Assembly: GCA_964016885.1 (NCBI GenBank)
Contig: OZ024754.1
Span: forward strand, 30,566,001 to 30,630,000
Length of the DNA stretch: 64,000 nucleotides
From: Eledone cirrhosa
Lineage: Eukaryota
Direction: 5' to 3'
Part shown: positions 1 to 64,000 of the stretch, piece by piece
Layout of the letters: each line of letters opens with the position of its first letter
Numbering within the stretch: position 1 is the first letter of the stretch
The notes under the pieces: model-generated
Told to the model about the DNA's origin: nothing
The model's input: the letters and a program-made list of their open reading frames with translations, nothing else
Database searches by the model: none
Translations under genes and position numbers: made by a program

Positions 1-490
1 TAAATACAGTGCAAGTGGATGGCCTTGAATTACACCTGTAACTACCCGAAGGAAGTCAGCTTCTTCTTCTGTTGTCAGTACCATGATGAGATTGTTTTCA
101 TCCATGATTCTGATTCCATTGATGAGTTTGAGCGGAATACTGTAATGAAATAGAACTTCAAACATATGTTTGTGGTTAATGTTATCAAAAGCTTTTCGAA
201 AGTCTATAGAGGTCAGATCAATATGGCTTCTTTTTGATGATTTCTTACTTCTTTAATTAGTCATCGGAGGGCCATAATCTGTCATGATGTAGATCTAGAT
301 GATATAAATCCATTTTGGTTTTGGTGTAGGATGTTTTCAATTTCTGGTCAAAGCCTGTTCAATATAAGGTGATTATGAATTTTGGTAACCACCTGTGTCA
401 GATTTATTCCATGATAATTGTCTGATATCTTAAGATAACTTTTCTTGGGAATAGATACTATTGTGGAAATACCCCATTCTTCTGGAAGGC
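1..490 (-). pseudogene. Degenerate RTE-type LINE reverse transcriptase fragment
   Basis: Minus strand reads DFSKAFDNINH and GVIQGHPLALYL (RT motifs DFxKAFD and GVxQGxxLxPxLF); truncated by the window edge. Confidence 0.75.
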
Positions 491-1042
491 TGTGTGTGTA
501 TATTTATGAATGTATGTATATGGTTATATGGTATATGACAACCATATGCATACAATAAATTCTCACACATATACATATATTTATTCACAAATACACACAT
601 ATATATGCATTCATTCTTGAATAATCACATACATACATTCATTCATAAATACATACATATATATATATATACATTCATTCATAAATACTCACACATATAC
701 ATACATTCATTTATAAATACTTACACATATATATATACATTTATTCACAAATACATATATATATACATTCATTCACAAATACACATATATATACATTCAT
801 TTATAAATACACACAGATAATCTTCTATTTCCATCTTATTAAGTTAGGTTTCCTATGTAAGAAATTTTCATGATTGTTGTCATTATTATAAAGACAATGG
901 TAGTGGTGAGAACTTCAAAGATAATGAAAGGCTGAATTTAATGCCTCATTACAAGTGAAGTCCTAAAATCTAGGGCCATTGTTCCCTAGGAGCCTTCAGG
1001 GTTGATAAAGCAAATGTGCTTATTATTATTATTCTTTTGAAG

Positions 1043-1272
1043 GAGCGGAGATTGTCAGAATCATTGAAGCATTAGATAAAATGGTTTGTGGCATTTAGTT
1101 ATGGCTCTTTACATTAATTTGACTTTCATTCTTTTGGTGTCAATAAAATAAAGTACTGGTCAAGTATTGGGTCAGTTTGATGGACCCCCCTCCCCCATCC
1201 ACACACAGATACACACACACATGCACACGCACAAAATTGCTGGTCTTGTGCCTTAATTAGAAACCTTTATTA
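1043..1272 (+). mobile_element. SINE family A, degenerate copy
   Basis: Matches the family body ctttcattcttttggtgtcaataaaataaagtac and tail ttgctggtcttgtgcc. Confidence 0.65.
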
Positions 1273-2207
1273 CTCCTTTGAAAAATGTTTGTGTTTTATT
1301 CTACAGTGTATGCGGAGCCTTTTCTTCTGGGTATTGCAACAGGTTAGGGAACTTTGGAAATGGAGATTAAAGTCAATGAAGAAGAGGAATTATTCAGTTA
1401 CAATATTTAGTTTCATTTACCTCAGTATGTCAGGGTTCATATCTTACCAATCTCAATTTTGCCTTTCATTTCTCCATAACCAACAATAATATATATATAT
1501 ACTGGAACTGATTCAATCTATGTAGCAATTCCTTTACAGTAGCTAGCTTTGTTCCTTCTCAATGAGGAATCATTTATTGTGATCAAAGTTTGATTATCTG
1601 GGATTAGTAGTGAGTCTGTCTAGATGTTTTAGCTGTAATTATTTCAGTGCCTCTAACTTCAAACAAAATATTTTCAAACTGTAAAAGATCAAAAGAAAAT
1701 ACAAAAATCCCCTGACAGTTAGATATTTGACAGAATATCTGAGGACTGAAAAATAGCAAATGAAAGAATGTGTGATAAATGCAGCATTTTTACAATTTAT
1801 TATATTATTACATACTGTAAAGGCTAAAAAAATATTTTAACATTGTAATAAATTTAAAAAAAAAAAATTTTTTTATGATAAAATTTCATGTAATATATTT
1901 TATGAATGTAAAAGAACAAAATAAAGTATTGTATAACTGCAAAACATCAAATTATTTCACATTTTGTCTGTCTACGCAGATAAATATTTGTATATATAGC
2001 TAATTTCTAACCATACGATATTGCTCAAACTACAATAACAGTTTTAAAAAAATAACAACTTATGTCCAAAATGTTGATCTACACAAATATTTCCCAAATT
2101 AGGTTCCAAGGAATTCCAAGGTCCCATAAAAACATTCTAGGACTTTGTGAGATAAGGTGTCTTTAATAAGGTTTAATAAAAATACATTATTGTTATATAT
2201 ATATATA

Positions 2208-2530
2208 TATAAAGAAAAAAAGATGAAATCGAAAATGCAACTGGAGTCTTATTTTTAAAAAAATATATATATTTATTTGGTTCCTTTACCGGTTTCGCAG
2301 TTCTTCTGCTTTTCAAAAGTAGAGTTGAGATGGAGGGTCTGTGGTTTTTCTCACATGTGAGAAAAACCACAGACCGGTAAAGGAACCAAATAAATATATA
2401 CTTTTTTTTAAAAATAAGACTCCAGTTGCATTTTCGATTTCATCTTTTTTTCTTTATACTTTCACTCGTGTAGGACACCTCGGTTATTTTTCATTTTGTA
2501 AAAAAAAAAAAAAAACCTCACTTTCTAATA
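2208..2530. mobile_element. Fold-back HHR cassette family P1 (Penelope-like pLTR derivative), right arm internally deleted
   Basis: Inverted arms centred on ctcacatgtgag (2350-2361); TA runs on both sides; near-identical to 20449-20825. Confidence 0.75.
2283..2319 (-). ncRNA. Minimal type-I hammerhead ribozyme, U3/A8 variant
   Basis: ctt-TTGAAAA-gcag(aagaa)ctgc-GAAA-ccgg-TA-aagg. Confidence 0.7.
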
Positions 2531-2569
2531 TATATATATTCTTTTACCTGTTTCAGCCATCCGGCTGAG

Positions 2570-2627
<58 letters not shown>

Positions 2628-2746
2628 AGTATATATATATATATAAATTCTCTCTACCTGTAAAATATAGGTATGCTCACACACGTGTGTTTGTGTGTGT
2701 GTGTGTGTACGTATTTGTTTTCATGCCTCTTCCTATCAACATCATT

Positions 2747-2946
2747 TAATCCTTTAGCATTTAAACCACTCTTTCTGTTCAAACCAGCCGTAATCGGCTG
2801 CTCATGTTGATGTTAAAGTATTGTTCTCAAAATAAATAATATCAAAATCTCATAGATTTGATATTATGCGAGATAATTATGAGGTAAATTTTTACTTTAC
2901 TGTGAAAATATAATTGTAAATATAGAGTAATGTAAATATAGGTTAA
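2747..2946. mobile_element. TTAA-flanked MITE family 1 (piggyBac-like)
   Basis: ttaatcctttagcatttaaac...ggttaa; homologous to the interrupted copy at 37741-38512. Confidence 0.6.
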
Positions 2947-3274
2947 GTTCACAGTTCAACACCATGCCTGTGTCTGTATGATGAAGGTTATTACTAGTCT
3001 TTTCTAAGTCGATAATGATGATGATGATGTTCACAAAGAGTTAAAGTAAAATTAGAACAGTTTATTGATATATTCATATAGTTCATGGTCAGGTGATGTC
3101 GTGTGTTCATCTGAAGCATGTTTCTAATTAGTTTATTCCAATATCTGTATGATAAAGATGATTACTAGTTTTTCCTAAGTCCACAGCCCAACACCATGCC
3201 TGTGTCGGTATGATGAAGGCATATAATGCTTCACCCATGCTAGTATGAAAAGGTGGACATTAAACAGTGATAAT

Positions 3275-3465
3275 AATTGTTTCTACTTTTGGCACAAGGC
3301 CAGCAATTATCCCAGTGTATTACTGGTACTTTATTTTTTCGACCCTGTAAGGATGAAAGACCAAGTTAACCTAGGCGGGATTTGAACTCAGACCATAAAG
3401 GGCTGTAACTCTTTGCTGCAAAGCATGGCGTCCGACCCTCTAACAAAACTGTCAATCCACCACCC
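3275..3465 (-). mobile_element. SINE family A, full length
   Basis: B box gagttcaaatcc; flanked by TSD-like ttaaacagt(g/a)ataataat; a second partial copy follows at 3480-3610. Confidence 0.85.
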
Positions 3466-4005
3466 TTAAACAGTAATAATAATTGATTTTACTTTTGGCA
3501 CAAGGCCAGCAATTATCCCAGTGCATTACTGGTACTTTATTTTATCAACCCTGTAAGGATGAAAGGCAAAGTTAACCTCGGCGGGATTTGAACTCAGATC
3601 GTAAAGGGAATAATGATGATGATAATGATCTGTGTTTGAACTTGATGTCTCTAAGTCCACAGTTCAGCATCATGCCTGTGTTAGTGTGCTGAAGGCTTAT
3701 GATGCTACACAAAATGCTAGCATGGAAAAATGATGTTAAACACTGATAATGATGAGGATGATGATAATGATAATCTGTGTTTGAACTTGATGTCTCTAAG
3801 TCCACAGTTCAGCACCATGCTTGGTTCTGTATGATGAAGGTCATTGTAGTGTGTTCTAAAGCTCTAACCATTGCAGAATACTTCATCCATATATAACAAT
3901 TGAATAAATTATGTTAAGTATGGATGAGGTATTCAGCATTTAGAGATTTTAGCTCAATATCTGCTGCATTGTGATGTTAGTGTAACTTTCAATGAGTCAT
4001 ACTAA

Positions 4006-4057
<52 letters not shown>

Positions 4058-4313
4058 GGTGAGCATGTGTCTGTCTGTGTTTGGAGGGGGCAAACATGTG
4101 TGGCTGTATGTGTATGGGTGAGCATATGTGTGTGTGGGTTGGCGAACATGTGGACGTGTGTGAATTTGTTTCTTTGCTTATTTATTATATTTTTTATCTT
4201 AATATCAATATGATTTCATTTAAGTGTGTGTATATATATATACATGTGTGTGTGTGTGTGGTATATATATATATATGTGTGTGTGTGTGTATATATGTGT
4301 GTGTGTGTGTGTG

Positions 4314-4375
<62 letters not shown>

Positions 4376-4417
4376 ATATATATGAGTGTGTATTAGAAAT
4401 GTATTAGAAATGAAGAA

Positions 4418-4668
4418 AATCTCAAATGCTGGAGGATGGCTGTGAAAGCTGCTTTAGAAAATCAGGTAAAAATATCCCTACCGACGGAAAAAATGCCCAG
4501 CATCCATTACAGAGAACTGATCTGTGTACCTCTCAAATTCCAGCTGAGAGGTACAGAATTTGATTCTCTGTAACTGCTGCTGGCCCCTTTTCCCAGTTAT
4601 AGGGGTAGTTTTACCCAATTTTCTAAAGCTGTTTTCAGAGTTATTCTCCTGTGTTTGAAGAAGATTAT
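4418..4668. repeat. About 250-bp imperfect palindrome (old MITE-like hairpin)
   Basis: Paired segments gctttagaaaat/attttctaaagc, ttacagagaa/ttctctgtaa and tgtacctctca/tgagaggtaca around 4540. Confidence 0.7.
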
Positions 4669-4707
4669 ATTCATCTGTAATATTTTGTTGCTATATCAAC
4701 CTTGTGA

Positions 4708-5035
4708 AGGGACATGGTTTAGTGGTTAGAGTGTCAGGCTTACAATCATGAAGTTGTGAGTTTGATTCTTGGACCGGATTTTGTTTTGTGTTCTTGAACA
4801 AGACACTTTATTTCATGTTGCTCCAGTTCACTCAGCTGAAGAAATGAGTTGCGATGTCACTGGTATCAAGTTGTATCGGTCTTTGCCTTTCCCTTGGACA
4901 ACATTGGTGGCTTGGAGAGGGGAGACTGGTGTGTATGGTTGACTGCTGGTCAAACAACTTTGGACTTGTGCCTCAGAGGGGAACTTCCTAGGTACAAATC
5001 TCATCGTCATTCATGACTAAAGGGGCTCTTATCCT
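4708..5035 (+). mobile_element. tRNA-derived CORE-like SINE (family B head, different tail)
   Basis: A box tggtttagtgg, B-box-like gagtttgattc, then cttgaacaagacactttatttcatgttgctccagt as in family B. Confidence 0.7.
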
Positions 5036-5040
5036 TTATA

Positions 5041-5475
5041 TTAACCTTACTGTAACCATATTTTTATGACATGTACTGTATTTCAATAAATTAGGGAAGA
5101 ATTTAAAAGGATTTACTATAATTATTGATTATTTCATTATTAAGATGATATTTGTAACATAACTTAATAAATGGGTTTTATGAATAAAATTATTCTGGAA
5201 GGTTTTAATTTAAATAGGAATCCTTTAGCCCTTTTGTTACTGCATCTCTAATAAAATACATTGTATTTCATGTAATTAATGAAGAATTTTGATGAATTTA
5301 CTAAAATTATTAATTAATCCATTATTAAGAGACTATTTCTAACCTAGCTTAATAAATGGTTCTTATATATAAAATTATGTTAGAAGGTTTAATTTAAATA
5401 AAACCCATTTAAAATGAGTGGTTTTGTTTTATAGAACCAGCGGTGGTTTTGAATGGATTGGTATGAAAAGGGTTA
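5041..5475. mobile_element. TTAA-flanked MITE family 2 with internal duplication
   Basis: Ends ttggtatgaaaagggttaa; related termini at 27276, 36838-37093 and 41950-41970. Confidence 0.55.
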
Positions 5476-5854
5476 AGTAGATGAAAGAACAACATAGAAA
5501 CAAGCTTCTTTCTTGACTCAAAGACTGTTTGTAATGTTAATAATTGACTGCAGAGAGCTTTGGAAACAGTTAAAGAAGATGAAAAGCATAAAGCAGAGGT
5601 TGTTGAGAAACTCTATGAGGTCAGGTGTATCTAGTAATGTTTGAAGAACAGAAGAGAGTGATACTTAGGTTGAATTAACATAAAGAACCATATATCCATT
5701 GACTGTGGGGGGAGTCAATCTTTTCAAATATTCTGTATAGGTTGTATGTTATATCACTGGATCAAGCAATATTTACTTACCATATACATACATACACATA
5801 TACACGCAGACACACACGCACACACTTACATATGTACATACATACATACACACA

Positions 5855-5903
<49 letters not shown>

Positions 5904-6016
5904 CATTATCATCATCATCATCATAACCCTTGCTAGCAGGAAAGCCAGACATTAAATGATGATGATTATATATATGTGTGTATGTATATATATATGTGTA
6001 TATATATATATGTGTT

Positions 6017-6048
<32 letters not shown>

Positions 6049-6663
6049 AGCAGAAGAGATATTCAATTTGTTGGTAATTCAACAAATATAAATGTTTATT
6101 AACAATATTATGAAAACATTTTCAATGCTGAACAAAATATTCAAATCTATAAATTGATCTCCTCTCACAACTACCTATTTATTTACATAAAACACAAAAT
6201 CAACTTCCCTCGTAACTCATTAGAAATATAAACAACTAATAATTGTAAATTATCTATATCTCTTTAATACTAATACATATGCGATTATTAACATATACAG
6301 ATATTTATACATATAACCTACTACAATATTGTAATAAGATAAATACATAATTCTCCATAGATAATATAGGTAAATATTCAAATTTTTTCCCCAAAATTAA
6401 CGTAAATACGAGGTCTTCTTAACTTTTTTCTTTTTTCCTTTTCTTTCTTTTTTCTTTCATACTCATACGAACACATATCTAAATTCTCCATAGCGTCTAA
6501 AATAACGTTTTTTCAAACCTATACCTCAACCTCATTTACATATTCATTTGCATACTCATCTTAACAATTTTGAAAAATCTGTCTTTAACTCCACTATCCA
6601 AAGAAAACTTCAACCGTTAAGGTATGTTCCTTGGCTATGTCAAAATTTATAAAACACACTTTG

Positions 6664-6725
6664 TATTTTATCTGATGAAAGTGTACCAAAGTTTTTGGTA
6701 CCCTTGAAATATATATAATAGAATA
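6664..6725 (+). ncRNA. Minimal type-I hammerhead ribozyme in a TA-flanked insert (about 6050-6770)
   Basis: tattttat-CTGATGA-aagtgtaccaa..ttggtaccctt-GAAA-tatata-TA-atagaata; 8-bp stem I, palindromic stem III, overlapping AATAAA. Confidence 0.75.
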
Positions 6726-6765
6726 AATATGGTTTTGTAAATATAGTTTCCATTTATTTAATATC

Positions 6766-6820
<55 letters not shown>

Positions 6821-6835
6821 TAAAATATATATATA

Positions 6836-7086
6836 TCATCATCATCATCATCATCATCATTTTACGTCCGCTTTTCCCTGCTTGCAAGGGTGGGACGGGT
6901 CTTATTCAGCACAGCATCTCTCCACTCGTCACGGTCCCTCGTCATCTCCACCGTGAGCTTCAATGATCTGAGGTCTGTTCTCACCACCTCCGCCCATGTT
7001 TTTCGTGGTCTACCTCTACCACGTCTTCCTTCAACTGGCATTTCCTGGCACTTCTTCACCCATCGGTCATCCTCCATGCGCATCAC

Positions 7087-7090
<4 letters not shown>
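6836..7090 (-). mobile_element. RTE LINE family B 3' end
   Basis: MRMEDDRWVKKC...GRRGRGRPRKTW followed by (GAT)n tail; near-identical to 25350-25623. Confidence 0.9.
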
Positions 7091-7176
<86 letters not shown>

Positions 7177-7182
<6 letters not shown>

Positions 7183-7342
7183 AAAATAACAGATTAAAGT
7201 TTAAGCAAAGAATCGCTGCTTTCACCCTTTAAACTTTAATCTGTTATTTTAATAAATATTTGCTCTACGGTTCTTATATATTTGATATATATTTATCTTT
7301 ATCGAGCCCTCTTTGGATTTTAGTCTTCAAATTTATTATTAT

Positions 7343-7347
<5 letters not shown>
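7177..7347. mobile_element. Fold-back HHR cassette family P2, centre deleted
   Basis: Same as 10139-10361 but lacking the hairpin centre; (TA)n on both sides. Confidence 0.75.
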
Positions 7348-7400
<53 letters not shown>

Positions 7401-7408
<8 letters not shown>

Positions 7409-7935
7409 TGCAAACTCTGCTAAGAGTATTGCAATTGCTTGTCAGATTACAGAAAATGGTGCACTTTTAGGCTACGGCCAGCCTCAGGAATCTGTAACAG
7501 ATCCTGAACAAGCAATGCCTGTGTTTTGAAGGTTTTTTAAGTGGGGAAAAGCCTTGCACTCAACCAATCCCACTCTCTGTACATCAAAAACACTGCCCGA
7601 AAAGGAGAACTGGTCAACATTATCGAATGATTCCGAAGCCGTAGGTTTTTTTTTTGTTTTTCAGAGTTTCCCTCTCTTAGAAAAGTGTTGTGACAACAAC
7701 TGGGGGCCTTTCACTCACAGGTGAAAAAAAAAAGGTACTATTTCGATGGCCATTGACTCTGCTGAGTTCCTCTGCCCTTCTCCGGGCCTTGTATTTCATC
7801 CCACAGGGTGTCCAGATATCACCATCCTCACCAAGCAAGCTTGGTGGAGTTGCCAGTTTAGTCGCCAACGACCCAACCATGAGACAGGTTGTACTGGGTT
7901 ACATGTTACCAGTAGCACTAGAGAGCAACCTGACA
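7401..7935 (-). mobile_element. Non-autonomous RTE-derived bipartite element
   Basis: 5' end shared with 55695-56302 (tactggtaacatg..gtcgttggcgactaaactggcaac); 3' end atactc..gag..gcagccatc. Confidence 0.7.
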
Positions 7936-7938
7936 CAC

Positions 7939-8006
<68 letters not shown>

Positions 8007-8214
8007 ACATATATGTATGTATATATATATATATATATACACATATACGTATGTATATATATATATATATATACATATATGTATATATACACATATATGT
8101 ATATATATATTTATATATATACATATATGTATGTATATATATATATATATATACACATATATGTATATATATATATAGACATGTATATATATATATACAT
8201 GTCTATATATAACT

Positions 8215-8427
8215 TTGAATAACTTTGAAATGTTTTGGCCAGTATTGGCCCAGGCCATGTCTAACTTAATAGCACCACCTGGCGAAGTCTTTCAATTCAG
8301 GATTTGGGCACCATGGCCCATTCGAGAAGAGAATTACTGTTTGCGGAGACATATCCGGGTGTGGGTGGTTTGTCCGGGATTACTTGGAGGAATTTGTCCA
8401 AAGACTTCTTGAATTTTGTGTGGTCAT
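8215..8427 (-). mobile_element. LINE 3' fragment, probably CR1 group
   Basis: [30 protein letters not shown] resembles the CR1-type C-terminus. Confidence 0.6.
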
Positions 8428-8445
8428 ATATATATATAAATACAT

Positions 8446-8487
<42 letters not shown>

Positions 8488-8604
8488 GTATATATATATA
8501 CATTTATATATATATATATGTATATATATACATGTATGTATATATATATTATAATTTTTCAGCCCCATGGATTTTGTCTATTATATTCCTTTGTTACATT
8601 TTGA

Positions 8605-8662
8605 ATACCTGATGATGTCACCGGATTCATATGGAACCCGGTCATTGAAATGATCATAGTAT
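8605..8662 (+). ncRNA. Minimal type-I hammerhead ribozyme in a TA-flanked insert (about 8550-8858)
   Basis: atac-CTGATGA-(accggattc/gaacccggt stem II)-GAAA-tgatca-TA-gtat followed directly by AATAAA; palindromic atgatcat. Confidence 0.75.
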
Positions 8663-8880
8663 AATAAACCTTTTAAGGAATTACACCAGTCCAGCCTCCT
8701 GTTATTTTATAATAATTAACTCCGTACTCGGACCCCCAACTACACAAACGAAGACGGGTGAGTTGCATTACATTGAGTGCTCTCCATATTATTACATCGA
8801 GGTTGGCCATACGGAATGACCAGTTCTATCCAGTGGTGAACCAACAAACCTAAATAAATATATATATATATATATATATA

Positions 8881-9731
8881 GAATGTTTAAGTATCGAGAG
8901 AGAGAAAAAAAGGAAAGATAAGCGATACATATATTTAGTTGCCAATAGTTTGTGCAAATGAGCTCAATACTCGTGCCTACAGGGTTAAATATTAGAAGCG
9001 TTAATATTTAGTGGGTGAGAAAATAAGCAGAGTGGTTATAAAAGAAATGAATACAAAGGAGTATATACAGTTAAAACATGTTTATATAACAATGCACCTA
9101 TGTACGTTTCGTCCAGAACGGGCTTCTCAAGGGGATAGAAAACAAAAAAATGACCAGTACGCGACACAGGAGGGGTTTTAAGGTTAAATTCACATCAGAG
9201 TTCATTTTTCGCTTAAGTACATGTGTTGTTATTGCCGCAGAGCAGGAGGAGTAACTCCGGCCGGTGCTTGAATAATCTTGTCCCACTGGCTTTTTTACCT
9301 GTTCACATGATGGTGTTTTGCGTTAATATTTTGTGGGTGCTGCTTTACTAATGCCGGTTCGAGCTGGGTCTGGGATGCCTATTTAGTTCACAGATGTTTG
9401 TTTACGCCGCCTGCCCACCAGAGTGTTAAGGTTTGGGCAGGTGACCCAGTTTATAGTTTTCATGCCACAGTTGCTTCCCACCCGAAGTAAGACGCTTGCA
9501 TTCGGTGCTTACAGTTTATGACTGATTCGGCTCTGCTGTTTATGAGCTCATGGGGTGTTCTTATGATGTAGTAAAGCTCCATGAGGCAAAGCTCACACTT
9601 CCTCTTGAAATTGTAGGGTGCAGCCCTACCTACAATATCCCAGTGTGTGGAGAAGCTGATGTTGGCGAAACGTACGTAGGTGCATTGTTATATAAACATG
9701 TTTTAACAGTATATACTCCTTTGTATTCATT

Positions 9732-9738
<7 letters not shown>
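8881..9738. mobile_element. HHR cassette with about 75-bp inverted arms and about 550-bp spacer
   Basis: 9037-9111 is the reverse complement of 9666-9740; long left arm with tail; (TA)n on both sides. Confidence 0.7.
9095..9134 (-). ncRNA. Hammerhead-like motif, U3/A8 variant
   Basis: cccc-TTGAGAA-gcccgttctggac-GAAA-cgtaca-TA-ggtg; mirror arm (9648-9682) has palindromic acgtacgt but a damaged core. Confidence 0.6.
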
Positions 9739-9773
<35 letters not shown>

Positions 9774-9782
9774 ATATATATG

Positions 9783-9813
<31 letters not shown>

Positions 9814-9830
9814 GTGTGTGTATATATATG

Positions 9831-9871
<41 letters not shown>

Positions 9872-9872
<1 letters not shown>

Positions 9873-10115
9873 GTGAAAAATGGAACGAGAACAAAACAGA
9901 GAGGCAGTACGAACAAAGGTTTATTAGTTTCACGTTTCACGCTCTTGAGAAGGGGGGGAACAACGTTTCGGGTATAAGCCCTTCTTCAGGCGAAAAGTGT
10001 GTGGGAAGAGAGTTCCAAGGGTGTGTAGGGGAGTGGGGGAGAGACATTTAGAAAAAAAGGGGGGGGGGGACGGAGGAAAAACGGTGGAAGGGGTACAAAT
10101 AACAATAACTATAAA
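9872..10115 (-). mobile_element. TA-flanked insert with partial hammerhead core (9962-9992)
   Basis: CTGAAGA-aggg(cttata)ccc-GAAA-cgt; stems I and III unclear; related tail fragment at 59698-59790. Confidence 0.5.
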
Positions 10116-10138
10116 AATATATATATATATATATATAT

Positions 10139-10359
10139 ATTTATTAAAATAACAGATTAAAGTTTAAGCAAAGAATCGCTGCTTTCACCCTTAACGGGAT
10201 CTTCTGAAGATCCCGTTAAGGGTGAAAGCAGCGATTCTTTGCTTAAACTTTAATCTGTTATTTTAATAAATATTTGCTCTACGGTTCTTATATATTTGAT
10301 ATATATTTATCCTTATCGAGCCCTCTTTGGATTTTAGTCTTCAAATTTATTATTATTAC

Positions 10360-10361
<2 letters not shown>
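10139..10361. mobile_element. Fold-back HHR cassette family P2
   Basis: Perfect palindrome of about 66-bp arms centred on t10205, plus about 90-bp tail; (TA)n on both sides. Confidence 0.8.
10204..10248 (+). ncRNA. Type-I hammerhead core (5' stem I disrupted by the inversion)
   Basis: CTGAAGA-tccc(gttaa)gggt-GAAA-gca(gcgattctt)tgc-TT-aaac. Confidence 0.65.
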
Positions 10362-10419
<58 letters not shown>

Positions 10420-10742
10420 CTTATGTATATACTTATGTATATATACAAACATCACTTAGTTTTGGAAACAGTTAATGTATGCAGCTAAATGCAGAGCAGT
10501 AACATATAATGGTTTATGTTTTTGGATGTGATCCAGACTTGACTGAATAATTGATGTCTAAATTGGTGGCCGATACTTGCGAGTGTGAAGACTGCCTTTC
10601 ATAACACCCCAAGGGGTCAATAAAACTAGAAACAACCAGCTTTTGACCATATTTGGGTGGATTAGTTTTGCACCACTTTCAACTGTTCAATTAAATACAT
10701 CATTATACATACACATAGAATTATACATGTACATATATTGAT

Positions 10743-10814
<72 letters not shown>

Positions 10815-10816
<2 letters not shown>

Positions 10817-11165
10817 TCATCATCATCATCATCATTTCATTTTACGTTTGATTTTTCCCTGCTTGCAAGGGTGGGACGGGAACTGATTTTGGCTTGGTTT
10901 CTACAGCTGGATGCCCTTCCTAACACCAACCTCATTTACAGTGAGTGCTGGGTGCTTTTTTGCCATAGCACCTGCACGACCACTTTTGCAGTGGAATGAT
11001 AGGGACCCCAGTCCCTATCATCTCATTTCTACAACTGAGTAAACTGGAGCAATGTGAAATAAAGTGTCTTGCTCAAGGAAACAACACATCACCCGGTCTG
11101 AGAATTGAACTCACAACCTTTCGAATACAAGGCCAATGCTCTAACCACTAAGCCATGTGCCTCCA
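10815..11165 (-). mobile_element. SINE family B (tRNA head, CORE-like body, RTE tail)
   Basis: ggaggcacatggcttagtggttagagc..gagttcaattc; ends cccttgcaagcaggg..(GAT)n. Confidence 0.85.
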
Positions 11166-11212
11166 TGTGCCAGCAGAGTCAATGGCCATCCAAATAGTAC
11201 TATATATATATA

Positions 11213-11896
<684 letters not shown>

Positions 11897-11943
11897 TATA
11901 TATATATATATAAATATATATTTATACAAATACATAAATATAC

Positions 11944-11997
<54 letters not shown>

Positions 11998-12000
<3 letters not shown>

Positions 12001-12876
12001 TGACCGAATTAGCAGCGGAGGTGGGTGTTCAGAAAGTACAATATCTAGGGTAAGAACGGGATGGAAGAAGTTCAGGGAACTACTACCACTGCTAGCTGCA
12101 AAAGGCTTCTCCCTCAAAATGAAAGGCAGACTGTATGATGCGTGTATCCGAACAGCAATGTTGCATGGTAGTGAGACCTGGGCACTGAAGGTGGAAGACT
12201 TACATAGATTAGAGAGAAACGAAGCCTGCATGCTCCGATGGATGTGTAATAGTAATATACACAAACGACAAAGCATAAATAAATTGAGAGAGAGACTGAG
12301 CATAAGAGGAATCAAATGCTGTGTGCAGGAGAGGCGGTTGCGTTGGTATGGACATGTGATGCGTATGAAGGATGACAGCTGCATAAAAAGGTGCAGAGCA
12401 CTAGAAGTCGATGGAAACCGCGGAGTGGGGAAACCCAAGATGACCTGGGATGAGGTGATAAAAGCCGACCTTACCCAACTACACCTCTCAAAGGCGATGA
12501 CACACGACCATAACCTCTGGTATCACGCAGTAATACAGAGAACCCGACCTCCCATGGGTACAAGCTGAAGCATATAGACAATATGCCCCCACACCCTCCC
12601 ACTGCAAGGTGGTCGTGGAGGTGCCACGGCAAAAAAGCACCCAGTCCACACTGTAAAGTGGACATGTAGGCGCCACGAAAAAGCACCCAGCACTCACTGT
12701 AAATGAGGTTGGTGTTAGGAAGGGCATCCAGCTGTAGAAATCAAGCCAAATCAGTTCCTGTATGAGCAAGGCATGGTCAGCCGACCCGACACTGCCCACA
12801 ACAGGACAACCCGTCTAACCCATGCTAGCATGGAAGAACGGACATAAAGCGGTGGTGATGATGATAATGATGATGA
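11998..12876 (+). mobile_element. RTE LINE family A 3' fragment with 3' UTR
   Basis: [20 protein letters not shown]...[11 protein letters not shown]; homologous to 62390-63370; (GAT)n tail. Confidence 0.9.
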
Positions 12877-13069
12877 TATATACATATATTGAACTACCAA
12901 CAATATTACCGTCATGAATATCACGACCACCACCATCACCTCCATCCCCACCATCAATATCTGAAGCAACAATGGGCAGGTGTGGGGGATCAAACCACCA
13001 TGGAAAGGTCTATGTTGTTGTTCTGTCAGTTCCAGCTCCTTATGTTTCAAGTTCAAATCCTGCTAAAGT

Positions 13070-13625
13070 CATTCTTGTTGACTTTGTTGTTGTTGTTGTT
13101 GTGGTTGTTGTTGACTTTGTTGTTGTTGTGGTTCTTGTTGACTTTGTTGTTGTTGTGGTTCTAGTTGACTTTGTTGTTGTTGTGCTTCTAGTTGACTTTG
13201 TTGTTGTTGTGGTTCTTGTTGATTTTGTGGCTGTGGTTGTTCTTATTGTTGTTGTTGCTATGTTCTTGATTTTGTGACTGTTGTTGTTGTTGCTGTTGTG
13301 GTTCTTGTTGATTTTGTGGCTGTGGTTGTTGTTATTGTTGTTGTTGCTATGTTCTTGATTTTGTGACTGTTGTTGTTGTTGCTGTTGTGGTTCTTGTTGA
13401 TTTTGTGGCTGTGGTTGTTCTTATTGTTGTTGTTGCTATGTTCTTGATTTTGTGACTGTTGTTGTTGTTGCTGTTGTGGTTCTTGTTGATTTTGTGGCTG
13501 TGGTTGTTGTTATTGTTGTTGTTGCTATGTTCTTGATTTCGTGACTGTTGTTGTTGTTGTTGTTGCTGTTGTGGTTCTTGTTGATTTTGTGGCTGTTGTT
13601 GTTGTTGTTATTGTTGTTATTGTTG
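13070..13625. repeat. (GTT)n-derived array with 89-bp higher-order unit
   Basis: gctatgttcttgattt recurs at about 13257, 13346, 13435 and 13524. Confidence 0.85.
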
Positions 13626-14521
13626 ATTCACTTGAAAAGTATTTGGAGAAGATCCTTGCTCAAGATGCCATGCTATGGGATTGAACCCCAGACCTTATGC
13701 TTGTAAAGTAAACCTCTTAACCATTCAACCATGCTACATCCACATAATCAATATCTTAATTACTCACTCGTCAATACATTATCTGTAAAACTAATCAAGA
13801 AAATGTAATCCCTAAGATCAATATACATAGGAATGATTTATCTACCAGAGAAATCTCCATGGGTTACAAAAACATTGAAATGGAATTTAATTTAGTAAAT
13901 ATCAATTTTTTTTAAACACTTCCTATCATTTTGTCACACACACAAATGCATACACCCATATGCACACACAAGCACAGGCATATATGCCATACACATGCAG
14001 ACTCACTCACACATATGCACATGCCACTCACACATGCATACATACACACACACACATGGAGAATCTAATGCACACAAACACACACTTATATATAGGTGTG
14101 TGTATATGTGTGTGTGTTTATGTGTGTGTGTGTGTGTATAGGTGCATGTGTGAATAAATATTTGTGTGTGTGTGTGTGTGTGTGTGTATATCCATGTGTG
14201 AATAAATATTTGTGTGTGTGTGTATCCATTTGTGAATAAATATGTGTGTGTGTATATCCATTTGTGAATAAATATGTGTGTGTGTGTGTATCCATTTGTG
14301 AATAAATATGTGTGTGTGTGTATATCCATTTGTGAATAAATATGTGTGTGTGTATGTGTGCATGTGTGAATAAATGTATGTGTGTATGAATAAATATTAG
14401 TGTGTATTTGTGTATATCATTTAATGATGGTGTTTTTTCATAAAATTTTAGAGTTTGTTGAAACCTGAGTTGAATTAATGGTGTACGTTTAAGTATAACA
14501 AATTGAAATGATTTTATTGGG

Positions 14522-14718
14522 GAGGGTGGTGGATTGGCAGATGCAGTAGAGCGTCAGACACCATGCTTTGTGGCATAGAGTTATGGCTCTTTACATTCTG
14601 AGTTCAAATCCTGCCGAGGTTAACTTTGTCTTTCATCCTTACGGGGTCAATAAAATAAAGTACCAGTAATACACTGGGATAATTGCTGGCCTTGTGCCAA
14701 AAGTAGAAACAATTATTA
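14522..14718 (+). mobile_element. SINE family A, full length, followed by a partial copy
   Basis: ggtggattggcag..gagttcaaatcc..gtagaaacaattatt. Confidence 0.85.
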
Positions 14719-15175
14719 GGGAGGGCAGTGGATTTTCAGAAATCAAACGCTGCTGAGGCTAACCTTGCCTTATACCCTTACGAGGTCGATAAAATACGAA
14801 AAGTTCATAGGCTGACCAAGATACTCTCATGGAATGACCAAATGAGGTTTATCTTTTATATCTTGTCCATAGAAAAACAGATGTATATATGATGATGATC
14901 ATGAAGGTGATGATGATGATTGATGAAGGTGATGATGATTAGACTGATGAGGGTGATAATATTGATGATGATGATGAAGATGATGATGGCGATGACGTTG
15001 CTGAAGGTGATGATGATGATAAGAGTCGCTTCAGATTTGGTACCCTAATTAATGTGTTTAAATTTACACCTAATGATTGGTACTTTTGTTTACGTAACAA
15101 AATATTTTGAGGAGTAAAAATTCTGTGATAAAAGAGACAAACGAAATAAAAGGAGAAACAAAATGAAAAAAATAC

Positions 15176-15274
15176 CGGCAAATTCATATTCTTCAAAGTC
15201 AGTCGATTAGCAGTACTGTTAAAATATGCAAACCTTTTCGGTAGTTCTGCATTTGACATAATCAATTTATTTGT
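15176..15274 (-). CDS. Candidate host exon (TNKLIMSNAELPKRFAYFNSTANRLTLKNMNLP), product unknown
   Basis: Acceptor ttcttcttctttggcattcAG, donor GTattt, 99 nt open in phase 0. Confidence 0.5.
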
Positions 15275-15297
15275 CTGAATGCCAAAGAAGAAGAAAC

Positions 15298-15357
<60 letters not shown>

Positions 15358-15425
15358 TAAAAATAATAATATAAAAAAAAATTAAAAAGAAAAAAGAAAG
15401 AAGGATAAGAAAAAGAAATTCTTAC

Positions 15426-15454
15426 TTTGCAGTTGAAGACTGATTCTCCAAATT
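15426..15454 (-). CDS. Candidate 29-nt micro-exon (xFGESVFNCK)
   Basis: Acceptor ttaattctttAG, donor GTAAG; ends in phase 0, in frame with the 15176-15274 exon. Confidence 0.5.
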
Positions 15455-15535
15455 CTAAAGAATTAACTGAGGAGAAAGTGGTGGTGGTGGTGGTGTAGGA
15501 GGAGAAGAAGCAGGTGAAGGAGAGGGAAAAGGAGA

Positions 15536-15585
<50 letters not shown>

Positions 15586-15614
15586 AGATGGAACCAAATG
15601 AAAAAATACATGAT

Positions 15615-15646
<32 letters not shown>

Positions 15647-15782
15647 CATGTATATATATGTATATATATATATATGTATATATATATGTATATATATGTA
15701 TATATATATGTGTGTATATATATATGTATATGTGTATATATATGTATATATATATATAAATATTTATATATATATAAATATT

Positions 15783-15815
<33 letters not shown>

Positions 15816-16464
15816 ATGTATATATTTACATATATTTATATATATGTATATATATGTATACATTTATATATATGTACATATGTATATATATGTATATGTG
15901 TATGTGTAAATATATATATATATATATATGTGTATATACAAAGCAATAGAAAGGCCTGTTGCTTTGCCTTTTTTAATGGTGCACTTAAATATGAAAGGAT
16001 TTTAAGGGATTTTCTCTTACAAATGCTTCTTTTCCCACAATAAACTAAATAAAAGGAAAAAAAATATATATATATGAAAATATGAAAAATAAAATATATA
16101 TGATTGAAGATATAAAATTTTTAACTGAATATATTTATGCCAAAAATATGTTTAAAAAACGAATAACAGCCCCACAACAAAACTAAGAAATAACTGGAAA
16201 TGAAATCCCATTTCATCACAATACACACATCTTTGAAATTCTATCTAACTAAGTATTTATTACACACTGATATATATATATATTTTTTTTCTAACAAAGT
16301 ACACATCCTTTTGTTCTTTCCTTCAAATATGTATATATTTAACTTAATTTAGTTATTGTATTGCCCTAGCCGCAGGTATATGGTCTGTAATGCGAAGAAA
16401 TACCTATGATGGCTAGTAGACCACTGATGACGGATAGTCCTGGCTTCTATTTCTAATTCTTCAT

Positions 16465-16526
<62 letters not shown>

Positions 16527-16530
<4 letters not shown>

Positions 16531-16651
16531 GGCTTCTACAGGGCGGGAACTGTTTCATTCAAATATGAAATCATCAGGCATTGCACACTTTACTTATGTA
16601 TTGAGTACTTTATTAACTGTGGTTACGCCCGATTTAACTCAGGATCTACAG
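16527..16651. mobile_element. HHR cassette family P4, diverged and centre deleted
   Basis: Minus-strand CTGATGA-tttcatatttgaat-GAAA-cag..ctg-TA (16534-16582) joined to a plus-strand tail homologous to 22760-22828. Confidence 0.65.
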
Positions 16652-16849
16652 ATATATATATATATAAAACATCCATCTCTAATTAAAAGCACAGCCAATG
16701 CTCTACTGTGCACTCTGAACAGGTGATTGCAGCTGCATAACTGCACTTCACTAGATTTGTTGAGTGAGCTAGACGCTGGCCAAAGGACACTGTATTTATA
16801 GCAGTGATCTTCGCTAATATTGATATATATATATATATATATATACATA

Positions 16850-17056
16850 TATAACGAAGGAAATGTGGTAAGGAACCAGATGGACCATAACACACCAAAG
16901 TACTCAATACTTAGGGTAGTAGAGTGGGTAATAGGAACGAGTAGGACCCCGACGGCTGAGCTCAAGCCGTTTTGATGGCTAATTCTGGACTAATGAGTCC
17001 AGAATTAGCCGTCGAAACGGCTTGAGCTCATCCGTCGGTGTCCTACTTGTTCCTAT
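16850..17056. mobile_element. Fold-back cassette family P5 with hammerhead 3' half
   Basis: Arms 16931-16991 and 16996-17056; GAAA-cgg(cttgagctcat)ccg-TC; related to 50181-50285. Confidence 0.65.
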
Positions 17057-17680
17057 ATATATATATAAATATATCATCATCGTCATCATCCATTCTTCCA
17101 CGCTAGCATGGGTTAGACGGGTTGTCCTGTTGTGAGCAGTGTCCGGTCGGCTGACCTTGTCTTGCTCATACGGGAACATATATATATAATTATTTAAATT
17201 CCATTAGTGTAATCAATTAAATTGATTGTTAAACAAGAATCAAAGACTGCTTACAGTAGTGTTTTCTCAGCATACAAATTATTCCAATTGGTAGATTCTG
17301 TGGTAGTTGTATTGGTTGCATGTGTGCAATTTACAGAATGTATATAGAAAATTACAAAAATATCATAAAAATACCATAATCCAGATGAGTGGGAATAACT
17401 TTTATTGTGTAACGCTTACACGTGTTTCATCATATGTGCTACATATAAGTTTTGGACCGCTAACTTTTGATTATTTCATTATTCTAATCAAATTAACTCA
17501 CATCCAACTCCTTAGATATGTAGTTACAATGAATTTTGATGTATGTATGTGTGTGTGTATGTTTTTTCTGGTTTTATTATTTTATATATTTTCACCAACA
17601 GGGAGAAAGCCACTTTCTAACATAGAAATAAGACTCTCGTTGTAATTTAGACAACATCAACTAGGTCAATACATATGTAT

Positions 17681-17722
<42 letters not shown>

Positions 17723-17872
17723 GTATGAATGTTATTGTAGGTGTGGATCTGCATGTTTTGAGTTATATGGGTACCCATGTATATGTTTCTGTATCTATAT
17801 ATATATGTATATGCAGTTATTACATGCAGAGTTTCTGAAATGTTTTACATATTTCTACAGTTCCATTAATGG

Positions 17873-17930
17873 ATTGTACTTGCAACCTCCTAACTTTGTA
17901 TGTGTATGTGTGTGTGTTTCTGTGTGTGTG

Positions 17931-17971
<41 letters not shown>

Positions 17972-18545
17972 AAAGTAAACAGAAATAAAAAAGCAAACAA
18001 CACAGTACACTGAAAAATATATTAGTTTAACACTTGAAATAACAGGAAAAGTATTAATGTTTTGGACACGAGTCCTTCATTGGAAGATAGAATTAGAAAT
18101 AAAAGATAAAATATAAAGATAAAGAGTGTGAAGGGGAAAGAATGAAAAATAATTGTTTCTACTTTAGGCACAAGGCCAGTAATTACCCAGTGCATTACTG
18201 GTACTTTATTTTATCGTACCAGTAATGCACTGGGTAATTACTGGCCTTGTGCCTAAAGTAGAAACAATTATTTTTCATTCTTTCCCCTTCACACTCTTTA
18301 TCTTTATATTTTATCTTTTATTTCTAATTCTATCTTCCAATGAAGGACTCGTGTCCAAAACATTAATACTTTTCCTGTTATTTCAAGTGTTAAACTAATA
18401 TATTTTTCAGTGTACTGTGTTGTTTGCTTTTTTATTTCTGTTTACTTTCTGCACACACACACACACACACACGCACACACACACACAGAAACACACACAC
18501 ATACACATACAAAGTTAGGAGGTTGCAAGTACAATGAAAAATAAT
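17873..18545. repeat. About 330-bp-arm palindrome centred on a truncated SINE A
   Basis: 17873-18204 is mirrored by 18216-18535 with an 11-nt spacer; aatgaaaaataat occurs at both 18141 and 18533. Confidence 0.9.
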
Positions 18546-18879
18546 GAGAGAAAAACACACCTGCATAATCAGTCACACATTTTAGATATACAGTATATAT
18601 ATATAGTTGTTAGGTGTGTAATGTTAGCTAAAGCTGGTGCACCAGTTTGAATACTCAATGTGATTACAAGACTCTAGTTATCATGGTGGGTTTTACATGC
18701 TGATATATGTATAAGGTGCAATCTTGATACTCTCTTTCATCTGTGTCTTTCGTTTGTATTTTCATTTTCAAAAAATATTTTTTTAAGGTTTCCCCTTCAA
18801 AAAATTGTTTTTCATTTTGCCTTGTTTTTGTTCATTGTCTTGTCTTTGCTTTGTTAATTTTCCTAAGTTTTAGATACAC

Positions 18880-19074
18880 CCACACACACACATATATATA
18901 TACATACACACACACACATATATATATATATATACATACACACATATATATATATACATACACGCACACACATATATATACACACACAGATGCACACACA
19001 TATATATATATATATATGTGTGTCTGTGTGTGTATATATATGTGTGTGCGTGTATGTATATATATGTGTGTATG

Positions 19075-19111
<37 letters not shown>

Positions 19112-19142
19112 ATGTATATATATATGTGTGTGTGTGTGTGTG

Positions 19143-19186
<44 letters not shown>

Positions 19187-19264
19187 TACACACCCACACA
19201 TTTATATATAAATGAATATATATATTTATATATATGTATATATATATGTATATATATATATATG

Positions 19265-19349
<85 letters not shown>

Positions 19350-19360
19350 ATGTGTGTATG

Positions 19361-19399
<39 letters not shown>

Positions 19400-19802
19400 A
19401 TATATATATGTGTGTGTGTGTATATATATATATGTGTGTGTGTGTATGTATATATATATAAATATATATATATAAATGAATATATATATTTATATATATG
19501 TATATATATATGTATATATATATATAAATGTATATATATATATGTATATATATGTATATAGATATATATATATATGTGTATATATATATATGTATATATA
19601 TATGTATATATATGCATATGTATATATATATATATATGTATATATATGTATATGTATGTATATATATGTATATGTATGTATATATATGTATATGTATATG
19701 TATGTATATATATGTATATATATATATATGTGTATATATATGTATATATATGTATATATGTGTATATACATATATATATATGAATATATATGTATATATA
19801 TA

Positions 19803-19835
<33 letters not shown>

Positions 19836-19904
19836 GTGTATATATATATGTATGTATAAATATATACACATCTACATATACATAAATATATGTGTATATA
19901 TATG

Positions 19905-19945
<41 letters not shown>
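18880..19945. repeat. Compound (TA)/(TG) microsatellite
   Basis: Seen directly. Confidence 0.95.
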
Positions 19946-19947
<2 letters not shown>

Positions 19948-20398
19948 CACATTTCTTTGAAATTTTCTTCTTCTTTCTATGTTATCCTGCCAAGGTTAAC
20001 TTTGCCTTTCATCCTTACGGGGTCGATAAAATAAAGTACCAGTAATGTACTGGGGTAATTGCTGGCCTCGTACCAAAAGTAGAAACAATTATTTTGAAGT
20101 TCCCCTGATTCTGTGAGTGCAGTGCGTCCTATATTCTAATGGGATAATTCTTTGTAAGAACTTGGATTGATGGGTAAATGGGTAGAGCAACAGACAACCA
20201 AAATTGAAAGATGAAGCTAGAACAGAACACTTCTGTGTGTGACTATGTGTATGTGTGTGTGTGTGTGTACGTATGAATATATACACACTCACACACATAC
20301 ACATAGAAGTGTTCTGTTCTATATATATGTGTATATATATATATATATATATGTTTATGTATATTTATGTATATGTAGATGTATATATATTTATACAT

Positions 20399-20448
<50 letters not shown>

Positions 20449-20454
<6 letters not shown>

Positions 20455-20825
20455 GTGAGGTTTTTTTTACAAAATGAAAAATAACCGAGGTGTCCTACAC
20501 GAGTGGAAGTATAAAGATAAAGGGATGAAATCGAAAATGCAACTGAAGTCTTATTTTTTAAAAAAATATATATATTTATTTGGTTCCTTTACCGGTTTCG
20601 CAGTTCTTCTGCTTTTCAAAAGGTGAGTTGAGATGGAGGGTCTGTGGTTTTTCTCACATCTGTGGTTTTTCTCACATGTGAGAAAAACCACAGACCCTCC
20701 ATCTCAACTCACCTTTTGAAAAGCAGAAGAACTGCGAAACCGGTAAAGGAACCAAATAAATATATATATTTTAAAAAAAAATAAGACTTCAGTTGCATTT
20801 TCGATTTCATCCCTTTTTCTTTATA
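20449..20825. mobile_element. Fold-back HHR cassette family P1, both arms intact
   Basis: Centre at 20676/20677 preceded by an 18-bp tandem duplication; left arm carries the tail; (TA)n flanks. Confidence 0.8.
20712..20749 (+). ncRNA. Minimal type-I hammerhead ribozyme, U3/A8 variant (mirror on minus strand at 20586-20623)
   Basis: cctt-TTGAAAA-gcag(aagaa)ctgc-GAAA-ccgg-TA-aagg; AATAAA about 5 nt downstream. Confidence 0.75.
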
Positions 20826-21068
20826 TATATATATATATATATTTATTAAAATAACAGATTAAATATATATAAACATATATACATATATATATATATGTAT
20901 ATATGTATATGTATATGTACGTGTGTGTGTATATATATATATATATGTATGTATAAATATATTAAAATAATGTTATTAAAATAACAGATTAAATATATAT
21001 AAACATATATACATATATATATATATGTATATATGTATACGTATATGTACGTGTGTGTATATATATAT

Positions 21069-21161
<93 letters not shown>

Positions 21162-22579
21162 TACATGTATGCATGTATATATGTGTATACACAGAGAACG
21201 TACACACATATATATAAACATTAATGAAAAATTTAAATTCTTTGCTTAGAACCCACAAAAGGACACCACAGTGAAAGAAATGTGTGTACATGCACACATA
21301 TATAGACACATATACTCACATATACATAAACACACATATACATAAACACACAAATACAGATATATACACATGCATACACACATCTGAGCATATACACATA
21401 TATACTCCCATAAACACATGTACACACATGCAAACACACACACACACATGCATGCACCAAGCTAGAATTACATTGTTTGAAAGAGGTGGTGATACACACA
21501 TATATGCACACACATACACCCACAAGTACACACCCACACACACATACTTATATATACACCAACTGCATCCAGGTACACACACACATGCACATACACACAA
21601 AGATAGAGTTGCAGTGCTTAAAAGAGATGACACACACACATACGCCCTCTCTTTTTCTCATATACACACACCCACAGGTACACATATACACATACATACC
21701 CCCTCTCTTTCTCTCATATACATACACCCACAAGTACACATGTACACATACATATCCACTCTCTCTCATATTCTCTCCCTCTGTGCATAAGTTGAAGCAT
21801 TTTTTTTTTTTTTTTGCACTAAACCTTCTTAAGACAGCTTTACCATATTGACAAGTGCTTTTCTTTAAAAAAATGATGTATTATTGATGGTGGAAGCAGA
21901 GTGGCAACATGGTGTAGGAACCCAGATGTTTAAAAATGTCTAGCTGTCAGCCAGGAATAACATTTGCATTAAACATTACTAATCTGTTACATTAAATCTT
22001 AATGTCCTGTACCACATAAAACAGCATCAACAAGACATTCTTGAAAAACAGCATTATGATAGCATCACAGTAAAAATGAAGGTCATTACTCTAATGTTGT
22101 AAAATTTTCATATGAGAATCTGTCCATAAATATGATACTGTAAACATGTGAATTAACAAAACACAAGAAACAACATTAACAAGACATTCTTAAAATGTAC
22201 AAAACTATGACTGCATCACATTAAAAATGAAAGTCTTTGCTTTAATGCTGCAAATTTTCACAATAATCCATCTACTGATAATATAAACGTTTGAATTAAC
22301 AATGGATAAAAAGTAATTAGTGCACTCTGTAAATTGGTCATATATATATATATATAAGCCAAAATCAGCCCTGTGTGAGCGCATCACCGTCCCCTGACCT
22401 GATCCCTCACCAAGGCACAGCCTGCCATACCCATGCAAGCATGGAAGATGGACGTTAAATGATGATGATGATGATGATTATATATATTTGTTTTGCAAGG
22501 TTTTTTACATGAAATCATGTGTTATATATTTCTGGCAATATTTATAACAACATGACTCTCTCCAAATATAAGAATATAT

Positions 22580-22639
<60 letters not shown>

Positions 22640-22642
<3 letters not shown>

Positions 22643-22826
22643 AGATTCTACAGGACTAGAACTGTTTCATTCATTAGAAATCATCAGGAATCAGATTCCT
22701 GATGATTTCTAATGAATGAAACAGTTCTAGTCCTGTAGAATCTCTTCTATATTAAAACTGTTATACTCTGCTATGTATTGAGTACCTTACTTACTGTGGT
22801 TACCTCCGATTCAACCCGGAATAACG

Positions 22827-22828
<2 letters not shown>
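22640..22828. mobile_element. Fold-back HHR cassette family P4
   Basis: Perfect 53-bp arms around a22693 plus about 80-bp tail; (TA)n flanks. Confidence 0.8.
22694..22742 (+). ncRNA. Type-I hammerhead ribozyme (identical mirror on minus strand at 22644-22692)
   Basis: gattc-CTGATGA-tttc(taat)gaat-GAAA-cag(ttctagtc)ctg-TA-gaatc. Confidence 0.8.
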
Positions 22829-22859
<31 letters not shown>

Positions 22860-22906
22860 ATATATTCTTATATTTGGAGAGAGTCATGTTGTTATAATAT
22901 TGCCAG

Positions 22907-23008
<102 letters not shown>

Positions 23009-24055
23009 TATAGTTAAAGCAGGGCTATAGGGGAAATATTTATTATTACTGCATTGCTCTCATTACTCACTCAATGAGACAGGATTTAAATATATTAAGT
23101 CGTGCAAATCTGTACACAGATAACTTACCAAGGGTTATTTGAAATGAGCACAGTTGTACATTTTCCTGGATCATGGTTTCCACAATGCAGACTGATCAGT
23201 TGAGTGCATTTGCAGCTCGTTTTTCACAGTGGCTGCACCACAGTGCAATATATACTTGCCATTAACTTCATTGCTTTATCAACAGGCACTCAGCAGGTGG
23301 TACAGAGGGCGAAATAGCCAAATGTCTACTTATCATGATTAACTACTGCTGTATTTTAGTGAATGAAGCGAGTTGCTACACATGATATCACATGGGTATG
23401 AAATATCATGCAGCATGTGGGATATTCAGAATAAATTATATAAAGAATTTGTGTTTCTTGATAGATCTCAACTAATTTTAAAATAAATAAACAGAATTGC
23501 AAAGAAATACAAGCGTGTTAAAACAGATGTAAAACTGATGATGGTTATATATATATGTATATATATGTATATATATGTATATATATGTATATATATATAT
23601 ATATGTATATATATGTATATATATGTATATATATGTATATATATGTATATATATGTATATATATGTATATATATGCAGCAGCAACTACAATAACAACTAC
23701 AGCAACAACAACTGCCACCACCATCACTGACCATCCACCACCACCACCATCACCATACTGACACCATCCACCACCACCATTACCAGCGTAAAGCAAACAA
23801 TTATTATTATTATATAAAAACTGAACTGGACTGGGAAAAGTCAACAGTTGACATGATTTTGATTTTGTATCAGTACTGCCGGTAATATATATATATATAT
23901 ATATATGTGTGTGTTTGTGAGTGGTGTGTGTGTTTGTATGCATGAATGAGTGTTGGTATGTGAGTGGCGTGTGTGTGTTTGTGGTTTGTATGCATGAGTG
24001 TTGGTGTGTGAGTGTGTGTGTGTATCGTGTCAATAACTTTTTTTTTTTTTTTTTA

Positions 24056-25582
24056 ATGACCATGCTGTAAAATGGAGGGGTAGAGAGGGCCTTGAGTCTA
24101 GTAAGACATCCTCTCCAGTGCTGGTGGCACAAATAAAAGCACCCAGTCTATGCTGTAAAGTGGCGCTGGTGTTAGGAAGGGCATCCAACCAGTGTATCAA
24201 TGCCAAAACGCTTATCAGCACAGCAACAAATAGGAACAACAACAAAATATGAAGACGTCGCATCTCAGAGTTGCAACACTTAATGTTGGCACTCTCAGAG
24301 GTAGATCTGCTGAAATAGCGGAGATGCTGGAGAGAAGGCATGTGGATGTGTGCTGCGTGCAAGAGGTGAGATGGAGAGGTGCCTCTGCGAGACTAGTCGT
24401 AGGCAAACGTCTTAGCTATAAGCTATTCTGGGTAGGTAAGGATGATGGGTTAGGGGGAGTAGGCATTTTCCTGGCTGAGAAATGGATCAATAAGACAATA
24501 GAGGTAGTTCGAGTTAGTAATCGAATAATTAAGCTTAGATTAGTTGTAGGCAGGAGACTATTGACAATCATCTCGGCCTATGCTCCCCAAGCAGGCCTAG
24601 GCAAAGATGAGAAAGACTGCTTTTACGAGCAACTTTTACAAACAACCGCAATGACAGAGGACGGAGACATCGTTATGCTAGCAGGAGACTTCAATGGTCA
24701 TGTTCGACAGCTCCAGGATGGTTACACTGGGGTACAAAGAGGACAAAACCCTGATTCCATCAGGGAAATGGCCATGTTCGATATGCAGAAAAGGAACTGG
24801 CATAAATTCTATAAAATGCACACAATGCAGATCCTGGGTACACAAGAGATGTAGTGGGATAGCAGGCAAACTAACAGGTAGGGAGAAATAGGTATGCAGT
24901 AGATGTACAGGGAAATTAGACAGTAGAAGTCGCATTGATAGACACATTTTTCAGATGCAGAAGGGCGCTATAGAAGTGGTGGATAGTTTCCGGTACCTAG
25001 GAGATCAGATTAGCATGGGAGGAGGGTGTTCTGAGGCCATAGTATCTAGAATAAGGACAGGTTGGAAGAAGTTTAGAGAGCTGCTTCCTCTGTTGACGAA
25101 GAAGGGTTTCTCCCTGCGTACGAAAGGCCAGTTGTATGAAGCCTGTGTGAAGAGCGCAATGCTGCATGGTAGTGAGACATGGGCAGCAACTGCAGAGGAT
25201 ATGCGACGGCTGGAGAGAAATGAGTCAAGCATGCTCCGTTGGATGTGCAGTGTAAATGTACGTGAATGACCCAGCATAAATGTGTTGAGAGAGAAACTGT
25301 GTCTGAGAGGGATAGAATGTAGTGTACGGGAGAGGAGACTGAGGTGGTATGGACATGTGATGTGCATGGAGGATGACCAATGGGTGAAGAAGTGCCAGGA
25401 AATGCCAGTTGAAGGAAGGCGTGGTAGAGGTAGACCATGAAAAACATGGGCGGAGGTGGTGAGAACAGACCTCAGATCATTGAAGCTCACGGTGGAGATG
25501 ACGAAGGACCGTGACGAGTGGAGAGATGCTGTGCTGAATAAGTCCCATCTCACCCTTGCAAGCAGGGAAAAGCGGACGTAAA

Positions 25583-25623
<41 letters not shown>
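24056..25623 (+). mobile_element. Internally deleted RTE LINE family B (5' UTR, APE N-terminus, PHD, C-terminus)
   Basis: VATLNVGTL..VQEVRW..SAYAPQ..GDFNGHV fused at about 24737 to WPCSICRKG..CRSWVHKRC; RT core absent; in-frame stops; (GAT)n tail. Confidence 0.9.
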
Positions 25624-25677
<54 letters not shown>

Positions 25678-25679
<2 letters not shown>

Positions 25680-26772
25680 TCATCATCATCATCATTATCG
25701 TTTAACGTCCATCTTCCACGCTAGCATGGGTTAGATGGTTTTGTTCCATTTGATGCGGGAATGGTCGGGAGACCGTGTCACACTCGCACAGAAGTGTCTC
25801 TGGCAGGTTTTCTACGGTTGGATGACACCAACCACATTTACAGTGTTGACTGGGAGCCTTTTTACCGTGTCTCCTACACGACCACTTTACAGGATGGACT
25901 GTTGTGTCATTGACACAGTAGACGGAATGTGAAAATGAGGATGGGGTAGGGTGTAGGGGTGGGGTGTACATTGTGTTAAGAAGTGCCTACTAACTGTAGG
26001 TTTGTATGCAATGGCAGTCGGGTCTTCTGTACAACTGCATGGTGCCAAAGATCTCGATCCATTGTCATTGTCTTAGAAAAGTGTAAGTGAGCAAGGTCAG
26101 TTTTTATCACCTCGTGCCAGGTTTTTCTAGGTCTACCCACTCCGTAGCTTCGACAATTTTCATTGCCCTGCACTTTTTTAAACAGCTGTTGTCCTTCATA
26201 CGCATCACATGTCCATACAATCTCCTCTCCAGAACACAACATTTGATAACATTCATTTATGCTTCGCCTTCGCACACATTACTATTTTACATCCATCAGA
26301 GCATGCAAGCTTCATTTCTTTCTAATCTACGCAGGTCTGCCTTTCATTTTTAGAGAAATTAGGAATAAGAGGGATCAGATGCTGTTTACTCGAGAGAAGA
26401 CTACGTTGGTACGGACACGTGATGCACATGAAAGACGACAGCTGTATAAAAAAGTGCAGGGCGATAAAAATAGACAGTAGCCACGGAGTAGGCAGACCCA
26501 GATGAACACCAACTTTTACGCTAAACTTTTCACTATATTCGTTGTTAATTCTAACCTTGCTGACTGTATCTTGATACATGGCTTGTATAGCTCTCACAAG
26601 CCATTCATCTACTCCTAGTTTTCTAAGAGCCCACCAGATAATGGAACGGGGGACTCTGTCAAAGGCTTTCTCCAAGTCAACAAAAGTTAAGTATAGGGGT
26701 TTACTTTTAGCTAGGTACTTCTCCTGTAGTTGTCGTACAATGAAAAGAGCGTCTGTGGTACTTTTACCTGAC
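25678..26772. mobile_element. Rearranged RTE family A fragments (minus, plus, minus)
   Basis: Minus 3' end at 25678-26340; plus piece at about 26345-26500; minus RT piece [11 protein letters not shown] at 26500-26772. Confidence 0.85.
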
Positions 26773-26887
26773 TTTTACCTACTTTTACCTACTTTTACAT
26801 ATATATATATTTACCTGACTTTTATATATTTACATATATATATATTTACCTGACTTTTACCTACTTTTACATATATATATATACTTT

Positions 26888-26964
<77 letters not shown>

Positions 26965-27454
26965 GCTGACAGGTGAAAAGTATTCAAAGAACAAGATTGT
27001 AAATGACGGTGGCAGGAAGTAAAATTAATCAGTCTGTATTTTGTTTATCTTAGAGAAATGTGTTAAATAAAACTAATTATGTAATATCTTACTATCAGAC
27101 TTTCATTTTTAATGAGTATTTAACTGTTGGACATCTGGTTTAGTGATAAATAATTACACATAGAATATTCATACTTGTTTTTAAAAGAAAAGTGTTAGTA
27201 TTGTAATTGAAGTTAAATAGCTAGAGCTGGCAATAAAAAAATTGGTTACATTGTTGACTTATTAGAAATTTAGTATTAACCCTTTTGATACCAAACCGTT
27301 CAAAACTGCATTTGGTTCTGCAATACAAGGGTCAACCTATGATCTTTTCAGTCAACCATTGTACACACTCAAGACAAATTCATAGGTTTACTATGAAGGA
27401 TTGATGCTGGAGCTGTGAAATCTTGCATGCATTAATTTCAACTCTTCTTATTAA

Positions 27455-27790
27455 TAACTGCAATGTGTTGCAACTCCTGAGAGAATCGTAGGGATGCCAT
27501 GTTGACATAGAGTGTTTCTTGGACATTTTAAGCCTGATGGAGCCCATACCTCTTGAGGCCTGAGTACAGCAGATTTCTTCCAGAGAGGGATAGAAAGTGA
27601 GAGAAAGAGGAAGAGATATAGAGGAAGAATCAATTCCAGTACTAGGCCGGTACCCTTTTTATCGACCTCGAAAAGAAGGAAAGGCAAAGTTGACCTCGGC
27701 AAGATTTGAACTCAGAGAGCAGACTGCTGGAATGAAGAATACTGCAGAGCATTCTATCCAATGTTCTAATGATTCTGCCAATCCACCAAC
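27455..27790 (-). mobile_element. SINE A head with alternative 3' extension
   Basis: Same extension (aaatctgctgtactcaggcc..ttaaaatgtccaagaaac) as 44365-44655 and 51185-51475. Confidence 0.75.
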
Positions 27791-27856
27791 TGTCCAACAT
27801 AGCCATCTTGTTTCAGCAAATAGTGTGTATATACATATCTCTTTCTCTATATAGTG

Positions 27857-27905
<49 letters not shown>

Positions 27906-27962
27906 TGTATATATATATATATATATATAGTGATGTATAGTGATATATATATATATATAGTG

Positions 27963-27998
<36 letters not shown>

Positions 27999-28006
27999 GT
28001 ATAGTG

Positions 28007-28075
<69 letters not shown>

Positions 28076-28211
28076 TGTATATATATATATATATATATAG
28101 TGATATGTATATATATATATATATATAGTGATATATATATATATATATATATATATCACTATATATATATATATATATACATATCACTATATATATATAT
28201 ATATATATATA

Positions 28212-28388
28212 GTTGTTTCTACGTTAGGCACAAGGCCAGCAATTTACCAGTGCATTACTGGTACTTTATTTTATCGACCCCGTAAGGATGAAAGGCAAAG
28301 TCAACCTCGGCGGGATTTGAACTCAGATCGTAAAGGGACGTAACTATGCTGGAAAGCATGGCGTCCGACCCTCTACCGATACTGCCAA
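28212..28388 (-). mobile_element. SINE family A
   Basis: Near-identical to 41584-41768. Confidence 0.85.
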
Positions 28389-28409
28389 TACATATATAGT
28401 GATATGTAT

Positions 28410-28458
<49 letters not shown>

Positions 28459-28615
28459 TGTATATATGGTGATATGTATACATATATATATAGTGATATG
28501 TATACATATATATATATATAGTGACATGTATACATATATATAGTGGTATATATACATATTTATAGTGATACACACATGCACACACATATATATATATATG
28601 TATATATATATATAT

Positions 28616-29063
28616 TACACCTCACCAAGACAATGTCACTGGACCGAGACCTTTGGCGGTACTCAGTAATAGAGAAGACCCGCCTTGCCAGTAGGCATCT
28701 CTAACAAAATACACCCCGTCCCACCACCACCACCCCCACCCCATCCACACCACCCCGTTCTATGTAAAGTTATGTTGGTGCCGCGCCATCCAGGCCGAAA
28801 CAAATGAGATCGTGTAGGTGTCACGACAAAAAAAACACACAGTCCACGCTGTAATGTGGCCGTGTAGGCAACACGGTAAAAACCTCCCAGACCCACACTG
28901 TAAATGTGGTTGGTGTTAGGAAAGGCATCCAACTGTAGAAAACCTGCCAGACAGTCCTATGCGAGCAAGAAAATCACTCTTGCCTCAAGTGGGACTACCC
29001 CCGTCCAAACCCATGCAAGCGTGGAACACGGACGTTAAACGTTGATGATGATGATGATGATGA
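28616..29063 (+). mobile_element. RTE family A 3' end and UTR
   Basis: Near-identical to 62872-63373. Confidence 0.9.
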
Positions 29064-29962
29064 TATATATATATATAGTGGTATTGAACTAGAGCAGATC
29101 TGTATATTAACAAAAGAGATGACAAACAATAAACAAACACACGATGGCATTAATGAGTGTTTACATATATTAGAAATACATGGTACACACTCACATACAC
29201 ACACAGACATATACACATTCACACACACATACTTATACACACACACAGACATATACACATTCACACACACATACATATACACACACACACAGACATATAC
29301 ACATACACACACACATACATATACACACACACAGACATATACACATACACACACACATACATATACACACACACAGACATATACACATACACACACACAG
29401 ACATATACACATACACACAGCCATATACACATACACACACACACAGACATAGACACATACACACACACAGACATATACAGATACACACACACACAGACAT
29501 AGACACATACACATACACAGACATATACAGATACACACACACACAGACATACACATACACACACAGACACACACACAGACACAAATACAGACACACAAAG
29601 ACATATACACACACACACACATATATATATGTACACACACACACACATACACATAGAGACATGCACACAACCACACACACATCCTTATGCAAACACACCA
29701 GTTCATATAGGTGTATACATTCACATATCTGTGCACATGGGAGCACACATCCACAAACACACACTCACAAACACACACTCACATATACATCCTTATACAC
29801 ACATGCCAGTTTACATAGGCATACACACTCACATGCATATGCTTGTGCATATGTACACACACATACACACACACACACACGCGCACACACTTACATGTAC
29901 ACTAGGTTATACAGGCAGACACGGACAGCAAATCTAATGCAATAGGTTCTGTATAGTGTGAG

Positions 29963-30000
<38 letters not shown>

Positions 30001-30070
30001 TTTGTGTGAATGTGTGTATTTGTTGTATTAAACATTAATATATTGCATATGAACATTTGCATACATGCGC

Positions 30071-30146
<76 letters not shown>

Positions 30147-30220
30147 GAATATATGAATATAAATACATAAATAATAACAACAACAACAACAATAATAATA
30201 ATCATAATAATAATAATAAC

Positions 30221-30274
<54 letters not shown>

Positions 30275-30323
30275 TTGCATATCATCATTTAATATTTAAT
30301 ATCCATTTTCCCTGACACACATA

Positions 30324-30358
<35 letters not shown>

Positions 30359-30378
30359 CCACATATGTATACACATAC

Positions 30379-30587
<209 letters not shown>

Positions 30588-30608
30588 CATATATAAATAT
30601 GACCCTCC

Positions 30609-30677
<69 letters not shown>

Positions 30678-31399
30678 AACACACACACATACATACAGTG
30701 CAGTCCACAAGAGATGAAAAGAACAAGCAGTATGATTGAACAAGCAAGTTATTAGTTTTTGAAGAAGAAGTAATGTCTGCGTGGCAATTCTATGGAAGTT
30801 TAAAAGAGATAATATTGGAAATTTGACAGGAAAAACGTAGAAAATCAGTCTGGAAATGTGACAAGATATTTATTGATCTATTTAAAATAATATGGCAATC
30901 TATTTTACTGATTCTGTGTGTTGTCTGATATGGATGATGGCAGTGAAGTTAGGTCAATGTACTGACAGTAATAGAAGGGGAGAGTGAGAGGAGGTAGTGA
31001 TAGAGAGAGGGGGAGAGGGGGAGAGAGGGGGAGGTGGGAGAATGTAGTTGGAGATCATAATCATCATAATCATTGTCGTCATCATCATCATCATCATTAT
31101 CATCATCATCATTGCCATCATTATCACTCTCAGCATCATCATTATCATCATTACTATCATCATTATTATCATCATTATCATCATCATCATCATCATCATC
31201 ATAATCATCATCATCATCATCATCATTATTACCATTATTATCACTATCATCATCATCATCATCATCATTACAATCATCATCATTATCATCATCATTGCCA
31301 TCATTACTATCATCATCATCAGCAACGAGATAATCATTATCATCACCAACACTACCATAATCATCATCGGAAATATCATCGGCAGTGTCGTTATCGTCA

Positions 31400-34300
31400 G
31401 CATCACCATCACCACTGTCATCACCATCACCACTGTCATCACCATCACCACTGTCATCACCATCACCACTGTCATCACCATCACCACTGTCATCACCATC
31501 ACCACTGTCATCACCATCACTACTGTCATCACCATCACCACTGTCATCACCATCACTACTGTCATCACCATCATCACTGTCATCACCATCACCACTGTCA
31601 TCACCATCACCACTGTCATCACCATCACCACTGTCATCACCATCACCACTGTCATCACCATCACCACTGTCATCACCATCACCACTGTCATCACCATCAC
31701 CACTGTCATCACCATCACTACTGTCATCACCATCACCACTGTCATCACCATCACCACTGTCATCACCATCACCACTGTCATCACCATCACCACTGTCATC
31801 ACCATCACCACTGTCACCACCATCACCACTGTCATCACCATCACCACTGTCATCACCATCACCACTGTCATCACCATCACCACTGTCACCACCATCACCA
31901 CTGTCATCACCATCACCACTGTCATCACCATCACCACTGTCATCACCATCACTACTGTCATCACCATCATCACTGTCATCACCATCACCACTGTCATCAC
32001 CATCACCACTGTCATCACCATCACTACTGTCATCACCATCACCACTGTCACCACCATCACCACTGTCATCACCATCACCACTGTCATCACCATCACCACT
32101 GTCATCACCATCACCACTGTCACCACCATCACCACTGTCATCACCATCACCACTGTCATCACCATCACCACTGTCATCACCATCACTACTGTCATCACCA
32201 TCATCACTGTCATCACCATCACCACTGTCATCACCATCACCACTGTCATCACCATCACTACTGTCATCACCATCACCACTGTCATCACCATCACTACTGT
32301 CATCACCATCACCACTGTCATCACCATCACCACTGTCATCACCATCACCACTGTCATCACCATCACTACTGTCATCACCATCACCACTGTCATCACCATC
32401 ACTACTGTCATCACCATCGCCACTGTCATCACCATCACCACTGTCATCACCATCACTACTGTCATCACCATCACTACTGTCATCACCATCACCACTGTTA
32501 TCACCACTGTCATCACCATCACCACTGTCATCACCACTGTCATCACCACTGTCATCACCACTGTCATCACCACTGTCATCACCACTGTCATCACCATCAC
32601 TACTGTCATCACCATCACCACTGTCATCACCATCACTACTGTCATCACCACTGTCATCACCATCACCACTGTCATCACCATCACCACTGTCATCACCATC
32701 ACTACTGTCATCACCATCACCACTGTCATCACCATCACTACTGTCATCACCATCACTACTGTCATCACCATCACCACTGTCATCACCATCACTACTGTCA
32801 TCACCATCACCACTGTCATCACCATCACCACTGTCATCACCATCACTACTGTCATCACCATCACCACTGTCATCACCATCACTACTGTCATCACCATCAC
32901 CACTGTCATCACCATCACCACTGTCATCACCATCACTACTGTCATCACCATCACCACTGTCATCACCATCACTACTGTCATCACCATCACCACTGTCATC
33001 ACCATAACCAATGTCATCATCATCACCACTGTCATCACCATCACTACTGTCATCACCATCACCACTGTCATCACCATCACCACTGTCATCACCATCACTA
33101 CTGTCATCACCATCACCACTGTCATCACCATCACTACTGTCATCACCATCACCACTGTCATCACCATCACTACTGTCATCACCATCACCACTGTCATCAC
33201 CATCACTACTGTCATCACCATCACCACTGTCATCACCATCACCACTGTCATCACCATCACCACTGTCATCACCATCACTACTGTCATCACCATCACCACT
33301 GTCATCACCATCACTACTGTCATCACCATCACTACTATCATCACCATCACTACTGTCATCACCATCACCACTGTCATCACCATCACCACTGTTATCACCA
33401 CTGTCATCACCATCACCACTGTCATCACCACTGTCATCACCACTGTCATCACCATCACTACTGTCATCACCATCACCACTGTCATCACCATCACTACTGT
33501 CATCACCACTGTCATCACCATCACCACTGTCATCACCATCACCACTGTCATCACCATCACTACTGTCATCACCATCACCACTGTCATCACCATCACTACT
33601 GTCATCACCATCACTACTGTCATCACCATCACCACTGTCATCACCATCACTACTGTCATCACCATCACCACTGTCATCACCATCACTACTGTCATCACCA
33701 TCACCACTGTCATCACCATCACCACTGTCATCACCATCACCACTGTTATCACCATCACCACTGTCATCACCATCACCACTGTCATCACCATCACTACTGT
33801 CATCACCATCACTACTGTCATCACCATCACCACTGTCATCACCATCCCTACTGTCATCACCATCACCACTGTCATCACCACTGTCATCACCATCACTACT
33901 GTCATCACCATCACCACTGTCATCACCATCACCACTGTCATCACCATCACCACTGTCATCACCATCACTACTATCATCACCATCACCACTGTCATCACCA
34001 TCACCACTGTTATCACCACTGTCATCACCATCACTACTGTCATCACCATCACCACTGTCATCACCATCACCACTGTCATCACCATCACCATTGTCATCAC
34101 CATCACTACTGTCATCACCATCACCACTGTCATCACCATCACCACTGTCATCACCACTGTCATCACCATCACTACTGTCATCACCATCACCACTGTCATC
34201 ACCATCACTACTGTCATCACCATCACCACTGTCATCACCATCACCACTGTCATCACCATCACCACTGTCATCACCATCACCACTGTCATCACCATCACCA

Positions 34301-35500
34301 CTGTCATCACCATCACCACTGTCATCACCATCACCACTGTCATCACCATCACTACTGTCATCACCATCACCACTGTCATCACCATAACCACTGTCATCAC
34401 AATCACCACTGTCATCACCATCACCACTGTCATCACCATCACCACTGTCATCACCATCACTACTGTCATCACTATCACCACTGTCATCACCATCACTACT
34501 GTCACCACCATCACTACTGTCATCACCATCACCACTGTCATCACCATCACCACTGTCATCACCATCACCACTGTCATCACCATCACTACTATCATCACCA
34601 CTGTCATCACCATCACCACTGTCATCACCATCACCACTGTCATCACCACTGTCATCACCATCACTACTGTCATCCCCATCACTACTGTCATCACCATCAC
34701 TACTGTCATCACCATCACCACTGTCATCACCATCACCACTGTCATCACCATCACTACTGTCACCACCATCACCACTGTCATCACCATCACTACTGTCATC
34801 ACCATCACTACTGTCATCACCATCACTACTGTCATAACCATCACCACTGTCATCACCATCACTACTGTCACCACCATCACCACTGTCATCACCATCACCA
34901 CTGTCATCACCATCACTACTGTCACCACCATCACCACTGTCATCACCATCACCACTGTCATCACCATCACCACTGTCATCACCATCACTACTGTCATCAC
35001 CATCACTACTGTCATCACCATCACCACTGTCATCACCATCACTACTGTCACCACCATCACCACTGTCATCACCATCACCACTGTCATCACCATCACCACT
35101 GTCATCACCATCACCACTGTCATCACCATCACCACTGTCATCACCATCACCACTGTCATCACCATCACCACTGTCAACACCATCACCACTGTCATCACCA
35201 TCACTACTGTCATCACCATCACCACTGTCATCACCATCACTACTGTCATCACCATCACTACTGTCATCACCATCACCACTGTCATCACCATCACCACTGT
35301 CATCACCATCACCACTGTCATCACCATCACCACTGTCATCACCACTGTCATCACCATCACCACTGTCATCACCATCACCACTGTCATCACCACTGTCATC
35401 ACCATCACTACTGTCATCACCATCACCACTGTCATCACCATCACCACTGTCATCACCATCACCACTGTCATCACCATCATCACCATCACCACTGTCATCA
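31400..35500. repeat. About 4.1-kb 18-bp minisatellite (atcaccatcaccactgtc) with 12-bp variants
   Basis: Seen directly; preceded by a (CAT)n tract at 31055-31400. Confidence 0.97.
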
Positions 35501-35699
35501 CCATCATTATTATCACCACCACCATGTTTCAGCTAAATGATTGTTTCACAAAATTAATTTGTTCCTAAAGCCATTTCATCATCATCATCATCACCGTTTT
35601 ACGTCCGTTCTTCCACTCTAGCATGGGTTAGACGGGTTGTCCTGTTGTGTGCAGTGTCTGGTCGGCTGACCATGCCTTGCTCATACAGGAACCACTTGA

Positions 35700-36476
35700 A
35701 ATGTTCGTAAACCAAAACTATTTTTCCCATACAAAATGTTGAGAGAGAAATACAGTGAGAGAGAGGGAGACTATGTGTGAAAGACAGATAGATATCACCT
35801 TAGTAACTAACTACGCAGTAAGTGATGCTTCCCCACTGATACTCCCATGTGTGTTTATTACTCGAGACATCGTTCATCACCCGAGACATTTTATGTTCAG
35901 AAAAATTGTTCATGAACTGATTTGGTCCTGATGAGGGGCATTTGTGAACCAATTTGCTCCTGATGAGAGGGGTTTGGGAACCAATTTGTTCATAACCAGA
36001 GGGGTTTGGGAACCAATTTGTTCATAACCAGAGGGGTTTGGGAACCAATTTGTTCATAACCAGAGGAGTTTGGGAACCAATTTGTTCATAATCAGAGGAG
36101 TTTGGGAACCAATTTGTTCATAACCAGAGGGGTTTGGGAACCAATTTGTTCATAACCAGAGGAGTTTGGGAACCAATTTGTTCATAATCAGAGGAGTTTG
36201 GGAACCAATATGTTCATAACCAGAGGAGTTTGGGAACCAATTTGTTCATAACCAGAGGAGTTTGGGAACCAATTTGTTCATAATCAGAGGAGTTTGGGAA
36301 CCAATTTGTTCATAATCAGAGGAGTTTGGGAACCAATATGTTCATAATCAGAGGAGTTTGGGAACCAATATGTTCATAATCAGAGGAGTTTGGGAACCAA
36401 TTTGTTCATAATCAGAGGAGTTTGGGAACCAATATGTTCATAACCAGAGGAATTTGGGAACCAAAGTTCCACTGTA
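35700..36476. mobile_element. pogo/Tigger-like MITE remnant with a 32-bp tandem array (35930-36465)
   Basis: Right end gttccactg-TA; unit gaggagtttgggaaccaatttgttcataacca, about 16 copies. Confidence 0.6.
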
Positions 36477-36837
36477 TATGTATATTTTAGAAGTCTTCCT
36501 ATCTTCTTAACCATTTCCATCCTGTGTTGGATGTAAGATTTTCTTAATGAAATAGTCTACTTATTTCCACGGTGGAACTCAGCAAATGAGGTTGAATATC
36601 ATAGTTGTTAACTAAGAGAGATTATAAAAAATAAAAGATAGAATGGAACTGCCCCAAAATGGCCTCGATCTATAGGCTGGAATAGAAAGAAAATTTAAAG
36701 ATAGACAAATGAACCTTTGTCACTTTTGACAATGAGTGTTCCAATTTCAGTCAACAGAATGTCCTACTCATTTGATTACCATGTAAGTGACTGAGCCTTG
36801 TCACATACTGTATCACCCTGAATCTCCCTGACAATTA

Positions 36838-37093
36838 CATTACCTTTTTGATATCAAACTGCCTGAAACTGCCCTTCATTCTACAATACAGAACTATTTG
36901 TTTTTATGTGTTTATCTTTATCTAAAATCCTTTCAGCATAATTTTATATGTAAGAACCTTTGTTAAGTTATTTCCCAAACTCCAGAAAGTAAGTTATATT
37001 ACTAAATCCCTCCAAATTCTTGATTATTTTCAAAATTATTTTAAACCTCTAAGCAGCGTATATTATTAGAAGTTGGTAACAGAAGGGTAAATT
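36838..37093. mobile_element. TTAA-type MITE family 2
   Basis: ttacctttttgatatcaaac...ttggtaacagaagggtaaa. Confidence 0.55.
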
Positions 37094-37128
37094 AACATGT
37101 AAGTGGCCAAGCTTTGTTGCACACTGAG

Positions 37129-37611
37129 ACGGTGGATTGGCAGTATCGGTAGAGGGTCGGACGTCATACTTTGATGCATAGAGTTACGGCCCTTTCCATT
37201 CTGAGTTCAAATCCCGTCGAGGTTAACTTTACCTTTCATCCTTACGGGGTCAATAAAATAAAGTACCAGTAATAGACTGGGTATTTGCTGGCCTTGTGCC
37301 AAAAAGTAGAAACAATTATATATAAATTAACAATTTTATTATGTATTATATATAAATATAGTAAAATGAAAAAGAAATGATTTTTTTTATACATAGTATA
37401 TATTATGTTATACTATGTGTAAAAAAATATCATTTCTGTGGATTGGCAGTATTGATAGAGGGTCGGACGCATATAGTTACCTCCCTTTATGATCTGAGTT
37501 CAAATCCTGCTGAGGTTAACTTTGCCTTTCATCCTTACGGGGGTCGATAAAATAAAGTACCAGTAATGTACTGGGTAATTGCTGGCCTTGTGCCAAAAGT
37601 AGAAACAATTA
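37129..37611 (+). mobile_element. Two SINE A copies (37129-37319 and 37437-37611)
   Basis: Family A head, B box and tail in both copies. Confidence 0.85.
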
Positions 37612-37668
37612 TGTGTTGAACGACTCATTCTTAACCCCACAGTCATGCCTGCACCTGTATAACTAAGT

Positions 37669-38627
37669 ACAAGGGTCAGTTGAAAAGTTCTTAGGCTGAC
37701 TATGAAGGAATGTTACTAGGGCTGTGAAATCTTGCATGCATTAATGCTTCAGCATTTAAACTAGCTGTATCTGGCCAGAATTCTCTCACCTCTTTCTATT
37801 GAAGCTGGCTGTAACTGGCCATTCATACTGATGTTAAGGTATTGTTTTCAAAATGAATATTATCAAAATGTCATAGATTTGAAAGTATGCGAGAAATTAT
37901 GTGAGATTAATAAAAATAGACGGTAGCCACGGAGTAGGCAGACCCAGAAAAACCTGGGACAACTTGATAAATTCCGACCTCACACACTTACACCTCTCCA
38001 AGACAATGTCACTGGACTGAGATCTTTGGCGCTACACAGTAATAGAGACGACCCGCCTTACCTAAGTGCAAAGTGAAACCTACTACAGTCAGTAGGCACC
38101 TCTAACAAAATACACCCACGTCCCACTACCCCCACCCCATCCACACCACCCCTTTCAATGTAAAGTTATGTTGGTACCACAACATCCAGCCCGAAACAAA
38201 TGAGGTCGTGTAGGTGTCACGACAAAAAAAACACACAGTCCACGCTGTAATGTGGCCGTGTAGGTAACACGGTAAAAACCTCCCAGTTCCACACTGTAAA
38301 TGTGTTTGGTGTTAGGAAGGGCATCAAGCCGTAGAAAACCCGCCAGACAGTCCTATGCGAGCAAGACAACCACTCTTGCCTCAAGTGGGAAAACTCTCGT
38401 CCAAACCCATGCAAGCGTGGAAGATGGACGTTAAACGATGATGATGATGATGATAAGCCTTTACGATGAAAATATAGTAGTATATATAGTAATGTAAATG
38501 CTAAAGAGTTAATTTCAACTCTTATTAATAATTGCATGGTTTCTTTCCTTGTTAAAAAATAAACCTCATTTGGTCATTTCATGAGAGCATCTTAGCCAGC
38601 CTATGAACTTTTCAGCCGACCCTCGTA
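37669..38627. mobile_element. Mariner-like MITE hosting a TTAA MITE (37741-38512) hosting an RTE 3' end (37910-38455)
   Basis: TA-caagggtcagttgaaaagttc and gaacttttcagccgaccctcg-TA TIRs; uninterrupted junction gcattaatttcaactc seen at 27428. Confidence 0.8.
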
Positions 38628-38807
38628 CATTGGTACATTTAGTACTATAATACATCTGCAACGGATTTTTTAAAAGTATACAATTTCTAATCAATAACTG
38701 ATAATCAATAACTACTGATCAATATGGAAGAGTTAAATCTTTTGTCTTGTCAATAACACAAATATATATATACTCATTCTAAAGTTTTAAAATCTTCTTC
38801 TTATTCT

Positions 38808-38936
38808 TTTATTTCATCTCTTTTTCATTCTTTTTCGGTTTCTTTCTTTTTTCCACTATTTTCACATCTGGTATTTTTTGAATTTCTAAAGCTAAATATT
38901 TCATTCTCTGGGACAATTCAATATGGTGCCTCAAAA
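38808..38936 (-). CDS. Possible terminal exon (xLRHHIELSQRMKYLALEIQKIPDVKIVEKRKKPKKNEKEMK*)
   Basis: Acceptor cattatttAG followed by a 41-codon non-repetitive open frame; no homology recognised. Confidence 0.3.
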
Positions 38937-40269
38937 CTAAATAATGTTATTGTTGTTGTTGTTTTGTGGTGGTGGTGGTGGTGGTAGTTGTGTGGTGGTA
39001 GTTGTTGTTGTGATTGTGTGGTGATAGTGATTGTTGTTGTGGTGGTGGTGGTGGTGGTAATGGTGGTGGGGGTGATAATGGTGGTGGAAGTGGTGGTGAT
39101 AATGGTGGTGGTGGTGATGGTAATGGTGGTGGTAGTAATGGTGGTGGGGGTGATAATGGTGGTGGGGGTGGTAATGGTGGTGGTGTGGAAGGGGGTGGGG
39201 GTGATGTTTGGCAAGTTGAAATATATAATGGCAAAGATTTTCAATAAATCTCTCCCTGCCTTCTCACATACACACAATACTTACACATATACACAATAAG
39301 CACACATACACACAATAAGCACACATACACACACAATAAACACACATACACACACAATACACACACACACAGGTATATATAAGTTATCATACCCAACCTC
39401 CTCCAGCTATTAATGCAGAAATATGGTCGTATTTATAGTCACCACCATCATCATCATCATCACAACCACCATCAACATCATCATCACAGCTATCATCATC
39501 ATCATCACAGCTATCATCATCATCATCACAGCTATCATCATCATCATTATCATTATCATCACCATCATCAACGCCATCATCCTCTTCATCACAGCCATCA
39601 TCACCACTATCATCATAATCACAACCATCACCATTCATCATCATCATCATCATCATCACAACTATCATCATCATCATTAGCAACATCATCATCATCATCA
39701 TCAGCATCACTATCGTCAACTTCTTTTCTAACCCTTTGTCTACCCAGTCTTTAAACATGCCACATTCCCTACCCAGGACTTCTCAACTAAATTTCCATCT
39801 CCTTGATAATTTCTATCAAATATTTCTCCTTGTTAATTTATATTTTGTGACATAGATTCATGGAAATTGGGAACATTCCCACAACACCCACAGGAGGAGT
39901 GGCTCAATTATCTGCCCCTTATAATGGAGACATTCCCACAAACACACAGACATACTTTTTGTGGTTATATACCATATATACTCAAATATAAGCTGACATG
40001 AATAGAAGCCCACCCCACTATTTTATGTCCGAGAGTTGGGCAAAAAACCAAACCTTATTTACATAGAATTTGAAGTTGGTGAAAATATTGACCCCAAATA
40101 TAAGCAGAGCCCCTCTCCCTGTCTGCCATTGATGTTTTGGTGCCATATATTTGAGTATATACTGTAAGCCATAAGTGATATGAAACTAGTCTTCTGATTG
40201 GCCAAGTGGCTGTTTGGGGATTTGTTTATAAAGTAGGCCACTTTGTGGCCAACATATTAGCTATCTATG

Positions 40270-40550
40270 TTGAGGGTATTACAAGGGGTAGATAATTCAG
40301 CTTCTGCTGTTGTAGGTATTTCATCAGGGGCAGACAATTCAGCTACTCATGTTGTGGGAATTTCAACAGGGTGAAGATAATTCAGCTTCTCATGTTGTGG
40401 GTATTACATCAGGGGCAGATAATTCAGTTTTTCCTGTTGTGGGTATTACATCCGTGGCAGATAACTCAACTTCTCATGTTGTAGGTATTACAATGTCAGG
40501 GGCAGATAAATCAACCAGTTCTGTTCTTAAAATTACAATGTCAGTGGTCA
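40270..40550. repeat. Degenerate about 42-bp tandem repeat
   Basis: ggggcagataattcagcttctcatgttgtgggtattacatca, about 6 copies. Confidence 0.8.
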
Positions 40551-41236
40551 CTAAATCAGGCATCCATGTTGAAAGGTTTAAGTAGATTATAGAATTAACT
40601 AATATAAACTGGCTATAACTGTGAAAAAACACTCATCATATTGACAGATAATAACTTATTAATTATAGCAAGTTATTAATGCTGTCAAATATGATAACTT
40701 CTTTTAACTCAAAATTTTTAAATGAATTTTCCTTATAGTAATTCAATTTCTCTTTTCCCTAATAATCCTTCTATGTTATTAATTATGTCTTTGTATATGC
40801 CTTAACTCTGTTATTAATTAAAGGACTCTGTATGTCTCTACATTATAATCCTCTTTAGTCTGTTCTTTGTTTTCTTCAGTGTGGTCTAGATTAAAGTTTG
40901 GTTGTGCAATAAAAGGCAAACGTAATAACATTGTGATTTATTTTTTAATTTTTAGAATTAACTCAAACTAATTAAATTTACAATGTTGAATTTCTTTTGA
41001 AAAATGAAATTCAAAGACTTTATTGTTAATACTTGATGAGAAAATTTGAACTAAGGCACTAACTACGATGCTATGATTCATCTAACATACTTTACCATAC
41101 TCCATTCCGTATATATATATATATATAAGACTGCATACCATCTACCATCCCATACTATACCATCTAGGATGTATTTTTTATATAATGCTCTATATCATAC
41201 CACACCACACCATTTACCATCTACCATCTTATATAT

Positions 41237-41428
41237 AATTGTTTCTACTTTTGGTACAAGGCCAGTAATTACCCAGTAGATTATTGGTACTTTATTTTAT
41301 CGACCCCCTTAAGGATGAAAGGCAAAGTTAAACTCGGCAGGATTTGAACTCAGAATAGCAAGGGCCGTAACTCTATACGTCAAAGCATGGCGTCCGACCC
41401 TCTACCGATACTGCCAATTCACCGCCCT
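41237..41428 (-). mobile_element. SINE family A
   Basis: Full length; TSD-like ttatatataat. Confidence 0.85.
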
Positions 41429-41583
41429 TATATATATAATGATTGGAGAACTGCGAGACTGTGTCCAATATAATTTTTTACATCACATTATTAAAATATG
41501 TTGGATTACTTTGAATAAATCATGAATAAATATTATGTAATTTATCTACTAAATTTCTTAGCTCTTGATTAAAGATAAATAAT

Positions 41584-41768
41584 TGTTTCTACTTTAGGCA
41601 CAAGGCCAGCAATTACCCAGTGCATTATTGGTACTTTATTTTATCGACCCCGTAAGGATGAAAGGCAAAGTCAACCTCGGCGGGATTTGAACTCAGATCG
41701 TAAAGGGACGTAACTATGCTGGAAAGCATGGCGTCCGACTCTCTACCGATACTGCCAATCCACCGCCC
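41584..41768 (-). mobile_element. SINE family A, young copy with 18-bp TSD
   Basis: tgattaaagataaataat at 41566-41583 and 41769-41786. Confidence 0.92.
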
Positions 41769-42024
41769 TGATTAAAGATAAATAATCTTATATATAATGT
41801 ATTGCTTATTTCAAGATTCACTTCTGTTAAAACTTTCAAATATCGACTTCCGTTAGCGTTCATATCATAACATTTTGCTGTAATGCCATTATTATATGAA
41901 CGCTAATAGAAGTTGACATTTGAAAGTTTAAATACAGGGGTTGGTTTCAGGCTGGTATCAAAAGGGTTAATCCCAACAACTGGTCATTGGGTGCCTTTAG
42001 CAGACTTCACTCTACTGCAATATT

Positions 42025-42595
42025 TAATAATAAAATTATTGTGTAAAGTGCTCAGGTGCACTACAACTCATCAAAGGTGCATGTATAGCACATAGAATAA
42101 TATACAAATGTCAGGGAAGTGAATAGTGTATGAGTCATTATATACAAGTGTGTATGTGTATGGAGGGGGAATATTAGGTGTAGTGTTGGCGAATCTTAGG
42201 AAGCATGGAGGTTTTAAAGGATGCAATGTTTCGACAGCTAACAACCGATGCAGGTAATTTGTTCCATGCAACTCTGAGCGTGAAAAAATGTTTCCGAAAG
42301 TCATGGGAGCTGTTTTCTGACTTTGTTGGCATGCCCACATGTGTTAGACACATGGAAATCAAAAAGGTAGTCAGGGTTGTTGTTGGCAAGATGGTTAATA
42401 ATTTTGTGGGTGTTTACCAAGTCAGTTGCCAGACGTCGGAGCTTCAATGTATCCATGCCCAGGGAAGCAAGGCGTTCAAAGTATGGTAGATGTCTGATGG
42501 AGGGTATTCGCTTGGTTGCATGTCTCTGAACAGTTTCCAGGCAGTCAATGTTGCGAGCAAGATAGGGGTTCCAGACTGGTGATGCAAATTCAGAC
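42025..42595 (-). mobile_element. CR1-clade LINE 3' fragment
   Basis: FASPVWNPY..LETVQRHATK..YFERL..LKLRRL..DL; RKHFFTLRV..WNKLP. Confidence 0.85.
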
Positions 42596-43799
42596 CAGAT
42601 CTTTGATTTGGGAATACTTTCCTGCCTTTTCACTATTAGTTTTGGAAGCCATAAAGAATTATAAAGGTCATAGGCATTCCCATTTTCTCCCTGACTATGT
42701 GGTAAAAAAAATCACCCTCCAATCAAAGAACAGCACCAGAAGTAAATTCTTAAAACTAGTTTACCAAGTGAAATTGCTCAGCACTTAACTGTTATAGAAC
42801 CATCACAACTGTGATAATTACTACCTTAATTGTTTGGCATAGGTGGGCTGAAAAACTTGTAAGATGTCAGAACCTTAGTAAAGCTGATAATTAACAGAGT
42901 GTTATAATTAGTGAAGCAAATGACTGCTTGCTGTGATGGTCGTTATGCCAATAACGAAGCAAGACCCAACATTCAATGATAGGAGAAACAGCTGAAGATG
43001 ATGCTGTTCATTGATAGCAGCTTGATTGGAGAAAGTTCAATAAGAGAATAGAAATCAATAAAAAAGTCCTCAAGATCTGTTAATCTTGTGAGCAATCTAA
43101 TTAGTGAGGGTTATTGTCACAGAATTGGTATTTTGGTTTCACCAACGTTTGATGTATGAGTTGGACAAATGGGAGGTTGAGGGGGGAGGAGGCAGGGAGA
43201 AGATATACTACTAAACAGGATGGTGGCTTGATGAGGACGATTTTGTTAGAATGGAGAGGATTATAATGATGACATTTATTATAGTTTTAACTACACATGG
43301 TGACGATGGTTATGATGAAGGTGGTGATGTTGTTAATGATGATGATGGTTGTGGTGTTGTTAATGATGATGATGATGACGGTGGTGGTTGTGGTGCCAGT
43401 GATGATGATGATGATAATGATAATAACGGTGATGATGATGATTGTGACGGTGATGGGGATGTTGATGATGTTGGTGGTTATGGTGGTGGTGATGATGGTG
43501 GTGGTGGTTGTGGTGGTGGCGGTTGTGTTGATGGTGATGATGATGATGGTGATGGTGTTGATGATGATAATGATAATGATGATGATGGTGGTTGTGGTGG
43601 TTGTGGTGGTGGCGGTTGTGTTGATGGTGATGATGATGATGGTGATGGTGTTGATGATGATGATGATAATGATGATGATGGTGGTGGTGGTGGTGGTTGT
43701 GGAGCTGGTAATGGTGATGATGATAACACTAACAATGACACTAACAACATTCTAAATGTTGTTACCATTCTTCTGATCAAACCGAACATCATATTTGGT

Positions 43800-44655
43800 T
43801 CTCAATTCAAATTGTACCTTTTATGTTCTAAGTTCAAATCCTGCTGGAGTTAGCTTTGCCTTTCATCCTTATGGGGTTGATAAAATAAGTACCAGTAACA
43901 CATGGGGGTCAATTTAATTGACTATCCTCTCCCCTAAACATTGCTGGCCTTGTGCCTAAATCAGAAATCATTCGGTGGATTGGCAGTATCGGTAGAGGGT
44001 CGGACGCCATGCTTTCCAGCATAGTTATGTCCTTTTACGATCTGAGTTCAAATCCCGCCGAGGTTAATTTTGCCTTTCATCCTTATGGGGTCGATAAAAT
44101 AAAGTACCAGTAATGCACTGGGTAATTGCTGGCCTTGTGCCTAAAGTAGAAACAATTATTTATAGTTACATCCCTTTACATTCTGATTTCAAATCTCGCT
44201 GAGATTAGCTTTGCCTTTCATCCTTAAGGGGTCAGTGAAATAAAGAAAATCAGCAGTGCGAGGTCTGAGGACACTGGAGGCCTCAATAGCTACTGGTATA
44301 AAATAGAAAAGATCAGTCATAGCCCCCCCCCCCCCCCCCGTATTTGATTAACTTCCATTTCTCTGTATGGTGGCAAATTGGCAGAGTTGTTAAGACGTCG
44401 GATAGAATGCTTTATGGTATTTGTCCCACCTCATTGTGTGCTTTGAATCCAAATCCCACCCTGGTCAATGTTGCCTTTCATCCTATTAAGGTCGATAAAA
44501 AAAGTACCAGTCCAGTACTGGGGTCTATTCTTCCGCTATAGAAAAAATCAGCTGTGTTTAGACCTGGAGAGGGTTGGGCTCCACCAGGTTTAAAAGTGCC
44601 CTAGACATGCCATATGGTGGTGCCTCTACGACTCCACAAGGAGTTATGGGATCTT
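43800..44655 (+). mobile_element. Cluster of SINE A copies (about 43800-43972, 43973-44160, 44165-44245, 44365-44655)
   Basis: Repeated gttcaaatcc..gcctttcatcctt..aaaataaagtaccag. Confidence 0.8.
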
Positions 44656-44945
44656 TATACTTATCCATTCCTCTGTATTATGGGTGGTAGTGCCTACGAG
44701 ATAAAAATAGGGAAGACAATTACCAATAAAAGAGATGTTTGAGAGGAAAACAATTTCGTTGTCTCACAATAAATATTTAGAATTTCATTGGTTTTATGCA
44801 ACCTTTTATCAAATTTTATTGTTTCTCTAAATTAGCTTAATTCGGAATGAAATTGGATAAATTTAATGTGACATACCATATAAGAAACTTATATGATAGA
44901 TCTATGTATGAACATGAGTATATATATATGTTTTACCACACCCTA

Positions 44946-44996
<51 letters not shown>

Positions 44997-45132
44997 GCAA
45001 TTATTTTTCAAACCCTCTGCAAGTATAGAAAAGCAGATGTAAAACGATGGTGATGTTGATGATGATGCATATATATACATATATATATATATATATTTTT
45101 TAATTGATTTATTTATATTGATTTATATATAT

Positions 45133-45475
45133 GGAGGCACATGGCTTCGTGGTTAGAGCATTAGCCGTGCAATCGAAAGGTTGTGAGTTCAATTCTCAGA
45201 CTGGGTGATGTGTTGTTTCCTTGAGCAAGACACTTTATTTCACATTGCTCCAGTTTTACTCAGCTGTAGAAATGAGATGATAGGGACTGGGGTCCCTATC
45301 ATTCCACTGCAATGTCGTCGTGGAGGTGCCACGGAAAAAAAGCACCCACTGTAAATGAGGTTGGTGTTAGGAAGGGCATCCAGCTGTAGAAATCAAGCCA
45401 GAATCAGTTCCCATCCCACCCTTGCAAGCAGGGAAAAAGCAGACATAAAATGAAATGATGATGATGATGATGAAA
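45133..45475 (+). mobile_element. SINE family B
   Basis: Full-length match to 10815-11165. Confidence 0.88.
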
Positions 45476-45762
45476 TGATATGATATTCTGTATAAGAAAT
45501 ATATAGGATATATATCTGTGTATCTATTTATGTTTGTATATATGTGTGTGTGTGTGTGGGTGGGGTGGGGGTGGGGGGTGTATGTATATATGCATATATA
45601 AGTGTGTGTATGTGTAAAGGCAAGTATTGAAATCATACATGTTTATTTCTATGTGTATAAAGATCTGCTTTATATAATAGATAAATTCTTAATGCTTCTT
45701 TCTTTATCTAAACTTTGCATAAACATATATTTATTTATATGCACACACACACACACGCGCGT

Positions 45763-45800
<38 letters not shown>

Positions 45801-46429
45801 TCTCTATATGTTGATGCATTTATATAATATAAAGCTAATATATTTATATACATACAAACTATATATATATGCGCATATATATATATATATATTTATATAT
45901 ACACACATATATATATAACATACATAAAAGCACATTCAGAAAATTTCAAACCTTCCATGTGAAATCTATAAAAGAGTATCAAATGTTGAAACAAACCTCA
46001 CCCACCATAAAAATGAAATTAAAACATTAAAAAACTAGGAATAAAAAATAATATGAAATATAAATTAAATTCAAATGAAATAAGTAAAAACCCACAATAG
46101 ATTATAATTTTTGTCATGATCTAAATGCTGCAATAATCTGAAAATTTTATTTTAAAAAAAAATGAAAAACTGCTCTTTAATATTTTCAATTGTGATCTAT
46201 TATGCTGGATCTGAAATGTTTTGTGTTTAATGCAGAGTCGGGTCCCTTTAATATATTAACAATACTACAGTTAAAAGGTTCTTTTCATTTGACTATTGTG
46301 TGTTGTGGTTAAAGTAGACTGGGGGCCCTTTAACATGGATTCTTTTTAACAATATTTCCTTTAAAAGGTTCTCTACAATTTCTCTCTCTCTCTCTCCTCA
46401 CACGCATACACATAAACACACAAACACAC

Positions 46430-46517
<88 letters not shown>

Positions 46518-46824
46518 CAGTTGATTTGGCAGAGTTGTTACAGCATTGGATTTTTATTTCTTGTCTCTCCTCTGTTCTGCTTTCAAATCATGTTGCTGCC
46601 CACATTGGCTTCCATACTTCCAGGGTTAATAAAGAAAGTACCACCCAGTGGTGGTGCAGCCTGCTCTTCTTCCAACGGTCACATGGTGGATATCCCACTG
46701 GGTCAAGTATGTGAGAGTGAAGAGGAAGTATGTGTCTGCTTGTGACTGCATGAGCAAATCCATGCTATATACTACCAAATCATACTTGTAAGCGTCAATT
46801 GTAGTATGTATGTATATGTATGTA

Positions 46825-46905
<81 letters not shown>

Positions 46906-46913
46906 TTATACAT

Positions 46914-46947
<34 letters not shown>

Positions 46948-47035
46948 TTATACATATATACAAACATACATGCATATATATATATGTATATATATATATT
47001 TATACATACATATATATATATATATATATTTATAC

Positions 47036-47620
47036 ATGGTGGCTGCCAACTCGTTTTCGAGTACGGCCACTACTTTCTATCCATGTAGGAGAACTCCTAC
47101 CGATACGCTGAACGAGTGTGACTTTTTAGTCCAGCCAGCGACTTGAAAACTCTGGTACAAACACTACACTTGTGACAATTTTTGACACACAGTGCTGGGC
47201 CCATGGTACCATGTGACGACAAGTGCAGAAAGATCTCCAGATATAAAGCAATGCCTGTGCCGTGAAGCTTTTGTAGTGAGCAAAGGCACTGCACAAAGCC
47301 AGTCCCACTCTCTTAACTAAGATGATATTTACCAAAAAGAAGAACAAGTCAACATCATTGGATACCATCAGGGCTGCAGGTGTTATATCAGAGTTTTCCT
47401 TCTCCTAGAATTCTGCCTTGACAAAGGCTAAGGGGTCATCTCTCCCGGTGATTTTGGATGGCCATTGACTCTTAAGAGCTCCATTGCCCTTTGACAGGTT
47501 TTGTTTTTAGTCCTGCAGGATGTCCAAAGTCACCCTCCTCACCAAGAAACCTTTGTGGGGTTGCCAGTTTAGTCGCCAACGACCCGACCATGAGACAGGT
47601 TGTACTGGGATACATGTACT
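47036..47620 (-). mobile_element. RTE-derived bipartite element
   Basis: Near-identical to 55695-56302; encodes the Zn-finger remnant [19 protein letters not shown]. Confidence 0.8.
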
Positions 47621-47791
47621 GGGATACATACATACAAACTTACATACACACATATATATATATATATATATTGGTAAACGGAATAGAAAATGCTGACAAA
47701 TTGTTCACAGTTGAAAAATGGTTTAATTAGGAATAAAAGAGTATTAGTGATTGTATGGGTTAGTATTCAGTTGTGGTTTTAAGTTTTTAAG

Positions 47792-47833
47792 TTATTACCG
47801 GTTGTGCATTTCTAAATGCTTTTCAAAAATAAT
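47792..47833 (-). ncRNA. Degenerate hammerhead-like motif in a TA-flanked insert (47671-47890)
   Basis: TTGAAAA-gcatt(taga)aatgc-ACAA-ccgg-TA-ataa; GAAA mutated. Confidence 0.4.
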
Positions 47834-47884
47834 TTTGAGATAGAGTGTCCGTGCTGTTTGCTCTGTGTTACACCTCTATTCTTT

Positions 47885-47927
<43 letters not shown>

Positions 47928-48218
47928 GTGTGTGTGTGTGTCATATATATATATATATATCGATGTATGAGGGTTCAATTGTCATCTCAGTTCATTTTTT
48001 ATGATTATGGCTTAAATGACACTTTAGTTCAGCTGCTGATCTACTCATTAAGCTGCATTTAGTGCAGATGACATGATTTTGAGCAGAGCAGGATGGAATG
48101 TTTGATCAGATCTTGGAGTTAGATCTTAGATCACAATAATGGACCAGCCGAGATTTTAAAAAGATTTTTATGCTTTCATAGCAGACAGTTCTCCATTCCC
48201 CCAGTTAATTATACATAC

Positions 48219-48250
<32 letters not shown>

Positions 48251-48318
48251 TTGTGTATGTGTGTGTGTGTATATATATATATGTATATGTATGTGTGTGT
48301 GTATATATACATATATAT

Positions 48319-48406
<88 letters not shown>

Positions 48407-48447
48407 TTGTGTATGTGTGTGTGTGTATATATATATATGTATATGTA

Positions 48448-48482
<35 letters not shown>

Positions 48483-48516
48483 ATTAGTCAGTTATCAAAG
48501 TTGTGTTCAAATCATT

Positions 48517-48570
48517 TAATAGCTGACAATCGTTTCTTCCAAACTTTCGTTTGGAGTCATCGGAGCATTA
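48517..48570 (-). ncRNA. Hammerhead-like motif, U4C variant
   Basis: taatgct-CCGATGA-ctccaaac(gaaa)gtttggaa-GAAA-cgattg-TC-agctatta. Confidence 0.65.
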
Positions 48571-48598
48571 TCAACCTCCTATTCAACATAACGATAAA

Positions 48599-48632
<34 letters not shown>

Positions 48633-48695
48633 TATATATATATATATATATGTGTAGTAAAAGAATGAAGAATAACATGGTCGGTTGTACAATAG

Positions 48696-48746
<51 letters not shown>

Positions 48747-48835
48747 TCATCATTTTATCACAGCCGACCATGTTCTTCTTCAATCTTTTACTATATATAT
48801 TTGTATATATATGTATATATATATATATACATATA

Positions 48836-49205
48836 TCTATCTATCTAAGGCGGGTAAAATTCCCGAGATCCATGGACGAGTTCTCTCCAGCGGTCTCTGT
48901 CCCTCATTATCGCTGCCATGTCCTGCGTCTCCAACAGACCAGTGTCTGTCCTTAGGGCATCAACATACGTTAACCTTGGTCTTCCTCTTCTAGTGTGTCC
49001 ATGTAGGGGCTCCCAAAGGAGTACTGAGTGCAATGTCAACTCTGGATGTCGGTGAGCATGTCCAGCTAACCTCAGTCTCCTCTGTGTCACTTTTGAGCTG
49101 ACTTTTGGGATGCTCCCATACAGCTCTGAGTTTTTCATCCTCAGTGTATACTGATTAATGTTCAGAGCCATCCTCAGCATTCTCGTGTAGCACCCATCCA
49201 CCATC
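48836..49205 (-). mobile_element. RTE-type LINE family C 3' end with (GATA)n tail
   Basis: [38 protein letters not shown]; second copy on plus strand at 60346-60505. Confidence 0.88.
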
Positions 49206-49258
<53 letters not shown>

Positions 49259-49637
49259 ATATATATATATATATAGTAAACTATTGAAGAATAACATGGT
49301 CGGCTATACAATAGGGTGTATATATATATACATACACCCTCATATATAATTCTCTTGGTGGTGTTGAATCTTTGAGAAATTTTTATTGTATTTTTTTCTT
49401 TCCAATATTCTTTTCTCTATTTATAAAAGAGAAATACCTCATTATATTATTTCTTTATTTTCTATTGCAGTTGTGTTTTACACCCTAAGCTGGATAAAAC
49501 ATCACCAAAGATAGTCTCACACAATAGTTTATAAACAGGTATATATGCATAACATTCTTCTTAATAAAAATTTTAAAGTTTTTGTCTCAAATATTTCCAA
49601 TTTTGGCCTCATATTTGCATCTCCTTGTTTTCTCTCT

Positions 49638-50078
<441 letters not shown>

Positions 50079-50180
50079 TATATATATATAAATGTATTCA
50101 TCATCATCATAGTTTTATGCTTTACTCATACGTTGCATACAATTTCTAAAGAATGTTATGCATATATATATATATATATA

Positions 50181-50285
50181 GGAGAAAGTATGACTCCGAC
50201 GGCAGAGCTCAAGCCGTTTCGACGGCTACTCCAGAAATAGCCGTCGAAACGGCTTGAGCTCTGCCGTCGGGGTCATACTTTCTAC
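50181..50285. mobile_element. Fold-back cassette family P5
   Basis: 46-bp arms, 9-nt loop; gacggcta..tagccgtc-GAAA-cggc(ttgagctct)gccg-TC-gggg. Confidence 0.7.
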
Positions 50286-50477
50286 TATTATATATATATA
50301 TATATTCATCATCATTATAGTTTTATGGTTTACTCATATGTTGCATATTTGGTGAGACAATTTCTAAAGAAACTTTCAATAATTTTTATCTGAATTATTG
50401 TTTCCAGGAAACTAAAATATAATCAAAATTAGAATCATACCACCCACAAGACCTATTATATTAAGAGCAAATATATT

Positions 50478-50522
<45 letters not shown>

Positions 50523-50525
<3 letters not shown>

Positions 50526-50863
50526 TCATCATCATCATCATTTTACGTCCGCTTTTCCCTGCTTGCAAGGGTGGGAGGGGAACTGATTCTGGCTTGATTT
50601 CTACAACTGGATGCCCTTCCTAACACCAACCTCATTTACAGTGAGTGCTGGGTGCTTTTTTGCCGTGGCATCTCCACGTCCACTTTGCAGTGGAATGATA
50701 GGGACCCCAGTCCTATCATCTCATTTCTACAGCTGAGTAAACTGGAGCAATGTGAAATAAAGTGCCTTGCTCAAGGAAACAACATATCACCCGGTCTGAG
50801 AATTGAACTCACAACCTTTCGATTGCAAGGCCAATGCTCTAACCACTAAGCCATGTGCCTCCA
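50523..50863 (-). mobile_element. SINE family B
   Basis: Full-length family match. Confidence 0.88.
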
Positions 50864-51005
50864 TATATATATATATGTAATCTGATTTTTTTGAATATTA
50901 ATAATAATATTCGATTCGTTTGCAATTATGCAAACAAGCCTCATTTTGAAAGCCATGTCAGTAGAATGAGTCCCTCATTCTTGCTCTTGTGTTGTCATGT
51001 AAACA

Positions 51006-51055
51006 GAACTGCAGACACTAATGTGTCTGGGTATCACCCTTCATCAGTACAGCTC
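51006..51055 (-). ncRNA. Degenerate type-I hammerhead
   Basis: gagctgta-CTGATGA-aggg(tgata)ccca-GACA-cattagtg-TC-tgcagttc; 8-bp stem I. Confidence 0.55.
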
Positions 51056-51184
51056 ATTGTTCACCTGCCAAACTGTCAGAGCTAGTGAAAATATATGATA
51101 TTTTCTAAAATATACAGTGACTGATCAGCCTGATTTGCATATTAGCAGACTATATATATATAAAATGTATACATATATACATAC

Positions 51185-51475
51185 AGGTGGGTAATTGGTA
51201 GAGTCATTAGAATGTTGGATAGAATGCTTTATGGTATTCTTTCCTTTGCTCTGCTCTCTGAGTTCAAATCCCACCGAGGTCAACTTTGCCTTTCATCCTT
51301 TCAAGGTCGATAAAAAATGTGCCATTCTAGTACGGGGGTCGATTCTTCCTCTCTCTGGATGAAATCTGCTGTACTCAGGCCTGGAGAGGGATGGGCTCTG
51401 CCAGACTTAAAATGCCCAAGAAACGCCCTATGTCAAAATGGCACCCCAACAACTCTATCAGGAGTTACAAGGCTA
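51185..51475 (+). mobile_element. SINE A head with alternative extension
   Basis: Matches 27455-27790. Confidence 0.75.
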
Positions 51476-52391
51476 TTCATACACACACACACACACATAT
51501 ATATATATATTTAAAATCAGTTACACATATACAGATACAGGCAGGAAAAGGGTGCCAATCCTCAGATTGAACCAAGGAAGCAACGTTTCCATTGGTCTTT
51601 CCATTGTTGATACTATCTGTTAGTTTTAACACTGAGGTAGGATTTGAACTCTGAATACACTGCACAAAGCCAGATCAGATACCACAAAACATCTTGCCCA
51701 ATACTCCAACAATTCCTCCACCTACACCACACTCCACCTCCACTCCACTCCACTCCACTCCACCTCCAGGACAGTTATTTTATGATGAAAGACAAAGTGT
51801 GACCCTGGCAGGATTTAAACTCAGAGTGCAGAAAGGAGGAACAAATAAATAGCAAGGAAATTAATCCAAAGTACTAACAACTTTACCAATTTGCCACAGG
51901 TACAAAGCCTTATGTTTTAGAGGAGAAGGGGAGGAGGGGGGGATAAGATATTGTATAATTGATGCCTTTCCCAAAGGTATTGGTAGCACTAAATAAGTGA
52001 AATGACATAATCCCATCATTGAAACTGTTCCCAGGATGCAGGTCAGCTCTTTAGGAGATTTTTTATAATTTATGGCGGTGTCAAGGGTTTATAGTTAATG
52101 TGTGGAGTGCTGCATGGTAGAGTAGAGGGTGTATAATAATGAACTGTTAATCAGTATCTTATCTGCAAAATTTGAATGTGTGTATATATGCATATGTATG
52201 TATGTTTGTTTGTTTTTGTATGTATATATATATATATATGTATATTTGAATGTGTGTATATGTGTATATGTATGTTTGTTTTTGTATGTATATATGTATA
52301 TATATATATACGTATGTTTGTATGTATGTATGTGTGTATGTATGTACTCATATATGTATGTATGTATCATTTGTATATGTTCATGTATGTA

Positions 52392-52745
52392 TCATCATCA
52401 TCATCATCTTCGTTTAACGTCCACTTTCCACGCTAGCATGGATTAGACGGGAGTTGTCCCACTTGAGGCAAGGTTGGTCGGGTGACCATGTCTCGCTCAT
52501 ATAGGACTATCTGGCAGGTTTTCTACAGTTGGATGCCCTTCCTAACACCAACCACATTTACAGTGTGGGTCTGGGAGGTTTTTACCGTGTTACCTACACG
52601 GCCACATTACAGCGTGGACTGTGTGTCTTTTCTCGTGACACCTACACGATCTCGATCTCGATCTCATTATCTCATTTATTTGGACTGGATGTTGTGGAAC
52701 CAACTTGACAGAGAGAGGGTGGTGTTGGTGGGAGTGGGAGGTTAG
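52392..52745 (-). mobile_element. RTE family A 3' UTR fragment
   Basis: Reverse complement of 63010-63370. Confidence 0.85.
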
Positions 52746-52825
52746 GGTAGGGGTAGTGGATGTAAATTATATTACCTGAGTATTATTAGAAATGAGACCC
52801 GTTCAAACATTTAATAAGGGAAATA

Positions 52826-53012
52826 ATTGTTTCTACTTTTGGCACAAGGCCAGCAATTACCCAGTGCATTACTGGTACTTTATTTTATCGACCCCCGTAA
52901 GGATGAAAGGCAAAGTTAACCTCGGCGGGATTTGAACTCAGACCGTAAAGGGGCGTAACTCTATGCTTCAAAGCATTGTGTCCGACTCTCTACCAATACT
53001 GCCAATCCACCG
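52826..53012 (-). mobile_element. SINE family A with about 19-bp TSD
   Basis: atttaataag(g/t)gaaataat on both sides. Confidence 0.9.
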
Positions 53013-53364
53013 TAATTTAATAAGTGAAATAATGTTGTTGTCGTGGTTTTTGCTGTTGTTGTTGTTTTCTGGATTCTTCTTCTTCTGGAAGGGAGAGAGA
53101 TAAAAAAGACAGCTGACGTCACAGTTCAGGATATCTTTACTGTGACTCTTAAAAATGGAAATCTTGCTATGCTTGATAGAAGTCCCACTAATACATTATT
53201 AAAATCTCCGCTACCTCTTTCTAATTACAAACAACTAACTAACAGCTAAGCAACAAAATAACTAAATAACTAAATAACTTGTAAATAAATTATTCATTTC
53301 AGAAATTACTGCAAGAATTTGAGAATGCTGTTGGAGGTGGATTGAGTAGTCATGGTCATAAAGT

Positions 53365-53442
53365 GTGGCGAGAGGAGGAGGGGTGAGAGAGGGGGGGTGA
53401 GAGAAAGAGAGGCGGGGGCTGAGGGAGAGAGAGAGGAAGAGG

Positions 53443-53484
<42 letters not shown>

Positions 53485-54755
53485 GGGACTGAGAGAGAGA
53501 TAGAGAGAGGAAAGGGACTGAGAGAGAGATAGAGAGAGAGGAATGGCGCTGACAGAGAGAGAGAGGAAGGGGGCTGAGAGAAGAGGGAAGAGAGAGGAAG
53601 GAGGCTGAGAGAGAGAGAGAGAGAGAAGAAGAGGACTGTGAGATAGATAGAGAGAGAGGGAGGGGGCTGAGAGAGAGATAGAGAGAGAGGGAGAGGGGAA
53701 GGGGGCTGATAGAGAGGAGAGAGAGATGAGGGAGAGAACGAAAGTAGGGAGAGGGGAGAAAGAGAGAGAGATGATGGCTAGAAAGGGGAGAGGAAGAGAG
53801 AAATGAGGGAGAGAATGAAAGTGGAGAGAGAGACAGAGAGAGAGGTGAGAGAAATAGAAAGAGTGGGTGAGAGAGAGATGACGGAGAGGGAGTGGAGGAG
53901 AGAAAGAGAGAGAGAGAGAGGTAGAGAGGGATGAGGGATAGAAAGAGAGTGGGGAGAGAGAGGGAAAGGTGAGAAAGAGGAGAGTGGGAGAGGGAGAGGG
54001 AGAGACTGTGTTAGTGAGGAGAAGCTATGGATCTTGAGGGGATAAGGTGTGGTGTAGTGTAGTGTGGTGTAGTGTGGTGCGGTGTAGTGTGGTGTAGTGT
54101 GGTGTAATGTAGTGTGGTGTGTTGTAGTGTGGTGTAGTGTGGTGTAGTGTGGTGTAATGTACTGTGGTGTGGTGCAGTGTGGTGTAATGTAGTGTGGTGT
54201 AGTGTGGTGTAATATAGTGTGGTGTGGTGTGGTGTGGTGTAGTGTGGTGCAGTGTAGTGTGGTGTAGTGTGGTGTAATGTAGTGTGGTGTGTTGTAGTGT
54301 GGTGTAGTGTGGTGTAATGTACTGTGGTGTGGTGTGGTTAGTGTGGTGTAGTGTAGTGTGGTGTGGTGTGGTGTAGTGTGGTGTAGTGTAGTGCGGTGTA
54401 GTGTGGTGTAGTGTGGTGCGGTGTAGTGTGGTGTAGTGTGGTGCGGTGTAGTGTGGTGTAGTGTGGTGTAATGTAGTGTGGTGTGGTGTAGTGTGGTGTA
54501 ATGTAGTGTGGTGTGGTGTAGTGTGGTGTAATGTACTGTGGTGTGGTGTGGTTAGCGTGGTGTAGTGTAGTGTGGTGTGGTGTGGTGTAGTGTGGTGCGG
54601 TGTAGTGTGGTGTAATGTAGTGTGGTGTGGTGTAGTGTGGTGTAATGTAGTGTGGTGTGGTGTAGTGTGGTGTAATGTAGTGTGGTGTGGTGTAGTGTGG
54701 TGTAATGTAGTGTGGTGTGGTGTAGTGTGGTGTAATGTAGTAAGGTGTGATGTAG
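53365..54755. repeat. GA-rich tract followed by a 5-bp (GTGTG/GTGTA) array (54046-54755)
   Basis: Seen directly. Confidence 0.92.
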
Positions 54756-54980
54756 TCTGGAAAAAGATGAGTATTGACGTCAATACTCATCTTTTTCCAC
54801 TTCTCCAAGGGTTCTTAACCCCACTATCAGGCTAAATAATTTCTTTAATTTCTTTAGTCAAAATACGGCGATAGCTTACATTTATAATAATTTCAAACCC
54901 GCTCACTGTTTCGAAAAATATTCTTTCTTGTATATACATATGTATGTGTATGTATATGCACGGAGACATAGAAATAATCA

Positions 54981-55310
54981 GGCTGGATACCCGATCGCGC
55001 GGTTAAACCCCTGGGAGTGAAAGACCCCTAGCCTTTGTTAGGGCATTCTTCTAGAAGAAGGCAACTCAGGAAACTGGGATAGCTCCGACATAAAACCTGC
55101 GGCACAGTAGTTACCGATGATGTTGATCTTTTCTACTTTTTGGGTTATAGCTACTGTCGCTCAGAGAGTGGGATTGGCTCAGTGCACAGTCTTTCCTCAC
55201 TTTAAAAAAACCTTCACGCACAGACATTGCACGATAGCATTAATTGATAATTATCAATAATGTTATATCGTGCAATGGCCATACTCGATAACGAGGGGGC
55301 AGCCATCATA
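54981..55310 (+). mobile_element. Diverged RTE-derived bipartite element
   Basis: cctagcctttgt..gagagtggga..; ends ggccatactcgataacgagggggcagccatc. Confidence 0.65.
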
Positions 55311-55312
55311 TA

Positions 55313-55655
55313 TCATCATCATCATCATCATTTTATGTCCGCTTTTTCCCTGCTTGCAAGGGTGGGACGGGAACTGATTCTGGCTTGATTTCTACAGCTG
55401 GATGCCCTTCCTAACACCAACCTCATTTTACAGTGAGTACTGGGTGCTTTTTTGTCGTGGCACCTCCACAACCACTTTGCAGTGGAATGATATGGACCCC
55501 AATCCCTATCATCACATTTCTACAGCTGAGTAAACAGGAGCAATGTGAAATAAAGTGTCTTGCTCAAGGAAACAACACATCACCCGGCCTGAGAATTGAA
55601 CTCACAACCTTTCGATTGCAAGGCCAATGCTCTAACCACTAAGCCATGTGCCTCC
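55313..55655 (-). mobile_element. SINE family B
   Basis: Full-length family match. Confidence 0.88.
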
Positions 55656-55694
55656 ATGTATGTATGTATGTTTGTATATATGTATGTATATGTA

Positions 55695-56302
55695 TGTCAG
55701 GTCACCAGTTGGTGCTACTGGTAACATGTATCCCAGTACAACCTGTCTCATGGTCGGGTTGTTGGCGACTAAACTGGCAACCCCACCAAGGTTTCTTGGT
55801 GAGGAGGGTAACTGGACATCCTGCAGGACTAAAAACAAAACCTGTCAAAGGGCAAAGGAGCTCTAAAGAGTCAATGGCCATCCAAAATCATTGGGAGAGA
55901 TGACTCCTTAGCCTTTGTCAAGGCAGAATTCTAGGAGAAGGAAAACTCTGATATAACACCTGCAACCCTGATGATATCCAACGATGTTGACTTGTTCTTC
56001 TTTTTGGTAAATATCATCTTGGTTAAGAGAGTGGGACTGGCTTTGTGCAGTGCCTTTGCTCACTATAAAAGCTTCACGGCACAAGCATTGCTTTATATCT
56101 GGAGATCTCTCTGCACTTGTCGTCACATGGAACCATGGGCCCAGCACTATGTGTCAATAATTGTCACAAATGTAGTGTTTCTACCAGAGTTTTCAAGTCG
56201 CTGGCTGGACTAAAAAGTCACACTCGTTCAGCGTATCGGTAGGGGTTCTCCTACATGGATGTAAAGTAGTGGCCGTACTCGAAATCGAGTTGGCAGCCAC
56301 CA
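55695..56302 (+). mobile_element. RTE-derived bipartite element
   Basis: Ends with [14 protein letters not shown] coding remnant, then ggccgtactcgaaatcgagttggcagccacc and (ATGT)n. Confidence 0.8.
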
Positions 56303-56759
56303 TGTATATATATGAATGTATTTATGTATGTTTGTACATACGTACTACGAATGTATGTATGTATGTATGTATGTATGCATGTATGTATGTATGTATGTAT
56401 GTATGTATGTATGTATGTTTGTATGTATGTATATGTATGAATGTATTTATGTATGTTTGTACATACGTACTACGAATGTACGAATGTATGTATGTATGTA
56501 TGTATGTATATATATTTGTATGAATGTATGTTTGTATGTATATATATATGTATGTACATAGGTATGTATATAAATACCTATGTATATATGTATGTATATA
56601 TATATGTATGTATGATGATGATGATAGTAATGATGGAAATGATGCTGATGCTGACAAAGAATGCTTTTTATGTAATCTAGAGTGAGGCAGGGAACTCAAC
56701 TATCAATGCAAGGTTAACAGAGAGTGTAAGAAGTGAAGTGTGGCTTTCAAATGAATCAG

Positions 56760-57070
56760 AATATTCTGGAGTGTAGGTAATTGTTCTTGAGCGGAGGTGA
56801 ATGTTTTGGAGTGGAAGTGAATGTTCTGGAGTGGAAGTGAATGTTCTGGAGTGGAAGTGAATGTTCTGGAGTGGAGGTGTATATTCTGGAGCTGAGGCGA
56901 ATGTTCTGGAGTGGAGACGAATGTTCTGGAGTGGAGGTGTATATTCTGGAGTGGAGGTGTATGTTCTGGAGTTGAGGTGTATGTTCTGAAGTGGAGGTGA
57001 ATGTTCTGGAGTACAAGTGAATGTTGTGGAGTGGAGTTGAATGTTTTGGAGTACAAGTGAATGTTGTGGA
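56760..57070. repeat. 20-bp minisatellite (atgttctggagtggaagtga), about 15 copies
   Basis: Seen directly. Confidence 0.92.
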
Positions 57071-57129
57071 GAGAGATACATTTCTATTAATCTTCCCTTT
57101 CACTGGATATATTTATGAATTAGATTGAA

Positions 57130-58680
57130 GCAGACCTCCAACATGGCTGTCCGTTTGTCAATATATCATCTAGAGAGAGATAAACTTCCATCATGGCTGC
57201 CTGCCTTTCAATATATCATCTAGAGAGAGATAGACCTCCAGCATGGCTGCCTGTTTCTCAATATATCATCTAGAGAGAGATAGACTTCCATCATGGCTGC
57301 CTGTTTCTCAATATATCATCTAGAGAGAGATAGACCTCCATCATGGCTGCCTGTTTCTCAATATATCATCTAGAGAGAGATAGACCTCCATCATGGCTGC
57401 CTGTTTCTCAATATATCATCTAGAGAGAGATAGACCTCCATCATGGCTGCCTGTTTCTCAATATATCATCTAGAGAGAGATAGACCTCCATCATGGCTGC
57501 CTGTTTCTCAATATATCATCTAGAGAGAGATAGACCTCCATCATGGCTGCCTGTTTCTCAATATATCATCTAGAGAGAGATAGACCTCCATCATGGCTGC
57601 CTGTTTCTCAATATATCATCTAGAGAGAGATAGACCTCCATCATGGCTGCCTGTTTCTCAATATATCATCTAGAGAGAGATAGACTTCCATCATGGCTGC
57701 CTGTTTCTCAATATATCATCTAGAGAGAGATAGACCTCCATTATGGCTGCCTGTTTCTCAATATATCATCTAGAGAGAGATAGACCTCCATCATGGCTGC
57801 CTGTTTCTCAATATATCATCTAGAGAGAGATAGACCTCCAGCATGGCTGTCTGTTTCTCAATATATCATCTAGAGAGAGATAGACTTCCATCATGGCTGC
57901 CTGTTTCTCAATATATCATCTAGAGAGAGATAGACCTCCATCATGGCTGTCTGTTTCTCAATATATCATCTAGAGAGAGATAGACCTCCATCATGGCTGC
58001 CTGTTTCTCAATATATCATCTAGAGAGAGATAGACCTCCATCATGGCTGTCTGTTTCTCAATATATCATCTAGAGAGAGATAGACCTCCATCATGGCTGT
58101 CTGTTTCTCAATATATCATCTAGAGAGAGATAGACCTCCAGCATGGCTGCCTGTTTCTCAATATATCATCTAGAGAGAGATAGACTTCCATCATGGCTGC
58201 CTGTTTCTCAATATATCATCTAGAGAGAGATAGACCTCCATCATGGCTGTCTGTTTCTCAATATATCATCTAGAGAGAGATAGACCTCCATCATGGCTGC
58301 CTGTTTCTCAATATATCATCTAGAGAGAGATAGACTTCCATCATGGCTGCCTGTTTCTCAATATATCATCTAGAGAGAGATAGACCTCCATCATGGCTGT
58401 CTGTTTCTCAATATATCATCTAGAGAGAGATAGACCTCCAGCATGGCTGCCTGTTTCTCAATATATCATCTAGAGAGAGATAGACTTCCATCATGGCTGC
58501 CTGTTTCTCAATATATCATCTAGAGAGAGATAGACTTCCATCATGGCTGCCTGTTTCTCAATATATCATCTAGAGAGAGATAGACCTCCAGCATGGCTGC
58601 CTGTTTCTCAATATATCATCTAGAGAGAGATAGACTTCCATCATGGCTGCCTGTTTCTCAATATATCATCATGGCTGTCT
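57130..58680. repeat. 50-bp minisatellite, about 31 copies
   Basis: tagagagagatagacctccatcatggctgcctgtttctcaatatatcatc with an exact 50-bp period. Confidence 0.97.
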
Positions 58681-59099
58681 CTCTGTTAATGTATATTATC
58701 TAGAGTCAGACCTCTGTCACGCCTAAGGATATATATTCCAGAAAGTGAGAGGAGGGAAGAAAGATAGAGAGAGACTGTGGTTTCATCAAACAGCTCCTGT
58801 CATCAGCAGGAACAAAAGCATCTCATTAAGAAACAAATCAGTATATTCTGTTGAGACTAAACAGTATTAATAACTGTAATCTTGACAACCATTCTAACAG
58901 CAACACCAACAAAATTTAAAACACCTGCATCATGCCATTTTATACATTAATAATAACATTCACACACTTTACTATATATGGTGTGTGTGTATATATATAT
59001 ATATGGTGTATATCATCATCACCATCATTAATGTTTAATGTCCCTTTTCCCACACTAGCATGGTTTAGAAGAGTTCTCCAGATCTGAGCTAACCTCCAT

Positions 59100-60723
<1,624 letters not shown>

Positions 60724-60726
60724 TTC

Positions 60727-63373
60727 AATAAATTTCAAAGCATATTACTTGATGCTTTCGACAGTAAGGAAGAACATTTAGAGTCGGACAATATAGAGGG
60801 ACAGTGGGAATTTCTGAAAGCAAACCTGCTGTTGGTGACAGACGAAGTCTGTAGCTGGAGCAGGCCTGTAGGCAGGAGGAGAGTAACATGGTGGTGGAAC
60901 AGTAAGGTGGAGGGGTCAATTAAGGCCAAAAAGCAGGCTTGGAAAGTATGGCGGGATGGGGGAAGTAGAGTAGACTATCAAGTGGCCAGGAGGGAAGCTA
61001 GGAGAGAAGTGTACTTAGCAAGAAGGGAAGCTGAGGAAAGAAAGTTCAAGCATGTTCTACAACGCGATGACCAAAAACGTGAGGTGTTCAGGATTGCTAG
61101 GCAATGCGTCAAGGAAAACCGTGATATTGTCGGGGAGAAGTGTGTACTTAACGATGATGGCATACTTGCCATCACCGACACTGATAAGAAGGTAGCTTGG
61201 AAGTGTCACTATGAAAGGCTACTAAATGAGGAGAATAAATGGGAGAAAGACAGTCTCCCCCATATCGACCCAATAGAGGGACCAGCAGTGTTAGTCGAGG
61301 GGAGTATAATAAGTAAGGCAATCAAGGATATGAAGACGGGTAAGGCGGCTGGGCCTTCGGAAATAGTTGCTGAGATGCTGAAGGCATCTGGCACGGTGGG
61401 ACACACCATGGTCACCCGCATAGTTAACCGAGTCGTACAGAATGGGGTTGTTCCGAAGGACTGGCATAGCAGCATCATCGTTAACTGTTATATGGGTAAA
61501 GGAGACGCCCTAGATAGGAGTAACTATAGAGGCATTAAATTAATCGACCAGGTCATGAAGGTCACGGAAAAAGTAATAGCGCAACTAATCAGAGAGAGAA
61601 TTGACCTAGATGAAATGCAGTTCGGGTTTGTGTCAGGCAAAAGTACCACAGACGCTCTTTTCATAGTACGACAACTACAGGAGAAGTACCTAGCAAAAGG
61701 TAAACCCCTCTACTTAGCTTTTGTCGACTTGGAGAAAGCCTTCGACAGAGTCCCCCGCTCCATTATCTGGTGGGCTCTTAGAAAACTAGGTGTTGACGAA
61801 TGGCTTGTGAGGGCTATACAAGCCATGTATAAAGAAACAGTCAGCAAGGTTAGAATTAACAACGAATATAGTGAAGAGTTTAGCGTAAAAGTTGGCGTCC
61901 ATCAGGGCTCTGTTCTCAGCCCCCTATTATTTATTATTGCTCTTCAGGCTATAACAGAGGAGTTCAAGACAGGCTGCCCATGGGAACTCCTATACGCAGA
62001 CGACCTGACACTCATAGCGGAATCAATGGCCGAGCTAGAGAAGAAATTCCAAACATGGAAGCACGGCCTAGAGTCAAAAGGACTTAAAATTAACCTGGCT
62101 AAGACCAAAGTTCTAGTTTGTAGGAAAGAAAACAAGGCGGCGGTCCCTTCTGGGAAATGGTCGTGCTTGGTGTGTAGGAAAGGCGTAGGTAGAAACTCCA
62201 TTTTATGTCCTAAATGCAAAGTATGGGTGCATAAAAGATGTAGTGGGATCACAGGTAAGCTAACTACGAACATAGATTTTACATGTGGCCGGTGTTCTGG
62301 TGCAATAAGTAGCAGCAAGTGCCCACAAAATACTAGCTCTTTCAATTGCGCAGAGGGTTCTATAGAAATAGTGGACAGCTTCCGTTACCTGGGCGATAAA
62401 ATCAGCAGTGGGGGAGGGTGCTCTGAAAGTACTGTAGCTAGAGTCAGAACTGGTTGGAAAAAGTTCAGAGAGCTTATACCACTATTAGCTGCTAAAGGGT
62501 TCTCCCTAAAAATGAAAGGCAGGTTGTACGATGCCTGCATACGAACAGTAATGTTGCATGGCAGTGAAACCTGGGCATTGTGTGCAGAGGATATACGCAG
62601 ACTAGAGAGGAACGAAGCTTGCATACTCCGCTGGATGTGTAACAGTAATATACGTGAACGGCAAAGCAGAAACGAACTAAGGAAAAAATTAGAGATAAGA
62701 GGGATCAGATGTTGTTTACTCGAGAGAAGGCTACGTTGGTATGGACACGTGATGCGCATGAAAGTCGATAGCTGTATAACAAAGTGCAGGGCAATAAAGA
62801 TAGACGGTAGTCACGGAATAGGCAGACCTAGAAAAACCTGGGACGAGCTGATAAACTCTGACATCACACACTTACACCTCTCCAAGACAATGTCACTGGA
62901 CCGAGACCTTTGGCGGTACTCAGTAACAGAGAAGACCCGCCTTACCTAAATATATATAGTAAAACCTACTCCAGCCAGTAGGCATCTCTAACAAAATACA
63001 CCCCGTCCCACCCCCACCACCCCCACCCCATCCACACCACCCCGTTCTATGTAAAGTTATGTTGGTGCCGCGCCATCCAGGCCGAAACAAATGAGATTGT
63101 GTAGGCCGAAACAAATGAGATCGTGTAGGTGTCACGACAAAAAAACACACAATCCACGCTGTAATGTGGCCGTGTAGGCAACACGGTAAAAACCTCCCAG
63201 ACCCACACTGTAAATGTGGTTGGTGTTAGGAAGGGCATCCAACTGTAGAAAACCTGCCAGACAGTCCTATGCGAGCAAGACAATCACTCTTGCCTCAAGT
63301 GGGACTACCCCCGTCCAAACCCATGCAAGCGTGGAACACGGACGTTAAACGTTGATGATGATGATGATGATGA
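60727..63373 (+). mobile_element. 5'-truncated RTE-clade LINE family A
   Basis: Long RT ORF, about 400-bp 3' UTR, (GAT)n tail, adjacent to (TA)n. Confidence 0.95.
60733..62949 (+). CDS. RTE ORF, partial: linker, reverse transcriptase, PHD-type finger, C-terminus; endonuclease lost
   Basis: [44 protein letters not shown]; frame is open upstream of the annotated start. Confidence 0.93.
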
Positions 63374-63672
63374 TATATATGAAATATAACATTTCTCCAC
63401 ACACAGACTATATCAATCATATAAAGAATTTATCATATAAAGAATGTGCGTGCCACACATATAACATTTGCACTATATAACCGCTTATCTTCATGTTGTA
63501 TTTTAACCTGTATTTTTGATTTTTGATTGTACCTCTTAATATGAATGTAATCTCGAAGTGTGTACTGCCACTCTAAATTCTGCAATGAATGTTGACCCAC
63601 AATATTTGCATATGTATCGGTATGTCTCTTGGCTGAAAAGGAGGTCATATAACTGTCCATGCATTAATAAAT

Positions 63673-63719
63673 TGCTCCGAAGAATCCAAACCTCGGTTTG
63701 GAGGAAACAGCTGTAAGCA
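63673..63719 (+). ncRNA. Minimal hammerhead-like motif, U4C variant
   Basis: tgct-CCGAAGA-atccaaac(ctcg)gtttggag-GAAA-cagctg-TA-agca; palindromic acagctgt. Confidence 0.7.
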
Positions 63720-63925
63720 CAATAATGTTTTGAACAGTTCTTTGATTCTTATATTTCATATAACTGCTCTGTAAATCATCTGATGTTTTTATATTGAGCT
63801 ACTTAACTTACTGGTAATAAGGTAGTAATACATTACTGCCTACCACTATTTAGGGTGTGTATAAAAAATACTTATAACTGCATAAGGTTTTGTATTTACA
63901 TAACCATAAATAGTATAACTAATAC

Positions 63926-63957
<32 letters not shown>

Positions 63958-63963
63958 TTTATA

Positions 63964-64000
<37 letters not shown>

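Follow-up and report, generated by a model that had tools for sequence, protein, structure and literature searches.

The closest described relatives of the motif considered here are the minimal hammerhead ribozymes of Penelope-like elements (PLEs), for which Cervera and de la Pena (2014; PMC4209133) report a palindromic helix III, dual motifs on opposite strands 100–700 bp apart and low dimer cleavage, these published minimal hammerheads cleaving poorly even as dimers. The same work counts a U3–A8 pair as an accepted core variant of PLE-type minimal hammerheads and reports about 1,300 U3–A8 hits, in Cercyon PLE motifs; its supplement lists the core UUGAAAA for a PLE-associated motif of Schistosoma mansoni (row S. 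mansoni(4)). Perreault et al. (2011; PMC3088659) describe natural covariation from C3–G8 to U3–A8, the latter said to be active in vitro, and note that palindromic stem and loop III allow dimers in repeat-type hammerheads. Among PLEs, the Hydra clade – which includes one family from Octopus bimaculoides – is characterised by CxxC and CxH motifs around E and N, by (TA)n targets and by hammerheads (PMC8557442). Inverted 5'-truncated copies with a one-sided tail are the PLE insertion pattern published in that paper, and two start sites of reverse transcription have been put forward to account for the one-sided tail (PMC11167929).

The locus described here lies in a window of 64,000 nt from Eledone cirrhosa (contig OZ024754.1, positions 30,566,001–30,630,000). 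At 20712–20749 on the plus strand, a reading of core and stems, a strict descriptor and a scan with positions 3 and 8 left free all recover a minimal type I hammerhead of 38 nt, here called P1. Its 4-bp stem I (CCUU 20712–20715 / AAGG 20746–20749) is followed inwards by the core UUGAAAA (20716–20722; U3 = 20716, A8 = 20721), a 4-bp stem II GCAG/CUGC (20723–20735) closed by G10.1–C11.1 (G20723–C20735), GAA at 20736–20738, the palindromic stem III ACCGGU (20739–20744) and N17 (A20745), after which cleavage is predicted. The core variant, the GAA-A, A15.1–U16.1 (U20744) and H17 (A20745) are all as required for a minimal type I hammerhead, and the 4-bp helix I together with G10.1–C11.1 fits the criterion of about 4–5 bp for helix I in PLE-type hammerheads. 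The first-pass annotation had stated that UUGAAAA replaces CUGANGA in P1, which the coordinates confirm, and that positions 3 and 8 pair in the active fold, so that U3–A8 is a compensatory variant, which agrees with PMC4209133 and PMC3088659. P1 has neither an extra nucleotide between 9 and 10.1 nor a long helix II; these features are common, not universal, in PLE minimal hammerheads (PMC4209133) and are likewise missing from the Hydra-2_aMil row of PMC8557442 and from the Marsupenaeus row in the supplement of PMC4209133. Their absence does not disqualify P1 as a PLE-type minimal hammerhead. Judged by sequence and structure, the motif is real and of a kind already known, with cleavage as a prediction.

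P1 does not stand alone. An identical second hammerhead lies on the minus strand at 20586–20623 (core position 3 at 20619, N17 at 20590), in the opposite arm of a fold-back at 20510–20825 whose two near-identical arms of about 150 bp meet at a central ACATGT (20675–20680), with an 18-nt duplication at the junction (20641–20677). Only one arm carries a 3' tail, of about 60 nt (20449–20509, minus strand), which then runs into (TA)n; the tail-less arm meets (TA)n at 20822. A third P1 hammerhead, at 2283–2320 on the minus strand (core position 3 at 2316), has an uncompensated change that cuts stem I to 3 bp, and belongs to a second fold-back at 2208–2528 that has the same ACATGT junction (2355/2356), a tail on its plus arm and (TA)n on both sides. 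In the plus arm of this second locus, the core and stem II have been deleted between two short ACC repeats (2356–2382). Core, stem II and stem III are invariant among the three complete copies. In both loci the fold-back occurs at the same ACATGT about 35 nt upstream of stem I, and every arm starts at the same base. Diagnostic bases are common to the two arms of one locus and differ between the loci, as expected if one template was copied into both arms.

The P1 tail is present in many copies: in one sequencing run (X1), 1669 contigs aligned to it, and contigs of this run have loose ends into (TA)n at 20510 and at about 20460. The alignments, made with four runs of which one (X8) yielded nothing, covered 20449–20548 only and left out 20549–20659. 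Of 24 sequencing runs listed, 16 share part of the stretch, four of these at least half of the words, and no RNA run is listed as sharing it. The P1 motif was absent from the phage records searched and, as an exact pattern, from metagenome contigs. The combination of an inverted 5'-truncated copy, a one-sided tail and insertion in (TA)n is found at both P1 loci and at a third locus, 9037–9740. For 17 of 18 motif copies the next (TA)5 lies within 250 nt, the background share within 260 nt being 0.36. This comparison is given little weight because the copies are not independent and the 44 nt measured for P1 is to an internal run.

Could such a motif be a chance resemblance in an AT-rich, repeat-rich genome? 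The strict descriptor, which demands the exact core (position 3 C or U, position 8 G or A), the two stems and a perfect palindrome, matched five times in the window (the three P1 copies and motifs at 6672 and 8609). In 200 local dinucleotide shuffles it matched 0.02 times on average and never more than once. The five matches are three independent families, the three P1 matches counting as one. Relaxed descriptors gave nine matches against 0.9 and seven against 1.1 per shuffle, so that about one match per shuffle is to be had at that setting. A scan with no palindrome requirement and with positions 3 and 8 free gave 13 matches against 3.3 per shuffle; a palindrome of at least 6 nt together with C–G or U–A at 3–8 occurred in five of the 13 but in only one of 198 shuffle matches, and six of the 13 resemble background. 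On the side of chance there are also the folding energy of P1 on its own, which is not significant (z -0.94), and Rfam: its hammerhead families gave no match to 20670–20800 at E up to 10 (three weak unrelated matches appeared), and over the whole window no hammerhead stood among the 150 of 280 matches listed, the yield being microsatellite-driven miRNA matches below gathering score. Descriptors fixed on CUGANGA, like Rfam, overlook U3–A8 motifs. Against chance, finally, P1 sits in a (TA)n-flanked fold-back, as do other motifs of the window. Chance resemblance is disfavoured by these counts, and we consider it very improbable.

The first-pass annotation had also drawn on other motifs of the window, and these vary in quality. 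Its second U3–A8 core, UUGAGAA, is present, albeit on the minus strand (9095–9134; core position 3 at 9130, N17 = A9099) and in a motif with mismatches in all three stems: stem I has three of four pairs, stem II one mismatch, and stem III is the imperfect ACGUACAU. None of the descriptors used retrieved it. An inverted 5'-truncated copy of the same element end (9666–9740, plus strand) begins just before GAAA and retains only GAAA, ACGTACGT and the 3' half of stem I before (TA)n; what surrounds the perfect ACGTACGT at 9670 (GAA at 9667) is therefore half a motif. C3–G8 hammerheads were found by the strict descriptor and the free-3/8 scan on the plus strand at 6664–6725, with an 8-bp stem I and stem III ATATATAT, and at 8605–8662, with stem III ATGATCAT; a third C3–G8 motif, with a U4C change and stem III ACAGCTGT, was found by a descriptor and the free-3/8 scan at 63673–63719 (plus strand). 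U4C is a low-activity natural variant (PMC3088659). A doubtful motif at 17413–17456 (minus strand) has GAA, ACACGTGT and a hairpin, with two changes in its core UCCAAAA and no stem I, and is either a decayed copy or chance. The six palindromes that the annotation had listed as stem III regions of different families therefore hold up in part: accggt, atgatcat (8609), atatatat (6672) and acagctgt (63677, with its U4C core) stand in complete motifs, whereas acgtacgt is the half motif and acacgtgt stands without an intact core and stem I. The 8-mer atatatat occurs 2066 times on the plus strand.

Counted by hand, the hammerhead families number nine (P1, 9130, 6672, 8609, 11713/11648, 63677, 48563, 22699/22687 with 16577, and 10204/10206/50010), leaving out 17413, with the possibility that 63677 and 48563 are a single family. 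Seven of these hand-picked families are C3–G8, two are U3–A8 and none is mismatched (Fisher 0.028). What had been called strong covariation evidence is thus real but thin, with two U3–A8 families against seven C3–G8 and three invariant P1 copies. The window's roughly nine hammerhead-bearing repeat families make a natural panel for the role of weak ribozymes in Penelope transposition.

Several arrangements among these families may be recorded. The 8609 (plus) and 9130 (minus) element ends enter one (TA)n, at about 8860–8880, from opposite sides. The hammerheads at 63673–63719 (plus) and about 48563 (minus) are similar, with U4C cores CCGAAGA and CCGAUGA and intact stems. A fold-back at 22641–22752, lying in (TA)n with a tail on one arm, carries two C3–G8 hammerheads whose stem III region is 16 nt long (a 4-bp stem with a central CTAG), and has a relative at about 16577 (minus). 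The fold-back at 11460–11897 has C3–G8 hammerheads on both arms (11713 plus, 11648 minus), with AGAACT, an imperfect palindrome, as stem III in each. The segments 10141–10273, 50007–50079 and 7179–7332 belong to one repeat family, whose hammerhead-like motif has a long, nearly palindromic stem III; the family folds back inside the core at 10205, and bits of its 3' end recur at about 20847 and 20974. Fold-back palindromes with no recognisable hammerhead occur at 16931–17056, 50183–50288, 4402–4682 and 41827–41932, the first two rejected as hammerheads on reading by eye.

The wider setting is animal repeat DNA rich in (TA)n, other microsatellites and LINE fragments. A LINE reverse transcriptase frame of 743 aa (60718–62949, plus strand; Pfam RVT_1, E 1.8e-32) with a PHD-type finger has related fragments at 11876–12568, 24234–25582 and 25936–26774. 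A dispersed SINE-like repeat of about 190 bp has at least ten copies in the window, including 3273–3461, 14523–14718, 28209–28392, 37131–37319, 41235–41424, 41575–41765, 43973–44164 and 52823–53013, and its end forms a fold-back at 18154–18266. Long tandem arrays lie at 31401–35483, 35941–36464 and 57132–58670, with units of 18 nt (about 230 copies), 32 nt (16 copies) and 50 nt.

The link to Penelope comes from the second U3–A8 motif. On the minus strand at 9460–9666, a homologue search and a profile identify what is left of the C-terminus of a Penelope GIY-YIG endonuclease. It shows the Hydra-clade pattern CxxC..E..N..CxH, in agreement with both the text and the alignment of PMC8557442, and its stop codon precedes the 9130 core by 330 nt. 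The 68-aa remnant retrieved 163 proteins at E up to 0.001; among the 150 homologues listed, CxxCxxE..N..CxH is present in 139 and the CxCx5C linker in 15. Pfam gave no match to the remnant and a weak GIY-YIG match, below cut-off, in two of the 28 homologues scanned. The profile built from the homologues matched the six frames of the window once, at 9666–9490, and reading all six frames upstream of P1 and of the motifs at 6672, 17456 and 63677 revealed no remnant of Penelope; the reverse transcriptase part of the element, with its RWK and DKT motifs and CxCx5C linker, lies outside the window. By the remnant beside it, the 9130 motif belongs to the end of a Hydra-clade Penelope-like element. Elsewhere in the window the profile finds nothing, so that descent of P1 itself from a Penelope element is inferred from layout, and the parent's clade, cleavage by P1 and a role in transposition can be proposed with the same reserve.

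Taking these observations together, we think it quite probable that P1 is a genuine minimal type I hammerhead from the 3' end (pLTR region) of a Penelope-like element, or from a short derivative of one, whose donor RNA cuts as a dimer and inserts head to head; the element itself is probably one of the Hydra clade, which targets (TA)n. Its donor RNA would have a U3–A8 pair in place of C3–G8. Stem III – a single A–U pair closing CCGG – should not be formable within one molecule, so two copies would join through ACCGGU and exchange stem I strands, giving a double hammerhead that would cut after A17, probably slowly. The genomic copy would then be the product of insertion, two reverse-transcribed 3' ends standing head to head with one of them 60 nt longer, and its one-sided tail could arise if reverse transcription began at two sites and both strands were extended (compare PMC11167929). 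Against this account, no endonuclease or reverse transcriptase remnant adjoins P1, Rfam has no match, P1 lacks the extra nucleotide after A9 and a long helix II, U3 pairs with A17 in the computed fold, and the nearest partner on the same strand is at least 18 kb away; published minimal hammerheads, moreover, cut poorly even in dimeric form, and for one PLE insertion in vitro did not depend on cleavage (PMC11167929).

The same layout admits another origin. P1 would then be, in place of a long element's randomly truncated end, a complete non-autonomous RNA of about 205 nt whose 5' end is fixed, and a Penelope enzyme acting in trans would mobilise it and insert it as two fold-back arms. The ribozyme would still be real, and its origin alone would differ. 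The shared ACATGT junction and the common start of the arms at both loci fit a fixed end, as do the high copy number and the fact that no copy of P1 in the window has coding remnants beside it, its arms ending about 35 nt upstream of the motif; moreover, hammerhead-bearing non-autonomous PLE derivatives have been described (bioRxiv 10.64898/2026.07.22.740005). Yet there are two loci only, a palindrome-favoured junction or one fold-back master would look alike, and P1 is not tandem, unlike the retrozymes of that preprint – the window holds no tandem array containing the P1 motif and thus nothing that answers to the head-to-tail definition of a retrozyme. We regard this origin as possible, if tentative.

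Computed folds bear on whether P1 could cut at all. For a single molecule the hammerhead fold comes to +0.7 kcal/mol (P 3e-6), for two molecules the double hammerhead reaches -18.9 kcal/mol, close to the co-fold minimum of -20.3 kcal/mol, and the ACCGGU palindrome duplex contributes -8.3 kcal/mol. The A15.1–U16.1 pair, whose computed probability is 0.0 for the monomer, reaches 0.92 in the dimer, which bears out the earlier proposal, in line with PMC4209133 and PMC3088659, that a palindromic stem III fits dimer cleavage. These energies and pair probabilities suggest that P1 is built for dimer cleavage after A17. The two copies at 20510–20825 lie on opposite strands and so could form no dimer in cis; a transcript of the fold-back, at a computed -257.8 kcal/mol, would collapse from either strand into a hairpin of about 150 bp (stem II P 3e-18). 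A read-through transcript of either strand would thus bury the ribozyme and should be inactive, and since the next same-strand copy is 18 kb off, the genomic P1 copy is predicted to be silent, any activity being that of the donor RNA. The first-pass annotation was therefore sound in its hammerhead and dimer logic, but overlooked the Penelope context and the opposite-strand fold-back.

In the minimum-energy fold, U3 pairs with A17 (P 0.56 in the monomer, 0.46 in the dimer). A17 is common to both U3–A8 families, P1 and 9130, and U3–A17 lengthens stem I in the computed folds. P1 might accordingly descend from a hammerhead and be catalytically dead or nearly so, its cleavage site covered by U3–A17 and its element spreading with no need of cleavage. 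Such a reading would agree with the C3–G17 trap that is the accepted cause of the poor activity of G17 minimal hammerheads (PMC3884650), with the absence of evident tertiary contacts, with cleavage mutants that left insertion of an anole PLE unaffected in vitro (PMC11167929) and with the uncompensated stem changes in the 9130 motif and the 2316 copy. It sits poorly, however, with the intact state of the other core positions, of G10.1–C11.1 and of the palindrome in all three complete P1 copies, and with the in vitro activity reported for U3–A8 (PMC3088659); a U–A pair is also a weaker trap than C–G, and nearest-neighbour models do not score the tertiary core. On balance we consider a dead motif unlikely. 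Rather improbable, in our estimate, is a further version in which P1 would be the non-autonomous RNA of about 205 nt with a self-silencing fold-back, and a switch between U3–A8 and U3–A17 would keep the RNA uncut until copies pair; if this were true, U3–A8 would be a tuned attenuator and not a neutral swap.

Set against known systems, then, the genuine dimer-cutting hammerhead that we favour adds little by way of discovery: PMC4209133 already describes the U3–A8 pair, the core UUGAAAA, a palindromic helix III and weak cleavage by dimers. What it adds is a U3–A8 motif tied to a Hydra-clade element – a clade whose listed motifs are all C3–G8 – and a predicted, testable competing pair, U3–A17. 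A literature search for octopus, hammerhead ribozyme and Penelope found Craig et al. alone, and the families may stand in repeat libraries; the P1 and 9130 motif strings had no match in the supplement of Craig et al. (2021; PMC8557442).

P1 resembles the Cercyon and S. mansoni PLE motifs of PMC4209133 in being type I, with a short helix I, U3–A8, a palindromic helix III and a second motif nearby on the opposite strand, and differs from them in its 6-nt stem III ACCGGU (not ACGU), its 4-bp helix II and the lack of an extra base after A9; its N17 is A, whereas the two published S. mansoni U3–A8 rows have U17 and G17. Like the Hydra-clade PLE hammerheads of PMC8557442, including Hydra-1_Obim, the motifs here lie in (TA)n targets, come with inverted 5'-truncated copies and have a longer stem III that is self-complementary; the very sequence ACCGGT is present in Chlamys-2_cBra. 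The 9130 motif, like theirs, comes 3' of a GIY-YIG C-terminus in which CxxC and CxH surround E and N. At about 60 nt, the P1 tail exceeds the 30–40 nt given for the PLEs of that paper, and all 26 Hydra rows of its File S2 are C3–G8, compared with U3–A8 here, that search having used a canonical descriptor. The survey of Perreault et al. (PMC3088659) is a broad one and concerns a different family from P1. Non-LTR retrozymes (bioRxiv 10.64898/2026.07.22.740005), which have been linked to PLE pLTRs, are non-coding and carry a type I hammerhead, as P1 does, but they form head-to-tail arrays, whereas P1 stands as a head-to-head pair.
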